Origin: a virus
Virus record (IMG/VR): IMGVR_UViG_3300025941_000016
Location: 35,987-99,986 of that record
Length of the DNA stretch: 64,000 nt
Reading direction: 5' to 3' (one strand)
The position numbers were made by a program, and so were the translations under genes. The notes beneath the pieces are model-generated. The model searched no databases, was not told the origin of the DNA, and saw nothing but the letters and a program-made list of their open reading frames with translations. This document shows positions 1 to 64,000 of this stretch, in pieces; the first letter of the stretch is position 1, and each line of letters starts with the position of its first letter.

Positions 1-614
1 AACTCGCCGCCGAACTCGACTCCGACGAGAAGGCGGGCGCCGCCCTCGACCCGCCCAAGTTCAGGCAGGCGATCCAGCGCCTACGGGCCACAGCCGCCGA
101 GGTACGCGCCAATCCTGACCGTCTCGCCGCCGCGCTCGCACTCGGCGGCCCCATCCCCACCGTTAGCGGAAAGGACAGCGACGACATGACCCTCTACGGC
201 GACGATGGCGAGCCTATGGCTAATCGGCGATGGTCATACGACCACATCGGCCACGGCCTACCAGCCGACCTACCATCGACCATCGACGGCGTGCCCGTCT
301 CGTTCGGCCACAGTGTCGACGCCTTCACTGCCGACGGCCGTGCCCTGTCGATCGCAGGCCCGGTCGTCGAGCCCGCCTTCGCCCATGGTGAAGGCAGCAA
401 CGCGACCCACACCCGTGTCAGCTACTGGACGATGCCCAACCTGCGGGAGCATGGCTTCGAGGCTGTCTCGGCGGGTCTCCATGAGATCAATGTCTGCACC
501 CCGGAGGGTGTGACACCTTCGGCCGATGTGCTGGCCGCGGTGTGCAGGCTAGCGATGACTCAGCCGGCGGCGGACAGGGAGCGCCGGCAGTCGAAGTACG
601 ACGTCCACGCCTGA
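1..614 (+). CDS. Hypothetical protein, 5'-truncated
   Basis: The frame of ORF 186..614 is open back to position 3 (LAAELDSDEK...) with high GC3. It converges on the end of the late operon. Confidence 0.6.
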   Translation, partial: LAAELDSDEKAGAALDPPKFRQAIQRLRATAAEVRANPDRLAAALALGGPIPTVSGKDSDDMTLYGDDGEPMANRRWSYDHIGHGLPADLPSTIDGVPVSFGHSVDAFTADGRALSIAGPVVEPAFAHGEGSNATHTRVSYWTMPNLREHGFEAVSAGLHEINVCTPEGVTPSADVLAAVCRLAMTQPAADRERRQSKYDVHA

Positions 615-620
615 CGTGAC

Positions 621-2096
621 TCAGGCGGCGAGCATCTGGGGTCCGGCCTTCACCTTCGGCACGGTCACCCCGGCGAGCCCAGCGGCCACCGTGTTGCCGG
701 AGATCGTGTTGCCGCCAGCCCCACCAGACCATGTGCCGGTGAGCTGTCCGGGCGCCACGTCACAGTAGTTGCCGCTCACCGTGTTGTACATCGACCGTCG
801 GGCGTCAGCCCTGTCGCCGCCGTTCTGGTCCAGGTAGATCGTGATGCTGGCCGGGTTGCCCCAGAGGTAGTTGCCCGTCGCACTGTCGTGGTTGCTGGAC
901 TGGATGACGAGCCCGGCCGCGCGCCACGGGTCGAGCCTCGCGCCCTTGCCGTTACCGGCGATCAGGTTGCCGGAGAACGTGTTGTTCCCGCCGGTCTCGT
1001 CACACAGGCCCGAGCCGTAGTTGCTGTAGATCAGGTTGCCGACGAACGCGTTTCCGCTGCTCGGGCTGGCCGACACATGGTCGCCGGTCAGTCCGCAGCT
1101 CACGTCCATCCACAGCCCCGGGCCGCCGATACCGCCATAGGAGATACCGGCCGGGTTCGCCTTGTGGATCAGATTGCCGGTCCACGTCGCACCGGTCATC
1201 AGCGCCATTTTGATCCCGCCATTGTCACCAGGTCCGGTGTCGACCGCGGCGGAAGTGAAGTTGGCGTAGAACTGGTTGTAGCGAACCGTCGACCCTGCGC
1301 CGCCGCCCATGATCCCGTGCGCCTGGTTGTGGTGCACCGTGCAGTTCTCGATCAGCGACCGGTCGCCCAGCCCGAAACCGGTGTAGGAGCCGGCCAGCTC
1401 GCAGTTCGCCACATGCCAACCGGCCGCGCCCGGACGGGCACCCCGGCCGTTCGACTCGATCGCCGAGTAGTAGTAGCCGACCGGGGACTTGCCGCTACAC
1501 CCCTGGACGGTCATGTTGAAGATCCCGACACCTGTGGCCGACGAGTCTGGGTTCGTCCACCACACGTTGTTCGTGATCGTGAGGCCCGCGCCCTGGCCGT
1601 AGAACTGCTGCCCCGCCTTCGGGTACACGACAGACGGGCCCGTGTAGGTCCCTGCGGCCAAGGCGAACACAGTCCCCGCAGGGTTGGCCTGCGCAAAGCT
1701 GTTGATGTTCGCCCCGGCGGGGATCGGCACAGCCCCCGACGGGATCGCCAGCGGGGCAGGCATCAGCACCCGGTCCGGCCATGCCGACGTGTCCGCCAGG
1801 TTCGTCGTGCCACCCCAGTAGACGCCATCCGCCGGAGGCGGAGTCGAGCCGCCCCCGGAACCGCCTGAGCCGCCCGAACCGCCGGTACCGCCCGAACCCG
1901 AACCGCCAGGCTGCGGCGGCGCCACCATCTGCGGCAGCCACAGCACCGACGACCCCTCGGCCACCACCCACACCGAGTCGCCCACCGACGGAGGCGTAGA
2001 GCCGGGCGCCGCGGACACGGCGGGCTGCGGGGCGATCTGCACCGACGGACGGCCCTGCGAATCGACCGACACCACGATGCCCTGAAAGACGCTCAT
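621..2096 (-). CDS. Right-handed beta-helix tail spike/depolymerase-like protein with short OB-fold-like N-terminus
   Basis: ATG at 2096 after GGAGG. N-terminus MSVFQGIVVSVD...PSVGDSVWV, then a Gly/Ser linker and Asn-ladder repeats (GNLIYSNYGSG, GNLIAGNG). Paralogous to the domain inside 3234..7634. Confidence 0.75.
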   Translation of the reverse strand: MSVFQGIVVSVDSQGRPSVQIAPQPAVSAAPGSTPPSVGDSVWVVAEGSSVLWLPQMVAPPQPGGSGSGGTGGSGGSGGSGGGSTPPPADGVYWGGTTNLADTSAWPDRVLMPAPLAIPSGAVPIPAGANINSFAQANPAGTVFALAAGTYTGPSVVYPKAGQQFYGQGAGLTITNNVWWTNPDSSATGVGIFNMTVQGCSGKSPVGYYYSAIESNGRGARPGAAGWHVANCELAGSYTGFGLGDRSLIENCTVHHNQAHGIMGGGAGSTVRYNQFYANFTSAAVDTGPGDNGGIKMALMTGATWTGNLIHKANPAGISYGGIGGPGLWMDVSCGLTGDHVSASPSSGNAFVGNLIYSNYGSGLCDETGGNNTFSGNLIAGNGKGARLDPWRAAGLVIQSSNHDSATGNYLWGNPASITIYLDQNGGDRADARRSMYNTVSGNYCDVAPGQLTGTWSGGAGGNTISGNTVAAGLAGVTVPKVKAGPQMLAA

Positions 2097-2117
2097 CGCG
2101 CACCTCCGGCGGCGAAC

Positions 2118-2154
2118 ACAGAAAAGCCGGATGCCTACGAAAGGCAACCGGCTT
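2118..2154 (-). terminator. Intrinsic terminator-like hairpin
   Basis: Minus strand reads AAGCCGG-TTGCCT-ttcgt-AGGCA-TCCGGCTT followed by TTCTGTGTT. Confidence 0.6.
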
Positions 2155-2197
2155 GAAGAAAGGGGTTAGCGTTGCCGCGCCGACTCTCGCCCGGCAT

Positions 2198-2665
2198 TCA
2201 TTTCTCGCAGCCGAGCTTCCGCGCCGCGTCAGCGTGGGTTGTCACAACCCGTCGCGCCAACGGGCTGGACGTCGGCGACAGCGTCACATGGCCAACCGCG
2301 TCAAACGCGACACAACTCGCATCCCGCTGCTGCTGAAGTTGTGCGATCGACTGCCGGGTGCTGTGCACATACAGCCCCACAAGAGCAGCCAGCAGCGCCG
2401 CGAGGACAAGACCGGCGATCCTGAACCGGCGGCGCACTGCGACCCGGTCAGCTTCCACCTCGGTCAGCGGCGCCGACTCGTCCCCTACCCGCTTCACCTC
2501 GGCTGCCTGCTCGGCGAGACGCCGCTCATATTCGGCCCGGTCGCGTTCGGACTGCTCCCGGGCATGGTCGATAGCCCGCTGCAAGGCGCTCGTATCACCG
2601 GCGAGCCGGTCTATCGACGCACGCAGCTCAGCGAGTTCGGGGGCGAGGTCACGCGGCGCCGTCAT
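2198..2665 (-). CDS. Membrane protein with coiled coil (lysis-cassette accessory)
   Basis: Coiled-coil N-terminus and one TM helix (IAGLVLAALLAALVGLYV); overlaps the upstream gene. Confidence 0.6.
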   Translation of the reverse strand: MTAPRDLAPELAELRASIDRLAGDTSALQRAIDHAREQSERDRAEYERRLAEQAAEVKRVGDESAPLTEVEADRVAVRRRFRIAGLVLAALLAALVGLYVHSTRQSIAQLQQQRDASCVAFDAVGHVTLSPTSSPLARRVVTTHADAARKLGCEK

Positions 2666-2837
2666 CCCGACCCCCTTCCGGTTCGTCGTCGAGCGCGCCG
2701 AGCAACTGCCGCAACTCGGCGATCCCGTCGTCTATCCGCTGCCGCATTTCGTGGGCCTGCCGTAGGAGATCCCTCATAGCCCGCAGCCGGTTCACGGTGG
2801 CTGGTGGGAGCAGTGGGCGGTCGGCGAGGGCCATCAC
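2649..2837 (-). CDS. Small helical hypothetical protein
   Basis: Overlaps both neighbours; has a GTGA start/stop overlap with the upstream gene. Confidence 0.55.
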   Translation of the reverse strand: MMALADRPLLPPATVNRLRAMRDLLRQAHEMRQRIDDGIAELRQLLGALDDEPEGGRDDGAA

Positions 2838-3214
2838 GATGTGCCCGCCCTCCGGTTGAGCGCTGCGACATATTCGCGCGAAATCTCAGCGGTACGGGTG
2901 AGCGCTGGAACAACCTCGTCCCGCACAAACGCATTCGACGCGTCAACACCTGCGCGTAGCGCGGCGATTTCCCGCTCGTGGGCCGCGATCGTCTGATCTT
3001 TGGCGCTAATTTCCCGCCGGTGGGCCGCATCCCGGGCGTCAAGCTCCGCCTGGTGGGCGGAGTCCTGCCGGGACACCACCCACCCGGGAACCAGCATCCT
3101 TGTCAGCAGCAGAACGACGACAATCCCGAGCACCCCGTAGCCGAGGACTTGGGACAGCACATCCGCCGGAGGGCTGTCTGCGGCGACAGCGGCAGCGGCG
3201 AGGACGGCGAACAT
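2834..3214 (-). CDS. Holin-like membrane protein
   Basis: ATG at 3214. Hydrophobic segment VLGYGVLGIVVVLLLTRMLVPGW followed by a coiled coil; sits right after the tail genes. Confidence 0.55.
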   Translation of the reverse strand: MFAVLAAAAVAADSPPADVLSQVLGYGVLGIVVVLLLTRMLVPGWVVSRQDSAHQAELDARDAAHRREISAKDQTIAAHEREIAALRAGVDASNAFVRDEVVPALTRTAEISREYVAALNRRAGTS

Positions 3215-3233
3215 AGGCGTCCGTTCCGAATGG

Positions 3234-6200
3234 TCAGTCGGGTAGGACAGGGGACAGTTGGCAGGTGACCTTCCACGACTGGCCGTCCGGCTCCACGCTG
3301 ATGGAATGCGAAAGCGCGTCCACATAGCCGTTGAACGTCCACGAAGGCGCACCCACGGGCCGCAGCACAACCTGGTTCAGATCGGAAATGTCCATCGACA
3401 GCGCCACGGTGAACAGGTCGTCCGGGTTCGCCGACGGCTCGAATCTGAACGCGGACAGCCGAGTCCGCGGCGACGAATACTGGCGGAGCAGCAGTTGGGC
3501 ACGTTGCGCCGCGTCCTCATCAAAACCGGTTCTGATCGTCTGCGTGAAGGTCCGCGGAAAGTATTTCGTCATCGACGCCGAGTCGGAAACACTCGCCAAC
3601 GCCCCACCATCGCGGGTCACCGAAACCTGGTTGTACACATAGGTCGGGTCGGTGTCCGTTTCCAACCCGTCCAGCTCGTAGGGCAGACCAGTAGCCGGGT
3701 CGAACACGTTCACCGGAGTGGCCTGCGACGGCCGGTAGGAACGGTCCTCGAAGCAGGGCGCCCCGTCGGCCAGACTGTACACTTGGCCTTTGTCGGCATC
3801 GCCCTGGTCTTGGATCGAATCCAGCGCAGACTGGCCGCCCAGCCCGGACAGGCCGAAGGTCCCCGCCGAACCGGCATAGGTCCGGCCAGGCATGACCGAC
3901 CTGAGGTTCTTCGGCCATCCCCAATAGTTCAGAACCCGGTCGACACGTTCCCCGGTAGTTTCAGGAACATAGCCGGCCGCCGGGCCATAGCCGCCGTACA
4001 CACCGACGACCCAGTGAGCGTTGACCCGCGTTTCGGTGAGTTCCTTGTTGTAGAATGCGACATGGGAGACGAATCCGTTGTACTGGTTGGCGGTCGCTGT
4101 CGTCCCGATCCAGTCGCCGCCGATAACCGTGTGGGCCACCGGGTTGCCGAAACTCGCCGTCCCCTGCCACAGATACTCGTGGGTCCCATCGGTCAGCCAA
4201 CCGGCATAGTTGCCCGCATACAAGGTGATCACACCCGTGTAGCTGACGGTCACAGCCGCATAGTTGCCAAAGCCGCCTCCCAACAGAATGCCGCCCGACG
4301 ACTCGTAGACCTTCGTCCCGCCGACATACAGGGTGAGCTGCTGGGCGACAGTCCGACCCACCATGATCTCGATGCCTGTTTTGTTACCGGAGCCGTCGAG
4401 ATGGCAGAAAATCGGCGCCGAGGTTGGGGTCGTCGTTCCGTCCTGGCCGAAGAACAGGTCCATCGACCACGGGCCGCCCATAAAGTTCGCGTCGTTCCCC
4501 GCAGACAGGTCCAACACATCTGCCTGATAGGGGAAGCTCGTCGACGCGGACGGGTTGAGCCGCAGCGCAGCCCCCCCGTCGAAAATGATCGTCTGGCCGC
4601 CGAACGTCGACTTGCCGCCGCCCGCCGACGCGGACACCAGCTTCGCCAGCGACCCGGCGGCCGCCACATCCCCAGCGCCACCGGCCGACGCCGATTCGGC
4701 CAGCGGGTAGAACGCCACCGGCCCGTCGAGCAGCACTTCCTGCTCGTAGGTGGTCCGCATCGTGCCCTGGCTGAGTGCGGCCAGGGAATCCACACAGGTG
4801 ATCTCCGGAAGGGACAGTGATGGTGTGACCCAGGTCTGCGGCCACCGCTCGACAAACCCGGCCCACAGCGGGTAACGCAAACCCCGCCAGATCGCAGTCA
4901 CTCGGATCGGGACCAGCGGCACAAGATCCGGCGAATACGGCCCGGCAGTGTTGGTCGGGTCGAACCGGCCGCCCGAGTTGTCGACAATGATCGACGCGGT
5001 GCCAGCCTCGAACCTGTCCAACTCGTACTGTCGGGACGCCCGGTTCAACTCCAAGCCGCGGACATAGCGGGAGATGTCCGTCCACGGGACCGCCGACGTA
5101 CATTCGATGCCAGCGATGACGTGCTGCTCACCTGCGGCGAGCCCCACCCAGCCGACGACCAGGTTCAGCCGGGACGCCCCAGCTGCGGGTGTCGAGGTGA
5201 TGGTGACGGTTGTCCACCCGGTCGCCGAGTCGGCGAACGTCTCCACATCCTGGTTGGTGGAGGTCGCATTGGCTGCGTCTGCCCACTCGGCGGTCACACC
5301 ACCGAACCGCGGCGACAGCCCGGCGCGAACCCGCAGGGTGATCGTGTACTCGACGCCGGGGATGATGGTCCCCGCGTCGGTGATCAGTAGCACCCCCGCA
5401 GCACCGTCGGTCAGGGCGGTGACCAGCAGGCAGTTACGCCACGGCGCCGGGGCGAAGTTCTGCCCCCACAGCAGGCTGGAGTTACCCGAAGTGCCCCACC
5501 GTCCGATCGACCGTGAGAACGTCGCCGAGTCGCCAACGATCGGCGGGTAGGCCAACGGCGACGCCGGATCCAACCCGAATCCAGCCTCGACAACCACCTG
5601 GGGCCACAGCGTTGACCCGACGGTGCCGATCCCGCCGCCGCCAACACCCCCACCTCCGCCACCGCCACCGCCACCACCTCCGCCGCCACCTGTGGGGGCT
5701 GCGGGGACGATCTCGAAGACGATCCACGACAGATCCCCGAAGGGCGCCGTGGTCGCGATCTCCATCGTCGTCCCGGCGGACACCGGTGAGGTGTAGGACA
5801 AGACGGCGCCGGTCATCGACCCGGTGATCGACGAATAGCGGCTGCCAGGTGAGACGGTGGGTGCGCCGGAGCCCGACAGGTCGGCGTAGATCGCCCACAG
5901 TTGGGAGCCGGTGCGGGTGCAGGTCATCGACTGGGCCATGAGCGACGACGGACCCGACGGGGTGCCACCCCCACCGCCGGTACCTGTGCCGGTGGTTGCC
6001 TGCGGACCGGCGAGCAGGGTCGGAACGGTGACTCCGGAGAATCCGCCGACGACCGTGTTCCCGGAGATCGTGTTGTTTCCCGAGCCGCCGGACCAGTTAC
6101 CGGTGATCTGCGCGGGGGCAACGTCTAGATGGTTACCGATGACAGAGTTGTTCTTCGACCGGTTGGCGTCGGCCCGGTCGCCACCCGTCTGATCCATGTA

Positions 6201-7634
6201 GATGATGACGGAACTTCCGCCGTTGTTCCAAATGTAGTTGTTCTGGACCGTGTCATGGTTGGACGACTGGACGGCGATTCCACATCTGCGGAAGCCGTCA
6301 AGGCCGCTGCCGTACGCATTGCCGACGATCAGGTTGTTCTTGAAGACGTTGTTTCCGCCGGTTTCGTCGCAGATGCCACCCGAATAGTTCGAGTAGATGA
6401 TGTTACTATCGTAGACGTTCCCGAACGCCGGATAGTTCCCAGTCCTGTCGGCCAGGTTGATACCGCAGGAGACATCCTGCCAGACACCGTGGCCGCCAAT
6501 GCCACCGTAAGACCCGCCGTTTCCATTGCCCTTGTGGATCAGATTGCCGATCCACGTGGCACCGGTCTGCAACGCCATTTTGACGTTCGAGTCGTCCGCG
6601 CCCGAATCGTAATAATTATTCTGGCCGGGGGTCAGGTTGAAAAAGAACTGGTTGTACCGGATGATCGAGCCCTGCTCGCCGTCACCGATAGCCTTGCCAC
6701 CGTTGTGATGCAGCGTGCAGTTCTCCAGGATGAAGTTCGGCCCGAGCTGAATGCCAATGTAACAGTTGGTGATCTCGCAGTTGGCCACATGCCAACCGCT
6801 GGCAGTCTGGTTCTCCGAGAAACACGAGTCGATCGCACCGCGCTGCGAGGTGTTCGGACCCACATCGCGCAACGTCAGATTGAAAATGCCAATGTTCGTG
6901 GTGGCCGAGCTTCCCCGGTGAATCTGAATGTTCGACAGGATCGTTTTACCGGCGCCCTGGCCGTAGAACTGCTGACCTGGGTTAGGAACGATCGTGTAGC
7001 CGCCGCTGTAGGTTCCAGCGTCGAGGACGAACACAGTCCCCGCGCCGTGGCTCGACGCGGCCGACGCGATATTCGATCCGAGCGGAATACGCACCGCACC
7101 CGACGGGATCGGCAGCGCCGATGGCATGATGACCGAGTTAGGGTAGGCGGTCGTGTCATTGACGTTCGTCGACCCGCCGTAGTAGTTGCCGGTGCTGCTA
7201 CTTCCGCCGCCCGACGAGCCGCTGGAGCCCGACCCCGAACCGGACGATGGGTTCCCAACACCAGTCACATGCTGCGGGAACGTCGCCGCCAGATCAGCGC
7301 CTGTAAACACCAGCACTTGGACAAACTTCGCACGACTGTTATCCGATGCGCCGACAACTGTCACCGTCCGCGGCGCCGCCGCCGTCGCGATCGTCGCCCA
7401 AAAATCGACCTCGGCGGTTGTCGACGTCGGCGCCCGCCAATCCCAGCGGGGCCAGTCCAACCTGCCCGAGTCGAACGCGAACGCGCCAACCGTCGTCCCA
7501 TCGGCGCGGGGCGCCATCGCCGCGAGAATGACAACAACCGACCCAGCCGGAGCGGTAAACGTGGCTGTCGTCGCGTTGCCTGTCGCCACGTAGACCGCGG
7601 GCGGGGACGACGGGTCGACAGCGAGAGTCATCAC
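3234..7634 (-). CDS. Multidomain tail-tip protein (beta-sandwich, inserted beta-helix, CBM-like, hub-like, LamG)
   Basis: 1466 aa, directly downstream of the tape measure gene. Hub-like motif WTDISRYVRG...LDRFEAGTASIIVDNSGGRFDP; LamG-like YEQEVLLDGPVAFYPLAE...GFVSHVAFYNKEL; Gly-rich linkers. Confidence 0.85.
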   Translation of the reverse strand: MMTLAVDPSSPPAVYVATGNATTATFTAPAGSVVVILAAMAPRADGTTVGAFAFDSGRLDWPRWDWRAPTSTTAEVDFWATIATAAAPRTVTVVGASDNSRAKFVQVLVFTGADLAATFPQHVTGVGNPSSGSGSGSSGSSGGGSSSTGNYYGGSTNVNDTTAYPNSVIMPSALPIPSGAVRIPLGSNIASAASSHGAGTVFVLDAGTYSGGYTIVPNPGQQFYGQGAGKTILSNIQIHRGSSATTNIGIFNLTLRDVGPNTSQRGAIDSCFSENQTASGWHVANCEITNCYIGIQLGPNFILENCTLHHNGGKAIGDGEQGSIIRYNQFFFNLTPGQNNYYDSGADDSNVKMALQTGATWIGNLIHKGNGNGGSYGGIGGHGVWQDVSCGINLADRTGNYPAFGNVYDSNIIYSNYSGGICDETGGNNVFKNNLIVGNAYGSGLDGFRRCGIAVQSSNHDTVQNNYIWNNGGSSVIIYMDQTGGDRADANRSKNNSVIGNHLDVAPAQITGNWSGGSGNNTISGNTVVGGFSGVTVPTLLAGPQATTGTGTGGGGGTPSGPSSLMAQSMTCTRTGSQLWAIYADLSGSGAPTVSPGSRYSSITGSMTGAVLSYTSPVSAGTTMEIATTAPFGDLSWIVFEIVPAAPTGGGGGGGGGGGGGGGVGGGGIGTVGSTLWPQVVVEAGFGLDPASPLAYPPIVGDSATFSRSIGRWGTSGNSSLLWGQNFAPAPWRNCLLVTALTDGAAGVLLITDAGTIIPGVEYTITLRVRAGLSPRFGGVTAEWADAANATSTNQDVETFADSATGWTTVTITSTPAAGASRLNLVVGWVGLAAGEQHVIAGIECTSAVPWTDISRYVRGLELNRASRQYELDRFEAGTASIIVDNSGGRFDPTNTAGPYSPDLVPLVPIRVTAIWRGLRYPLWAGFVERWPQTWVTPSLSLPEITCVDSLAALSQGTMRTTYEQEVLLDGPVAFYPLAESASAGGAGDVAAAGSLAKLVSASAGGGKSTFGGQTIIFDGGAALRLNPSASTSFPYQADVLDLSAGNDANFMGGPWSMDLFFGQDGTTTPTSAPIFCHLDGSGNKTGIEIMVGRTVAQQLTLYVGGTKVYESSGGILLGGGFGNYAAVTVSYTGVITLYAGNYAGWLTDGTHEYLWQGTASFGNPVAHTVIGGDWIGTTATANQYNGFVSHVAFYNKELTETRVNAHWVVGVYGGYGPAAGYVPETTGERVDRVLNYWGWPKNLRSVMPGRTYAGSAGTFGLSGLGGQSALDSIQDQGDADKGQVYSLADGAPCFEDRSYRPSQATPVNVFDPATGLPYELDGLETDTDPTYVYNQVSVTRDGGALASVSDSASMTKYFPRTFTQTIRTGFDEDAAQRAQLLLRQYSSPRTRLSAFRFEPSANPDDLFTVALSMDISDLNQVVLRPVGAPSWTFNGYVDALSHSISVEPDGQSWKVTCQLSPVLPD

Positions 7635-7664
7635 ATGCTCCCGCTGTCGACGCCGACGTTCAGA

Positions 7665-10600
7665 TCAGACCCCTGCGATACGGGCCAGACCGTTGCTGGG
7701 GTTACGGCGGTTGTACCGGAGGGATTGCTTCTGGGTGGACTTGAAAACCTTCTGGCCGTCGATGACGACATCGGACGCCTGCACCGTCAGGTTGATCGTG
7801 ATGCCGCCTCCGCCGCCCGACGGCTGCATCCCCACCCAGCCGCCGGACGCCTTCCCGCCGGCCAGAATCGACTTGGTCTCGTTGGCCGGATGGATGTAGG
7901 CGGGTGCGCCGAACACGGCCAGCTCCGGGCCACGCTCACCGACAAGCACCGCCTGGCCGACGGGCGGGGAACCACCCTCGGCAAACGGGGCAATCTTGTT
8001 CAGGGTGCCGACGAACCCGCCGACCGCCTTGGCGACACCACCGATACCTCCGGTGATGGTGCTGATCGCATGACCGATCGAGTCGAAGATCGGTTTGAGG
8101 ACACCCCAGATCGTGGTAACCGTGGTCTTGATCCCACCCCAGATCGTGTCCCAGGTGATTTTGAGGGCGCGGAGCGCGGCACCGATCGCCGTGTCAAGCG
8201 CCCCGCCAATCGCGTTGAACGTCGGCGACAGGAACGACGTCCACACCGTGGACACGGCAGTGTGGATCGCCCCCCAGATCGTATTCCACGTGGTCTGCAA
8301 AGCACGCAGCCCAAACCCGATCACAGCGTCGAACGCCGAAGCGATCGCATGGAACGTTGGCGACAGGAAACCATTCCAGATCGCGGAGAGGGCTGTTTGA
8401 ATAGCACCCCACACGGCGTTCCATGTCGCCTGGAGCAGACGCAGCCCGAAGCCGATGACCGCGTCGAACGCTGTTGCGATCGCGTGGAACGTGGGCAGCA
8501 GTACCGAGTTCCACACAAACGACACGGCGGTGCCAAGCGCCGACCAGATCCCGTTCCAGATCGCCTGAGCTAGGCGAAGGTTACCGATGATGAACGTTTC
8601 GACGCCTGAGGCAATCGCATGGAAGGCGGGCAGCAGCACCGAGTTCCACACCCAGTTGACTGCGGTTCCGAGCGCATTCCAAACGGTTCGCCAGGCAGTT
8701 TCCAGCCAGCGGATCGCCGTTCCAATCGTGCCGGTGACGACCGAGGCAACACCCTTGCCGAACGGTTCGAGCACGTTGTGCCAGAACCAGAGGACCGCCT
8801 TGCCGATCGCCCGGTAGGCGATCTCCCAGGCCAGAATCTGCAACCGGATCGGCAGCAGCAGAAGGTTGATCGCCTTCGCGATGGCCTTGAGGATCGGCTC
8901 CAGGAAATGCCAGGTGGCGAGCGCTGCTGTTCTGATCGCACCCCACGTGACCCGGGCCGCGGTCGTCAAAGCGCCTGTAACGGCCCGCCAGGCGGTTTCA
9001 ACCCCACCCACGGTCGCCCGAAATGCTGAGACGAACGGGCGAGCGACGGCCGACAGGAATGAGATTGTGGCCCGCCACGCTGTCGACAGTGCCGATCCGA
9101 CCGCGCGCCAGGCGGTGACGATCCCACCCCATGCCGCCTTGAGGCCGCCGATCATGCCGTTCCAGCCGGCGACGAAAAACCCGGAGACGGCACGCCACGC
9201 GGTTACCAGCGCGCCGATGGTCGCCGACCAGGCGATTTTGAGTGCGTCCCAGACCGCCAGTGCGGCGGTTTTCATCGCACCCCAGACGGTCGACCAGTGC
9301 TTGACGAGTTCGTAGATGGCGAAACCGAGCAGCGCCAGAGCCGCGACGATGAGAATCACGATCGCTGTGATCGGTGCGGCGGCGACCTCTGCGCCGACCA
9401 GGGCAATCCCGAGCGCAACAACAGCCTCAATCACACCGTAGATCCACATGGCGACGGAAAGTGCCATGAGGGCCGCGAACGCTATAACAATGCCCTTCGT
9501 AAGGTTCTGGTGGCTCGCGAAGAACTTGGCGATCGCTTCTAGCTTCGGAATCAGCCAGTTGCCAAGCTGGATCATCAGCGCCTTGGCGGACATCTCCAGT
9601 TGCTTCAACTGCTGGGAAAACGAGTTCGCCTGCGTGGACGCGAACGCCTTGTTGATGTCGCCGGTCGCGGAGCCGGCAGCCTTGACCTTCTCCGTGTAGA
9701 CCCCGTAGGCGCCGATCATGTCGGAGATCGAGTTGCCGCCCTTGGTCCCGAACATGCTGGTCAGGGCGATCTGCTTCTTCAGATCGGCTTCCTTGCCCGA
9801 GCCGTACAGCTTGTCGAGCGACATCTTGATGTCACCGATAGCCTTCGGCAGGCCGCCTGTCGTAATGTCTTTCGACAGCTTGTCTACGGACAGGCCCATC
9901 TCGTTGAAGTATTTCGGTGCCGTCGCCGCGGGATGCAGCAGATACTTCATAGTGTTCGTCATCGCCGTGCCGGCAGCGGCGCCGCGAAGGTTCATGTCAC
10001 CGAACAGGGCGAGAGACGCCGTCACATCGGTGATCGACAGGCCATAGTTCTTCCAGATCGCGACATTGCCCTTGCCGAAGGCGTCGGACATGTCCTGCAT
10101 CGACATGTCGCCCTCACCGACAGCAGCAACGAGCTGACCGGCCGCCTTGGAAAGGTTTTCCATCCCGGGCAGGCCGGAGACCATCGCCGCGTCGAGGGCG
10201 TTGGTTACGTCGACCAGGTTCGCCCCGGAGACCGCGGCGGCCTTACCGGCGATCGTCAGGACATCCATCGCCTTCGGGGCGCTGCTCCCCATCGACTTCG
10301 TGGCGGCCTCGACGTGGAGCAGCGCTTCGGCAAGCGAATCCGGGTCTTGGCCGATTTTGCCGGCCAGGGCGAGCACCTGACCCTTGAGTGCGTTGACCTG
10401 TGGCATGGTCATGCCCAACTGGGAGTTGAGCTTGACCATCTCCTTGTCAAAGTCGGCGGCCATTTTGACCGACTCGGCTCCGACGGCAATGAACGCGACG
10501 GCAGACGCTTTACCGAAGGCGGTGACGGCCTTGCCCATGGCGGCGACGGCCTTCTCCCGCGACGCGGCAATCTTCGCGTCCGCGGCAGCCTGCGCGGCTA

Positions 10601-10922
10601 CCTGGGCGTCGAGAGCGGCCTTCCACTCGATCGTGCCTACGGTGGCCGCCCGAGTCTGGGCAACCTGCATCGCCAGCGCGTTGCGGTCTGCGGCAACAGC
10701 CTGCTTCGCCCATTCGGCATCCCAGGCCGCACCCCATTTGGCTGCACCCTCAGCCCCGGACAGGGCCATCGCGTCGTCGGCAGCTTTGACCGCGGCGGCG
10801 CTCCGTTCCGCCATCTCCCCGACGGCGACGCCGGCTTCCTTCATGGAGGCGGCGAACTCGGCCGCATTCGCGACGAGTTCGATCATCACCGGGGGGAGAA
10901 GACCCTTGAGGGCGGAGGCCAC
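7665..10922 (-). CDS. Tail tape measure protein
   Basis: Likely start is GTG 10922 after GGGAGG. Ala-rich helical core (KMAADFDKEM...GAAAGTAM), a hydrophobic segment and Trp-spaced repeats. Confidence 0.93.
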   Translation of the reverse strand: MASALKGLLPPVMIELVANAAEFAASMKEAGVAVGEMAERSAAAVKAADDAMALSGAEGAAKWGAAWDAEWAKQAVAADRNALAMQVAQTRAATVGTIEWKAALDAQVAAQAAADAKIAASREKAVAAMGKAVTAFGKASAVAFIAVGAESVKMAADFDKEMVKLNSQLGMTMPQVNALKGQVLALAGKIGQDPDSLAEALLHVEAATKSMGSSAPKAMDVLTIAGKAAAVSGANLVDVTNALDAAMVSGLPGMENLSKAAGQLVAAVGEGDMSMQDMSDAFGKGNVAIWKNYGLSITDVTASLALFGDMNLRGAAAGTAMTNTMKYLLHPAATAPKYFNEMGLSVDKLSKDITTGGLPKAIGDIKMSLDKLYGSGKEADLKKQIALTSMFGTKGGNSISDMIGAYGVYTEKVKAAGSATGDINKAFASTQANSFSQQLKQLEMSAKALMIQLGNWLIPKLEAIAKFFASHQNLTKGIVIAFAALMALSVAMWIYGVIEAVVALGIALVGAEVAAAPITAIVILIVAALALLGFAIYELVKHWSTVWGAMKTAALAVWDALKIAWSATIGALVTAWRAVSGFFVAGWNGMIGGLKAAWGGIVTAWRAVGSALSTAWRATISFLSAVARPFVSAFRATVGGVETAWRAVTGALTTAARVTWGAIRTAALATWHFLEPILKAIAKAINLLLLPIRLQILAWEIAYRAIGKAVLWFWHNVLEPFGKGVASVVTGTIGTAIRWLETAWRTVWNALGTAVNWVWNSVLLPAFHAIASGVETFIIGNLRLAQAIWNGIWSALGTAVSFVWNSVLLPTFHAIATAFDAVIGFGLRLLQATWNAVWGAIQTALSAIWNGFLSPTFHAIASAFDAVIGFGLRALQTTWNTIWGAIHTAVSTVWTSFLSPTFNAIGGALDTAIGAALRALKITWDTIWGGIKTTVTTIWGVLKPIFDSIGHAISTITGGIGGVAKAVGGFVGTLNKIAPFAEGGSPPVGQAVLVGERGPELAVFGAPAYIHPANETKSILAGGKASGGWVGMQPSGGGGGITINLTVQASDVVIDGQKVFKSTQKQSLRYNRRNPSNGLARIAGV

Positions 10923-10941
10923 GGCGGACCTCCCGAGAACG

Positions 10942-11367
10942 TCAGAACAAAGTCCGCCGGATCGCCGCCAGCGCGGCTGTCTGCATTTCGCCGTACGCCG
11001 TGCTGTAAGCCGGCTGCACGTAAGGCCGAGGTGGCAGTGTTGTGCGATGGTGCCGACCGGTGGCCCCACCCAGTTCCTGGATGCGGGCGTAGACGACTGA
11101 CGGGCCGACGGCGACATAGCCGGGGCGGGTTTCGACCATCACGGAGCGGCGAAGGGTGCCGCTGATGACCGCTGGTGGCGCGCCGGGCGGGGACGGGGTG
11201 GGTGTGCCTCTGCGATGGGAGTAGACCGACAGCTGCCGTTTGATCGACGCCTCGGCGACCGCCGCGCCAGCCTTCGCGCCTGCCATCGCGGCAAGGTCAG
11301 CCTTGGCGCCGAGCGCGTTCAGTCCGGCGAGCAACGCCTCCACGTCGACCCGGAGGGCCATCACCAT
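10942..11367 (-). CDS. HK97 gp10-like neck/tail-completion protein
   Basis: Motifs PPAVISGTLRRS, VYARIQELGG and LPPRPYVQPA. Confidence 0.8.
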   Translation of the reverse strand: MVMALRVDVEALLAGLNALGAKADLAAMAGAKAGAAVAEASIKRQLSVYSHRRGTPTPSPPGAPPAVISGTLRRSVMVETRPGYVAVGPSVVYARIQELGGATGRHHRTTLPPRPYVQPAYSTAYGEMQTAALAAIRRTLF

Positions 11368-11640
11368 CAGCGCGACCTCGCGTCCATCTCGGCGCGGCGC
11401 ACATCCCGGTCGTGTTTACGCTGCCGGCCCTCGTCGATCGCTCGCATCATCAGCGGCCAGTCGTCGACCAGCGGCAGCGGCAACGCGTCAACCTGGTCGG
11501 GTGTCCAATGCCACCGTTCCGCGTACCAGGAGTAGAGCTGGGCGTCGTCGATCCAGTCGGGTAGCGGCGCTTGGTTGGGTCGGAGTTCTTCGCCCTCGGC
11601 GAGTTGGCTCAGTCGCGCGAGGGCACGGAAGGGGACTGGG
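11367..11640 (-). CDS. Tail assembly chaperone C-terminal (gpT-like) extension, probably reached by a -1 frameshift
   Basis: Motif ERWHWTPDQVDALPL lies in the -1 frame overlapping the end of 11609..12046 and has no convincing start of its own. The 5' boundary is approximate. Confidence 0.65.
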
Positions 11641-12046
11641 GGTCTGTGCTGGGCTTGGTGTCCCGCCGTCCGTTGATCTTGTCGAGGACGGGCTTCAGCT
11701 CGTCTTCCAGGACGTCGATGATGTCCAGGTCGATGGCAGCAAGCGCCTCGTCGTCGAGATCGAGGGGGATCGGAACCGGCTCGCCGCTCTCCGGGTCCTT
11801 CAGCGACCAGGCGACGACCCAATGCCGGAGCAACGCATCGAACGACGCGACCGACGCCGCCCCGACATTGGTGACCTTGCCGTCATCGTCGAGTTCCACA
11901 ACGCTGAACGAGGCGACCCGCAGATCATCCCGGTCGCCCTTCGTGACCCGCTTGGGGTTGCGGATCTCGGCCCACTGGCCGGTGCCGTAGTCCTCGGTGG
12001 CTGGCAGGTCGACGCGCACGGTCTGCGCGCGAGGGTTGTTGGACAA
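11609..12046 (-). CDS. Tail assembly chaperone (gpG-like)
   Basis: Acidic protein with LLRHWVVAWSL...PVPIP, located between tail tube and tape measure genes. Confidence 0.75.
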   Translation of the reverse strand: MSNNPRAQTVRVDLPATEDYGTGQWAEIRNPKRVTKGDRDDLRVASFSVVELDDDGKVTNVGAASVASFDALLRHWVVAWSLKDPESGEPVPIPLDLDDEALAAIDLDIIDVLEDELKPVLDKINGRRDTKPSTDPQSPSVPSRD

Positions 12047-12123
12047 GGGAGTCTCCTGCGGTCTGCGCGGTCGAGCCCACCCCCGGTGCGACCGCCTGCA
12101 CCGGGGGTGGGAGAACGGGGGAT

Positions 12124-13347
12124 CTACTGGAAAGTCGAACTGGAGATCGCCGATTTGGTGACGATCGTGCAGGCCCCGAAGCCGCCGGAGGCGCCCACGT
12201 TGGTCGTGTTCCCGATCGCCGAAAAGTCGGTTTCGACGGTCGTGTAGTCCTGGCCGCGGCCGACCTTCGCACCCCGATAGGACACCGACTGCATGGCAAT
12301 GTCGATGCCTACCAGCGACGCCCCGCTACCGGCTTCGAAGTTGACCGTCAGGGCCGGGTTGGTGGCGTTCAGATAGCGAAGGAACTCGGTTTCGTCCGCG
12401 GCGATGAACGTCAACTTGCCAGTGGCGGCGAGCGGCCCGAGCCACACGGCATAGGGGCCCTGAACGCCGTCAACGGTGTTCAGCACCTTCACGTCGCGTT
12501 TGAGCTGCAACTCGCCGGACTGGACGTAGAGAACCGGGCTGCCGCCGATCGACGTCACACCCCGCCACGCGGGAAGCGGCGGACTGATACCCGACCACGA
12601 CGAGGTCGGCTTGGGGATGACACCGGACGGCCAGCCGGTGAGCTTCGCCGACCAAGTCAGCAGAGCTTCCGACGACCAGGTGATCGTCAGTTCGGATACG
12701 ACGCTTCCCGGGTAGGCGCGGGCCTTGTTCGACGAGGCACCGGTCAGACCAGAGAAGTCCGCGATGGTCAGCGATTCGGGCTGGCCGCCGCCGTACACAC
12801 CAATGTTGTTCTTGATGTTGAAGGTGTGGCTGTACGGGGCCGACCCTCCGGTGACGGCATAGTCGCCGAGCAGGGCGCCGAGAAAATAGCCGATGCTCTC
12901 CGGGTACACGTCACCGGAGGTGCTGTACTCCGAATGGATTACACCGGGAATCGCCCCGAACAGGCCCACCTCGGAGCCGCGGTAGCCCATGTCCTCAAGA
13001 ATGGTCAAGTTGTCGACGGGTTCAAACGTCTTGACCGGGATGTACGCGGTCGGGGCGGCGTTCGCGGCGGTGACGACGACAAGGTTACCGGCGCTGTGCG
13101 CTGCGGCGGTCGCCGCGCAGGTCACCGTGGTCCCCGACACCGACGTGTAGGCGACCGTCTCAACGGTTGTGCCACCAGACGTCGGATCGTAGATGGTGAG
13201 GTTGCCGGAGTTCGGCCAGTTGGTGGTGTCCGAAACCGACAGGGACGTCGCCGACTGGTTCGCGCTCGCGGTCAGGAACGCCCGGTACTTGTCGAGGGAC
13301 ACGCCTAGGTAGGAGAGATTGGTTGCCTGTGCCGGAGCCGCGCTCAC
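12124..13347 (-). CDS. Major tail tube protein with an extra N-terminal domain
   Basis: Tube-type motifs (LEDMGYRGS, YSHTF, SLTIADF, YPGSVVSELTI); lies upstream of the chaperones. Confidence 0.85.
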   Translation of the reverse strand: MSAAPAQATNLSYLGVSLDKYRAFLTASANQSATSLSVSDTTNWPNSGNLTIYDPTSGGTTVETVAYTSVSGTTVTCAATAAAHSAGNLVVVTAANAAPTAYIPVKTFEPVDNLTILEDMGYRGSEVGLFGAIPGVIHSEYSTSGDVYPESIGYFLGALLGDYAVTGGSAPYSHTFNIKNNIGVYGGGQPESLTIADFSGLTGASSNKARAYPGSVVSELTITWSSEALLTWSAKLTGWPSGVIPKPTSSWSGISPPLPAWRGVTSIGGSPVLYVQSGELQLKRDVKVLNTVDGVQGPYAVWLGPLAATGKLTFIAADETEFLRYLNATNPALTVNFEAGSGASLVGIDIAMQSVSYRGAKVGRGQDYTTVETDFSAIGNTTNVGASGGFGACTIVTKSAISSSTFQ

Positions 13348-13529
13348 TTCCCACCGCCTTTCTTGGGCGTCGAGGCCGGCTCGACGGCGATGGGAGAGGT
13401 ATCGGGCGCCGACCAGTGGGGGTCGGGTGGTTCGGGCCAGTCGGCTATCTCGCCGGGCTGAAACCAGCTACCCCGGTCGGAGTAGTAGCGGGCCTGCCCA
13501 TCGGCCGGGGCGAACGTGAATGCGGGCAT
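13344..13529 (-). CDS. Small virion-associated hypothetical protein
   Basis: 61 aa with a GTGA overlap into the tail tube gene. Confidence 0.55.
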   Translation of the reverse strand: MPAFTFAPADGQARYYSDRGSWFQPGEIADWPEPPDPHWSAPDTSPIAVEPASTPKKGGGK

Positions 13530-13559
13530 GCGAAAACCCCCAGCCGAAAGGCGGGTAGA

Positions 13560-14102
13560 CTATGAAATGATGAATTCGGTGACGGTCGTGATGACGGCGA
13601 CTTCAACGTGAAGCCGGTTGTCTTTCAGTTCCGGCTCGCCCGGGTTGATTTCAATGTCTTCGCCGGCCTGCCAGATGACGCCGAAGTCTCGACCACCGGT
13701 TCCCCAGGTGCGGTCTGCGCGCGCTCGTTCGGCGAGTGCGTCGAGGAATGCGTCGAAGTCATCGATCGCGTCCTCAACACGCGGCTGCCGGGACCGGAAG
13801 TAGGTTTCGAGGTAGACCGTGCGGTCGATCCGCTTTTCGCCGGCTGGCGTGATGCCGTTGGTGCCGCCTCCGCCGATCGACTCTCGCTTCTCCAGGTGGT
13901 TGACGAGGTGAACCGTGCAGACAGCGCCGGAAACCTGGCCGGGCAGGGGGCAATAGTCGTCGTCCTGTGCCTCGCGCGGGCCGCTGGTCCAAAGGGTGCC
14001 CAAGAACTTGACGGGGCCATCGCGGTACATCGACGGTCGGGAGGGTTGCGGTCTTCCCCCGAACCAGGCTGCGGTGGCGGCGCGGATTGTGGCCCGAGAC
14101 AT
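13560..14102 (-). CDS. Tail terminator/completion protein (putative)
   Basis: Position in the module, plus a DDFDAFLDAL...RADRTWG motif. Confidence 0.6.
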   Translation of the reverse strand: MSRATIRAATAAWFGGRPQPSRPSMYRDGPVKFLGTLWTSGPREAQDDDYCPLPGQVSGAVCTVHLVNHLEKRESIGGGGTNGITPAGEKRIDRTVYLETYFRSRQPRVEDAIDDFDAFLDALAERARADRTWGTGGRDFGVIWQAGEDIEINPGEPELKDNRLHVEVAVITTVTEFIIS

Positions 14103-14120
14103 GACGCCTCCGGGCTGGGT

Positions 14121-15281
14121 TCAGACTGCGATCCGCTTGTACCGGTCGAGGATCATCCGTGCGGCTTTTTGGAAGACGTCCATGTCGGTGCCCACCGACT
14201 TGTCTACCGACGGCGCCCCGGTGTCCGACGACCGGCGGATGAGCACCACGGCCATCTGGCCGACCGCGGTCTTGATGTCTTCGGGCATCGCGCCGATGGA
14301 GGTACCTGCCGGGTGGGCGTAGGCCGCCGTGCCGACGAGGGGAAGGGTTGCCGGGCCGGTTGTCGGGGTCCACGAGGTGGCGACGCTGACAGCTTCTTCC
14401 GAGCCTGGGTGGTGGATGTTGAGCGTCTGGCCGGGTTGGATGCCGGTCGCGTCCTGGACTGTCAGCGTTGCGGCGGCAGCAGCGGTGGCCGTGGTCAGGA
14501 TGCTGATCGGGAAGCCGGCGACGTAGTCGTAATCAACCCACATCCGCTGGCCCGGTGGAGGTCCGCCGAACTGCAACGGTACCGTTCCACCGCCGCCCGT
14601 GAACGGGACGACGATCAGCCCATCCGCGGGCCAGTAGACGGCCGGGGTGGAGTCAGTCATCTGCCCAGGGCTGCCGTAGGCCAACCTGGACAGCGACACT
14701 GCGGGTACGGCGCCGGAGGTGTGCCGGGGCGACAGGGTGATGGTGCCGTCGCCCGCGACCCGCACCGACTGCCGCTCCGACAGCACTCGGTGCGCGCCGA
14801 GTTGCACAGCGCAGTAGTTGTCGCACCATCTGGACGCCCTCAACAAAATGTTGCCCAGCTCGGCATCGTTCGCCGCCAGCGACCCGTTGGCAATCAGGTC
14901 GTCGACGTTGGTGCCGGTCGGCATCGCGCGGAATTCGGCGATCGTCACATAGCTGCCGGGCCAGCCGAACACCTGCCCGGCATCGGCGAACGCCCCGGTG
15001 GTGGAGGCTGTGAACTCGCCGTCCAGCCCGCCGTTGGGTGCGGTCGCCCGAAACCAGTAGGCATACCGCCCCGGCAGCGTCGGGGTGTAGACGTATTCGT
15101 AGGAGCCGACGCCGAGCCGGGTCAGATCGGCGATCGTGAACGAGGCCGTCGAACCATCGGGCAAACGGATCGTCAGGGTCAGCGTCTCCGGATCGACCGG
15201 CGTACCGCTGACCGGGTCGACGAGCTGCACAGGCAGCCGGATCGCCTGACCTGCCGGATAGGGAGTCGTCGACATCGACAC
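14121..15281 (-). CDS. Head-tail adaptor with an N-terminal Ig-like domain
   Basis: Adaptor motifs YVTIAEF, LLRASRWCDNYC, YVAGF, PEDIKTAV, ILDRYKR. The first ~100 aa are Ig-like (LTLTIRLPDG, GSYEYVYTPTLPGRY). Confidence 0.75.
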   Translation of the reverse strand: MSMSTTPYPAGQAIRLPVQLVDPVSGTPVDPETLTLTIRLPDGSTASFTIADLTRLGVGSYEYVYTPTLPGRYAYWFRATAPNGGLDGEFTASTTGAFADAGQVFGWPGSYVTIAEFRAMPTGTNVDDLIANGSLAANDAELGNILLRASRWCDNYCAVQLGAHRVLSERQSVRVAGDGTITLSPRHTSGAVPAVSLSRLAYGSPGQMTDSTPAVYWPADGLIVVPFTGGGGTVPLQFGGPPPGQRMWVDYDYVAGFPISILTTATAAAAATLTVQDATGIQPGQTLNIHHPGSEEAVSVATSWTPTTGPATLPLVGTAAYAHPAGTSIGAMPEDIKTAVGQMAVVLIRRSSDTGAPSVDKSVGTDMDVFQKAARMILDRYKRIAV

Positions 15282-15294
15282 CCCCCAAGGAAAG

Positions 15295-17910
15295 TCAGAT
15301 CATTGGAGCCCCAGTGAGGACAACCGCGGGTTCGTCGTCGCCAGCCGGCGCCGTCGCCGGACTTGGGGTGCCGGTGAGGATCGCCCCGCCAGCCGTCCCG
15401 CCGTAGGAGCCGCCGCCGTAGCCGACATCCCCGTAGCCGACCGCATCACCCGGCCCGGCGCTGTCGTCGAGGCCGGTGAGGATCGCGGTCACGATCCGGG
15501 CGAGCGCGTCGGAGTCATCGAGCACGACCGTGTCGACGCCGCCGTTGACCGCCGCGTCGATGTGCGCCTGGTCGACTGCCCGTGAGGATTCGGAGGCGGT
15601 AGCCGTGGCCGACATCGGGCCGACAGTGTCGGCGCCTGTAACCCCGTCGACGCCGAACGCGGTGACGGCGAGTCCGGTCTGGTCGGCCGCAGAACCAGCG
15701 TCCGTGCTGGCCATGCCGATTGTCGGGGCCTGCTCGCCGACGGCGGCCTGGTCGAGTCCGGTGACGTTGGCGGACAGCGATCCGATCGCCTCAGCCAGCC
15801 CACCTTGGTCGGGTGTGGCCGCGGTGACCCCGATCGTGACTGCCACACCGCCGTAGGGGTCGACACCGTAGCCGGCCTCGCCGTAGCCGTCGCCGGCCAT
15901 CAGCGCGGACACGGTGTCAACGTCGGCGACCTGTGCAGACAGGGCTGTGAGGGTGTCGATGGCGACATGGTTATCACGCGAGGTCAGCGTGACCTGCGGG
16001 GCACCCTCAGCGACCGAAGCTGTATCTGTGTCGGACAGGCCGACGAGCGCCACCTCGGCTACCGCACCGCTGTCACTGGCGGTCAGGCTGGCTGCGACTA
16101 CCGGGGTTTCGCCCGCAGTCGCCCCATCCCCCCCGGCCACCGTGGCATTCAGCGACACCACCGAGTCGGCCCCGGTGATGCTGTCCATGCCGAACACAGT
16201 TGGGGACAGAACAGTCGCATCGGCGGCGGTAGCACTGTCCGAGCTGACCAGCAGGTAGGTCAGCGCACTACTGTCCGCCGCCGTGGCCGCATCAACACCG
16301 GCAACGCCGATGGTCGGTGTCGCCTCGACGAACACCGCCGTGTCCGAGCTGGACACCGACGGGGCGAGTGCCGCGCCGTCGATGGCCGTGATGCCATCAA
16401 CGGCGGCCAGTGAGATGAGGGGAACATCGCCGCCGTAGGAGCCGCCGCCGTAGCCGACATCCCCGTAGCCATCGCCGGACCCGGTCGCGGCGACCACATC
16501 AACATCGGCAACCGAGGCGGTCAACGAAACCAGCACATCGGTTGCGGTGACCGTGTCGCTGTCCGATTTGACAACTACGGTGGCCGTCGTTTCGGAGGCG
16601 GTCGCACTATCCGAACTCGTAGCCGTGGCGGTAACCGTTGCCAGGTCGACCGCGGTGCTGCTGTCCGTATCGCCCAGCGCGGCCGTGATGGCCGCAGCGT
16701 CGGTAGCTGTCACCGTGTCTGTCGACGTCGGGCCGACGACAGGGATGCTTCCCGTGTCGGCGGCGCTGCCGGCGTCCACCGAGGTCAGCGAGGCGGCGAC
16801 CTGGCCAACATCAGCCAACGTCGCGGAATCGACAGGACCAGTCAGGGAGATCGCCGGGCCAGCCTCGCCGAACGTCGCCAAGTCGACGATCGAGGTCAGG
16901 CTGATCGCCAGTGCGGCCCCGTCGGCGAGGCTGGCCGTGTCCGAACCGGTGAACGTGGCGGTGAGCGCTGTCAGGTCCGCCGCGGAGGCCGCATCCGACC
17001 CGGCCACAGACGCCAACAGGGCGGTGACATCGGCAGCCGTAGCGGTGTCCGCCGAGGACAACACGGTGGTGATGCCCGCGGTTTCAGTACCAGTCGCAGT
17101 GTCCGCCGCCGCCGGAGTGACAGCGATCGAGACGGGGCTTCCTATCCCGCCGCCGTAGCCACCCTCGCCGTACAGGCCCGCCCCGTAGCCACCCGAGCTG
17201 GCGTCCATCTGCGCCGTATCCGACGCGGTCACCGTCGCCGTGATGCTGGCGGTCGCTGTGGCGGTCGCACTGTCCGAGGCGAGCAGCGTGACCGTCGCCG
17301 TCTCGGAGGCAGTACCACTGTCCGTCGACGTTTTGGCAACAAGCGCCTGGACTGCGGACGCCACGGTAAACGGCGTAGCGAACACGACGTCGCCGGACGA
17401 GTTGTACGTGTCCAACCCGGCCCGGTTGCCGCCGGTGATCGACGAGTCCGAACCCGACCAGATCGCCGACCCGTTCAGATCAACCTCAAGGGCGGTGCCA
17501 TACACCGAAAGAGTGATCGTGCAGGGAAACGACGGTGCGGTGAACGCGACCGACGTCAACACGCTGACCGTGCCGGACACGCATTTCAACACATACATGG
17601 TGCCCGTGTCGAAATGAAAATCAGCCGCGTAGAAGCTCTGCGACGACAGCAGGGTTCCACTGTTCGACATGCGGGCCGCGACCCCGGCGCTGCGGCCCGA
17701 CGGGGCAGCGTTGACCGTGGCCGTGACCGCCATGTCCGCTGACGGCACCGACGTGTTGTCACACCGGGCGTAGGCCACCGCGCTGCCCAGCGTCACCGTC
17801 GCAGTGTTACTGCCAGCATTAACCCAGTTGCCGGTGATCTCCGTCCACGACTGGTCGCCACCAAACGCCGGGCTCGCCGACGGAAACGTCTCGGTGTAGT
17901 AGGTGGTCAC
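15295..17910 (-). CDS. Long acidic Ala/Thr/Ser/Asp repeat fibre or scaffold with a lectin-like N-domain and four YG motifs
   Basis: 871 aa with roughly 15-aa D-x4-5-D/E repeats and four GYGx2-3YGx3YGG motifs. Confidence 0.7.
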   Translation of the reverse strand: MTTYYTETFPSASPAFGGDQSWTEITGNWVNAGSNTATVTLGSAVAYARCDNTSVPSADMAVTATVNAAPSGRSAGVAARMSNSGTLLSSQSFYAADFHFDTGTMYVLKCVSGTVSVLTSVAFTAPSFPCTITLSVYGTALEVDLNGSAIWSGSDSSITGGNRAGLDTYNSSGDVVFATPFTVASAVQALVAKTSTDSGTASETATVTLLASDSATATATASITATVTASDTAQMDASSGGYGAGLYGEGGYGGGIGSPVSIAVTPAAADTATGTETAGITTVLSSADTATAADVTALLASVAGSDAASAADLTALTATFTGSDTASLADGAALAISLTSIVDLATFGEAGPAISLTGPVDSATLADVGQVAASLTSVDAGSAADTGSIPVVGPTSTDTVTATDAAAITAALGDTDSSTAVDLATVTATATSSDSATASETTATVVVKSDSDTVTATDVLVSLTASVADVDVVAATGSGDGYGDVGYGGGSYGGDVPLISLAAVDGITAIDGAALAPSVSSSDTAVFVEATPTIGVAGVDAATAADSSALTYLLVSSDSATAADATVLSPTVFGMDSITGADSVVSLNATVAGGDGATAGETPVVAASLTASDSGAVAEVALVGLSDTDTASVAEGAPQVTLTSRDNHVAIDTLTALSAQVADVDTVSALMAGDGYGEAGYGVDPYGGVAVTIGVTAATPDQGGLAEAIGSLSANVTGLDQAAVGEQAPTIGMASTDAGSAADQTGLAVTAFGVDGVTGADTVGPMSATATASESSRAVDQAHIDAAVNGGVDTVVLDDSDALARIVTAILTGLDDSAGPGDAVGYGDVGYGGGSYGGTAGGAILTGTPSPATAPAGDDEPAVVLTGAPMI
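15398..16470. repeat. 41-bp perfect direct repeat at 15398-15438 and 16430-16470
   Basis: ccgccgtaggagccgccgccgtagccgacatccccgtagcc occurs twice and encodes GYGDVGYGGGSYGG. Confidence 0.9.
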
Positions 17911-17942
17911 CGACGCCCCCGCTCACCATCACCGTCCGCCGT

Positions 17943-19490
17943 TTAGATCGCCTGCCAAGAGGTCCCATCCCAGACGAACGTGATACCGGTGGTCGCAGAG
18001 GCGGTAGTCGAAAACGACTTGCCGTTCAGCTTGAACACGCCGTTCAGAGTGATCGTCCGGCCGCCGGTACCGTCCTGGGTGAAAATCAGCGTCAGTTTCA
18101 TGCCGACCACCAGAAAAATGCCGGCGCCCGTGTTCGTGCCGCTCAGGGCGGGGGCGCCGACCGTCGTGTTCCCGGTCAACGTCATCGCGAACGTGTCACC
18201 CAAGAACGGGTCCGGTGTCCACGACGAGTTGTAGGAGAGGGCGTTGAATCCGCCGCCCATCGCCCCCAGTTGCACCCGATTTGACCCGATGACACTCGAC
18301 GCCAACAATGGCGGCATGTTCGTGCCGTCGTTCAGCGAGCCGTGGAACTCCAGCTCAACCCGGTTCGAGGCCGCCGACGAGGTGATGTTCAACCCGGCGG
18401 CTTGATGGTTCAAGTTCGCCGACCGATCCCAGGTCAGACCGGTGACGATGCATTTACTCGCCGAGCCCAGATCAATGCCCGCGTAGGAGCCGACCGGCGT
18501 TCCGGAGGAAGTGCCGTCCGACGTCCCGTTGTGACTGTTGCTGTCCGCCTCGATACCAACAAGCGTCTGTCTGCCGCCGCGTATGTAGAAACCGGCCCTC
18601 GCACTGTCTTGGGCGCAGCAGCCCGTGGTTTCGCCGCCGTTGAAGTTTCCAGCCGCAGAGCTGCCACCGATGTTGTAGTACAAGAACCCGTTGCCGAACC
18701 CATTGGCCAGGCTGTAGGTCAGACCGCCGGTGATGTTGCCGCCGTCCCACGAGTTGGCAGGAGCGGAAACGCTCACCGCCGTACTCGACCCGAAACGGTT
18801 CGTCATCAGCGAGTAGCCCGAATACCACGCCTTGCAATTGGCCAACATGTTGTTGCCCTGGATCAGGAATCCGTCCAACCCGCAGGCGCCGGCATCGCAG
18901 TTGGTGTACATGGAGTCGATCGCCAGGTTGAATCCAAAGCCATTACAGGTCCATACCTGGATGTTCGCGCCCTGGACAACCCCGCGCCCCGTCTGCACAA
19001 AGCCGTCGCCCGAGAAGTTCTGTATCAGCACGTTGCTGACCTGATGCCGGGCGTCGGTGTACTCAAAGCTGCCCGACGGCGTTGAGTTCTGGAACACGAT
19101 GCCGCAGTTCCAGTTGCTGCCGGAAACGGAGCCCTTGTTGCCCTCCAAGCGCATCTTGTGAACACCACAGGCCTGCGCATCGTTGACGCCCGAGTAGTTC
19201 TGGACGTTCATGATCAGGTTTTCGAGGGTGGTCGCCGACGCCCGCAACGTCAACTGGGTGGCGAGCCCAACACCCTCCAGAGTGACCCGTTCCGGCAGGT
19301 TGATCTGGCCGGTGATGTAGTTCCCCGCCGGGAAAAACACGGTCCCCGACTGGGCGTAGATCGACACCGGAGCGACCGACGCAACCGCAGCGGCAATCGC
19401 ATTCGTATCGTCGGTGCTGCCGTCACCCTTGGCGCCGAAGTCCTTGACGTTGACGTAGATTCCACGCGGGGGGTAGAAGACGTCGCTCAC
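17943..19490 (-). CDS. Pectate-lyase-3/GH28-like beta-helix spike protein
   Basis: Signature VNVKDFGAKGDGSTDDTNAIAAA...VFFPAGNY; C-terminal LIFTQDGTGGRTIT domain. Confidence 0.85.
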   Translation of the reverse strand: MSDVFYPPRGIYVNVKDFGAKGDGSTDDTNAIAAAVASVAPVSIYAQSGTVFFPAGNYITGQINLPERVTLEGVGLATQLTLRASATTLENLIMNVQNYSGVNDAQACGVHKMRLEGNKGSVSGSNWNCGIVFQNSTPSGSFEYTDARHQVSNVLIQNFSGDGFVQTGRGVVQGANIQVWTCNGFGFNLAIDSMYTNCDAGACGLDGFLIQGNNMLANCKAWYSGYSLMTNRFGSSTAVSVSAPANSWDGGNITGGLTYSLANGFGNGFLYYNIGGSSAAGNFNGGETTGCCAQDSARAGFYIRGGRQTLVGIEADSNSHNGTSDGTSSGTPVGSYAGIDLGSASKCIVTGLTWDRSANLNHQAAGLNITSSAASNRVELEFHGSLNDGTNMPPLLASSVIGSNRVQLGAMGGGFNALSYNSSWTPDPFLGDTFAMTLTGNTTVGAPALSGTNTGAGIFLVVGMKLTLIFTQDGTGGRTITLNGVFKLNGKSFSTTASATTGITFVWDGTSWQAI

Positions 19491-21106
19491 AGTGCGCTCC
19501 AGGTGAGGCGACCCAGCCGAAGCGCGCGGGCAGAAGAGGCAAGAGTTCGCAGCCGGGCCGTGTAGCCAAGCGCCGCCGACGAAGACGGAAGATTGGTCGT
19601 ATGCGTCGCGGCCAACGTCCCGTTGACCCAGAACCGGACCTGCGACACGGCGCTGTTGATCTCAATCAGCAGCTCGTACGCGGTATCCAGCACAATCGCC
19701 GACGTCGTGGTTGTGACTGTCGCCGTCGTCCCCGAGCTGGTGACCGTGCGCCAGACCGCCGTCCCGTCAACCCCGGTGTCGTATCTGAGCCATGCACCCT
19801 GCGCGGTGCTGTACGAGCCGGTCGTCGCCGGACCGGCGTTGCCCGCAATGTCGGCGGAGACGAGGCCGACCGCGAGCCGCGTCGACGTGATCGCCGAAGC
19901 GTCGGTACGAATCCGGGCGTAGACGTAGGGCGCCCACCTGGGTTGGATCACCCCGAACGGGGAAATCAGCCCGGCGTCAACCGACGAAGCCGCTGTGGTC
20001 GTGTACCGGACCAGCGGCCCTTCCGCCTGGTCGTCGGAGGTCGGCGTGATGTTGACGGTCGCGACGGTTGGTGGCGAGACCCCGTCGAGGATCAGCGTTG
20101 TATCGGCGCCCGGTGCGGCAACAGACGCGACCCGCCGGTTCACAGGGGCCAGCAGCTCATCCTCATGCCCCGCCGACACGCGCGCCCGAGGGCGGCCGTT
20201 CCGAACCCAGATGACCGAACCCTCGGCAGTGGTGAACGCCCCTTCGCCCTGATGCGACCCGTCCGGGTTGCCCGTCGGCGGGGTCGACGAGTTGCCGAGC
20301 GCGAGCACGTCCACGCCGCCGGCGGGGTCACCGGCCGCACCCCGGATACCGCCGCCAGCGGTGATGACAGATGCCCGGGTGGTGACTGTCGGCGCGGTAC
20401 CGATCGCATCGGAGGGCTGCCCCGAATACATGGTCGCTCCGCCGACCTGGCCGACGCCGAAGACCGGGGCGCCGGCATAGTCGCGGGCGAGGATCAGGTT
20501 TTTCGTCGACGATTCTCTGCCGCGTACGACCAGCCCGTCATGGGAGGCGTCGGGTAGGAGGAGATTCCAAACGCCTTCGTTGGTGGAGCCGGTGCCACCG
20601 AAGTTCCGCTGAACGGTGCCACCGGACGTGTAGCTACCAGAGCCGGTCGTCGATTGGAGAGTGAACTGGGTGGGCGCAACCTTGGTGATCGTCTTGACGC
20701 CGTTGACGCCTGTGATGCCGCCGACGTTCGCGATCGTCACCACGTCGCCCGTGCCGTAGCCATGGGATGCGCTGGTGGTGACCGTGACCGTTGTCGTACC
20801 GGTCACGTTGGAGATCGTCAGCGGCGCGTCACCGGTTTGGATCGTCCCGTCGGCGAGCAGACCCACCCGGGCCAACAGGTCTGCGGCCTGCTTGACCGCG
20901 AGCACCACCGCGGACGTGGAAGCGGCCGCGGTCTGGGTGGCTACAGCGCCGATGTCGGAGGGGGCGATCGCGTCGCCACCACCTGTGACGTGCTGATCGG
21001 CATGGGTGTTGACCCGGTTGACGATGGTCGTCAGGGCCGTGTTGAGGGTGGTGTCCCAGGCGGCCTGGTCGTGTGCTGGCAGTGTGGGGTTGATAGGTCC
21101 AGTCAC
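19487..21106 (-). CDS. Virion appendage protein with WDTxLN N-terminus and FCCH-like domain
   Basis: PTLPAHDQAAWDTTLNTAL...THADQH; FCCH-like VTTSASHGYGTGDVVTIANVGG; lectin-like C-terminus. Confidence 0.7.
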   Translation of the reverse strand: MTGPINPTLPAHDQAAWDTTLNTALTTIVNRVNTHADQHVTGGGDAIAPSDIGAVATQTAAASTSAVVLAVKQAADLLARVGLLADGTIQTGDAPLTISNVTGTTTVTVTTSASHGYGTGDVVTIANVGGITGVNGVKTITKVAPTQFTLQSTTGSGSYTSGGTVQRNFGGTGSTNEGVWNLLLPDASHDGLVVRGRESSTKNLILARDYAGAPVFGVGQVGGATMYSGQPSDAIGTAPTVTTRASVITAGGGIRGAAGDPAGGVDVLALGNSSTPPTGNPDGSHQGEGAFTTAEGSVIWVRNGRPRARVSAGHEDELLAPVNRRVASVAAPGADTTLILDGVSPPTVATVNITPTSDDQAEGPLVRYTTTAASSVDAGLISPFGVIQPRWAPYVYARIRTDASAITSTRLAVGLVSADIAGNAGPATTGSYSTAQGAWLRYDTGVDGTAVWRTVTSSGTTATVTTTTSAIVLDTAYELLIEINSAVSQVRFWVNGTLAATHTTNLPSSSAALGYTARLRTLASSARALRLGRLTWSAL

Positions 21107-21159
21107 GGGGGCTCGTCACCCCCGTGACTCGACTAGATCAAGTTATGAAGCCTCAGGCC

Positions 21160-22401
21160 TCAAACGACATGGCCCCGGGCAGCCATCGCCGCAGCAACAC
21201 GCTGGCCGGCACCCTTCGGCGGTTGGTCTTCGTCCAGAAGTTCTGGCACATAGAAGGCGATGATCTCAGCGGCGTAGGTGACCAGGTCCGACACGCGAAA
21301 CTCCGAGGCCCAGTCGGGCGCCTCAGGTCGGACACCTTCGATCGGATCGAACGCCCAGCCTTCTTGACGGTCGTATCTGATGTGGCACTTTTGGCAGAGC
21401 AAAAGCAGGTTCGCCGGATTGTGGATCATCGACTCCGACCAGCCCATAGCCAGCCCGACATCGAACGGGATGACGTGCGCTACGGCGTGCTGCTTGCCCG
21501 CCTCCGGTATGCCGCACGACCGGCAAAGTCCGCGGTCGCGCTCACGGACAACCTTGCGAGCCGCCTGCCACGTCTTGCCGTAGTAGTTACGGTGCGGCTT
21601 TCGACCCTTGGTGCGACAGTCGGAGCAGATCACGTAGATGTTCGAGTGGAGCCGCTCGACAGGCTTGTGGCACAGCCGACAGTTCCGCGTATGACGTGGG
21701 AGCGGGACGCGTCCAGGAGGACCGATAGGTCCCGTCACCACACTCCCGGTGAGCCACCGCATGTAGTGGGCAGCGCAGAGACCTCGCGCCTGCACGGGTT
21801 CGGGACAGTCGCCGTCCGTGCAGCGATCCGGTCGCGCATTGCGGACGTTGAGAGGTCCTCCGCGAATGCCCTTTAGCCGGAGCCGCTCGGCATGACCCGA
21901 GCAAAGATCGCTGGACTGCTTCCTCGACCGCCCACAGTCCTCGATAGCGCAGAACGGACCGAGGTCTGTTAGCCGACGCTGTCGTGTAGGCGCGTCAGGA
22001 CGCTCGTCGACGGGCCGAAGCCGTCGTGTGACCGCGTTCGGGTCGCCGTGCTTGTGCCACCGGCCGTAATGAGTACCGCAAAGCCCTCGGGCCCATGCTG
22101 GGAAGGGGCAATCCTTCTGCGAGCAAGACTTCGGCGCGGCTTTGGGAGGCTTGCCGGCCGGACCAGGATCGCCGGTCTTCTTCCAGCGCTTGTAGTGCTT
22201 GACGCACCATCCACGCGCCACGCGGTCACTTGTGCAACCTGGGACCGTGCACTCGCGGTCCGCGGCTGGGTCGCGGTAACGGAGATCTCGCGGGACGCCG
22301 GGGTCGATGCCCCGCCGGGCGCGATCGTAGTGCCGTTGACACCAACCCCGCGCATAGTGAGGCCGCCCGCATTCGTCCTCTGAGCAGGTACTCTGACCCA
22401 C
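21160..22401 (-). CDS. HNH endonuclease with five tandem Cys3His repeats
   Basis: GTG at 22401 after GGAGGTG. Repeats Cx4C...ARGxCxxHYxR, then VRERDRGLCRSCG...HVIP...HNPANLLLLCQKCH. Confidence 0.85.
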   Translation of the reverse strand: MGQSTCSEDECGRPHYARGWCQRHYDRARRGIDPGVPRDLRYRDPAADRECTVPGCTSDRVARGWCVKHYKRWKKTGDPGPAGKPPKAAPKSCSQKDCPFPAWARGLCGTHYGRWHKHGDPNAVTRRLRPVDERPDAPTRQRRLTDLGPFCAIEDCGRSRKQSSDLCSGHAERLRLKGIRGGPLNVRNARPDRCTDGDCPEPVQARGLCAAHYMRWLTGSVVTGPIGPPGRVPLPRHTRNCRLCHKPVERLHSNIYVICSDCRTKGRKPHRNYYGKTWQAARKVVRERDRGLCRSCGIPEAGKQHAVAHVIPFDVGLAMGWSESMIHNPANLLLLCQKCHIRYDRQEGWAFDPIEGVRPEAPDWASEFRVSDLVTYAAEIIAFYVPELLDEDQPPKGAGQRVAAAMAARGHVV

Positions 22402-22541
22402 GTCGGGCCACCTCCGAGATAGGTGTTTCCGGCACGCGGGCGGAGAGCTGTAACTCTTCGCCCGCACCTAGTCTAAAGGACAGACCGCCTTCCGAGATAA
22501 CCGGCCGAACAACTGTTCAGCCTCTGGGTTCAAAGACGAAA

Positions 22542-23108
22542 TCAGCTCAGACTAATTGACACTTGTAGCTGCCAACTCGCGGCTGACGTCTTGGTGCCGA
22601 GAGCCACGACCTTCCTATTCAGGATTCGTCCAGTGCCGCCCGTAGTCGAGTTCCCGACGATCCACTCGCTCCATTGGTAGTTCGCGTCGGAGGTCCCGAA
22701 CGTGGCCGTGAAGGTGACGGTCGCCGATCCGGACGAGGTCCCATCGGTGTGCGATACGGTAGCGGACTTGCGGGTCTTGTTGGACGATGCCTGAAGGTCG
22801 GTTTGAGTGGCGGCTTCCGCCGTCGAACTGTCCCCAACGCCGAGCGCCGCGTTCGCCGACGAGAAATACGTCAGGTTCTGCCCGCTGGAGCTGGTCCCGT
22901 TTCCGATCAGGCACTCCCAGATACAGCTCGCCCCGCCGTACATCAGCAAGTTGCCCGCACCCTCAACCACCTCGTACGGCTCTACGGACAGGTCGTCACC
23001 CCACCGCTTCGTCACCGTCCACGTGCAGCGCCACCGGGCCGGTTCGTGGTCGGCCACGGCCGCACCCACATGGGCAGTGTCGACCGCTTGGGACATGTCG
23101 TCTCGCAT
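22542..23108 (-). CDS. Virion structural protein (fibre base/adaptor-like)
   Basis: Motifs GNLLMYGG, LGVGDSSTAEAATQTDL, FGTSDANYQWSEW and LNRKV, typical of phage fibre-associated proteins. Confidence 0.65.
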   Translation of the reverse strand: MRDDMSQAVDTAHVGAAVADHEPARWRCTWTVTKRWGDDLSVEPYEVVEGAGNLLMYGGASCIWECLIGNGTSSSGQNLTYFSSANAALGVGDSSTAEAATQTDLQASSNKTRKSATVSHTDGTSSGSATVTFTATFGTSDANYQWSEWIVGNSTTGGTGRILNRKVVALGTKTSAASWQLQVSISLS

Positions 23109-23189
23109 AGTGAAGCCCTCTCTGCGGGCACATATGAAAAAGGCCCGCACATGGCGGGCAGAGGAAAACGGGCTAAGGTCCGACCGACC

Positions 23190-24671
23190 TCACGGCTCCA
23201 CGTAGTCGGTCAGCGTTCCGGGTGCGAGGGCGGCGAGCGCAACATTGAAGATCTCACCGGCGCCCACCGGATCGGTGAGGATCACATTCAATGCGGCCTG
23301 CGCAGATGACGACGGCGCCGTACCCGTCAGGATTACCTTCGTCCAGACTCCCGTCCCGGTGGACACAGTCGATCCCGAGCCGGACGACAGATAGTTGGCC
23401 CCGGAGTCAAACCAGCTGATACCGGCCTGCGCAGTCCGAGCTGTCCCGGCTGCGCGGATGTAATACACGCCCGTCCACGTCTGACCGGGGGCGATGCCCG
23501 ATGTCACCAGAGGGTTGATGTAGATCTCGGATATACCGCTCGTCGTCGTGACGATCTTCAATGAGGAGGTTCGTCCGATCGGCGCAACCGTGTCTCGGGT
23601 GATCGTCGCATTGAGAAGCGATGACCATTCCAACGCGTTGATGGTCGCATTTGCCTGGTTCGGCGTCAGCCGATTACCCACAACCGTCGTCGGATTCGCA
23701 CAGTCTACCCACGCGCTGCCAGTCGATATCGTCGCTTTACTGCTCGTCGTGTCATACCACGTCGCCCCGGGCCGGCTCGCCGACGGTGGACGTGCATAGA
23801 TCGCGCCCGCGCCAACCTGGCGCGCCTCCACGCTGCGTGGCACCACGATGTGGGGTGCCTGCGGAGCCCGGGAGGACGGTGCGGCGGAATCCGCCCAGAT
23901 CTCCGTCCAGCCGGCGATAGCGTCGCCGCTTACCTGGGTGAACATCTCCCAGAACGGATGAGTCGCGGCGATGCTGCCGATCAGCGGGTCCGAGACGACT
24001 GCTGTACTACCATCCGGCAGGAACAGGTAGGCGGTGCTGGTGGCCCGGTCGATCTCGATGTCGACCGTGTAGACGGTTGACCCGTCGGTGGCCAGCGGTG
24101 TTGAGAAGTAGACGCTGCTGGATAGTCGGCCTTTGGGAATCAGGTCAGTGAAGACGCCGCCCGACCAGACGCCGAACTGCCAGTAGGCCGAGCTGATCGC
24201 CAAGTGTGCTGACGACGAGTTCGGGATTCCCGATGTGCTCGACCAGGCGCCCAGCGCAGGGCCACCACTCGACGAGGCCGTTGATGACAGCACAAATCGG
24301 CCGCCGACACGCAGGACAGGTGATGCCAGCGAGAGCAGCGCATAGCCGGCGCTGCTCGTCGGCGCGCCCAGTGGCAGGGTCAGCAGGCCGCCGCGGATCG
24401 TCGGAGTAGCACCGGTCGTTCCCTGCAAGTTCCAGGTGTGGCCCGAATCCGTCGCTGTCGGCGTGCCGTTGGAGCGCGCTGAACAAAGGTCATAGGCGGT
24501 CGGATTGGCTGGCTGTGCGCCGATCGCTGCCGGGCTGATCGCGTCTGCTCCGCCTGCCGCGTGCTGGTCGGCATGCGTGTTCACACGACTGACGACCTGG
24601 CCGAGGCCGGTGTTCAGATCCGTGTCCCAGCCGATCTCGCCATGTGTCGGCCACGTCGGGTTGAGCGGCAT
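23190..24671 (-). CDS. Virion appendage protein with WDTxLN N-terminus and C-terminal CBM-like domain
   Basis: ATG at 24671. PTWPTHGEIGWDTDLNTGL...THADQH; C-terminal PGQTWTG...ISWFDSG...WTKVILTGTAP. Confidence 0.7.
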   Translation of the reverse strand: MPLNPTWPTHGEIGWDTDLNTGLGQVVSRVNTHADQHAAGGADAISPAAIGAQPANPTAYDLCSARSNGTPTATDSGHTWNLQGTTGATPTIRGGLLTLPLGAPTSSAGYALLSLASPVLRVGGRFVLSSTASSSGGPALGAWSSTSGIPNSSSAHLAISSAYWQFGVWSGGVFTDLIPKGRLSSSVYFSTPLATDGSTVYTVDIEIDRATSTAYLFLPDGSTAVVSDPLIGSIAATHPFWEMFTQVSGDAIAGWTEIWADSAAPSSRAPQAPHIVVPRSVEARQVGAGAIYARPPSASRPGATWYDTTSSKATISTGSAWVDCANPTTVVGNRLTPNQANATINALEWSSLLNATITRDTVAPIGRTSSLKIVTTTSGISEIYINPLVTSGIAPGQTWTGVYYIRAAGTARTAQAGISWFDSGANYLSSGSGSTVSTGTGVWTKVILTGTAPSSSAQAALNVILTDPVGAGEIFNVALAALAPGTLTDYVEP

Positions 24672-24682
24672 GGCGGCCTCTT

Positions 24683-24985
24683 TCAGTTCGCGTACAGGCT
24701 CACCGTCGCCGTACCGGCACAGCTCACCGTGACGGCGACAGGTGGAAGGGTGATCTGGCCGGACCGGGGAAGGATCAGCCCGACCCAGCTGGCGTCGCCG
24801 AAGACGACCACCGGGTCCGGGCCGATGTTGAGCAACAGCCATCGCCGGGCAGCCCGGATCTGAACTGGTGCTGTGACGGCCAGTTGGCCGGTGACCGGCC
24901 CGAGCCCGGCGGGAAGGACCGCGCCGATTGGCGCAGGACCGCCGTAGGGGGTGAGACCGTAGGGGCCGTCACCGTAGCCGGCCAT
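24683..24985 (-). CDS. Small beta-sandwich protein with N-terminal YG motif
   Basis: Begins MAGYGDGPYGLTPYGG; related to 29166..29507. Confidence 0.65.
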   Translation of the reverse strand: MAGYGDGPYGLTPYGGPAPIGAVLPAGLGPVTGQLAVTAPVQIRAARRWLLLNIGPDPVVVFGDASWVGLILPRSGQITLPPVAVTVSCAGTATVSLYAN

Positions 24986-24988
24986 GGG

Positions 24989-25282
24989 CTACCCGATTTC
25001 GGCGACGATCAGATCGGTGTCCGGGTCGACCTCGAACGAGCGGTCGCCGTAGGCGAAACTCGTGTAACCCGAATGGGGGACGAACGCGGAGATCGACTGG
25101 CCGGGCTGCGGGTCGTCTGGGTCGAACGGCGGCGGCTCGACCGGGGTCGAGGCGATCTCGGGCACGGCGGCCGGTTCGGGCTCGGGCGGCGGCAGGGTTT
25201 CCGGTGGGACGTCGACAACCGGAGGTACCACCCTGACCGGCGGCTGGGCTGGCGGTCGGGGTCTACGTGGCTGCTGGGGCAT
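24989..25282 (-). CDS. Pro-rich hypothetical protein
   Basis: ATG at 25282 after GAGG; fits the operon packing. Confidence 0.5.
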   Translation of the reverse strand: MPQQPRRPRPPAQPPVRVVPPVVDVPPETLPPPEPEPAAVPEIASTPVEPPPFDPDDPQPGQSISAFVPHSGYTSFAYGDRSFEVDPDTDLIVAEIG

Positions 25283-25541
25283 CCTCAGCCACCTCCTGCC
25301 GTGCGTTGTACCGGCCGCAGCGGCTGCAACGCCGAAAAAGGCTCTTGAAGCCACACGGGCAGGGGAAGCCAGCCGACCTGGTCACCCCACCCAGATCCGC
25401 CGGGAAGGCGCCTTCGGCTTTGAGCATGCGGATGTGCCGCGGGTTGTCGACGTCGACGATCCGGCCGTCGTAGCGAGTCTTGCCCCGCTCGGTGTTGACG
25501 TCGATTCCCAGGCACGCCCCGTCTGGCATGGCGAGTCTCAT
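25263..25541 (-). CDS. Small Zn-ribbon protein
   Basis: MRLAMPDG...CPCGFKSLFRRCSRCG; start overlaps the upstream stop (TGATG). Confidence 0.65.
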   Translation of the reverse strand: MRLAMPDGACLGIDVNTERGKTRYDGRIVDVDNPRHIRMLKAEGAFPADLGGVTRSAGFPCPCGFKSLFRRCSRCGRYNARQEVAEDAPAAT

Positions 25542-26404
25542 CAGGTGATGATCACCAGGGGAATGGTGCCGACCGTGGTCGGGGTGGCGATCGTCGACGG
25601 GGCGGTCGCCGTCAGGCTGGAGCCCGACGTCTGCGCCAGGACCTTGTTCCCGGTGATGACCGCGGCGGCCGGTCCTGCCCCTGCCCGGCCAACACCAGCC
25701 AGCGTCGGCGGGGTCGTCGCCTTCACCATGATGGCCGCGTAGTAGATACCCGAGGTGGTGATGGTCTGCGGTGCGGACAGCGCGAGCGTCAGCGCGGTCT
25801 CCGCCGCCCAGGCCGTCGACGTCTGGTCCGCGGTCTGGGCCATCAGCGCTGGAGTCGCCGCGTTGGAGTACAGAGCGAACCAATAGTTGGTTGGCGTACC
25901 AGCCGCGGTTGCGCCAGAGGTGAATGTCAGGTTGGTGACGACAGTTCCGGCCTGCAAGAAGACCGCCGTCGACAACATCACCTGTGTGGTCAGCGCGGCC
26001 AGGTTGGTGCCGGCGATCATGCGGGACATGTTCTCGACGTACACGCCCGTCGGGCTGCCATTGAGCGTGTAATTGGCCTGGCCCGAGTAGGCCGACGGGA
26101 TGCCGCCCGACGAGTTGAGCGGCGCGGAAACGGGGAAGAACTGGCCGATCGACACGTTCGATTCGATCAGCGTCGACCCGCTGTAGATGTCGACGGTCTG
26201 CACACCGTTGGTCGCCCACTCGGCGAAGCCGTTGCTGTCGGTCGTGAACTGGCCAGACGAGCTGAGCACCGTGGCAAGCGTCGGGTCCGTGTACAGGGTG
26301 ACAGTCGTCGACGTTCCCGGCAGCTTCGCCGTGAGCGTCGTGCTGCGGATCGGGTTGACGCCGTCCGGCGCAACAACACGGCCGAACTGGAAGACGGTGG
26401 CCAT
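25541..26404 (-). CDS. Virion structural protein with a particle-binding-like N-domain
   Basis: VTLYTDPTLA...FTTDSNGFAEW resembles tailspike particle-binding domains; preceded by AAGGAG. Confidence 0.6.
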   Translation of the reverse strand: MATVFQFGRVVAPDGVNPIRSTTLTAKLPGTSTTVTLYTDPTLATVLSSSGQFTTDSNGFAEWATNGVQTVDIYSGSTLIESNVSIGQFFPVSAPLNSSGGIPSAYSGQANYTLNGSPTGVYVENMSRMIAGTNLAALTTQVMLSTAVFLQAGTVVTNLTFTSGATAAGTPTNYWFALYSNAATPALMAQTADQTSTAWAAETALTLALSAPQTITTSGIYYAAIMVKATTPPTLAGVGRAGAGPAAAVITGNKVLAQTSGSSLTATAPSTIATPTTVGTIPLVIIT

Positions 26405-26478
26405 TGATCAGGCTCCTTGCGGGCATGCGAAAGGACCCCACACGGGCGGGGTTGACAGGACAATCGGCGTGAAGGGCG

Positions 26479-28419
26479 CTAGGCGGGGATGCCCCACGCT
26501 TCCCGAGTGCGGATTGTGAACGTTTTCGTCAGGGTGATCTGCGCGGTCGGGGTCGCGTCATAGCCGGAGAACGCGAAGGTGATGGTGCTCCCGCTATCGG
26601 TGACGTCCATCCATCCCCACTGGTTCGCCGAGCTACCCAGCGACGCCGGATAGGAGCCCTGCGAGTAGGGCCCCCCTTTGAGGCTGGTTGTCTGCGAGAA
26701 CGGCGCTGCCTGGCACACCGGGATACCGCCGGCCGAATTGGTTCCATCGTCGGCGGCAAGACAATGTGTGTCGCCGGAAAGAATGATGACGTTCAACCGG
26801 CTGGCGGTGATGTAGCTGACCAGTTCCTGGCGCTCGGTGTCGAAACCGGACCAGTTATCTTCGCCTGCCGTGGTGGCGCCGACCCAAGGCACCTCGTTGA
26901 CCCAGACCTTGACCGGCTCGGAGCGCGCCAATTCCCGTTTGAACCACAGCTTCTGTGCCGAGCCCATCATCGACTTTGATGAGTTGTCGGTCACCGAGTC
27001 GTCCGACCGGTAGGACCGCAGGTCGGTCACGATGTAACGGACCCGCCCGACGGTGTAGGCATGGTAGACGCCGGCATTGTCCGCGGCGGGCAGCGTGTAG
27101 GACGGCACGTAGTCGCGGAACGCGGTCTGGGCTCCGGACTGGCTGACTCCGCCGAGGCTGCCGGCGTGGTTGTTGCCGCCCACCGAGTCGTGGTCCGACC
27201 AGATGTAGTCGGTGGGAACCTCGCGCAGGAGCTGCGCGACGTTGCTGTGGGACAGCACCGTGTCCCACGAGGTGCGGAAATCGGATGCCAGATTGCTGGT
27301 GATGTTGTCGTAGTGGATGTCGCCGATGTGCTGGAAGAACAGCGGCGCACCATAGCTGCCGGTGTGGGTTCGCATCGTGGAGAACACGGTCGAGTTCGAC
27401 CCGCTCACCGCGCACGAGCCGAACAGGAACGAGTACGACGCCGCGACCCCTGCGACCGGAAAGGTTTTGACCTTGCCCTGCCGGGCCGTGTCCAGCACCG
27501 AGTCGACCTCGACGGCCCAGTAGTACTGGGTGTTCGCCGACAGGCCGGTGATGGCCAGCTTTGCGAGGCCGTTGCTGTCCGGCGTGGCGCTCGACGAGTA
27601 GACCACACCCGTCGTGATACCCGAGTTGGTGCCGACCTTCAGGCGGATCGACGACGCGCCCGCGCATTTCGTCGCCACCACGGCCGATGTCGCGTCGACC
27701 GCGCCGACCCAGGCGGACGTGAGCGTGCCTGGCGTGACCGACGACGTGGTCTTATAGGCGACGACGGCGCACACATTCTCAAATGCGCTGGACAGCGTGC
27801 CCGAGTACGTGCCGTCACCGCTGGCCGATGCGACCGTGTTCTCGGCGGCGGCAAGACAGCGCACCGAAGATCCGACCGCGGAGATGCTGGTCAGATCGGT
27901 GAACGAGTTGCCGGAGGTAAGAGTGGCCGTGTTGGCGCTCGTTCCGCCATAGCCGATCGCGGCGACGACGATTTCATTGGTTGCTCCGGTCGTGACCGCT
28001 GCGGAGGCGACTGAGGTGACGGCGGTGTTGTTCGTGCCGACCGCGCTGGCGTCCTTCCAGCTGGCCGACGCGAGGTTGTCGTACTCGTACAGCAGGATGT
28101 TGTGGTAGGTGTTCGCCGAGCCGCTGTAGGTGATGGTGATCGTGTCGCCAGCGACGATCGCCGTACCGATGCGGCACGACCAGATCGCGACCGCGTTGCC
28201 GATCGTCCCGCCAGAGGGCTGCGGCCGGTTCGCGTCCGACTGCCAGGTGTTGCTTTTCGAGTCGACAACGCTGTTGAGCGCCGCCGATGTGCCACCGGAC
28301 CATTCGGTGAGCAATACGAGGGTGCGGCCGGCGACCGTGTCGTTTCCCGCGCCGATGGTGACGGTCTGGGTGGTGCCGCTTGTCGCGCTGGACTGAGAGG
28401 CGATCAGGCGCCGGGTCAT
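26479..28419 (-). CDS. phoD: PhoD-family phosphatase/phosphodiesterase fused to an N-terminal virion-type domain
   Basis: Metal-ligand motifs FGSC, GDIHYD, WSDHD, DLRSYRS, GSAQKLW, DNW, SGDTH. No Tat or Sec signal peptide. Confidence 0.88.
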   Translation of the reverse strand: MTRRLIASQSSATSGTTQTVTIGAGNDTVAGRTLVLLTEWSGGTSAALNSVVDSKSNTWQSDANRPQPSGGTIGNAVAIWSCRIGTAIVAGDTITITYSGSANTYHNILLYEYDNLASASWKDASAVGTNNTAVTSVASAAVTTGATNEIVVAAIGYGGTSANTATLTSGNSFTDLTSISAVGSSVRCLAAAENTVASASGDGTYSGTLSSAFENVCAVVAYKTTSSVTPGTLTSAWVGAVDATSAVVATKCAGASSIRLKVGTNSGITTGVVYSSSATPDSNGLAKLAITGLSANTQYYWAVEVDSVLDTARQGKVKTFPVAGVAASYSFLFGSCAVSGSNSTVFSTMRTHTGSYGAPLFFQHIGDIHYDNITSNLASDFRTSWDTVLSHSNVAQLLREVPTDYIWSDHDSVGGNNHAGSLGGVSQSGAQTAFRDYVPSYTLPAADNAGVYHAYTVGRVRYIVTDLRSYRSDDSVTDNSSKSMMGSAQKLWFKRELARSEPVKVWVNEVPWVGATTAGEDNWSGFDTERQELVSYITASRLNVIILSGDTHCLAADDGTNSAGGIPVCQAAPFSQTTSLKGGPYSQGSYPASLGSSANQWGWMDVTDSGSTITFAFSGYDATPTAQITLTKTFTIRTREAWGIPA

Positions 28420-29105
28420 GTGGTGGCCCGGGTCAGCAGGATCTGTACGGTCAGGTTCGCGGCGATCGCGTTCGAGTCGGTCTGGAGGCAGTCGACGGTG
28501 AGGTAGTCGCCGCTGGTCAGCGACGTGGTATCGGGGGCGCCGGACAGGGCGGTGTTCGCCGAGGTCGCGATGGTCGGCCGGTTCGCAGTGGTCGTCGCAA
28601 AAATGGAGGTCCCGTTTTTCTTCACATCGCAGATCACGCTGCTACCGGTGGGTGCGGTCCCCACCGAGGCCCGCACACCGGTAATCGTCCAAGCAGCATC
28701 CGCATAGATGCGCGAGGCACCGGTAAACGTCGCCAGCGTCCCCTCGCGGGCGAACGTCACCTGAAAGGGAACCGTATGAGTGTGGTTGCCTGCGGCGACA
28801 GTGCTCCCCGTCGACCCGAAGCTGACAGACAACGTCCGATCGGCCGACAGATCGCCGCCGCCAGACAGCCCCGTGCCAGCAGAAACCTGCCGGGAGGTGG
28901 CAACCAGGCCTGTCGTCGGATGCACATGGTTCACGGCTGCGGCAGGGCCGGTCTGAGTGCCGGCAGACGCCGAGCCCAACGCCTGCGGGGTGGCGGTGCC
29001 GACCGTCGCGTTGATCGCATTGCCGAAGGTGTCCAACACCGCGTTGAGTGTGGTGTCCCACGGGTTTTGTCCGGCAGTCGGATCAGTCCAGGAGATGTTC
29101 GGCAC
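28416..29105 (-). CDS. Virion appendage protein with WDTxLN N-terminus
   Basis: GTG at 29105 after GGAGG. WTDPTAGQNPWDTTLNAVL; fibre-like AGTGLSGGGDLSADRTLSV; C-terminal TITGVRASVGTAPTG domain. Confidence 0.7.
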   Translation of the reverse strand: MPNISWTDPTAGQNPWDTTLNAVLDTFGNAINATVGTATPQALGSASAGTQTGPAAAVNHVHPTTGLVATSRQVSAGTGLSGGGDLSADRTLSVSFGSTGSTVAAGNHTHTVPFQVTFAREGTLATFTGASRIYADAAWTITGVRASVGTAPTGSSVICDVKKNGTSIFATTTANRPTIATSANTALSGAPDTTSLTSGDYLTVDCLQTDSNAIAANLTVQILLTRATT

Positions 29106-29165
29106 GGCCGGCCTCCGGGCATCGCAAACAGCCCACACACGGCGGGCGGGAAGAGGGATGTGACG

Positions 29166-29507
29166 TCAGCGGCCGGCGTAGGCGTAGGACACCGGTGCTG
29201 TTCCAAACGCGGTGGAAACGACGAACCGGCCCGGTGGCAGTTCGACCACAACGGCCTTGTTCGGCGGCAGGGCGAAGGGTCCCGACGATGGACCGGTGAC
29301 AGTCACTGACGCGGCGCCAGTGTTCATGAGGGTCAACAGTCCGGCCCGCCCGGCGGCCGGTGGAATCAGCTCGGCCGGCAGGACCACACCGGACGTGGTC
29401 GCTGTTACCGCACCGGTCACAAACCCTTGAAAACTGTCGACGGGGGTTGCCGTCTGGGTGCCGCCGAACGCTGTTTGGCCGTAGGGCCCCTGCCCGTAGC
29501 TGGCCAC
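29166..29507 (-). CDS. Small beta-sandwich protein with N-terminal YG motif
   Basis: Begins MASYGQGPYGQTAFGG; tandem paralog of 29511..29789. Confidence 0.7.
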   Translation of the reverse strand: MASYGQGPYGQTAFGGTQTATPVDSFQGFVTGAVTATTSGVVLPAELIPPAAGRAGLLTLMNTGAASVTVTGPSSGPFALPPNKAVVVELPPGRFVVSTAFGTAPVSYAYAGR

Positions 29508-29510
29508 CGG

Positions 29511-29789
29511 TCAGCACCCGGTGGAGTAGGCATAGGAAACTGTTCCCGTTCCGCCGCTGGTGACGGTGAGCTTGGTGCCGCCGAGGATCAGCGACACGGG
29601 CACCCCGACGGGCAGTACAAACCCACCCGAGCCGGGGGCGGTCAGTGTGACTGCGGCAGTGCCGGCGATCAGCGTCACCGCACCCGCCAATCCAGGCGCC
29701 GGCTTGATGTTCTCGACCGGAACCGGCACGCCACCCGACGTGGCCGTCACGGTGCCGGTGACGAATGGCGGATTCGGTGACGCCACCAT
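29511..29789 (-). CDS. Small beta-sandwich protein (possible capsid decoration)
   Basis: FVTGTVTATSGGV...VSYAY aligns with FVTGAVTATTSGV...VSYAY in its neighbour. Confidence 0.7.
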   Translation of the reverse strand: MVASPNPPFVTGTVTATSGGVPVPVENIKPAPGLAGAVTLIAGTAAVTLTAPGSGGFVLPVGVPVSLILGGTKLTVTSGGTGTVSYAYSTGC

Positions 29790-29790
29790 G

Positions 29791-30108
29791 TCAGGTCACC
29801 ACGTCCGCGGCGGTCTGCACGATCGTCGTCAGCGCCGACACCTGCGACGCCACATCGGCGGTCAGCACCGGGTAGGAACAGCCAGACGGCGTCACATGCA
29901 CCTCAATACCCCGGCCCTGCGGGGCCAGCCGGAGGATTGACGTGCACTTGGACGACGACAGGTAGGTGTTGACCTGGTTGACGACCGCGGCGAGGCCGGG
30001 GCCATTGAGGCTGAACGTGTCCCGGGCCGACAGGTTGAGCTGAGTGAGGCCGTTGGAGCCGGCCGTCGTTTCGATCTGGAACGGCGACCCGGTAATCGGG
30101 TTCGGCAT
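29791..30108 (-). CDS. Hypothetical virion-associated protein
   Basis: Preceded by AAGGGGG; first gene after the capsid. Confidence 0.6.
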   Translation of the reverse strand: MPNPITGSPFQIETTAGSNGLTQLNLSARDTFSLNGPGLAAVVNQVNTYLSSSKCTSILRLAPQGRGIEVHVTPSGCSYPVLTADVASQVSALTTIVQTAADVVT

Positions 30109-30130
30109 GACGCCCCCCTTTCGTGGGACG

Positions 30131-30172
30131 CCAGCGGGCCGTCCGCCGGAGTAGAGACGGACGGCCCGCTGG
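30131..30172 (-). terminator. Strong hairpin after the major capsid gene
   Basis: 15-bp inverted repeat ccagcgggccgtccg / cggacggcccgctgg, without a clear U-tract. Confidence 0.6.
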
Positions 30173-30190
30173 GGAACGAGAAGGGGGGCG

Positions 30191-31969
30191 TCAGTTCGCC
30201 GGCTGAATGCCGACGAGCATCGACGAGCGGTCCGGAGCCTCGGCAGCCAGCGTTCCAGTCCAATACACAGAGCAATCGTAGCTGAGCTGGATTACAGGCC
30301 AATCAATGGCCATGTAATCTTGCACATTCCAGATCTTCCAGGCGTTGGAGATGTTGACGTTCGGCTGGGTGATCGACGACTGGAGGATGATCGCGTTGCC
30401 CTGCGGCAGATACGGGTGAACCCGCATGTCGACGACGCGGCCGGTGACCTGGTTGAGGATCGCCGTGACCACACTGCCAAGCTTCACGCCGGCGAGTTGG
30501 TCTTCCGAGATCTCCAGCCGGTAGTTGCTGGCCGACTGGCCTCGGAGGCTGTTGGAGATCTGCATCCGGTCCTGGCCGGACAGGAAAATCTCCTCCGGGT
30601 CGGCGCGGGTGTTGTCCCAGGTCTTCGCGAACGCCTGCTGGAATTCGGCACCCGGGTTCGAAGTGGAGAACGGGGCATTGAGCCGGCCGACGTAGCCGGT
30701 GGTGCTGGCGACGGAGTGAATCCACGGAATGATGCCGTCGTACGAGTTCGCAACCGCCGACTGGCCGTCGACCGACGCCAGGTTGAGCGACGTCCCGTCG
30801 GTCGCCGTCCAGGCGGCCACCGTCGAACCGGTGGTGGGCAGCGCACCCTGGAGGGTCAGGGTCAGGGTCGGCGTCCGGCCGATGCTGAGACCGTTCGGGA
30901 ACGCCGGGCCCCGATACAGGTAGCGGGAGGCGTCACCGGGGTCGGACGACCCAGTCGACACGAAGATCTGGTAACCGGTCGCACCGACGACCGGGTTGGG
31001 GATCGTGATGTCCACAACCTGGCCGGTGCTGACGGCGATACCCGCGGAAGCCGAACTGGCCGCCGAGACGCCGAACTCACCCGACTCGGCGACGACCTTG
31101 ACGTACACGTTGGTCGTGAAGCCGGTCAGCGCCGTCTCACCGGTCGCCGCGGTGCGGGCCGAACCGGTCGGCGTACCCGAAGGAGCGGCGAGCGCACCCG
31201 CATAGCCGCCAGCAGTGCCACGCCCGTAGAGGATGACCCGCTCTTCGGTCATCATCGACGAGAACAGCGTCGACTGGCGGTCGAGTTCCCGGGTGTCCTG
31301 GAACCCCATCGCAGTCAGGTAGGTGAAGAACGACTGCTCGCCGCTGAGACCGAACTGCACATAGGGAAGGGACACGTCGTCACCGGCGAGCGAGATCTTC
31401 TTCGGCCGGTTCAGCCACAGCGGGTTCGCCGAACCGGGGTTCGCGAAATTGACCTGCGATGGGTCGGAGAAGCCGGGGTGAACGACACCCACGCCGCCGG
31501 TACCGGAACCGGTGATGCCGGTGATCCGCTTGAACTTGTGGGACGTGCCCATGCCCTTGTTGCGGGGAATCCTGTTCCTCATCGGCGTCAGGACCGGGGC
31601 GAGCATCTTCGCGGGCGATTCGAGGTCGTAGGCAACCAGACCGGCGGGAACCGGGCTGGTCGTGGTGATGTCCTTCGCCAGGAAGTCGGCGCCGAGCGCC
31701 TGGGCCGCTGCCGCTTCGATCGCGGCAAGCTGGCCGGCGTCCGCACCCATCGACCCGAACGCCTTGAACAGGACATCCTTGGCGTTGCCGCCGACTGTCT
31801 TCGTCAGGGCTGGATGCTTGCTGGACATGTCGAGGCCGACATCGCCCTTGACGGTCGACGGAGCGCCGTCGACGGCCATCTTGTAGTTGACCGCGGCGGT
31901 GGTGAGTTCGGCGGGGCTGAGCTTGGCGCCGAACAGGTCGCGGAGGTCACCGTAGGTTCCGGTGGACAT
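30191..31969 (-). CDS. Major capsid protein with an internal Ig/Fn3-like insertion
   Basis: Follows the protease/scaffold gene. Motifs LVAYDLESPAKML...TPMRNRIPR, MMTEERVILYG, VHPYLPQG, DYMAIDWP; very strong codon bias. Confidence 0.85.
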   Translation of the reverse strand: MSTGTYGDLRDLFGAKLSPAELTTAAVNYKMAVDGAPSTVKGDVGLDMSSKHPALTKTVGGNAKDVLFKAFGSMGADAGQLAAIEAAAAQALGADFLAKDITTTSPVPAGLVAYDLESPAKMLAPVLTPMRNRIPRNKGMGTSHKFKRITGITGSGTGGVGVVHPGFSDPSQVNFANPGSANPLWLNRPKKISLAGDDVSLPYVQFGLSGEQSFFTYLTAMGFQDTRELDRQSTLFSSMMTEERVILYGRGTAGGYAGALAAPSGTPTGSARTAATGETALTGFTTNVYVKVVAESGEFGVSAASSASAGIAVSTGQVVDITIPNPVVGATGYQIFVSTGSSDPGDASRYLYRGPAFPNGLSIGRTPTLTLTLQGALPTTGSTVAAWTATDGTSLNLASVDGQSAVANSYDGIIPWIHSVASTTGYVGRLNAPFSTSNPGAEFQQAFAKTWDNTRADPEEIFLSGQDRMQISNSLRGQSASNYRLEISEDQLAGVKLGSVVTAILNQVTGRVVDMRVHPYLPQGNAIILQSSITQPNVNISNAWKIWNVQDYMAIDWPVIQLSYDCSVYWTGTLAAEAPDRSSMLVGIQPAN

Positions 31970-32051
31970 GGCTAGCCCTCTCTTGGGCATGCGAAAGGCC
32001 CGCCCCTGTGTCAGGTGGCGGGTCTTGGAAGTTGGTGGGGGAGGGCCGCGA

Positions 32052-33812
32052 CTAGGCGGCGGTGAGCTTGCCCAGCTCGGTGTTGATCGCCGCCCGGAAT
32101 TCGGGTGACGGATGCGCGTCGAGCATCTTGGTGAGCGTCGCCGCGCGGGCCGCCTTCTCCGCCTTCTCGACGGATTCGGCGGGGGTGACAGCGGGCGCGA
32201 CGCGAGTCACCGCAGGTCCGCCCGGCCTCGGGGTGCTCTTGAGCAGCGTCTCCACCTCTGCCACCCGGTCGATGACCGGGCCCATGGCCTTCGTGAGGAC
32301 GTCGCCGAGTTGCCCTGCAAGGTCGGCGGTCACCTTGTCGGCGACGGCCTTTGTCAGCGTCTCGGTGTCGGTGGTGCTGGCCGCCGCAGGGGCGGAGGTC
32401 TCAGAGGCGGCGGCCTTGAGCGCGGCGTTCTTGCGGGCCTTCTTCATCGCCTTCTCCAGCCGGCGGGAAAGCTCGTCCGACAGGCTGGGGGCGGCAGGCG
32501 CAGCCGGCTCGGTGGGCTCGGCAGCCTTCTCGACGTCCGGGGTTGCGGCGAGCTGCATCACGGTCGGAGCCGGGGTGGTGTCGCCGCCGGCAGCAGTGTT
32601 CTCCGCCATGGCGGCGGCCTCCAATTCGTAGGTCTCGCGCTCGACGAAGCAGGTCAGGGTGGCCATGACGCCCACGAGCATGTCCATATCGGCGACCTCA
32701 CCGAAGCCGCCACCGGAAAGGAAACCGGCCGCTTCGGACGCCACCAGGGAGGCAAGGTCGGCGAGGATGCGCTTGGCGCGGGCGATGTCGTCCAGCTCGT
32801 CGTCGACCGACTTGACAATGTCCGGATCGGTGGTCTTCTCGACAGGCTCGGGCTTGGCTGCTGGCTCGTCGGCAGGTGTCTGCTGCTTGGCGAGTTCGGC
32901 GAGAACCGCTTTCACGATCGCGTCGACATCAGGCCCGGCGGCCTTGGACGCAGTGGCAGGCTTCGGCTTGTTCGACGGGTGGTCGGCGTCGTCCTCGTCT
33001 TCGGTGCCGTCCCCGTCGTCGTCCGCGTCGTCACGGTTGTGCTTGCCGTCGCCGTCAGGGTCCGACCCGCCCTTGCCGCCGTCTTCGGAGGTGAAGGGCT
33101 TGGCCTTCCGCTTCTCCAGCGTCTCCGGGTCGGCTGCGTCCGGGTCGTCCGGGTTCGCGACGACCAAGGGGGCGGTGAGTTCGTCCACCAGGGCGGCGGT
33201 CATCGGACGCACCTGCCCGTCTGCGGTCTTGAGCAGCATCTGCGGACGGGTGATGATGTCGCCTTCGGCCGTCTTCTCGATGGCGTCGGTGTCCTCTTCG
33301 AGGTGCTGGTCTTCGACGACTTCGAGCGTGCCAGCGGCCTTGTTCAGGGTCGCCATCCGAAGAACGGCAGTCGGGAGCGAGGGGCGGTCGACGGCACTTA
33401 CCTCAGTGACGTCCCCACGGCACACCATTCCGTTCGGGGCGTTGGTGGCCTTGGCCAGACCATAGTTCGCCACGCCGATTGAGAAGCCGGACAGAATGCC
33501 ATGCTCAATCTTCTTTTCGGCGACCGGGTCAACGATCTTCGCGCGCATGTGCCACGAATGGTCGTCGGTCTCCCAGACCTCGACGGCCTTACCGATCGGC
33601 CGCTGGGCCGAGTGACCCTCACGGACGTTCCCACCTGATGGCCCGTGCATGTACGCCGGAATCGCGGCTTTGAGCCACGTCGGGTCCATCCGCTGGCCGT
33701 CCGAGTCGAGGTCTGGGCCGGTGAACTTGCCCTCGACCCACAGAACGCCATCGGCGTCCCGCTCCTTGCGTAGGAACGGGGTGTAGATGTCCAGCCGCTC
33801 AGCGACAGGCAT
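32052..33812 (-). CDS. Prohead protease fused to a scaffolding region
   Basis: Motifs GNVREGH, GILSGFSIG, EVSAVDRP, followed by an acidic/helical C-terminal region. Confidence 0.85.
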   Translation of the reverse strand: MPVAERLDIYTPFLRKERDADGVLWVEGKFTGPDLDSDGQRMDPTWLKAAIPAYMHGPSGGNVREGHSAQRPIGKAVEVWETDDHSWHMRAKIVDPVAEKKIEHGILSGFSIGVANYGLAKATNAPNGMVCRGDVTEVSAVDRPSLPTAVLRMATLNKAAGTLEVVEDQHLEEDTDAIEKTAEGDIITRPQMLLKTADGQVRPMTAALVDELTAPLVVANPDDPDAADPETLEKRKAKPFTSEDGGKGGSDPDGDGKHNRDDADDDGDGTEDEDDADHPSNKPKPATASKAAGPDVDAIVKAVLAELAKQQTPADEPAAKPEPVEKTTDPDIVKSVDDELDDIARAKRILADLASLVASEAAGFLSGGGFGEVADMDMLVGVMATLTCFVERETYELEAAAMAENTAAGGDTTPAPTVMQLAATPDVEKAAEPTEPAAPAAPSLSDELSRRLEKAMKKARKNAALKAAASETSAPAAASTTDTETLTKAVADKVTADLAGQLGDVLTKAMGPVIDRVAEVETLLKSTPRPGGPAVTRVAPAVTPAESVEKAEKAARAATLTKMLDAHPSPEFRAAINTELGKLTAA

Positions 33813-33868
33813 GGTGAGACCACCTCGCGAGGTGAGACCAGCCGCGCGAGGGCTGGGAGAATGAAGGA

Positions 33869-34165
33869 ATGAGCGACGAGACGCCGCGTGAGCCGCGGGT
33901 TGTGGTGGTCGACCTCGACGAGAACGGCTACGGCCGCGTCGACCCGCCGGTCACGGTCAGCGCCGAAGACCCGGTCCAGTTCGCGGTGAGAATGCCCAGC
34001 GATCTGGCGTCACGGGTCGCACCCGGCCTGCTGCACGGCCTGTCGATCGGCACGCCCGCCACGGAGGGTGGACAGGATGCGGACCGGCTGATCCCCTACT
34101 GGGATCGGACCAACATGGCCATTGATGCGCCTGTCATGCCGCGATCATCCGGCGAGGACGAGTAG
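33869..34165 (+). CDS. Antisense moron, hypothetical protein, probably leaderless
   Basis: TGG-GAGAAT lies 6 nt upstream of the ATG; coding-like GC3. Confidence 0.6.
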   Translation: MSDETPREPRVVVVDLDENGYGRVDPPVTVSAEDPVQFAVRMPSDLASRVAPGLLHGLSIGTPATEGGQDADRLIPYWDRTNMAIDAPVMPRSSGEDE

Positions 34166-34366
34166 CCCTAGCGCCGCCTCGCAGCGCAGAACGGTGCGGC
34201 CCAGCCCGGTCAGCCGCCGGTAGTCGACCGGATCGGCGTTGAGCACGTCCAGGGCGTGATCGAGCAGCACATCGGCCAGCAGTGCGGCGTGGGGCGAAGG
34301 GTCGCAGAGTAAGGCCAACCTGACGGCGTGGACGCGGGCGGCGAGGTCGTCCGGGTCAGCCCGCAT
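34145..34366 (-). CDS. Small helical hypothetical protein
   Basis: MRADPDDLAARV...; start overlaps the end of the ParB-like gene. Confidence 0.5.
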   Translation of the reverse strand: MRADPDDLAARVHAVRLALLCDPSPHAALLADVLLDHALDVLNADPVDYRRLTGLGRTVLRCEAALGLLVLAG

Positions 34367-34781
34367 CGGTGTCCTTGGGGGCGTCGGCCGGCGGGCTCTG
34401 CGGATCGTTTGCCGCGCGCCAACGCTGGTAGGCGGCGTACACGTCACGCTCCTGCTTCCAGCCGTCCGACGGGAAGACGAGCGCAGGTATCGACGGATCT
34501 TCCAGCAGTGTCGCCGCCGTGACCCGGTGTTGGCCTTCGACGCAGAGGAGGGAGCCGGACTTTCGGACGCCGACCAGTACGGGATGGTGCTGCCGCACGT
34601 CTTCGGACGCCTTCATCAGCGCGCCGACCTTGGACGGCTGGAGCGGGCGCTGATAGTGAACCCGGTCGATCATGATGAGTTGAGGGTCCAGATCGCACGG
34701 GGTCAGCGGGTCGTCCAAGCCGAGGTCTTCGGCGGTGTACGTCGGATGGTCGGCGGGCTCGTCAGCCAACAGGACCACCAA
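34356..34781 (-). CDS. ParB/Srx N-terminal-like domain protein
   Basis: YQRPL...PVLVGVR...CVEGQHRVTAA...IPALV. Confidence 0.75.
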   Translation of the reverse strand: MVVLLADEPADHPTYTAEDLGLDDPLTPCDLDPQLIMIDRVHYQRPLQPSKVGALMKASEDVRQHHPVLVGVRKSGSLLCVEGQHRVTAATLLEDPSIPALVFPSDGWKQERDVYAAYQRWRAANDPQSPPADAPKDTDAG

Positions 34782-35127
34782 ACCCCGGATTGCGGCGCCT
34801 GTCGCGCAGTGTCTGCCGCTGTATCTCTTGGTAGAGTCGCTTGCCGTCGATGTGTACCGGGGTGCCGTCGGGAAGGCTGCCGATTGGTGCGTGCTGCCTT
34901 TCGGCGTGGATCGCGTCGACCTTGGCGTGTAGGTCGGCGAGCGCCTGTTCGTGGGCGTCGTGACGTGCGTGCATCTCGTCGCGGTGTTCGGCGAGCTTGC
35001 GGCCGAAGTGGACCTTGGCCCGCCAGAAGGCGACCATGGCGGCGAGCGGCGCCCAGATCAGCGAGGCGATCAGGTTGGTGAGGACCGAGCCGTTGGGGAA
35101 TCCGAACAGATCGACGAGCGTGCCCAT
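34762..35127 (-). CDS. Membrane protein whose C-terminus resembles the tape measure C-terminus
   Basis: TM helix VLTNLIASLIWAPLAAMVAFW, His-rich coiled coil, then VHIDGKRLYQEIQRQTLRDRRRNP. Confidence 0.7.
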   Translation of the reverse strand: MGTLVDLFGFPNGSVLTNLIASLIWAPLAAMVAFWRAKVHFGRKLAEHRDEMHARHDAHEQALADLHAKVDAIHAERQHAPIGSLPDGTPVHIDGKRLYQEIQRQTLRDRRRNPGFGGPVG

Positions 35128-35130
35128 CGG

Positions 35131-35931
35131 CTACCCCTCGTCGTCGTCTTCCTCGTCGGCGGTGTCCTGTTGTCCCTGCCGCCGGGCGCCGAGTGCTGCC
35201 AGGGCGGCGGCGACCGCGGACGGGTCCATGTGGCGGGTGCTGCCGACGGTGTCGTGCTGGGCGATGTCGACCGGCGGTGGGGGTGCCGGTTCGGTTGGTT
35301 CCGCCTCAGCCTCGGCGTTGCCCAGCGTGTCGTCGAGTGCGCCGGAGGAGATGCCAGGGACGTAGCCCATGGCCTGCGCGTCGGCCAGCGGCATCGTGTC
35401 GGCGATCACTGCACATCGGCAACCCGGATGGGTGGGGCAAATGCCGGCGGGTGGGTCGGTGTCGAGCGGGTACGGCCCGTCGTCCTGGTTGGTCTGGCAG
35501 TCCTGGCACACCCTGACGTCGTTAGCCGTGAGGATCGAGTAGGCCTCAACAACGCCCGACGTCCTGTACGACTCGATCGACGCGGCTGTCATCGCCCGCG
35601 CCATCTCAGTAGTGGCAACCATTCCGGCCCACTGGGGGTCGTCCAACACTCCGCGCAGGGTGCGGGCCAAGGTGTCGGCCGAGTCGCCGCGGGCCACCGC
35701 ATCGGCCACAGCGGAGGCGAGACGGTCAAGGCGGTGGTCTTCGATCGAGGCGAGCAACGAGCCGCGTTGTGCTGCCCGGTCGGACCAGCTTGGGTTGCGG
35801 CCGACGGCGGTGGCGATCAGCTCGTCCAGCTTGGCGGCCTGGCGGGCGGCGGGGATGTTGCCCGGAGTCCAGGCGTCCCAGTTGATGGTTGCAGAGAGCG
35901 GCTGACCAGCCAAAATGCACCGTCCGGCCAT
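35131..35931 (-). CDS. Mu gpF/SPP1 gp7-like head morphogenesis protein, C-terminal part
   Basis: MVATTEMARA, DVRVCQDC, PTHPGCRC. Confidence 0.85.
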   Translation of the reverse strand: MAGRCILAGQPLSATINWDAWTPGNIPAARQAAKLDELIATAVGRNPSWSDRAAQRGSLLASIEDHRLDRLASAVADAVARGDSADTLARTLRGVLDDPQWAGMVATTEMARAMTAASIESYRTSGVVEAYSILTANDVRVCQDCQTNQDDGPYPLDTDPPAGICPTHPGCRCAVIADTMPLADAQAMGYVPGISSGALDDTLGNAEAEAEPTEPAPPPPVDIAQHDTVGSTRHMDPSAVAAALAALGARRQGQQDTADEEDDDEG

Positions 35932-35968
35932 TCACCCTTGTTGCACGGTTTGTTATACAATGGTTGAC

Positions 35969-36193
35969 ATGGAACGGGAGCTAATCGGCCTCCGCATCGG
36001 AGGTGAAGGACTCGCCCGCGTTCGCCGCATCGCCGGAGCGCTCAACGGCGACGGCAACCCGAGAAGCAAGCTCAGCCCGACCCTCCGTGCGGTCATCGCT
36101 GATGGGTTGGCTGCACGTGAGGTCGCCTGCAAGAAGCAACACCGAGGGCCAATCGCCGCCGGGGTGTGTGGCCACTGTGGAAGGGAACTCTGA
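35969..36193 (+). CDS. Ribbon-helix-helix-like protein with Zn ribbon (moron, leaderless)
   Basis: TACAAT at 35956-35961 lies 7 nt before the ATG. LIGLRI...LSPTLRAVIADGL, then C...H...CGHC. Confidence 0.65.
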   Translation: MERELIGLRIGGEGLARVRRIAGALNGDGNPRSKLSPTLRAVIADGLAAREVACKKQHRGPIAAGVCGHCGREL

Positions 36194-36585
36194 TGGAGCA
36201 GAGAACGGCACAGACGGCCACGGTCGATGTCCTGACCGCTGAGGTTCGGGTCCTCATGATCGGTTCGCGGCAGGTCACCATGTCGGTGTACAAGCAACTC
36301 GACTGGATCGCGCCCGACAAGATCGTGCCGTTCGGTCGGATCAACGACGGTGAACGTTGGGTGAGCAGTGACGTCGAGCGACTTGTCGTCGTAGGCCAGA
36401 ATCCGGACGATGGTTCGCTCGTGCGGGCGCGCTTCCGTCGCCAGCACAGAGGCACCGTTGTCAGGACCGGCGAGAAGTTGATCAAGTACAGCGACTCTGC
36501 CGATGCGTCGATGCGTCTCTGCACCCGCTCCGAGTGGGAGGCTGCCGAGGCGCTGCCCCTGATCGTCCTCGCAGGTCTCCGCTGA
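36193..36585 (+). CDS. Phage hypothetical protein (second moron gene)
   Basis: TGATG overlap with the previous gene; TATVDVLTAEVRVLMIGSRQVTMSVYKQLD. Confidence 0.7.
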   Translation: MEQRTAQTATVDVLTAEVRVLMIGSRQVTMSVYKQLDWIAPDKIVPFGRINDGERWVSSDVERLVVVGQNPDDGSLVRARFRRQHRGTVVRTGEKLIKYSDSADASMRLCTRSEWEAAEALPLIVLAGLR

Positions 36586-36639
36586 GCGGTTATGCGTGCT
36601 GGCGCCGTGGCCGCCTCAAGCTGCGACGCCAGCACGGTC

Positions 36640-37140
36640 TCAGAAGATGCTGCGGCCACCACGGGGTGCGCCAGGTGCTTCGCGCATGAGCTGATCCAGA
36701 TCGCGCAGTTCGCGTTTCCGCCCGGGATCGTCGGGCTTCGCGGCCTTGAACGTAGGTGTCGGCCGGTGATGTAGCGGCACTGCGACTGTCGGTGGCACTG
36801 ACGGTTTCACCCGCGCCACAGCGTCGTCTGCCGCTACCTCCCCGGCTTTCCACCCTGCCCGGTAGACCTCGGTCAGCGCCGGGCCGAGCACACCCTTACG
36901 GGCGTGCTGGTCGAGGATCATCCGTATCTCAGCCCGCAGAACCGCCGGGTCGGTGGTCGTCCCAGACGGCCAGCGGGACGTGAGCACGTTCGCAACCTGC
37001 TCACAGTCGATAATCCGGCTGGCAGCCTGGGATACCTGCTTCGCGAAGCGCGGCCCTAGCTGGTCGTGGGCTTGGAAGCCCAGCCATGCCGCCCGCTCCC
37101 GTTGCCGGTTGCGGGCTTTCGGCTCGCCCCCCGCCACCAC
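36640..37140 (-). CDS. N-terminal part of the gpF-like protein, overlapping the portal 3' end in the +1 frame
   Basis: Helical segment LTEVYRAGWKAGEVAA of the kind that precedes the WxxWxPG motif found in 35131..35931. Confidence 0.55.
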   Translation of the reverse strand: MVAGGEPKARNRQRERAAWLGFQAHDQLGPRFAKQVSQAASRIIDCEQVANVLTSRWPSGTTTDPAVLRAEIRMILDQHARKGVLGPALTEVYRAGWKAGEVAADDAVARVKPSVPPTVAVPLHHRPTPTFKAAKPDDPGRKRELRDLDQLMREAPGAPRGGRSIF

Positions 37141-39139
37141 CCGCCTTGCGGAGCTCGGCCGCGGTCGCCTTCGCCAGGCTTGCGGCGTCGGCGGGGGAGT
37201 CGTCGAGGACCATCGTGTTCAACGTCCGCGCCGTGTCGTCGTCCACCGTCGTGAACGTGAACGGCCGAGCAGGTGTCTTCCCCGTCTTGGCGAGACGCGC
37301 CGCCCAGGTGGCGAACGCGGACAGTTCGGCGGCACTGGCGGACTTCTCCGCACCCTTCACGGGCTTCTGTGTGTCGCCGGACTTGCCGTTCGCCTTGACT
37401 GGGGGCTTCGAGCCAGCATCCGGGCTGCCCTCGTCGGGGGTCTGCTCGTCGCCGTCCTCCCGCTCGCTGGCGGGAGTGTTCAGCGGCTTCCCGGAGGGCA
37501 GGTTGCCGGCTTGCAGGTTCTGCTTCGCCGCCTCCGCACCGGCCTTGACCGCCTCACCCTGGGCTTCCTGCTGCTCCTGCAACCCTCGCAGGAACTGGGG
37601 GCCCATCCTCGACAGGATGTAGGGTTCGTCGGCTTCGGGCATGTCGGCGTAGGGGGCTAGGCCCATTTCGTCGCGGGCCTCGTTCAGCGTCATCCGGCCC
37701 GACTCGACACGGGCCAGCAGGACGGCGTCGGCGGCGGCTTCGTCTTCCTCTTCCAGGCCGAGGAACCGGAACTCGATCGCCGGGTCCAAACCCAGATACC
37801 GGCGGTTGATCATGTTGAAGATGCCGGAAAGCCACTTCGCCCACGGCAGGATCATCTTCCGGTACTGGATGTTCTCCTGACCCTCGTGATAGCTCGCCCC
37901 ACCCAGTCCGCCGGTTTCGATGAACCCGATCTCCGCCGGGGTCACCTGAAACGACGCGCAGATCAACTTGACGATGTAGGTGTCATACTCGGGCTTGTAC
38001 AGCTCCGAGTTGTCCGCGAACTTCGCCAGCTTCCCACCCGGCAGGCCGATCTGGATGCGCTGCCGCTCCGCGAGATCCCCGGCAAGCTGCGTGTTGATGC
38101 TGCGCCGCCAGCGTTGCATCTCATCCGGCGTCATCCGGACGCTCTCCGGCAACTCCATCAGCGCCAGGGGCAGCGCGTTCGAGTCGAACTGGCGGGTCAT
38201 CCACTCGGCACGCTTCATCCACAGATTGATCCGCACCAGGGCGTTCTCCACCGGGCCGAAGCCGTAAGGGGACGACACCCGCTTGTTCCGCACCGAGTAG
38301 ATCAGCTCGTCGGCTGACCTGCCACCATCAACCGTGCCATCCTTGCCGATGGGTGCGGTGAACTCGCCGCGGGGGAAGCCATACAGGATCTCTTGGAACG
38401 CAGGGTCCGGAGGCTTCGGCCTACGCCCACGATGATCCAACAGCGGCTTGACAACGTCACCTGACATGTTCCACAGCGCGTAGAGATCATTGCCGTAGGT
38501 CAGATTCGCGTGCAGCGGCCAGGCGTCAAGGACCAGCACCTCTTCGAGGCCCACCCACAGCCAGTCGGCGAACTCCAAACCCTCGTCACGGTCCGGGGTC
38601 TGCCAGAAGTCCATCGCCTTGGCGATCTGCGGGGCCAGCTTCTCGCGAAGCTTCTGCTTCGCCTCCGTCTGCCGCAGACCTTCCAGTTCGGCCGCCGCGG
38701 CGATCGCCTTCTCGGAGACGACGATCGACCAGTCCAAACCGCAGACCTCGGTACGGATCACCCGCATGCAGTCCTGGACAATGTCCGTCCGCGCTGCGGC
38801 CCGTAGCGTGTCGAACGGGATGAGCCTGTGTTCGCCGCCGGGGATGTTCCAGCCGACCGGATATTCCCAGGCCCGCGGATCGCTGCGACCATCCGGCCGC
38901 ACCGGGTCGATGCCGTAGGGCGGCAGGGGGGTCAGCGGCCCGAACGGCACCGTGTACGGCAGCTCACGGGGCAGCGGCTCATACGAGCCGACCGGCATCC
39001 CGGATTGCATCGTCGCTAGGGCGTTGGCCTGAGCGGACATGTCCCGGGTTTGCGCGCCGACCGCACGGGCACCGGCCGCATAGCTCGCTTTGTCGAGTCG
39101 GCGGCGCTGCTGGGCACGGCGACGGCTACGGGAGGACAT
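37001..39139 (-). CDS. Portal protein
   Basis: Follows terL. Motifs VGLEEVLVLDA, ELIYSVRN, SPYGFGPVE, ICASFQVTPAEIG, SGRMTLNEARDEMGL. Confidence 0.93.
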   Translation of the reverse strand: MSSRSRRRAQQRRRLDKASYAAGARAVGAQTRDMSAQANALATMQSGMPVGSYEPLPRELPYTVPFGPLTPLPPYGIDPVRPDGRSDPRAWEYPVGWNIPGGEHRLIPFDTLRAAARTDIVQDCMRVIRTEVCGLDWSIVVSEKAIAAAAELEGLRQTEAKQKLREKLAPQIAKAMDFWQTPDRDEGLEFADWLWVGLEEVLVLDAWPLHANLTYGNDLYALWNMSGDVVKPLLDHRGRRPKPPDPAFQEILYGFPRGEFTAPIGKDGTVDGGRSADELIYSVRNKRVSSPYGFGPVENALVRINLWMKRAEWMTRQFDSNALPLALMELPESVRMTPDEMQRWRRSINTQLAGDLAERQRIQIGLPGGKLAKFADNSELYKPEYDTYIVKLICASFQVTPAEIGFIETGGLGGASYHEGQENIQYRKMILPWAKWLSGIFNMINRRYLGLDPAIEFRFLGLEEEDEAAADAVLLARVESGRMTLNEARDEMGLAPYADMPEADEPYILSRMGPQFLRGLQEQQEAQGEAVKAGAEAAKQNLQAGNLPSGKPLNTPASEREDGDEQTPDEGSPDAGSKPPVKANGKSGDTQKPVKGAEKSASAAELSAFATWAARLAKTGKTPARPFTFTTVDDDTARTLNTMVLDDSPADAASLAKATAAELRKAGGGGGRAESPQPATGAGGMAGLPSPRPARAALREAGIPGCQPDYRL

Positions 39140-39155
39140 CAGCCCTCCGCGGCGT

Positions 39156-40669
39156 TCAGGTCAGGGGCCGTCTCCAGCCGTCCTGTGAGGTTTGGCCGGG
39201 GAACAGGTCTTCGATGCCCAACGGGGCTGGTGTCTCGTCGGGCGGAAGCTGGGGCTTCGGGCCGGCGGCGTCCTCTTGGGCGAAGACGTGGTTCATGTAG
39301 AACTGCATTCCGCCGATATCTGCAAGATCAGTCATGGCCCAGACCAATGCGTCGACTCGGTTTGGACTCCAGTCGGCATCAGGAGTCCAACTGATCATCT
39401 CGTCTTCGAGGTCAGGTAGTCCGCCGATGTGATGGGCGCGGCCCTGCTCGTAGATCGCCGAGATCGGTTCGGCGCGGATCTTCTTACCGCGGCTGGCCGT
39501 GACCTTCGTGTATGCCACGTTGTGGTCGACATGGCGGATCGTCGACTCGACCATGTCCGCGCCGAAGTTCGTCTCCGCGACGATCCTGTCCGCCTTGTAC
39601 CGGTGGTAGGCGTCGACGGCCGCCCGAGCCCAACCATCCGGGCTGGCCTTCAAGGTGAGGTCTTCCAACACCCAGAAGTGTTCCTGCGCGTCGACGCCGG
39701 CTACGACGATGCCCGTGTGATCGGACTCGTCGTTCGCCGTACCCGCCGGGTCGATGGCGACGACGATGCGGACCAGGGTGGGCAGGTCGGTCAGCGCCCG
39801 ACGATGCTCGTCGATGTTGCCGCGGGTCCACAGGGCACCCGGGTTGTCGTCGAGGTATTCGCCGTACAGCTCCTGGCGGCCAAGACGGGTGCCCTCGTAG
39901 CGCTTGCGCAGTTCCGACAGGGCGGCAGCGGACAGGTTCGCCGCGTTGTCGAATGTCGAGCCGCGGGTGACGACTACCGAGCCGTCATCGCGGCCCATCC
40001 AGTCCTTGAGCAGGATCGATGGCTTCGGTGTGGTCGTGACGATGACCTGCGGGCGGCCGATGCGTAGCGCCGGGGCTAGGCCCTCAGTCCAGGACGCGCG
40101 GGCGTAACGCCACTTGGCAATTTCATCGAACCAACCGCCGGACAGGTTCAGGCCACGGCCTACGTCGGCGTCATCCGCACCCAGCATGTGGATGATCTGG
40201 CCTGTGCTCAGCCTGATCTGCCAGAGCGACCGGTTATACACGTAGTCGACGTGGCGGTTGTTGAGCACGGTGCGAACACCGGCCGGACCTTCGACGCAGA
40301 CCAGCCGAGCGTCGGAGAACGTTTCGGCGACGATCGCCCATTCGGTGGGAGAGCCGTCGGGAGCGGTTGGGGTGTCGAGGACGCGCTGAACCAGCGTCTC
40401 GGCACCCGTTCGACTTTTCCCCAACCACGTCCCGCCAGGATCAGCCAGACGAGCCAGTCGCCGTCAGGTGCCCGCTGGGCGGTCCGTGCATGCTTCCACG
40501 TAAACGTGCCGTGGGGTTCGCCGTCACAGTCGTCGAGGCCGCACGCCCACGGCTTGTCTGCCGTAACGGTGACGGCTTCGAGTTGCTGGCGCAGTTCGAG
40601 CTCCCGCCGAAGGAGGGCGAGGCGTCGTTCAGCTAGGGTCGCCGGTTTCGGCAAGGTCGCGGTGGACAA
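39156..40669 (-). CDS. terL: Terminase large subunit, joined by a -1 frameshift at 40415-40421 (about 504 aa)
   Basis: The 0 frame from TTG 40669 gives WLILAGRGWGK. The -1 frame continues SRTGAE, Walker B WFDE, VTTTP and nuclease motifs AIDPA, D-x-TG, NRVDALVWA. Confidence 0.9.
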
Positions 40670-41123
40670 GGCGGCGCTCCAACTCGGCGATCTCCGCTTC
40701 GATCTGGCCGACGGTTCGGACCTCAACCTTGGTCGGGGCGTCAAGGCCGAGGAGCTTCGCCCGACGGTCTTGGATCTTCAACAGCCGGTCGATGGCGGCG
40801 AGGATGGGTGCGTCGTCTTCCAACGGTTTGCCGTCGTGCCAGATGACGCCGTCTTTCTGGACGGTGTAGTGCTTGGCTTCGAGTACCTGCATGCCGGCCT
40901 GGTAGAGCCGGTCGAGGCGTTCGAGTTCGAGGGCGCGTAGTTCGTCGGCGGTTTCGCGGACGTCGGCGGCGATGATCCGCTGGACGGCGCGGTAGGCGAC
41001 GCCGCGGTTCGGGTAGCGGAGTTCGGTGGCGATCTGCTCGTAGGTCTTGCCTGCGATCCGCATGCGGGCGGCGTCGGCGTCGCGGGCGGCGGTCGCTGGG
41101 TTGTTGCGGGCGCGGGGCGGCAT
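40629..41123 (-). CDS. terS: Terminase small subunit (HTH)
   Basis: MRIAGKTYEQIATELRY...ELERLDRL...RRAKLLGLDAP; directly upstream of terL. Confidence 0.85.
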   Translation of the reverse strand: MPPRARNNPATAARDADAARMRIAGKTYEQIATELRYPNRGVAYRAVQRIIAADVRETADELRALELERLDRLYQAGMQVLEAKHYTVQKDGVIWHDGKPLEDDAPILAAIDRLLKIQDRRAKLLGLDAPTKVEVRTVGQIEAEIAELERRLVHRDLAETGDPS

Positions 41124-41230
41124 GTTTCACTCCCCGCGTTTCAGAAACAGGTGACGTTCGGTGACCGAGTTTGGGTCTCGGCCCGCGATTTCTGAGCCTC
41201 AACCCGATTTTGCTCGACGGAGCGTGATGT

Positions 41231-41395
41231 TCAGCCGTTCCGGTGGTCTTCGAGGTCGTCGCAGTCCCGGTGCCACCACCACCAGCGCTGGCAGCGTCGG
41301 CCGTTCCAACTCCACGAGGTGACGGTGTAGGCGGCACGCTGACCGGTGCTGACCTCGTGGCCGCAGTCCTCGCAGGAGCCGAGAAGGAGGCTCAC
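41231..41395 (-). CDS. 54-aa Cys/His/Trp-rich protein (not in the ORF track)
   Basis: GTGA overlap with 41392..41670; MSLLLGSCEDCGHE...RWWWWHRDC. Confidence 0.5.
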   Translation of the reverse strand: MSLLLGSCEDCGHEVSTGQRAAYTVTSWSWNGRRCQRWWWWHRDCDDLEDHRNG

Positions 41396-41670
41396 GGCTG
41401 GTCGGATGCCGGGCCGGTCAGGAACGCTGTCAGCTTCTCACTTGCCTCGTCTTCGTCGAGGTCGACGAGAAGGTTCGACCATGTCTCAGCTGGGTCGGAA
41501 GCACCGGAAGGAAGTTCGGTCCAGTCTTGCTGTCCGGGACCGTCGAAGCGCCAGTGGCGTTTGCAGTCGTCACACTCGAACACCGAGCCGGCGGCAAACC
41601 CGCCGACGGGCGGCTTCTTGCAGCGCGTCGCCGGATGTGTCGCCTCGGGAATCCTGTTGATCCACGGCAT
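41392..41670 (-). CDS. Small Zn-binding hypothetical protein
   Basis: H-x4-C...GSVFECDDCKRHW. Confidence 0.6.
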   Translation of the reverse strand: MPWINRIPEATHPATRCKKPPVGGFAAGSVFECDDCKRHWRFDGPGQQDWTELPSGASDPAETWSNLLVDLDEDEASEKLTAFLTGPASDQP

Positions 41671-41817
41671 GTCGGACCCCCGGCCTAGTAGCACTGCCAG
41701 CGGGCGCCGCAGTCGCAGCGCATCCAGACCGGCGGGTCTTGAGACGACGAGGGCAGCCCTTACGGTGGATTCGACGCATGCCCTATTCTAGGGCAAATGT
41801 GCTGGTAGAGTGGCATG

Positions 41818-42030
41818 TGGGGGTTGCGCGCGCCAGCCCCTCCCTGTTCGATCCGGCCGGCAGCGGCAGGGGAATCCGTCGAAAGGCGGCGCGCACTCAA
41901 GCGGAACCGTGATGGTTCCTTGGGGCGGGAGGCGCGGGAACCACCGGGCGTCGCGCCGTAGCCGTGACACCCCCGTAAGGGGCTGACATCTCGGCCCGGC
42001 CTCCCGCCCAACCTACCCGGTGCGCGGTGA
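41818..42030 (+). ncRNA. Structured RNA resembling the c-di-AMP (ydaO/yuaA) riboswitch
   Basis: Nested stems with GNRA loops (GAAA, GTAA) and G-U pairs that favour the + strand. Ordered motifs CGCCAGCCCC, GGGGAA, CTTGGGG, CCCGCCCAACC, ACCCGGT. TGG-TAGAGT lies upstream. Confidence 0.55.
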
Positions 42031-42049
42031 AAGCCCATTCACTGCGATC

Positions 42050-42280
42050 ATGGATCGCATGAACGATTCAGTTGATGTAGACGTGGGGGCGATTGTCGAC
42101 GCCCGAGTAGCAGCCCGAATCGAACGGGTCCGCCGTCGCAGAAAGGAGTTGGCCGAGTTCCAACAGGCACACCGCGAGCGCCGCGTGTACGGCAACCAGG
42201 CCCGCCACCGGGCCAAGCTTGCTCGTCAGGCGTCGCCGTCGACCTGCTCGGCCTCCGAGTTGGCGAAATGCTCGGCGTAG
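42050..42280 (+). CDS. Small basic coiled-coil protein downstream of the structured RNA
   Basis: Antisense to its neighbours; ATG at 42050 or 42059. Confidence 0.5.
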   Translation: MDRMNDSVDVDVGAIVDARVAARIERVRRRRKELAEFQQAHRERRVYGNQARHRAKLARQASPSTCSASELAKCSA

Positions 42281-44513
42281 ACAAGATCCGGGTCGGCGCC
42301 TTCGGCCACTTCTCGGAGCATCCCGAGAAGCGCAGCTTCGGAGATGGCCCACCAGGTGGATGCGGTCTTCGCCATGGCGATCAGACCGCGATCGCCGGTT
42401 CGGTCGCCACCACGGCGTGCATCGCCCCGCAGGGCTCCGCGTCCCACGGACGACCACACTGGCCACAGGTAGGACGGGAACGGGCTGTACGAAGCGCCTC
42501 AGCCCACGCCGCGGCGACAGAGCCAAGCTCAGCAGTCTCAGTCACGCCGCCTCCCATTCGTCGTCGTAGCGGGCACTGGGGGCGCGATGCCTGAGCGGTT
42601 CGAGGTCTGCGAAACGCCACAGCAACGGGCGGTGCCCGGTGGTGAGCTGGGCCGCAGGCTGGATGCCGTGCCGGGCCAACAGTTTCCGGGTCGCCATGTA
42701 GTCACGTTGGGGGTTGTGACGGAAGAAGGTGCAGGCGTCGCGCAACAGCAAGAAGCCCGGAGGCGGCATCGGCAACCTCCGGGCACACTTCTGGACGCAG
42801 CACAGATCCTATACACCTCCGCAGATGGGTCAACAGCGGGGTCCGCGTAGCACGTACCATCAGGCGGTGTCGTGGGCGTCCGGCCGGGGCCAAGGCGACC
42901 GGTGAGCCCCTTGAAAGACTGCGACCCCGGCCACCTAAGCCAGCCAGATCTCCGTCTTGTGGTGCTCACATCCACACCGCTGGTCGCAGGTCCGCCACCA
43001 GCACTGGCCGAAATGGCGCTGGCCTACCGGGTAGTAGCGCCACTCGTAGCAGTCCAGGCAGGTTCCGTCGTCGGGCTGGTCGACAGGTTCTGGGATGCCA
43101 CGCTCGCGCTCAACGCGGGTCTCGTTCCGCTCGGCCGCGTGGCGGGACATGCGGGCTTCCCAGGTGTCCGGGTCAGGCATCGTCGCCGAGTAGTGCGGCC
43201 ATCTTCCCGTGGGCCACGGCCATCCGCTCGTGGAGCTTCTCGCCGTCGGCGCCGGCGTGGGTGTCGATCTCCCAGGCGGACCAGAACGGCACGAGCACGT
43301 CGCGGTCAAGCAGGGGCTGTACCGCGGCGGCCAGTTCCCGGGCCGCGGCTTCGAGGGCGAGCCGACGGCCGTAGCCGCCGTATTCGACGCCCGCGAGGTG
43401 GGTGCCGTCGGCGCCGTGGTGGGGCCGGTCGAACAGGCTGTCGCAGTGCTCGCACCAGTGGCGGTCGTCGGCTGTCATGGCCGACCTGGGATCGCCGAGA
43501 CGAGAAACGACTCTACTCCACCCGCGCCCACCAGTCGCCGGCCGCCTGACAGATGTAGCGGCCCCTCGTACTCGCCTGGCGGCAGGTAGACGGTCACACC
43601 CTCTGGGGTGCTGTCGACGAACTCTTGGAGCGACATGCCGGGGCGGATGACGGCCGGCGTCTCGGTGAACCGCGGTCGCGTGGATCGCGGTTGGCCGGCT
43701 CCAGCCCACATTGCAGTGGTCCAGTCAAGCACCTCGGCGAGGGTGTGTTCGTAGAGCTGGCGCAGGTCGTCAGTCATCGTAGGTATCCCTTCGCTGCTCT
43801 CGGTGCCACGCCTGGCCCTCCCGGCGTCGGGTTACACGGCGGGCCATCTTGGCCCACTGGCGGGCGTTTCGCTTCCCGTGATGGGTGCCGTGGTTCGGGG
43901 CGCCGGGCGGCGTCTCGTCATAGGGGTCGTACATGTACTGCCGCGAGCGGGACAGCATCGGGCCGTTCACCGGGGACGCCACTGAACCCACCGCTTCGCC
44001 TCTCGGTTCCAGCTCGCGCCTTGCATCCCGTTGAGACGGTTCAGATCCGGGCGGGCTCCGGGGGCGTCCGGCCCGCAGCGTTCCCAGCCGTTGTCGGTCC
44101 ACCGGGTCCACCAGCCGAACTCTTCACACTCGGCCTCGCCGGGCCAGCGTCCGGTCCAGATGTCCTTGCCACAGTCGTGGGGTTCCTCGGCGAAACCATC
44201 GTCGTCGTCATCGTCGAAGGTGCATTTGAGTCGCTGGTCGCCCGTCCAGAGGCAGCGTGCAACGTCGCAGCCTTCGGAGTGCTGCTGGCCCGGGTAGGCG
44301 CCGCAGTCGCCGCATTGGGGCTTCGGCTTCCAACCGGCCTGGCGGCCATGCGAACAGGATGCGACGACGGTCGGAGCGTCGTCGCCGGAGACCTCGACCG
44401 CCAGTGTGGGGCAGGCTCGTAGATGGTCGGCGGCACGCTGGGCGGTTAGCGACAGGTCGGCGCGAGCTGGAACTACGCCCTCACGGAAGCGGTCCAGGAT
44501 CTCCGACAGGTTC

Positions 44514-44954
44514 TCAGGCACCGGCCCGCACCCCCAGCATCTTGGCCAACGCGGCAAGTGTCGGGCAGTCGTCTACGTGCCGATCGGCGTAGTCCGGCAA
44601 CGAGCCACAGCCAACACATCCGGACCGGTTGAACATCGGGTCGACATCCGGGCTGTGCAGTCCCACCATCTCCCGCGCTCCAACGACCAGCGCAAGCACC
44701 GAGTCCGGGTCCCAGGCTGCGATGTGCCGGGCGTCTTCCGGGTCCATCCCGTCGGCCATGTCGGGATACCAGTGGGTGTAACGGGCGATCCGCGCGCCAT
44801 CCGCGTCGACTACCTCGGCTTCGTCGGGGTAGACCTCGACTGCGGTCCACCGCCCGTTGCCGCCGGGGTTGGTTTTGATCGCGTCTCGTGCGAGCCGTTC
44901 CAACTCGTCGAGGCGGGCGAGGATCGCCGCACGCAGGTCGGTCATGGCCGCCAC
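44514..44954 (-). CDS. Actinophage hypothetical protein (DUF6221-like)
   Basis: DARHIAAWDPDSVLA...H...C..C...CPTLAALA. Confidence 0.55.
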   Translation of the reverse strand: MAAMTDLRAAILARLDELERLARDAIKTNPGGNGRWTAVEVYPDEAEVVDADGARIARYTHWYPDMADGMDPEDARHIAAWDPDSVLALVVGAREMVGLHSPDVDPMFNRSGCVGCGSLPDYADRHVDDCPTLAALAKMLGVRAGA

Positions 44955-45337
44955 TCCTCACCCAGGAACTCGAACCGGGGCCGGTAGCTGTTGTCAGGCC
45001 AGCGGACTGGCACCGTGAAGTCGTACAGGTCCCGAACCCGCAGCCGCGGACCGGGTGTCGCCCCGTCCAATGCCAGGCCGATGTACAGGACCGCGGCGCG
45101 TACCGGGAGCCCTGATGCGCCCATAGGAGACTCCATGTCGACCGGGTGGGCGAACACGGCATCGCCGCGTAGCCCCACGGCCAGCCGCCGGTTGTCGGCC
45201 CCCTCTGAGGCGTCCAACGCGGAGAACAGGGGGGTCATCCCGCCGGACGGTGCCCATTCGGACAGGGTGACGGACGCCAGCGCCTGGTACAGGTGGCCCT
45301 TCCAGTGGCGGTACACACCGGCGCGGAGGTCAGGCAT
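44942..45337 (-). CDS. DUF1653-like protein
   Basis: GVYRHWKGHLYQ...VLY...VRDLYDF...RFEFL. Confidence 0.65.
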   Translation of the reverse strand: MPDLRAGVYRHWKGHLYQALASVTLSEWAPSGGMTPLFSALDASEGADNRRLAVGLRGDAVFAHPVDMESPMGASGLPVRAAVLYIGLALDGATPGPRLRVRDLYDFTVPVRWPDNSYRPRFEFLGEEWRP

Positions 45338-48309
45338 CGGCCACCCCGCACGGGTCGGGCTCCAACATCAGATCAACGAACGTGACGCACAACGGGCAGT
45401 ACAGGCCGTCGTGCTCGCCGCAGAAGTCGTCGGTCTGTACCCAAGACCGCTCCCACTCATGGGCGCAGGGATCGTCGTCGTCCTGCTGTTCAGGAAGCAG
45501 ACCCATCCCTGTCCTCCAACCCGAGGATCTTCCGGCACTCGCCGTCGTTCTTCGGGCTCCCGATGCCCTGCGGCAACCCGTTGACCGTGCAACACCGCCG
45601 GCAGCGGGGTAGCGACATCCGGGAGAACACCCCGGGAATCGACAAGCCATCGACCAGTCGGCCACAGTCCAGGCGGAACGGGCCGTCGTGGGGAACCTCG
45701 ACGCCAAGCGTGCCGTCGTCTTCGAGCCCTTCGGCCTGATCGGCGGTCAGCACGGCGTGGTGAAGGCGACCTCCGGTGCCAGTGAGTACCCAGTCGAGGT
45801 CGTGGAGGGTACGGGTGTCAGCCATGGCGGCCTTCCAAGGTGTTACTGGGCGAACCGCCGTCCGGTGGGAAGCTCTCCACGTCGTCGGCCCACAGTGCCG
45901 GGATGACATCCTCGGGGACCCTCGGATGGCCCCCAAGGTGGTCCACCATCTCCTGTGTCGAGTGGGCCTTGAACGAATCCGGGCCGAGCGAGCAGAAGCA
46001 GCACTCCAGCCAGCCGTCTACGTGCAAGTAGACGTAGACGTCGGAGTCTTCGGCGAACCGGGCGTAGCTCACCTCAGCGCCTCCCGGATCGCGTCGGCCA
46101 GCGGGCCGCGCGACTCGACATCGACCAGCGCCCACCAGACAGCGGACATCAGCTCGTGGTCGGCCTCCCGCTGGGGTCGAAGCCCTGCCGAGTCGAGCCG
46201 CCAGCCGTCGTCGTAGTGGCCCTTGCAGCGCTCGCAGACGTAGCCGACACCGCGCGTCTTCGCGAACACCAGCGGTAGTTCGCAGCACTCGCATATGAAC
46301 TGCGGGATTGGGATCTCACGGGGTCGCCCCTCGGCGGGGCCATCGGTCGGGTCAGGCATGGCAGCACCGCCCGTTGCTCGGGAAGCAGTGGCGCCGATAG
46401 TCGCCGCGCAGCACCGCCACACCCTGCGACAGCCACGGCCACGTGTAGACATCGACCCCGCTACCGGTCGTGTAGTTCACGACCCGGAGGGTGGACTTGA
46501 GTGCTTCGGTCAGCCGCAGGTCGGGCAGGGGACAGAAACCTCTACGGGCCTCGTCGAACATCACGTCCACCAGCACCTGCCGGTCTTGGTCGCAGACGAA
46601 CAGCTCGACCGGGTCGACGTACAGCGCGGAGAAAATCTTCGAGAGGGCGGATTGGACGCTGTCATGCACGTTCCGCGCGCCCGGGGTGTCGAACGCGCGG
46701 GTCAGGTCGCGGTGGTCGTACCAGACGCTCATCTGGTGGGCTGGAACGGTTTCAGGCATGGTCACCTTCCCGGCCGAGTGCCGCGTCGACAACGGCCCGC
46801 AGCCACGGCTCGTCGACATGGGCACGGGCGTCCCGTTCGATGTGATCGCCCCATCCGTTCGAGGCCGACGCGATGTCGCCGTAGTTGAACCGGGCGCGGC
46901 AGTAGGCGCGAGCAGCGGCCCGGTAGGGGTCCGCGGGGGGAGTGCTCGCACCATGGCGGGCGGAGCGGCGACCCAACGCGAACCCAGCGGCGATCAGAAG
47001 AACCGCGAGGAAAATGGTCATGTAAGCACCACTCCGTACCGTTCGCCCGAAGGGATCTGCCGCTCCTCCACCACGACGCCATCACGGACGACGGTCAGGT
47101 CCGCGGGATGCTCACAGCGAGCCCAGACAGTTGTCGTACCAACGTGGATGCGGTGGAACTCCCGGAACCCGCAGCGGACCGAGCACGAGATGTGCAGGTA
47201 GGCGGGAAGTTCGGCGGGCGGGCCAAACTCCTGCCACTTCGGGTTGTCCAAATCTTCGAGGATGCTCGGCAGGTCGTCATACTCCTGGTAGTGGTACCAG
47301 TACGACTCGCCGTGGAGGCAGGAGATCTCCCCGTCAAGGTCGACCACACCGCCCGCTGTCACCTCGGAGATGTCACCCTCGCCGCCCGACACCGACCCGC
47401 AGACCGCGTCAGGGCAGCACAGCAGATGGGCGCGTGCCCGGCCGAGAGGTTCACTGTCTGTCCAGTCGCGGTAGGCGATGCGGAACTGGGCGAGCATCCA
47501 ACGCTCGACCTTGGCGTTCGCATCCGGCGACAGGCTGTAGATGTCGCTCATTGCCGTCTCCTTCTCCACCAGCGGCGGCGGACAGGCCGCGGCTTCGGCG
47601 AGGGTGTTGACTTGCCGGCCAGCATCCGTTCCACAGCGTCGGCCGCCGTGTCGCCGAACACGGCGCGGACCAGTTCCGGATCTGATGTTGACCAGCCGAC
47701 GGCAGGCGGATGCGGACCGGGCAGCGTTACCGACACCATGCCGTCGGACACCTCGGTCGTGCCGGGCACCGTCGAACCGGGATCGGTGCCCGTGCCGACC
47801 GCGGTCACACGGATCGTGAACGTCGGCGGGATGAGAGGCGAGACATCATCGGTGCTCACGCCGCCACCTCCCGCCACTTGAGGATGTTGGTCAGCGAGTA
47901 GGCGACCAGCGGCGGGTTGAACACCACATCGCCGCGCTGCAAAGCCCGGCCAAGGAGGAACAGCGCCCCATCGGACACCCGGACCTTGGCGACGGCGGGA
48001 ACGGTCTCCGTCTCGCCGAGCATCGTTGACACCTCAACAGTGAACGTCACGCCGCGACCACCTTCGGTTCGTCGGCGTACCGCCAGAGCACGCCGCGCGG
48101 ATCACGCTCTGCCTCAACGGGTCGCAGCCGGCCGACCGCGGCAAGAAGCTGTTCGAGATGTGTGACCACCTCGGGCCGCGGGCCGTGGCGGGGAAAGTCG
48201 TGGTCGCGGACACACGGGTCGAACCAGCCTTCACCGTTCGGTGCTACACCCGCGCTCTGCGCAGGGGGCGGATCGGCTGGGATCGGAGGCCGCCCGCCAT
48301 ACCAGCCGA

Positions 48310-49047
48310 TCATGCAGCCCTCCCCGGGGTCAGCTCGTGCAGACGGTCATGCCCAACCCGCCACGCATGGCGCATCGACCGTTCCGACCGGCGACACAGC
48401 ACCAAAGGCAACTGGCCCCAGCAGACAGGGCAGGCAGGGTCGCGGCGGTCCGCGCAGCCGGAACAGAGGGCACGGCAGGATGGATACCGCTCGTCGTCGT
48501 GACAACCATCCATGCCGCCCATCGAGCAGTAGACATCCCCCGACTTCGGGTCCTGGACCAGTGTGCGATTCCCACACACCCCGCAGCGGGCACCGGGGGA
48601 GCGGATCGGAACAGGAGCACGCTCAAACCGCAACATGATCAGTGCTTGGGCGCGTAGCGACCGGAAATCGGCCAGCACCTCTTCGCGATGCTCCGAACGG
48701 CCAGCAAGATCCGGCAGGTTCTTCAGGCACCACTCAAGGTCGAGGGTGCGCGGAACCGGGCCATCCCAGTCCACCACCCGATGCGTTTTCCGCACCCAGT
48801 AGAACACCTCCCGCTGGACCTCTTCGGCCAGGGACAGCGCCAGGACATCCCCGGGGGCCTGCGAATGCGGCTTCGCGGGTCGGATCGACACGTCGTCGCC
48901 TTGAAGCCGGGAGGTGTGCTGGTGGTACAGGCGGAACGCGAGCGGCGTGTCCTCGCCGTCGTCGTTGTCGCCGGACGGCTTGTAGGAGCGGTAAAAGTCC
49001 CACAGCAGACCGCGAATCTCTTCCGCAATAGGGTCGAGGACCGTCAC
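48310..49047 (-). CDS. Cys-rich protein, possible late-gene regulator
   Basis: Helical N-terminal half followed by several CxxC pairs. The function is inferred only. Confidence 0.5.
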   Translation of the reverse strand: MTVLDPIAEEIRGLLWDFYRSYKPSGDNDDGEDTPLAFRLYHQHTSRLQGDDVSIRPAKPHSQAPGDVLALSLAEEVQREVFYWVRKTHRVVDWDGPVPRTLDLEWCLKNLPDLAGRSEHREEVLADFRSLRAQALIMLRFERAPVPIRSPGARCGVCGNRTLVQDPKSGDVYCSMGGMDGCHDDERYPSCRALCSGCADRRDPACPVCWGQLPLVLCRRSERSMRHAWRVGHDRLHELTPGRAA

Positions 49048-49122
49048 AGTTCCGATTCTATCGCCGCAACAGTGCAGGTCAGACGCAGTGTGCCGCACGC
49101 TGGTTAACGGACGTAACCGACG

Positions 49123-50175
49123 TCAGAGAACGCCGAGCATCGCGTTGTCCTTCCACTTGTCCGCCCCGCGAATGTAACGGTGGGCCGTCGTCGACCCGTC
49201 AACCCACCGTCCATGCCGCGTCACCGCCGACAACGGATTACCCGCCTCGTAGGCCGCTGTCGCGCCACCTGCACGCAGCGAGTGAGAGGTGAAGGTCTCG
49301 GCCGCGGGCAAGTCCGCGCGCACCGCAAGGCCCTTCACGATGCGGTTCACCGCGTCAGGCGTGAGGGAGTCGGTCGGCTGGCCCCAGCGGTTCACCTTCC
49401 GCAGTAGGCGTCCAGTCGTGATGCCATGGGCTGCCAGCGCGGATCGCCATTCGCGGACGGCGCGAACCGGGCAGACAGTCTGGTCGCGCAACGCGGGGGG
49501 GACGGCGACCTCGACCCCCTTCGCATCCTTGTCCGTCTTGGACTGGGCGATGTAGATGACAAGCCCGTCCTTCGTCTCGACGACGTCGCCGAGCATGAGC
49601 TGTGCGAGTTCGGAGCGGCGGGCCATGAGCGAGAACCCGAGGGTGACGATGACCCGGTCGCGCTTCCCGGCCAGGATGACCCGGGCGCGGTCACGGTCGC
49701 TCAGCGCCCCGACGTCTCGGTAAGTCGCGGCGACGAGAGCGTGAAGTGCGTCGGCGACCACTGGCGGGGCCTGCTTCTCGCGGATGCCCGCGGCGGCGCG
49801 GTGGCGTCGGTAGGCGCGTAGCGCACGGTTGGCCTGCCGCGGGTCGGGCGGCGAGAGCTTCAGGTCTTGGTGGCCGATGCTGATGGCGGCCATGGCCTGC
49901 TTGATGGTCGACGGCGCGAGGGTGAGTGCCGCGAGGTGGGTGACATACTCGGCCAGCGTCTCGGCGGTCGCGGGCAGGGGAGTGCGGCCCGTTTCGGCGC
50001 ACCACTGACTAAACCACTCGGCCTGGAGTTGATAGGCGCGACGGGTGTTGGCCGCTACACCGTCGTCGATGAGCGCTTGTGCAGCCTCGGACAGTTCGTG
50101 GTCGATCGCGGCGGCAGTCGCGAGGGTGTGCGAGGCAGGTCCCGAACCGGCCGAAACGATCTCCATAAAGATCAC
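49123..50175 (-). CDS. Cre-like tyrosine recombinase
   Basis: Core-binding N-domain (NTRRAY...FSQWC). Catalytic residues in RRSEL (R), SKTD (K), HSLR, GRW and HRY. Confidence 0.92.
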   Translation of the reverse strand: MIFMEIVSAGSGPASHTLATAAAIDHELSEAAQALIDDGVAANTRRAYQLQAEWFSQWCAETGRTPLPATAETLAEYVTHLAALTLAPSTIKQAMAAISIGHQDLKLSPPDPRQANRALRAYRRHRAAAGIREKQAPPVVADALHALVAATYRDVGALSDRDRARVILAGKRDRVIVTLGFSLMARRSELAQLMLGDVVETKDGLVIYIAQSKTDKDAKGVEVAVPPALRDQTVCPVRAVREWRSALAAHGITTGRLLRKVNRWGQPTDSLTPDAVNRIVKGLAVRADLPAAETFTSHSLRAGGATAAYEAGNPLSAVTRHGRWVDGSTTAHRYIRGADKWKDNAMLGVL

Positions 50176-50181
50176 TGCCTT

Positions 50182-50209
50182 TGGTCTGATAAGCGTGGTT
50201 AGGCGGTCT
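50182..50209. promoter_or_regulatory. dif/res-like recombination site candidate
   Basis: TGGTCTGATAA-GCGTGG-TTAGGCGGTCT has 11-6-11 geometry with a TAA-N6-TTA core and lies immediately upstream of the recombinase. Confidence 0.5.
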
Positions 50210-50228
50210 TGATGATAGAATCGAACAT

Positions 50229-50918
50229 GTGAGCACAGTGCATGAGGAAGCCGCGGACGTCATCCTCGACGACCTTCTCTCAGGACCCGAGGGCGGCCAG
50301 ATCCTGCGGATGTTTCAACGAAACCTCCGGGCGGGCGACGTCTACGATCCGGAGCTGGTTAACGCGATTGGCCAAGAGCGTGGCCATCCGACCAGTTGGA
50401 CCGCTGCGCAAGTTGCGACGTTCGGCCGGATCTACGTCGACGTCATGGGCGGCCGCGTCGCGCACGTTGGCATCTATGTAGGAGGTGGCCCCTACGCGGA
50501 CCGGGCGCGAGCGAAAAATGCTGCCCGTCTCTCCGCCGCGGCAAGCCCGTTCGTTGCGACCCTCGACATGGAGCAGAACGGGCACACTGGCGACGGGTGG
50601 CTCCGCTGGACGGAGCCGATCAGCCTGCACAAGTCCACGGGCCTGCCATACATCGAACCCGACGGCAGCGAACTGCCGCTCTACATCCCCACCGCCGTCG
50701 CTCCAGGATCGGTGCCGCTGGAGGTTGGTACGAGCAAGGCGAGCGTGACCTACTGGCACCTTCGGCTCCATGGTGGCGTCGCTCGCTGGCCATACGGCAG
50801 CAACTGGATTCGTCTCCTGCTCGACACGAAAAGGTTCCCGCACAACCCTGGCCTCGTGCCCGCCGAGTCGCGAGCGCTCACATCGGAACAGCTCGCGCGC
50901 CTCAGTCGCATCGGCTAG
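50229..50918 (+). CDS. Antisense moron, hypothetical protein (leaderless)
   Basis: TGA-TAGAAT (hexamer at 50216-50221) lies 7 nt before the GTG; 229 aa. Confidence 0.7.
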   Translation: MSTVHEEAADVILDDLLSGPEGGQILRMFQRNLRAGDVYDPELVNAIGQERGHPTSWTAAQVATFGRIYVDVMGGRVAHVGIYVGGGPYADRARAKNAARLSAAASPFVATLDMEQNGHTGDGWLRWTEPISLHKSTGLPYIEPDGSELPLYIPTAVAPGSVPLEVGTSKASVTYWHLRLHGGVARWPYGSNWIRLLLDTKRFPHNPGLVPAESRALTSEQLARLSRIG

Positions 50919-51799
50919 CCCTACTGCCATCGCCATGGTCGCGCTGCGCCAGTTCAGTTCAGCGGCCCGAGACGACGCATCGCCCCGGCGACGGCGCCCT
51001 CCCAGCGTTCGACACCCATCTAGATCACGCCCGATCCGATGCAGGGCGACCTGCCGTCGTTGTGCTGGGCCAACAGCACCTGACCCGGACGTGGCCCGGT
51101 GCGTGCCGGCTGGTCCGTGTTGCAGTAGGGGCAGCGGCGGTCGCCGAGAGGCTGATCCGCCTGGTGGGGTGTCGAGTCTGGGATAGGGGCGCTCACGGCG
51201 TCTCCCCGTCATCCTTGGCGGCCCAGCCGAACTCCTCACAGTTCTGCCGCCGCGCCTCCGCTCGCATCTGCACCGGGTCCATGCCGAACACCTGGGCGAT
51301 GATGACGTCCACCTCCGCGTCGGAAAAGGCGAACGGATCATCGGTCAGATGGTGGCGCCACTCCTTCTTCGCCTCCGCTTCGGCGGCGATCAGCCGGGCA
51401 GAAGCTGCGGCCAGGCGCTGGCGGGAACGTGTGACCCGGCGGCTTGCCCACCACAGGTAGGCGATCGCGGCGGCACAGACCAAGGCGACACCGGCACACC
51501 AGAGGATCAGCGTTGTCACCGGTCCAGCTCCGTTCGTACCGCATCCACAGCGGCCATCCACGCGGCGCGGGTGGTCACGGGAAGGTCGGCCCATGTGGGC
51601 ATCGGAAGGCCCTGCCAGTTCTTGCCGCCCGTCGAATCGCCGTACGCCGCGTAGGCAGCCTTGGCGAGATGGGCGACCGGTTCGACATCGACAGCCTCGA
51701 CAGCCTCGACAGTGCGGCGACCGCGCAGCCTGCCTACCGCCTTCTCGATGACGCAGGCGGCGACGAACAGGGCGGCGCCGAACAGGAACCCAGTCACGG

Positions 51800-52279
51800 T
51801 CAGCCTCCGTAGGCGGCGAGCAGCCAGCCGGGTCGCTCCGATGATTCGATGCCGAGTGTCGCCATCGCCGCGGACACCGCCTCGAACAGTGGGGCGAGAC
51901 TGCCCACCTGCGGTACCGAGACCGGCCTGTTCCAGTCGGTGCGGAAGGTCGGCTTCGCGGCGAGGATCAGGCTGGTGTCCGTGTCGTCGCCGTGGCGGAT
52001 CAGGTCGACCGTGAGGGCACTGTGGGCCGCGGATCGGCGCTTGTTCCAGGCATCCCAAGTCTTGGGCTGTAGAGCGAAGTCCGGTTCCCGGTCGGTGAAC
52101 CCGGCGAGGCGGTCGCGGAGGAAGTCGGCGATGCCGTCTTCCAACTGTGGCGGGGTGGACCAGTCGTGGTCCTCGTACAGGTCGTCGATCTCGTCGAAGA
52201 TGCCCCGGCGGGTCAGGAAGTAGCCGGAACCGTCGCCGAGGTTGACCCCGTAGGCGAAGATGGCGGACGGGTCGCTCAT
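51800..52279 (-). CDS. Hypothetical protein
   Basis: AIFAYGVNLG...PGWLLAAYGG; fits the operon packing. Confidence 0.65.
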   Translation of the reverse strand: MSDPSAIFAYGVNLGDGSGYFLTRRGIFDEIDDLYEDHDWSTPPQLEDGIADFLRDRLAGFTDREPDFALQPKTWDAWNKRRSAAHSALTVDLIRHGDDTDTSLILAAKPTFRTDWNRPVSVPQVGSLAPLFEAVSAAMATLGIESSERPGWLLAAYGG

Positions 52280-52924
52280 TCAGACCGCCTTCCGTCTGCC
52301 GCACAGCTGGCACTCGAACAACTTCCGCATGCCCGTGTCGATCAGCCAGCCGCGGTCGAAGGCGCGGGGATGGGAGCAGTGGCGGCGGGTCAGCCAGCGA
52401 CGGATGATGGCCTGCCCGAACCGTCGGCTCGTCGTGGCCTTCTGCCAGCAGAGCGCCGACACGAGGGCGTCATCGACCGGGTTGTGTTCGACAAGGTTGG
52501 GCCGACCGGCGAGCTTCCTCCGGTCGGCATGCCGGTCGAAGCCAGCGACCCGGAGCGCTGTGCCCACCTCGTCGAGTGGGTACGGGCCTTCGAAGGTGCG
52601 GATGTCGTCCAGCTCGACGCAGGCGCGGAACAGGCCGGCCTCGACTGGCACACCAAAGTCGGCGATGCAGTCGTCTGAGCTGTCCTTGTGGGCTGTCCAG
52701 AAGTCCCAGAAGGCGTTCAGCAGGTCAGTGCGGTTGTCGTAGCGACACAGGTTGACCGCTGGCACCACGTTCTTGTGTACCCACGGGTCGGTCACCGCGG
52801 CCGGGTCTAGCTGGCCTTCGAAGTGTGCGGCGGTTCCGCCGTCTAGCCAGACGGCGCCGATTGCCCACACATCGCCGTACAGGCCGTCCGTCTCGGCGTC
52901 GACCGAAAAGATCTTTCGCGTCAC
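52280..52924 (-). CDS. DEDDh-type 3'-5' exonuclease-like protein
   Basis: FSVDAETDG (ExoI motif) and HNPVDDA (ExoIII motif). Confidence 0.7.
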   Translation of the reverse strand: MTRKIFSVDAETDGLYGDVWAIGAVWLDGGTAAHFEGQLDPAAVTDPWVHKNVVPAVNLCRYDNRTDLLNAFWDFWTAHKDSSDDCIADFGVPVEAGLFRACVELDDIRTFEGPYPLDEVGTALRVAGFDRHADRRKLAGRPNLVEHNPVDDALVSALCWQKATTSRRFGQAIIRRWLTRRHCSHPRAFDRGWLIDTGMRKLFECQLCGRRKAV

Positions 52925-54680
52925 TGGCTCTCTCCGAACGTGTGTGCGACGCTGTCGCGGTGCATCTGCTCATCGACAGTGAGCTGGTCGTCCCGATCCG
53001 ACCTGCCCGGCCCGATGTGGTCCTCGACCGGTGCGAACAACTCGTCCGCGGCCACGGATTCACCTGGATCGACGGTCCAGATGGTGGGGAGACCGGGGTG
53101 AACTGGCGGGCCGTCGGCACGGTGCTGGTCATCGAGGACTGAGCGCATCAGGACACCTGCACAGCGTCGTCCTGCATCGCCTCGGCCCGATACCGATCGG
53201 CGCTCCGACGAAGGCAAAACCCGTTTACCGGGCCGCTCCAGGTGTCGACCGTCCACCGCTTGAACAGGTGAGGGACCGGCCGGCGCCACACGTTCCACAG
53301 CAGCCGCGTCGACCAGGGGGTGCGGCGGACGACAATGCACAACGCCGAACGGTCGGCGTGGAGCCATTCGCCGTTGTCGTCGTCGCCGAACCAGTTCACC
53401 GGCAGATGGCAGATGAAACACAGATTGTCAGCCATCGACCTCTCCCCCTCTCCGGGCCTCCCGGGCAGCGGCCCGAGCCTCAGACGGGTAGACGTGGTAC
53501 AGGTCAAGTTCTTCGGTTAGCTGGACCAGGTCGGCGAGCGCCCGGCTCTGCCGCCGCCATTGGCGCCAAGTCCGCGGATGGGTCCACCTCCAACGCCAGC
53601 GGTCGCAGCCACACAGGCCGCAGTCCGACCCGGGCCGGTAGTGCTCATGTGAACGGCCGTGGCCGCAGACGCAGTTGCCGAGTTTGTAGCGGATGACGGT
53701 CTTAGGCATCGGAGCTGCCACCTCGCTCGCGGGTCGCGTAGCGGTGGATCAGCGCAAGGAGATGGTCGATCGTCTGCGCGGCGGTGAACCAGCCGGCGTC
53801 AGGATGCTCGTAGCCCTCTTCCCAGTCCGGGGAGCCCACCGGCTCCCCACCAACCCCGAGGGAAACCCACCCGTGGCGGGCGCGGAAGTAGAAGCCCACC
53901 CCGCCGATCTGGCCGCCGATCTGATTCGGGACGGACGGGCAGGTCACTTCGGCGGTGACCCCCTCCGGCATGGCGGCCTGTACCCGGGGGTCGTCCCAGA
54001 TCAGGTCGTCGGGCAGGTCAGCCATCGGACGTCTCCCCCTCGCCGAGCAGGGCGGCGCGCCAAGCCGGGTCGTTCAGGCTCGGGCGGGTGGGCAGGCTAC
54101 TTGCAGCCCCACTTCCAACTCCGCTTGCGGCTTCTACCTGCACCTGCAAGCGATCCGGCGAGTTACTTGTAACTTCGACGTCGTCGAGGGCGCGCAAGGT
54201 CGGACACTTCTGCGTCGGGCCGTACCAGGTCGTCCAGGCGTGCGTCGGCTTCGATGTGCAGTAGTGGCTACCAGCGTGCAACGCCCGAACCCGGGCCACC
54301 TGCGCTTCGGCGCGGACCGCACGGGCCAGCAGGGCGGTGACCTGGGCCAAGGTGTCCGTGGTTTCAACCATCACGCCCACTCCCTTCCAGGAAACAGGGT
54401 CCGGTCCCTACCGCACCGCGAACACCGCCGTGACCATTCCGGCTCGTAGTACGACTCCATACCGGGCGGATCGCCTATCAGCAGATCCTCATGGGGCAGG
54501 TGTTTGCGGCATCCGAAACACCAACGCTCGCCTGCCGGTTCACGACGGTAGATATGCGCACCGCCGAGACAGATGACAGCGCCGCCACCCAGTTCCATAC
54601 ACGTCACGACTCTGCCATTCTACCGCGAATAACATCCGAATAGGTGGCGGCAATGTGCGTGTCGGACCCGTCTTCGCCGT

Positions 54681-55112
54681 TCATGCTGCATCGTCCTCGA
54701 CGTCGACGATCCGGTGGCCGATACGACGGCACCGGTCCGAACACCACCACGGGCCGGCAGCCCGCCGGCCCTTCGACCAGGGAATGACCCGGTCGCAGGC
54801 AGGGCAGTGTTTGAACGCCGGACCCACCCCCGCGACAGCGGGAACAGGTCGGATGTACTGCCGTGAGTTTCGTATCTGCCGGTCCCGCTCATCGGCGGTC
54901 AGGCCGGCGACAATCCCCCACCCCCCGACCGCGGTCAGATCTGCTTGGCAGCGAGCGAGGACCGGGCAGCGGGCACAGATCGCCTTCGCCTCCACGACCG
55001 CGGCGGGCATGCCCATCGCGGCATGGTCGAACACCTCCATGTAATGGACGCAGATGCCTCTACCTTCGAGGTTCGGCAAACCGTCGAGCACCGCTTCGAC
55101 GAGAGACGTCAT
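54681..55112 (-). CDS. whiB: WhiB-family transcription factor with C-terminal Zn ribbon
   Basis: C...AKAICARCPVLARC...GIVAGLTADER, then CPAC...CSDRC. Confidence 0.8.
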   Translation of the reverse strand: MTSLVEAVLDGLPNLEGRGICVHYMEVFDHAAMGMPAAVVEAKAICARCPVLARCQADLTAVGGWGIVAGLTADERDRQIRNSRQYIRPVPAVAGVGPAFKHCPACDRVIPWSKGRRAAGPWWCSDRCRRIGHRIVDVEDDAA

Positions 55113-55504
55113 GCTGCCACCTGCCAGGCGGGTCCCAACTCACGCAGCCGCGCCCGATCACGGACCACCAGCCGATCTGTCATTCCAAGCGATCCGGCGA
55201 TCTCCCGGGCAGAATGGCCCTTGGCGGTCAAAATCCGCACAGCCTCCAACCGCTCCGCTGGGAGCAGGTCGGCGGCCTTCGCCCTGCCTTCGACTGCGCG
55301 CTGGACCATGACCGAGTCGGCGGCCAGGTCGCCTCGTTGGCAGGTGAGGCATGTACGAGGCCGCGACCCGGAAGGGTGTTCGATGATCTCGTGGCCCTCA
55401 TGGTCGGCGTCGAACTGGGTGCGGCGCCGCTGGTTCTGTATCTCCCAGCGGTGATGGCGGCGGCGCTGGTCCGGGGTCAGCCGCGCCCATCGTTCGGCGT
55501 TCAC
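55109..55504 (-). CDS. HTH DNA-binding protein
   Basis: GHSAREIAGSLGMTDRLVVRDR, with an upstream CLTC. Confidence 0.7.
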   Translation of the reverse strand: MNAERWARLTPDQRRRHHRWEIQNQRRRTQFDADHEGHEIIEHPSGSRPRTCLTCQRGDLAADSVMVQRAVEGRAKAADLLPAERLEAVRILTAKGHSAREIAGSLGMTDRLVVRDRARLRELGPAWQVAA

Positions 55505-55673
55505 CGCGCCGCCTGCGTGGTGCCGTCCAAGCCAAGCATGGCCAGCCCGTCGCCGGTCTCCTCCTCCGACCAGCCGAAGATGCCGGCGAGGCGGCGGAAG
55601 TTCGCCGTCGCTTTCGCCTTCACCTCGGCTGACGGGTCGGGTGCCTTCAAGGCCGGCAAATCGGGCAGGTCGC

Positions 55674-56174
55674 TCATCGCTGCACCTCCGAAATGGTGAT
55701 CCGGACTCCGGGGAGGCTCATCGGGCAGCCCGGTCCGTCGGCATAGTGCTGCGACGCGGACAGCTCGACGACCTGCGAATCGTCGACGTAGATCCGGGAG
55801 ATCGTGATCGCGTCGAAAACAGCGCGGGTCAGTTTGTCCAAGTCCCCCGTCGACTGGGTGGTCGGCGTGTTCCACGCTTCGCGGGTCCGCCAGCCCTTTG
55901 GCGCTAACGCCCGCTGGCGGACCGCGAACACCAGCTCCAGCCGCACTGGGCCGTACAACGATCCCCTACGTCCTGCGTGGGCGTTCCACGCTTCACGCGC
56001 CCGCAGGACGACGTTCGACCGCCAGGCGTCCAGCTTCGGGTTGTCGGAGACAAGGACCGTCTTCCCTCCCCGGCGGATCGGCTTCATGGAGCCCTGCGGG
56101 ATCGGGTCGCCGTACACCGTGAAGGTGAGTGGGGCAGTCTCCGCGGTCGGCGCCGAGGATGCGAGGGCGGTCAT
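55674..56174 (-). CDS. rusA: RusA Holliday junction resolvase
   Basis: ATG at 56174. FTVYGDPIPQGS, GDLDKLTRAVFDAI, DDSQVV. Confidence 0.9.
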   Translation of the reverse strand: MTALASSAPTAETAPLTFTVYGDPIPQGSMKPIRRGGKTVLVSDNPKLDAWRSNVVLRAREAWNAHAGRRGSLYGPVRLELVFAVRQRALAPKGWRTREAWNTPTTQSTGDLDKLTRAVFDAITISRIYVDDSQVVELSASQHYADGPGCPMSLPGVRITISEVQR

Positions 56175-57068
56175 GCCGCCACCTCCCCGGCGACCCGTTC
56201 CGGAGCGGCCGGCTGCTTGTCCGCGTGAAGGCCACACCGGTTCGCCAGAAGCGCCATCTCGCTCTTCCACCTGTTGGCGTCGGTGAGGACACCCGGGCGG
56301 GAAACGCGGAGCTGGTCGCAGCCGCAGTGCAGCCGCAGCACCGACAGCACGGGGACCGTGGCGATGGTGCGGACTCCTTGGAGGTCGTTGCACTCGGTGC
56401 GGGCCAGATCGCCGGCCTGCCACGGCTGCCGGGTGGTCATCGGGCGCCGGCCGACGAGTCGGTGATGCGGACAATCCCGCCATGTGGCAGCGCCCGCAGC
56501 TTGGCGGTGTGCTCGACGCAGAGGATCGTGTAGCCCTCGGCCCACACCGTTTTGTCCAACCACACCTCGTAGGCGTGGGGCTCGTCGCAGTCGGCCTCCC
56601 AGACGGGACGGTCGAGGATGCCGGAGGCGTCGATCAGGCCCGGGTCTTCGCCGTCGGCGAGAACAAGACCCCAGCCCCAGCATTCGGACCGCTCGGCGGC
56701 CAGATCCGGATGAGTGGTCATCGGGCACCTGCCCGGCGTTGCACGGACCAGAAGGCGACCTTGACCGACACGGCAACAGTGAGCACGACGTACAGTGCGA
56801 CCTCGATAGTTGAGAACCTGCGGATCGGGTAGAAGACGACCAGCGGAAACAGCCACAGCCACGGGAAACCGCGACGGTCTCCACACCGGAACCGGAGGAT
56901 CGCATCACTCACGACCGAGCCGCCCGCCGCTGCGGCGACGATGGACAGCAGGACAACCGTCGGCATCAGGCATCCCCTGTCCGGGTGGTGTGCGTCCAGC
57001 CGGCGGCAACACCGACCAGACCGGCGATGGCCATCACCGCGGCGACACGGATCGCGAACCGGAACAGG

Positions 57069-57515
57069 TCAGACACGGGTCCGCTCCCCTCCGGAGGCGA
57101 CGATCGCGGCCAGCCACAGGCATGCTTTGTGCAAGGCCTGATCTGCGAGGTATGGGCCGTTCATCCCGTGACCCGCGAGCTTCGCGAATGCGGGCGACCC
57201 GGTGTGGGTGACCAGCCAGACAACCGGTTTCCTGCGGTCCCACAGGGCATGGGTCGCAGCGGAGATGGCCAACCCGGCGGCGAGACGACCAGGACTGACC
57301 CGGAGGCCGGTGGTCTTCACGGTTGTAGCGACCATCAGGCCCATGACCGTGTGGTACTGGGCGATGTGGCGGCCAAGAGCCGACCAGCCTTCCCGGCCCG
57401 GCTTCGCCTTTGCTGCGGTCTGGGCGTCGGTCTGGCCAAGGACGTGGTCGGCGATCTCATGCGCCGCGGTGAAGGCGCCAAGGTAGGTGGTAAAGCGGGT
57501 CGCGCGTTCAGTCAC
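57069..57515 (-). CDS. DUF3307-like membrane protein
   Basis: AHEIADHVLGQT...HIAQYH...THALWDRR...DQALH. Confidence 0.75.
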   Translation of the reverse strand: MTERATRFTTYLGAFTAAHEIADHVLGQTDAQTAAKAKPGREGWSALGRHIAQYHTVMGLMVATTVKTTGLRVSPGRLAAGLAISAATHALWDRRKPVVWLVTHTGSPAFAKLAGHGMNGPYLADQALHKACLWLAAIVASGGERTRV

Positions 57516-58107
57516 CTGCGTCCACCGCCGTCCGGACCACCTTGATGGTGAAGACGTCCAGCTTCTCCGTCGTCGCCAGTTCCCGGATCGCCTCCGAGTC
57601 GACCGGCCACTTCCTGAACTCCGTCGACTTCGGCTTCGGGGACTGCAAAAAGTCGAACATGCGGGTCAGCAGCACCTCGACCACAGGGGCCGGGACCTGC
57701 ACCGTCTCCCCGGTCCTCTCGTCGACAACCGGACGGCCGACGAACGGGGCGGCCAACCGGGCGACCAGCGGCAGGTGAACGGTCGCCGTCGTCTTCTCCG
57801 TGAACGTTGCCGTCAGGCCCAGCTCGGGAACCTTCTTCGTCTTCCCCCGCCAGCCGTCGGCGCGCGGGCGGACATGCTTCTCGGAGATGCGGCGCTCCAC
57901 CATTGCACGCGCCTCGGCGATTTTCGCGGCGTAGGCGTCGAGGTCGGCAAGCAGATCGAGGCCAACAACACCGCCGTCTTCGCTGTCGAACTCACCCGAG
58001 TCGACGGCGGCGCGGATCGGCTCGGCGAGACCGGTGACAGCCTCGTAGGCGGCCTTCACGGCGTCGAGCCAGGAGACCGCGGTCTCACGGTCATCGAGGA
58101 CAGTCAT
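57508..58107 (-). CDS. Hypothetical protein of the recombination region
   Basis: ATGA overlap with the NADAR gene; helical N-terminal half. Confidence 0.6.
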   Translation of the reverse strand: MTVLDDRETAVSWLDAVKAAYEAVTGLAEPIRAAVDSGEFDSEDGGVVGLDLLADLDAYAAKIAEARAMVERRISEKHVRPRADGWRGKTKKVPELGLTATFTEKTTATVHLPLVARLAAPFVGRPVVDERTGETVQVPAPVVEVLLTRMFDFLQSPKPKSTEFRKWPVDSEAIRELATTEKLDVFTIKVVRTAVDAGD

Positions 58108-59114
58108 CGGTATCCCCCTGATGCGGCGGTCACGGTCTTCGCCAGCGACTCGCACGACGTCAACTGCTTGGACAGCAACTTCGACCGGGACTCGGCATAG
58201 TCGAAGGCAAGCTGGCAGAGGCGGGCGTCTTCCCGCTCCGGCTGCACCCAGCCCTCCAACGCCTTCTTCAACCGGTATTCGGTCAGCTTCTGCGACGGGT
58301 CCTCAGCGACCCGCTCGTCGTAGGCGTTGAGCGCGTTCGTCTCAGCGGCGATCAGCGCCTCTTTCGCCTCGGACAGGGCTTCGGCGCAGGCCCGCATCGT
58401 CTGGTGAACATCCTCAAGCCGGGCCGTGATCAGCATCTGCTTGGCGATGACCTGATCCGGGCCTGACGTCTCGTCCAGTCCGAGGCGGGTTTGCATCTGC
58501 CGGATACGGCCCGGGATCGTGTCAAGAATCCGGCCGCGGGTTGCAGGGTCCAGGCGCAGCATCGGCGCAGGGATCGACAGGTCATCGTCGAGGCCAGCAT
58601 GGGGCGTCGGTTCCGGGATGGTCGCCAATTGGACGGCGAGTTCCGCGCGGACATCTTCGAGAATCCGGCCTAGCCAGTTGTCTCCAGTACCGCCACATGC
58701 GGAGCAGAAGCACACCCCCCACTCGCGGTCATGCCACCGATTCCCTTCGACGAGACGGGCTGGGGCGGTCGCCACGAGCAGGGTGGTGAGGCGCCGGTTG
58801 CCGACGAACTTCGCCCGGACCGCCGACGCCATCACCCGGTGTTTGATCTGCTCCCAGTCGGGTCGCAGATCGACCTTCTGCCCACGCTCCTTCGCCTCGG
58901 CTGGTGTCCGCGCGGCGAGGACGTACTCCCGCTGGCGGGGGTTGACGGTCTTCATGCACTGGAAGGCGTGTTCGACCGTCGGATAGCTGCGGTCGCCCCA
59001 GCTGAACGGGGCGTCGAAGAAGTTCGAGAGGAACCGGTGCTCGGCCGAGAAGCTGTCGATGACAGGACCGAGGAGGATCTCCCCGGTCTCCCGGTCCACG
59101 GTCGGCGCGGTCAT
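58104..59114 (-). CDS. NADAR (YbiA-like) domain fused to a C-terminal coiled-coil domain
   Basis: ATG at 59114. FLSNFF, YPTVEHAFQ, RPDWE, KF, LVEGNRWHDREWG, NWLGRILEDVR. Confidence 0.88.
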   Translation of the reverse strand: MTAPTVDRETGEILLGPVIDSFSAEHRFLSNFFDAPFSWGDRSYPTVEHAFQCMKTVNPRQREYVLAARTPAEAKERGQKVDLRPDWEQIKHRVMASAVRAKFVGNRRLTTLLVATAPARLVEGNRWHDREWGVCFCSACGGTGDNWLGRILEDVRAELAVQLATIPEPTPHAGLDDDLSIPAPMLRLDPATRGRILDTIPGRIRQMQTRLGLDETSGPDQVIAKQMLITARLEDVHQTMRACAEALSEAKEALIAAETNALNAYDERVAEDPSQKLTEYRLKKALEGWVQPEREDARLCQLAFDYAESRSKLLSKQLTSCESLAKTVTAASGGYR

Positions 59115-59581
59115 GCGGCGACCGTCCGCGGCTTCGGGGTGCCTTTCGCAGCCTTCCGGCAGGCCGTCTGCTGGCAGTACCAGTTCGACCCGGGAGTCCG
59201 CCCAGCCGTGGCGTAGACCTTCGTGGTGTGGCAGTGGGCGCACCACTGGAAGTACAGGTCCGGGATCGCGTCGGCGCCATGCTCCAACACCCGGGCGACA
59301 AGGTCCGAGTCTTCCCGTTCGGACGGGACCAGGCCGCCCCACACCCCGTAGTCTGACCAGCGGCCCGGGTTGCCTTGCACGTAGGCGAGGCAGGGCTTGA
59401 CGACCGGACAGGTCCGGCAGATCTCTTTCGCGGCGACGTAGCGGGCCACGGTTGTGGCGGTGCTTGTCGTGTCGAAGAACGTTTCGCCGTCCACAGTTCG
59501 GCAGGCAGATTGGTTCTTCCACACGGTGTCGCTCGTTAGCGACCGGTCGGACAGGCCGCCGGGGATGACATGGTGGCTCAT
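59111..59581 (-). CDS. whiB: WhiB-family transcription factor with C-terminal Zn ribbon
   Basis: WKNQSAC...FF...AKEICRTCPVVKPC...GVWGGLVPSER, then CAHC...CQQTAC. Confidence 0.9.
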   Translation of the reverse strand: MSHHVIPGGLSDRSLTSDTVWKNQSACRTVDGETFFDTTSTATTVARYVAAKEICRTCPVVKPCLAYVQGNPGRWSDYGVWGGLVPSEREDSDLVARVLEHGADAIPDLYFQWCAHCHTTKVYATAGRTPGSNWYCQQTACRKAAKGTPKPRTVAA

Positions 59582-61775
59582 CGGGTCGTCTCCGACAGGT
59601 CAAGGTCTGCCGTGCCGTCCAGCAGCGCCTCGGTGGACTCCATCCAGGCGGGCGGCGGCCAAGCGCCCATCCGTGGCGCGAGCATGTAGTCGAGCGCCTG
59701 CCGAAGCCGCTTCCGCAGGCTGGGCACGGCCTGGTCGAGGCGGCCGTACCGGTGCGACTGCTCGGACATGATCCGAACGGCCTCGCTCTGGGCGGCAAGG
59801 GCGCGGGCGCACTGGGCGTTGGCCTCGTCCCGCTCGGCGCGGGCCTGGTCGCGCTCGCCGGTCAGCCGGTCGATCTCGGCGACGAGCGCCGTAACTCCGG
59901 AGCCGGCGAACATGCCCGAGTACGGGTCGCGGCGGGCCTGCGCCACCCAGTCAATGCCGATCAGGTCAGCCATCGGTCTCACCTCCCGACGCGGTAAGCG
60001 CGGCAGCAAGGCCGCGGGTAATGTCCGTGTGCAGGGTGTAGGTGGCGAGGAAGGCCCCGACCGCCAAAGCGTGGAGGCGGTCCCGGTCCCGTCGCAGGGC
60101 GTCCCGTTCGAGGCGGGCCCGCTTCCACGCTTTGGCGGTCGGGGCCTCGGCCAGACGGTTGCGCTCGGCGGTCAGGACATCGAGAGAAGTCGCGAGGCGG
60201 TCGGTCTCTGCCCGCTGCTCCTGGAGCCGGTCAACGACAGCCCTGGAGCCCAGCCCCATCGCCTCGGCCGCGTCGAGTAGCGCGCGGAACGTGGCGACGT
60301 CCACCGAGACGTGGGTCAGTTCGCCACCTTCGACGGCCAGCGTTTCCGTGGCGCAGTCGCCGCCGAGTCGGTCGTCCCAGTAGTCGCCCATGCGGACCAG
60401 GCCATTGCCCTCGGCGTCAAGGGCAAGCGACCATTCCGAAGCGCCTTCCAGCGTCGCCAGAGACCGCAGGGCAGGGATGTCGAGGTCAGGCATAGTCAAG
60501 CTCCCCGTATCTCGGCCAGCACCGTGTCCGGGTCGGGCATCTCGCCCTCCGTCTCCCACTGGCCGTGGGAAACATCCGTCTGGAGCGCGTTTGTGCAGGC
60601 ATCGAGGGTGCCCCAAGTGCCCGACGACCCGAAACCGATTTCCTCGTCCTCGCCGCGGTAGATCGTGAAGTCGATCCGGTACTCAGCCATCGGTCGCCTC
60701 CCCGGTGTAGAGGGTTACCGCGTTGTAGCGGGCCTTCCAGTCGGCGATCTCCGCCCGTAGCCGCTCCACTTCGCCCACCGGGATACCGCCGCACAGGCGG
60801 CCCAGAAGCGTTCCCAGCTCCTCATGCGCCCCGGCCAGAAGGTTGACAATGTCCTGCCGAACCTTCGGGTAGGCGAGTTCATCGCTCGCCCCGGCGATGG
60901 TGACAAGGCGGCTGTCTGCGAGGGCGAGCATGTCCATCGCCCGCCCGGCGGCGTCCACGTCGGCGTCGGTCCACCGCAGGCCGGGAAGTGGGGTGACCGT
61001 GTTCGCGGTCTTCTCGTCAGCCACTGGTCAGGCCCTCCTGTGTGAAGGCATCCGCCAACCGTCGGGCCAGTGCCTGCCGGGCTTCGAGATGGCCCAACAG
61101 ACGGGCATGCTCAGTGGGGCCGTCCTCGACGTCGGGGCCATTTGCGGTCTCCCGCTGGAAGTCATCCCGTTCGGCTAGGAACACGGCAACCACGGCGTCG
61201 AGGGCGCGCAGGTAGCGCTCGTCGGCGTTCGCCTGGTCGATCTGGTCGGCGACGGCCGCCAGCGACTTTCGATGGTCAGCCATCAGAACCCCCTTCGGGC
61301 CAACGGACCACGCCGCCCTCGTTGTTCGCGACCATCTCGGCTCGCAAACGGGCAAGTTCCTCCTCGCTGGCCGGGGTGAGAACCCGGACCCCCGACCCCT
61401 TCCGTGTCACCTCGTCCAGCCAGATTGGCAGCCGGGAGAACCGGCCGGATGGCGTGGCGAACACGATGTCGTCGGGACGGCAAACCAAGGCTTCCTTCTC
61501 AACATCCGTAGCCATCCGCCAGCCGTCTGGGAGGAACGCTGACGGCTGCTCGGTGAACCAGTCGGCGAGGTTGCCGCGGATCGTGTCCGCGGGCATGCCG
61601 GCGCTCACCGGGCCACCCACCGTCGGTCGTGGGACACGGCCCGGCCTTCGTCCTGCAAACGGCGAAGACCCTCCCGCACCTGCGCCGGGGGAAGACTGGT
61701 CAGGTGAGCGAGCTTCCGGGCCCGGACTGGCCGGGGTCCGAGAACCCCGGCCAGCGCCCGCTCTACCGCAGTCAT
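59578..61775 (-). other. Run of small coiled-coil/wHTH hypothetical genes
   Basis: Coupled ORFs at about 59578-59973, 59966-60493, 60496-60690, 60683-61024, 61017-61284, 61276-61596 and 61605-61775. Confidence 0.6.
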
Positions 61776-62947
61776 GCCGCAGCCGCCGAAGCGTTCTGCG
61801 CCCGCTTGGCGATCTGGGCCTGTAGATGGGCGTGGAACGCGGCCAGATTGTCGACCGTCGTCCGGCCCCACTGCTCACCCGTGAACTCGGCGTACTCGCG
61901 GGCCGTCCGGTCAAGATCCGGGAAGCCCTTCGGCGTCAGCCAGCCGAGGTCGACAACAGCGGGGGCTATGGCCTTCCGCCAGTCATCCACCGTCGCCGGC
62001 CCCTCGGATGGAGTCTCCGATGGGGGCGCCTTGGGAAGTTCCCGCACCGGAGCGGCGGGCGGGGTCGGGGTGTTCACCGCAGCCGCACGGGCGGCTAGCA
62101 GCTCGGCCAGCGATACCGCCCGACCCTCCGGGGTGAGTACCGACGCACCGAGAAGACCGGCATCGCGCGCCTGGTCATACAGACCGCGCAGAGCCTCAAC
62201 GGTCGCGTCGGCCTCGAACGCCTGGTCCCGGATGTCCTGCGCGTTCGGCGCCGCGGCACCCGAGTCCAGCCAGTCCCGCAGGGTCACACCGATCTCACCC
62301 GTCGGCTTCCGATACACGCCGCCGGAGAGCAGTGAGCACCGCGTCTTCTCGACGGTCAGCGTGTTCTCACGGTCGAGCGTGGCGAACACGTCGAACTCGT
62401 ACTCGAAGTCCGCACGCTGGTCCGGCTTGAGCCCGACCTTCTTCGGTTCGTGCCGGCCACGGTCGTTCTGCTCTATGACCCATTCGGTCTTGGTCCGCAT
62501 CGTCACGATGACGTGCCCCGGGTACGACTTGATCGCCTTGATCATGTCGCGTTCGATCGGGGTGACAGCCTTCCAGCCGTTGTTGAACGACGAACCCGAC
62601 TTGCCCTTCGACATCGTGTCGACCAGATCGAGCATGCCGGCCTCGCCAGACCAGAAGTGCGACCACGAGTCGACGACGATCGCGTCGTAGCGGGCCGCCG
62701 CCGCCTCTGCCAGCAGTTCGATCAGGTCCCGCGGGTCGTAGCTGTCCAACTCGACCTTGTCGAAGCGGAACAGGTCCGCATAGAGGCTCATCGTCTTCGA
62801 CTCGGTGTCCGCGCCGAGCACCTTGGTACCCATCGCGGTAGCGAGCGTCAGAGCCGTGTACGTCTTCCCTGAGCCCGACGGGCCGGCGAGCGCGATCCGC
62901 GCGCCACGCGCCGTACGGACCGCCGGGGTGAAGGTGAACTTGCCCAT
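61772..62947 (-). CDS. AAA_24/Sak4-like ATPase
   Basis: Walker A GPSGSGKT, IVVDSWSH, HVIVTMR, FEYEFD, EKTR. Confidence 0.85.
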   Translation of the reverse strand: MGKFTFTPAVRTARGARIALAGPSGSGKTYTALTLATAMGTKVLGADTESKTMSLYADLFRFDKVELDSYDPRDLIELLAEAAAARYDAIVVDSWSHFWSGEAGMLDLVDTMSKGKSGSSFNNGWKAVTPIERDMIKAIKSYPGHVIVTMRTKTEWVIEQNDRGRHEPKKVGLKPDQRADFEYEFDVFATLDRENTLTVEKTRCSLLSGGVYRKPTGEIGVTLRDWLDSGAAAPNAQDIRDQAFEADATVEALRGLYDQARDAGLLGASVLTPEGRAVSLAELLAARAAAVNTPTPPAAPVRELPKAPPSETPSEGPATVDDWRKAIAPAVVDLGWLTPKGFPDLDRTAREYAEFTGEQWGRTTVDNLAAFHAHLQAQIAKRAQNASAAAA

Positions 62948-63276
62948 CAGGCGGCCTCCGCCCGTGCAGCCTCAAGCCGGGCCACCGACTCGCCGATTGC
63001 CACCCGCAGCTCAGCGAAGATGTCCGACACGGGGCGGATCAGCGCCCGCTGCATCTCGGCGTCGACCTCGGCGAAGGCACGCATCGTGCGGACCGTTCGG
63101 CGGGCCGTCGACCAGTCGTTGGACTCCAACGCGGCCACCAGCGGCTCCACACCGGACAGGGCGTGGAGGGCGAAGGTGGCGCGGTCCTCGCTGTCCCGGT
63201 ACGCCTGGCGGGCCTTCTCCAGGTCGGCCGCGGTCGGCTGCCACGGGCTATCGTGTGGGGTCAAGGCCCTCTCCAA
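62947..63276 (-). CDS. Helical hypothetical protein
   Basis: Its stop overlaps the ATPase start (TGATG). Confidence 0.55.
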   Translation of the reverse strand: MERALTPHDSPWQPTAADLEKARQAYRDSEDRATFALHALSGVEPLVAALESNDWSTARRTVRTMRAFAEVDAEMQRALIRPVSDIFAELRVAIGESVARLEAARAEAA

Positions 63277-63347
63277 TCAGGTACTGACGTCTTGGGGTTG
63301 GGTTCAGGGCGCCCCTGCCGTGGCTGCGACTAGGGGCGTCCGACGTT

Positions 63348-63686
63348 TCAAGCGGCCTCAGCGGTAGGCCGTGGATAGCGGCCGGACTGGTGTCTCAGCC
63401 GCGCCGCCCACGTCTCACTCGCCGCGTAGACCTCGGCGTCCGCCTGGTCGATGACGAAGGTGCCGCGCGCGCCGACCCGTTTGGCTACGAGCCACAGGCC
63501 TGGGTCTGGCCGCTGGCCGGTGCGGTCCCATTCGTCGGCGCCAGCGGCGGCGGCCCGGGAGGCGGTTCGGGGAGTGCAGCCGAGGATTCGGGCGGCTTCG
63601 GCGGTCCCGATCCACTGTGGTTCGGCGGCCAGGTCGACGGCGCGGAGGTGTTCTCCGGTGTCGTCGGCGGGCTGGTCGATGTCCAT
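63348..63686 (-). CDS. Excisionase/Cro-like HTH protein (leaderless)
   Basis: WIGTAEAARILGCTPRT...AKRVG...FVID; first gene of the leftward operon. Confidence 0.75.
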   Translation of the reverse strand: MDIDQPADDTGEHLRAVDLAAEPQWIGTAEAARILGCTPRTASRAAAAGADEWDRTGQRPDPGLWLVAKRVGARGTFVIDQADAEVYAASETWAARLRHQSGRYPRPTAEAA

Positions 63687-63734
63687 GGATCTATTGTCCT
63701 AGACTGTCCTTGATCCGTCAAGTATCTAGGACAA
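63687..63734 (-). promoter_or_regulatory. Early leftward promoter with inverted-repeat operator
   Basis: On the minus strand: TTGACG (63716-63721), 17 nt, GACAAT (63693-63698), 6 nt, ATG. Inverted repeat TTGTCCTAGA (63694-63703) / TCTAGGACAA (63725-63734). Confidence 0.75.
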
Positions 63735-63839
63735 GTCGGAGCAGGGCTGCGGGCCGAATATGACGACCACATCAACAGCCGGAGCGAAACCCTCACACCG
63801 CAGCCAGAACAGGCCTCAGATGTGGCACCATGACCCACC

Positions 63840-64000
63840 GTGGCCCACGACGACGGCGGAGGCCGCTACCTCACCGCCGCCCAGACCCAGCGCCTAGCCG
63901 ACGCCATGGTCCGACGTCGGACCACACTCGGCGGGGCCGGCCACCTCATCTGGCCCCTGTCCCGCAACACCCTCAATCTGTGGTCCAACGTCGGACCATG
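63840..64000 (+). CDS. Putative immunity repressor, 3'-truncated
   Basis: Divergent from the Cro-like gene. QRLADAMVRRRTTLG...LSRNTL resembles an XRE-family N-terminus. Confidence 0.45.
   Translation, partial: MAHDDGGGRYLTAAQTQRLADAMVRRRTTLGGAGHLIWPLSRNTLNLWSNVGP

Follow-up and report, generated by a model that had tools for sequence, protein, structure and literature searches.

A large terminase gene divided over two reading frames

The window analysed here is a 64,000-nt stretch of virus DNA that forms part of a 99,986-bp IMG/VR record (IMGVR_UViG_3300025941_000016, positions 35,987 to 99,986). The record encodes RlaP, DUF5131, a helicase, a GH25 lysin, a portal protein, MuF, a 1,150-aa tape measure protein and a minor tail protein, together with a ParB-like protein and a tyrosine recombinase, and as a whole it looks like a phage, specifically an uncultured soil actinobacterial phage. 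For a sister variant, two assemblers produced contigs of 115,125 and 115,143 nt, suggesting that the full genome is close to 115 kb.

The large terminase is indispensable to tailed phages for DNA packaging, and terL is this phage's only large-terminase gene. It lies on the minus strand and changes frame at the heptamer G GGA AAA (40421-40415). The 0 frame opens at TTG 40669, 7 nt after a GGAG (40680-40677), reads GGA CGT GGT TGG GGA AAA GTC through the break and stops at 40210-40208, giving a 153-aa product (P0001) with no Pfam match. From 40415, the last A of AAA, the -1 frame is open for 419 codons, to 39156, and its product matches Terminase_6N (PF03237, E 9.4e-13) and Terminase_6C (PF17289, E 2.3e-13) in Pfam; as an ORF, this C part formally begins at TTG 40424. 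The Walker A motif (G-x4-GK[ST]) is divided over the two frames as encoded, and GRGWGKS is whole only in the -1 read-through, in which a slip at the heptamer yields a 504-aa TerL. The gene directly upstream, whose stop overlaps the terL start region, has no Pfam match, and from its position we infer that it is terS. The features of the locus are as follows.

40629..41123, minus strand: 164-aa gene preceding terL, at the place of the small terminase (ORF; phrog_645, E 1e-31)
40415..40669, minus strand: terL N part, 0 frame, 85 codons from TTG 40669 to Lys AAA 40417-40415, ending ...WLILAGRGWGK (ORF; P0003 alignment)
40415..40421, minus strand: slippery G GGA AAA heptamer, register X XXY YYZ, the probable site of an A5 to A4 deletion
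40408..40414, minus strand: 7-nt spacer GTCGAAC
40370..40407, minus strand: interrupted 14-bp hairpin, 38 nt, dG -20.4 kcal/mol
40208..40414, minus strand: 0-frame run-on 3' of the heptamer, 68 codons to the stop at 40210-40208, with no recognisable family
39156..40415, minus strand: terL C part, -1 frame, 419 codons (SRTGAE... to the stop), ATPase and nuclease domains (Pfam; P0003 alignment)

The initial annotation had read terL as split, with a 0-frame stop at 40208 after about 153 aa, had placed the heptamer, spacer and hairpin at 40421-40415, GTCGAAC and 40407-40370, and had proposed that a tandem -1 slip gives an intact Walker A motif in a protein of about 504 aa. On re-reading, the split and every coordinate proved correct, and the P-loop after the slip matches that of the nearest unbroken relative exactly. 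Its statement that the other long genes are intact holds for the ORFs of 1466, 1150, 871 and 712 aa, but is ambiguous at the portal/MuF junction.

At that junction (36121-37218), the portal ORF carries an odd tail past a G6 tract (~37128-37123) and shares sequence, in a different frame, with a MuF-like N part (36640-37143, with GTG starts at 37143/37140). Some 700 nt separate this N part from the gene with the Phage_Mu_F domain (35131-35931), and the gap holds a plus-strand ORF (36121-36585) with no family match. The arrangement may be a second frame problem, or merely a case of overlapping genes.

The one-base break is genuine

Parts of this stretch occur in 13 public sequencing runs. Four of them were compared with the window. 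A 1,408-nt contig of the probable source run (X1; depth 26) spans the site and is identical to the window; a 24.5-kb contig from another study (X2) crosses it at depth 36 with no gap; and a 751-nt contig from a 2025 soil sample (X3) covers it with one substitution and no gap. Among the pieces listed for the fourth run, X4, none spans the site. The form with four A residues (A4) is therefore carried by contigs of three runs from three studies, at depths of up to 36. The C-part ORF is present in at least four assemblies (JGI, 99,986 nt; ENA, 30,766 nt; Logan/ENA, 115,143 nt; JGI, 115,125 nt). It is 422 aa long on the 30,766-nt ENA contig and on JGI contigs of up to 99,986 nt, and 742 aa long, intein included, on the 115,143-nt (Logan/ENA) and 115,125-nt (JGI) contigs, and every copy starts at the same TTG, as M/L-GKSRTG. 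Since an unbroken gene would be expected to give about 504 or about 824 aa, these lengths bring an artefact near to exclusion.

An extra base lost in assembly had been named from the start as an alternative. Three runs have contigs with A4, and at least four assemblies from different pipelines agree on it, so that this is not borne out: the break is genuine DNA, not an assembly error. The site is homopolymeric and the runs come without a record of their sequencing platform, which would favour a true sequence of A5, but given the concordance of contigs and pipelines we consider this reading extremely improbable.

Unbroken relatives and the history of the break

Nearest to the window gene is P0003 (WP_203012400.1), a TerL of 503 aa from Frankia sp. 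AgW1.1 that is about 90% identical at the amino acid level and is encoded in one frame. The 85-aa N part of the window gene aligns to P0003 residues 1-85 without gaps at 89% identity, the C part aligns to residues 86-466 at 90% identity, and the two abut at residue 85/86 with no residue gained or lost. P0003 carries its P-loop in one frame as GRGWGKSRTG (fuller stretch, GRGWGKSRTGAETLVQRV). More distant genes, L004 (from a Frankia symbiont, 74%), L002 (65%) and L003 (61%), are single ORFs as well, and where L003 has TGG GGA AAA ACT CGG ACG GGT the window has TGG GGA AAA -GT CGA ACG GGT. A loose end at 40374 that matches L002 shows that the same sample also holds an unbroken, L002-like relative.

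No frame break was found in relatives at 61-90% identity (L002, L003, L004 and P0003 to P0010, all in one frame), nor any broken P-loop among the best 120 homologues. Homologues of 401-429 aa might be read as split genes, a reading we rejected, those read being unbroken genes with miscalled starts. Pattern scans for the same break, three of IMG/VR and one of JGI metagenomes, returned at most a chance match in a MuF gene, and a scan for unbroken GGA-AAA-AGY versions returned only a distant low-GC phage; a further metagenome scan gave only L006, a 3' fragment with an intein. Among genomes related to the Frankia symbiont G001, 56 from its family and 400 from its class, searches recovered only the 74% relative, and phage and plasmid collections held relatives at 48% identity or less only.

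The initial annotation had proposed a programmed frameshift, and had named relatives that are all in frame as one half of what would count against it. The relatives at 61-90% identity present that half, and nothing points to an evolved programme. Because the relatives are unbroken, loss of one A from GGA AAA AGT (A5 to A4) offers the simplest history, and the break is recent and specific to the lineage.

Two genome backgrounds and a downstream intein

The break is present in two sub-variants with different genome backgrounds, one of which has an intein in terL. The X2 variant is 4-10% diverged from the window from 39852 down into the portal gene and cannot be aligned beyond 41148, and it has no differences over the 1,052 nt from 39853 to 40904. 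Otherwise diverged genomes thus share an identical block made up of the 5' two-thirds of terL and the 3' end of terS, which points to recent recombinational exchange of a block that carries the break. The identity of the sub-variants over this block also indicates that the break is young, and because they are identical around the site it offers neither covariation nor a test of selection since the deletion.

Outside the block, terL differs from the intein variant at 30 sites, 24 of them third positions of the -1 frame, and the portal gene is similar, with 14 of 17. Purifying selection has therefore acted in the past of these alleles; it may predate the deletion and does not amount to selection after it. 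As a pseudogene test, the terL sequence downstream of the break has no stop in 419 codons, and the 24/30 third-position divergence is to be read with the same reserve about its date.

The sister variant carries a 321-aa intein at RxDA-C, 987 letters where the window has 24. The corresponding features are these.

39345..39350, minus strand: empty intein site RVDA-LVWA, junction 39348/39347, filled in the sister variant
L006:166-1128: intein (C...HN-C; Intein_splicing and Hint_2, splicing blocks intact)
L006:381-1073: HNH_3 endonuclease ORF inside the intein, in a different frame

The middle of the intein is of low complexity in the terL frame because the HNH_3 gene is encoded there in a different frame, an unusual hybrid between an intein and a free-standing HEG. 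As the intein lies downstream of the frame break, it would be translated only after a shift. In the X1, X2 and X3 variants, terL and the portal gene are also set apart by 274 additional bases (window 39164-39174; L006:1299-1580), and this segment, which the window lacks, encodes a 93-aa ORF.

Slippery site, hairpin and codon context

In the 25,712 codons of the record there are 43 in-register XXXYYYZ heptamers, and in-register GGGAAAA is found at the terL site only. The record's genes hold 124 homopolymer runs of at least 5 bases; in only two of them would the loss of one base put a heptamer in register, and neither of these would have A or T as its A-site triplet. The terL heptamer itself is a by-product of the W-G-K codons, since unbroken L003 also has TGG GGA AAA.

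Taken alone, the hairpin at 40407-40370 (dG -20.4 kcal/mol) has a z of -3.0 against shuffles; among the genome's 45-nt coding windows it belongs to the most stable 5.4%, and with its flanks, over 86 nt, z is only -0.73. The unbroken relatives L002 (-17.4), L004 (-13.0) and L003 (-11.0) have weaker hairpins laid out in the same way, anchored on conserved T-G and T-P codons. Relative to P0003, one stem codon appears to have changed from Val to Leu, judging from the P0003 protein, and the first base of this codon is paired in the window hairpin.

The rarity of AAA, AGT and CGA in this genome, remarked on in the initial annotation, stands up to counting: they make up 13% of Lys, 4.7% of Ser and 8.1% of Arg codons, and GGA makes up 8.3% of Gly. 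The P-loop stretch is a local patch of low GC3 (0.6), and since the whole region shares this property, rare codons there are less surprising. The record has no tRNA gene and so encodes no shifty tRNA of its own, and no clear upstream SD-like element is visible at the heptamer. Transcriptional slippage was considered as another route and rejected, A4 and G4 being far below the run lengths known to cause it; such runs are far longer.

GGGAAAA is reported as the -1 site of the tail chaperone genes of Microbacterium phage Bush and mycobacteriophage TM4 (PMC11749239, PMC4626039), so that its role as a mycobacteriophage tail-chaperone slippery site, stated in the initial annotation, is documented, and this use in actinophages makes the heptamer credible in Actinobacteria. 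The searched text of an E. coli heptamer survey (PMC4066793) gives no value for GGGAAAA. The phage's own tail assembly chaperone ORFs (11609-12046 and 11367-11822, minus strand) would need a -1 shift near GAC CCC CAG (11609-11660); this site is a C-run and not a tandem heptamer, and is uninformative on GGGAAAA.

Breaks, insertions and inteins at the P-loop of other terminases

A family search with the N fragment of terL as query uncovered breaks of this type, in which V-E comes after GWGK, in two other lineages, represented by P0123 on a JGI contig of 14,597 nt and by the pair P0239/P0279 on two Logan contigs; read back from the proteins, this ending implies AAA-GT-NGA. The tails of P0239 and P0279 differ at three residues, each of which, as far as the proteins indicate, is compatible with a third-position change in the TerL frame. 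None of 33 IMG/VR relatives of P0123 (0/33) has a broken terL.

Other members of the family show different changes in the same stretch. One-base insertions are seen in P0190, P0226 and probably P0187, a double shift in P0181, and inteins directly after the P-loop GK in several TerLs (P0169, P0174, P0196, P0253); P0204 is also listed among the TerLs with an intein or insertion at the P-loop. Together these changes suggest a hot spot for indels and mobile elements, and the indels, by sequence, point to a hot spot either of mutation or of sequencing.

Possible rescue by a -1 slip, or loss of the gene

Does a gene broken in this way still make a terminase? We weighed rescue by slippage against a dead gene, and favour the first, with a probability of roughly 0.55: full-length TerL would be made by an obligatory -1 slip. 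A one-base deletion, A5 to A4, has struck the Walker A codons GGA AAA AGT of the phage's sole terL; the Gly and Lys tRNAs on GGA AAA would then slip back one base onto GGG AAA, the next codon would be AGU, and the protein would continue GKSRTGAE, as in P0003. A ribosome held up at the hairpin, 7 nt further on, would slip more readily, and the slip would supply enough TerL for the phage to be viable. On this account the site would be a young, compensated frameshift rather than an old and finely tuned regulatory device; the sequences show the deletion, its spread over samples, the signals and a reading that restores the protein exactly, and beyond them we infer shifting at a useful rate and the viability of the phage.

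Several observations argue for rescue. The break is found at depths of 26-36, in separate studies and on two mosaic backgrounds, and the slip would restore the P0003 sequence with no residue gained or lost. The place is also special, with only 2 of 124 homopolymer deletions creating a heptamer and about 5% of windows holding a hairpin so stable, and the heptamer is one that actinophage tail chaperones use (PMC11749239, PMC4626039). Downstream, the -1 frame is open for 419 codons with the third-position bias noted above (24/30, against 14/17 in the portal gene), the other long virion genes are open, and P0123 and P0239/P0279 have breaks of the same type. Other observations weigh against it. Relatives are all unbroken (L002-L004, P0003-P0010, the best 120 homologues and the 33 relatives of P0123) and the scans returned no second copy; the sub-variants are identical at the site, and the third-position pattern may predate the deletion. 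The W-G-K codons account for the heptamer, the hairpin is unremarkable in context (z -0.73) and has weaker forms in unbroken genes, and the 0-frame product resembles junk. The insertions and double shift in P0190, P0226, P0187 and P0181 are suggestive of a mutation or sequencing hot spot, and the ParB-like protein and tyrosine recombinase would permit persistence without packaging.

The serious competitor, to which we give less than even odds, is plain inactivation, in which a replication slip in the G4A5 run killed terL and the slippery appearance is incidental to where the indel fell. With its ParB-like and tyrosine recombinase genes the element could persist without packaging, as a prophage or phage-plasmid within a successful host clone, or it could be packaged by a co-resident relative; the same sample does hold an unbroken L002-like relative. 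A dead gene would also account for relatives that are all unbroken, for a break young enough to show no differences over 1,052 nt between sub-variants, for the gathering of insertions at the P-loop in other contigs, and for the ambiguity at the portal/MuF junction. Yet about 2% of homopolymer deletions would produce an in-register heptamer and about 5% of sites have such a hairpin. Depths of 26-36 in independent studies and on two mosaic backgrounds are hard to square with a phage that does not package, and no second lesion has appeared over 419 codons, with the long virion genes intact.

An adaptive version of the slip, in which selection keeps the break to set TerL dosage, to time packaging or to hide from defences, forms a subset of the favoured reading, and we consider it improbable. 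Four consecutive rare codons (GGA AAA AGT CGA), the probable Val to Leu change at a stem codon with a paired first base, the recurrence of the break type in P0123 and P0239/P0279, and the regulatory bypassing proposed after KGWG in the TerL of phiHau3 (PMC10732093) would be in its favour. Against it, the break is not conserved among relatives of the lineage, covariation cannot be measured with sub-variants identical at the site, GC3 is low (0.6) over the P-loop region and there is no sign of a regulatory input; moreover, each signal has a trivial origin, and the site was picked out by the initial annotation for its slippery look. A purpose in limiting dosage or evading defences is purely conjectural.

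A two-piece terminase, with the C part started at TTG 40424 (MGKSRTG...) and acting with or without the N fragment, is highly improbable: TTG 40424 does open the C-part ORF and is the gene callers' choice in all assemblies, but the cut would lie inside the P-loop, beyond the ATPase's first beta strand, no relative has this layout, no good Shine-Dalgarno sequence precedes TTG 40424, and the N fragment would bear 68 junk residues. An artefact, a two-piece enzyme and any other route are very improbable even when taken jointly.

If rescue by the slip is correct, a phage present in soils sampled at different dates makes an essential enzyme only in the shifted frame, with the shift inside its catalytic P-loop, and this would be a new kind of client for -1 frameshifting. 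The birth of a recoding site would be visible here, in a homopolymer that was slippery by chance and then lost one base. Gene callers split terL into two ORFs in every assembly, so automated pipelines would score such phages as defective. We can go one step further, although we think this unlikely as it stands: a Walker A break at G GGA AAA with a -1 slip might be a recurrent, selectable state in soil actinophages, with independent origins in the window, in P0123 and in P0239/P0279, acting as a translational throttle on packaging, and the window would then present such a site at its birth, one mutation away from an ordinary gene. Should the gene be dead instead, the P-loop codons (GGN AAR A..) would be an indel hot spot that mimics recoding signals.

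Relation to known recoding systems

The closest match for the favoured reading appears to be the 'savior' indel (PMC5009743). In herpes simplex virus thymidine kinase, an indel in a G-run is offset by low-level compensatory frameshifting (Atkins et al. 2016, PMC5009743). Both cases have a one-base indel in a homopolymer, a useless unshifted product and a rescue by slipping on the run; the thymidine kinase case concerns an animal virus under drug selection, whereas terL has a canonical tandem heptamer and a hairpin, and no known selective agent.

A literature search found no paper on -1 frameshifting in a large terminase, which agrees with the initial annotation, whose author knew of no such description for a terminase; recoding at the terminase P-loop had, however, already been proposed, as UUA-triggered translational bypassing in the TerL of Streptomyces phage phiHau3, prophage StrepC.1 and an S. 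catenulae prophage (PMC10732093, PMC5009743). There too the frame of an actinophage TerL is broken right after GWG and recoding is proposed as the sole route to the enzyme. In the phiHau3 group, inserts of 10 nt (or 7 nt) led by a rare TTA codon are hopped over, whereas at the terL site studied here there is no insert and no TTA, but one base fewer than in unbroken relatives, so that a -1 slip suffices. By a reading of the printed sequences, the phiHau3-group TerLs seem unrelated to that of the window.

Among -1 systems, terL shares with the tail chaperones (lambda G/GT type; Bush, TM4) a heptamer, a tandem -1 slip and the actinobacterial translation apparatus (PMC11749239, PMC4626039). Both tail chaperone products are functional and the shift is conserved across very distant phages, whereas for terL the unshifted product has no apparent use, an essential enzyme would depend wholly on the shift, and only one young lineage carries the break.

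The tau/gamma shift of E. coli dnaX uses A AAA AAG with an upstream SD-like element and a 3' hairpin. The likeness lies in a bacterial heptamer, a short spacer and a stem-loop; in dnaX, by contrast, shifting gives the shorter of two products that are both in use, and terL has no clear upstream SD-like element.

The relationship to P0003 suggests Frankia as the host. The P0003 contig (107,780 nt) is close to the size of a phage genome and comes from a cultured Frankia isolate, making P0003 an unbroken comparator in a culturable isolate.

Follow-up and report, generated by a model that had tools for sequence, protein, structure and literature searches.

What occupies a non-coding stretch of ∼330 nt (about 41726–42058) beside the packaging genes of a phage that otherwise codes on the minus strand? 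A first-pass annotation had read the plus strand of this stretch as a structured RNA resembling a variant c-di-AMP (ydaO) riboswitch, which would control a small basic ORF or act as a standalone RNA such as a nucleotide-messenger sponge. The window, i.e. the whole 64,000-nt stretch of DNA that was analyzed, comprises bases 35987–99986 of a 99,986-bp IMG/VR virus record (G000) that is rated 87% complete and comes from rhizosphere or soil metagenomes. Its G+C content is 66.6%, and codon-position G+C places nearly all credible genes on the minus strand. Window numbering is used for all coordinates unless another locus is named. The packaging genes next to the stretch are arranged as follows.

37001–39139, minus strand: portal
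39156–40424, minus strand: large terminase
40629–41123, minus strand: small-terminase-like protein (phrog_645 match)
41231–41395 and 41392–41694, minus strand: two small genes

Over 41700–42030, the G+C values of the three codon-position phases are flat (0.66–0.76). The stretch from ∼41700 to ∼42030 is therefore non-coding, and a hidden protein gene in the gap was discarded as an explanation.

We compared the stretch with the only two IMG/VR relatives that carry the locus, L002 and L003, the latter being part of G001, a complete genome of 115,477 bp with direct terminal repeats. The putative promoter elements at the left side of the stretch are the following.

41779–41795: palindrome TGCCCTA-TTC-TAGGGCA, operator-like, between and over both divergent promoters (sequence reading)
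41785–41790, minus strand: −10-like hexamer TAGAAT, ∼90 nt 5′ of the first gene (100 aa) of the packaging block
41803–41811, plus strand: extended −10 TGGTAGAGT of the plus-strand unit (string search; identical in L002 and L003)

When this cassette is aligned locally with that of the relatives, the best match is a 35-nt island (41779–41813), the score of which is reached by 6 of 500 shuffles. Nothing else within the swapped cassette is significantly similar, and both −10 hexamers are kept in L002. We infer that the island is a divergent promoter region, with the plus promoter facing the leader and the minus promoter facing the packaging genes, and that the plus strand is transcribed from a start site near 41818. 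The extended −10 had been placed at this position by the first-pass annotation, and string search confirms it. The palindrome is specific to this phage; its counterpart in L002 is not palindromic. A second exact TGGTAGAGT occurs on the plus strand at 34829–34837, within the minus-strand gene 34762–35127, and is probably a chance match.

Downstream of the putative promoter, the plus strand carries a leader of ∼240 nt. Its elements are listed with their folding z-scores or their pairing probabilities (p) where these apply.

41818–41900, plus strand: 5′ part of the leader, with the CGCGCGCC arm, a CCCCT/AGGGG pair, and the GAAA hairpin (z +0.18)
41827–34 and 42019–26, plus strand: arms of the outer stem, CGCGCGCC and GGTGCGCG (string search)
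41876–89, plus strand: hairpin CCGTC-GAAA-GGCGG (string search)
41888–95, plus strand: GGCGCGCA, alternative partner of the 5′ arm (string search)
41903–41919, plus strand: hairpin GGAACC-GTGAT-GGTTCC with arms 41903–08 and 41914–19 (p = 0.97)
41923–42009, plus strand: multi-branch module with an 11-bp perfect, G+C-rich closing stem (z −3.28 for 41920–42012)
41923–33 and 41999–42009, plus strand: the 11-bp stem, GGGCGGGAGGC and GCCTCCCGCCC (p = 0.98)
41943–48 and 42016–21, plus strand: ACCGGG/CCCGGT, a pseudoknot candidate of the earlier reading (string search)
41971–82, plus strand: hairpin CCCC-GTAA-GGGG (string search; p = 0.10)
42024–42045, plus strand: tail hairpin GCGGTGAA/TTCACTGC just 5′ of the start codon (z only −1.6)

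All motifs listed by the first-pass annotation were located by string search where it had placed them. Its description of the leader as ∼210 nt of nested stems holds for one part. Against dinucleotide shuffles, the whole 236 nt (−121 kcal/mol) have a z-score of −1.77, with 10 of 200 shuffles folding as well and a z of −1.85 for the minus strand, and the 5′ 83 nt (41818–41900) show no structure beyond chance (z +0.18). In contrast, the 3′ 113 nt (41900–42012) fold at −64.8 kcal/mol with a z of −3.62, none of 200 shuffles being as stable, and this is the only segment with the excess stability over shuffled sequence that is generic to structured non-coding RNAs. Because the fold statistics are uneven along the leader, the real structural signal is one compact module and not a 210-nt nested fold; that such a module sits between promoter and ORF bears out the earlier reading on this point.

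A control of 150 arbitrary 113-nt windows of the phage gave a mean z of −0.18 (sd 1.17), with 2 of the 150 at −3 or below. In the same control, 41900–42012 scored −3.1 and had the lowest absolute energy of all 151 windows. About 1% of arbitrary windows attain a z near −3, and the boundaries of 41900–42012 were picked post hoc. The minus strand of the segment folds comparably (z −3.08). The ensemble computed for the full leader assigns a probability of 0.98 to the 11-bp stem, of 0.97 to GGAACC/GGTTCC, and of 0.91 to a GGGCTGA/TCGGCCC pairing; the outer stem has 0.53, and the GTAA hairpin drops to 0.10 because it competes with the GGGCTGA/TCGGCCC pairing. Inside the module 41923–42009, inner hairpins are predicted at 41946–41972 and 41980–41997. 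Perfect inverted repeats of 11 bp are not rare as such, ∼12 loci of at least 11 bp being present in the 64 kb and shuffles giving ∼4.75 eleven-base matches each. The GNRA loops (GAAA and GTAA) of this leader, like a UUCG loop in the relative, can be read as such on the plus strand only.

No intrinsic terminator (G+C-rich hairpin plus U-tract) was found at the element in a scan of 41300–42800, the one weak match of which (42164–42148, minus strand) is at chance rate. Far stronger long hairpins, with arms of up to 24 bp, occur elsewhere in the window. On the minus strand these include 30100–30200 (z −10.7), 60045–60155 (z −7.5), 21095–21135 (z −7.1), 16850–16942 (z −5.0), and 12070–12118 (z −3.9), and according to the ORF list the hairpins at 30100–30200, 60045–60155, and 12070–12118 fall between minus-strand genes. 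The strong long hairpins are probably terminators or processing sites.

When the window is aligned with its two relatives, it becomes apparent that the leader itself is not shared. The flanks of L002 and L003 are 85–94% identical to the window, whereas 41762–42034 has no counterpart; the relatives carry 336 nt in its place, and their homology resumes at ∼42035, within the tail hairpin (42024–42045). Between promoter and ORF, we found no significant local similarity of L002 and L003 to the window beyond the promoter island. The only match between both leader versions is a chance 14-mer, and no short hairpin is common to them.

Directly upstream of the small ORF, the relatives carry a tRNA-like RNA (L002:2832–2962 and L003:2853–2962, the latter corresponding to G001:C1:89466–89575, minus strand). 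This RNA scores 32.1 bits on RF00005 (cut-off 29). Read on the plus strand of the locus, it possesses clear D and T arms, its anticodon region is enlarged by an insert of 47 nt, and it can form a perfect 7-bp acceptor or an alternative 11-bp stem. ARAGORN called no tRNA in it, and it is the sole tRNA-model match in the complete G001 genome. By these models, it is a non-decoding tRNA-shaped RNA. The window element had no tRNA match at E ≤ 10, and ARAGORN found no tRNA in it either. Both kinds of leader occupy the same slot on the same strand, behind the same promoter and directly upstream of the same small gene, and both contain a compact module closed by an 11-bp stem; the window module differs in that it possesses neither a D or T arm, nor a tRNA-model score, nor sequence similarity to the tRNA-shaped RNAs.

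Logan contigs of four other soil runs were also compared with the window. Runs X4 and X5 contain the L002-type cassette. A 24.5-kb contig of run X2 keeps exactly 41896–42135 at ∼97% identity and replaces 41726–41895 with 241 other letters, so that the promoter and the 5′ arm of the proposed outer stem are gone in the form that they have in this phage. Since exactly 41896–42135 is kept, the breakpoint coincides with the 5′ edge of the module, and since the outer stem and its "switch" partner involve the segment that is replaced in a relative, none of the relatives seen retains the outer stem as a whole. Within the module, X2 differs at 41965 (T>C), which turns a predicted G-U pair into G-C, and at 41935 (C>A), which is an unpaired base. 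The two changes are consistent with the predicted fold but far too few for covariation. At the scale of the genome, 44% of G000 aligns to G001, its best relative, with 44 gaps of at least 100 nt. As ∼56% of the genome is thus unalignable with the best relative, the leader swap may in itself be ordinary mosaicism and the leader dispensable.

These comparisons bear directly on the proposed riboswitch. Rfam 15 gave no match in the window at gathering scores, and a scan of 801 nt at E ≤ 10 with lax filters returned only noise, the best matches being miRNA or CRISPR-repeat fragments of 12–16 bits. The ydaO-yuaA model RF00379 (gathering score 38 bits) had no match at E ≤ 10 over the whole 99,986-bp record; in a control, the same model matched in 7 of 14 genomes, with two matches over the cut-off. 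The Infernal/Rfam check thus detects no ydaO-yuaA RNA in the window or in the whole record. The ydaO-yuaA aptamer is pseudo-two-fold symmetric and binds two c-di-AMP molecules, its recognition residues are highly conserved, and these riboswitches accompany cell-wall, osmotic-stress, sporulation, or K+ transport genes (PMC5575661). The phage element resembles them in being a G+C-rich multi-helix 5′ leader with GNRA-capped hairpins in an actinobacterial setting. However, it escapes the covariance model even at E ≤ 10, and its predicted fold has a single stable junction (41923–42009) in place of the pseudo-two-fold pair with its two ligands (PMC5575661). The CGACAG core, already reported missing by the first-pass annotation, is indeed absent by string search. 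The downstream gene codes for an Arg-rich helix of 60–73 aa and not for a cell-wall, osmotic, or K+ function, a context unlike that of ydaO regulons (PMC5575661).

Control of the small ORF by a riboswitch of any kind meets a further difficulty. Where relatives share the promoter and ORF, the sequence between the two is unrelated and includes the tRNA-like RNA, which is not expected of a ligand sensor governing that ORF; the aptamer conservation among loci sharing a gene that is general to riboswitches is not seen in L002 and L003. A diverged c-di-AMP or other ligand-sensing riboswitch controlling the ORF would agree with the multi-stem leader in front of it and with the ability of 41827–34 to pair with either 41888–95 or 42019–26. 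The alternative partner of the 5′ arm, which had been described as switch-like, is present at 41888–95, but this arm lies in the part of the leader with z +0.18, which is replaced in X2, and neither a terminator nor a start-site-masking platform is also kept by the relatives. Sequence and structure models, as far as they reach, refute the riboswitch identity, and we give even a diverged or different ligand-sensing riboswitch next to no credence. There is no longer reason to follow the c-di-AMP lead or the nucleotide-sponge idea derived from it, the latter being in itself neither supported nor contradicted by the analysis, and as things stand the main value of the analysis is this negative.

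The ORF that follows the leader fares better. It is listed here with a second, overlapping frame.

42059–42280, plus strand: Arg-rich helical protein of 73 aa, 60 aa in the relatives (conservation, model)
42226–42375, minus strand: 49-aa ORF inside a 152-nt insertion

An alternative in-frame ATG is present at 42050, and the start common to the relatives is ATG 42059. Substitutions relative to L002 are distributed 6/6/14 over the codon positions, the N-terminal 28 residues are almost invariant in the three versions, and an exhaustive profile search yielded 13 remote clusters with an RRxxG-xARHxxKLxR core. By this evidence, the small basic ORF is a real plus-strand gene, as the first-pass annotation had assumed; it is under purifying selection and belongs to a small protein family. 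Its structure model is one long helix (residues 9–58, pLDDT 81.5). The ORF has no match in Pfam, PHROG, NCBIfam, or the PDB, and its Atlas scores are below 0.9. With the ORF and neighboring proteins as handles, scans of IMG/VR, JGI metagenomes, and GTDB genomes returned only the relatives L002 and L003, and a word-based protein search returned one cluster.

A wider profile reached two other IMG/VR actinophages, in which the helix forms the C-terminal end of a 185–216-aa protein. At these loci (L156:2569–3123 and L157:2467–3114), an RRxxGLxARHAAKLAR core ends the longer protein beside AAA_25 or DUF3987 genes, and no comparable leader was found there. The AAA_25/DUF3987 neighborhood hints at a nucleic-acid-related role of the helix protein. 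At the other end of the ORF, the 152-nt insertion (42233–42384) is absent from L002, L003, X4, and X5; the joint is 42232/42385, with GAAGGGTGA between. The insertion deletes the stop codon of the relatives, and the plus-strand ORF is therefore 13 codons longer in this phage, so that it overlaps tail to tail with the 49-aa gene by ∼55 nt.

Homologues of the structured module were sought more widely. Neither blastn of the element against 50,697 phage records nor three exact or gapped patterns in IMG/VR gave a match, and no second copy exists in G000 or G001. A stem-pair pattern gave at least 120 matches in GTDB genome contigs, which consist of unrelated Collinsella/Coriobacteriaceae palindromes and scattered chance matches. 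More than 100 Collinsella/Coriobacteriaceae species genomes carry a conserved near-perfect palindrome of 82 or 75 nt that starts with GGGCGGGAGGC and ends with GCCTCCCGCCC, as exemplified by L107:5174–5255 and L036:1670–1744 among loci L034–L153. As a homologue of the module this palindrome was rejected: the interiors are unrelated, and only the 11-nt ends are common. Rfam gave no match on two of the Collinsella palindrome loci. The 18 loci found through the small-terminase-like protein have nothing in common upstream of it; the tRNAs at these loci are of the usual kind and lie far away.

A better description of the locus comprises three elements: a divergent promoter region, a small conserved gene for an Arg-rich protein, and a structured leader that is not conserved. 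We tentatively read 41900–42012, at somewhat less than even confidence, as an orphan structured leader or co-transcribed small RNA that would act by its stable shape and not by ligand sensing. Under this reading, a small plus-strand transcription unit would diverge from the minus-strand packaging operon, their promoters being set back-to-back. From the host-type extended −10 promoter (41803–11), an RNA would start near 41818, the first ∼240 nt of which would be untranslated, followed by the conserved 60–73-aa Arg-rich helical protein from ATG 42059. Within the leader, 41900–42012 alone behaves like a designed fold, consisting of a short hairpin and the 11-bp-closed junction. Such a lineage-specific module may protect or process the 5′ end of the message or be released as a stable RNA, and would fill the slot where the closest relatives have their unrelated, non-decoding tRNA-shaped RNA. 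The X2 changes at 41965 and 41935, the breakpoint at the module edge, and helix probabilities of 0.91–0.98 count for the structured-leader reading; the lack of leader conservation among the phages sharing the ORF, the minus-strand z of −3.08, and window hairpins elsewhere at z −5 to −10.7 count against it. Should the 113-nt module be a functional RNA, it would add to the orphan RNAs of phages, in this case from a lineage of ∼100–115-kb soil actinophages that has been poorly sampled; the presence of a tRNA mimic in the same slot of relatives would then hint that RNA cargo beside packaging genes is exchangeable. It is a decidedly unlikely possibility that the slot after the conserved plus promoter exchanges small unrelated structured RNAs which are co-expressed with an Arg-rich RNA- or DNA-binding peptide and which act in trans, such as by decoying RNA-targeting defenses of the host or tRNA-processing enzymes.

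Apart from the structured leader, the reading that deserves most weight is that the stretch has no RNA-level function and is a G+C-rich mosaic spacer left by recombination, its stems being by-products of composition. The z-scores of the whole leader (−1.77) and of its 5′ half (+0.18), the ∼4.75 chance 11-bp inverted repeats per 64 kb of shuffled sequence, a cassette as unalignable with the relatives as is 56% of the genome, and the failure to find a homologue in phage records, IMG/VR patterns, or GTDB contigs all agree with an inert spacer. We nevertheless consider it unlikely, if by no means negligible, since the 113-nt module has the lowest absolute energy of 151 windows and is matched by 0 of 200 shuffles, the boundary of the X2 block coincides with the module edge, the special tetraloops are readable on the plus strand only, and 240 nt of inert leader would rarely be kept by a phage genome. 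Rather more unlikely is the reading that the element insulates the transcription units meeting here, as a structural barrier that would stop early minus-strand transcripts ahead of the packaging-operon promoter, stop the plus-strand RNA, or do both. Such a barrier could consist of any strong G+C-rich structure, so that its sequence would be free to be swapped, and an 11-bp perfect stem is indeed present in both this cassette and that of the relatives. The location of the element, flanked by the stop codon (42226) of the last minus-strand gene upstream and by TAGAAT (41790–85) on the same strand, the equally good folding of the minus strand (z −3.08), and the use of long hairpins at other gene boundaries of the phage would also fit. 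However, the structure lacks a following U-tract on both strands and the terminator scan is negative here, the module is branched, unlike the simple long hairpins elsewhere, and on the minus strand it is situated 215–325 nt beyond the stop codon, with the antisense of a real gene in between.

A function at the level of DNA, as a cos or pac site, a replication origin, or a recombinase target beside the terminase genes, appears very improbable. The element lies ∼600–900 nt upstream of the small-terminase-like gene, and in distant relatives (Thermobifida phage P1312 and Streptomyces phages Zuko and KimJongPhill) this gene is found 1–4 kb from the left genome end. Yet three long contigs pass through the locus and none ends there, the repeats are of chance size, with no iterons or repeated motifs, and the stretch is G+C-rich and not A+T-rich. 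Moreover, a packaging site should track the terminase, whereas the terminase region and the cassette swap independently.

The order of elements has parallels in other phages. In phage lambda, the early-type promoter pL is followed by a structured leader of roughly 220 nt that includes nutL, and then by the small arginine-rich protein N. The locus described here has the same order of promoter, long structured leader, and small Arg-rich protein, but it possesses no same-strand downstream genes into which to antiterminate, no boxA-like element was identified, and no short hairpin is common to this leader and that of its relatives. N-like antitermination was discarded, there being no plus-strand genes downstream. 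Phage morons, or accessory cassettes, are small genes with a promoter of their own that interrupt an operon in the opposite orientation. The unit resembles morons in its orientation opposite to the neighboring genes, its own host-type promoter, and its mosaic boundaries, whereas a long structured leader is not usual in morons and no flanking terminator was found here. Two further candidates were rejected. At the start site, both versions have an open frame for a leader peptide or leaderless uORF, but the sequences are unrelated; a type III toxin–antitoxin RNA does not agree with the absence of tandem repeats and with a protein that is a 60-aa helix.

The packaging genes themselves show a mosaic of their own. 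Identity to G001 is 87–90% for the portal gene and for both small upstream genes, and the segment 39316–41230, which covers most of the large terminase and the small-terminase-like gene, has no blastn match in that genome. Relative to G001, the segment looks like a packaging-module swap.
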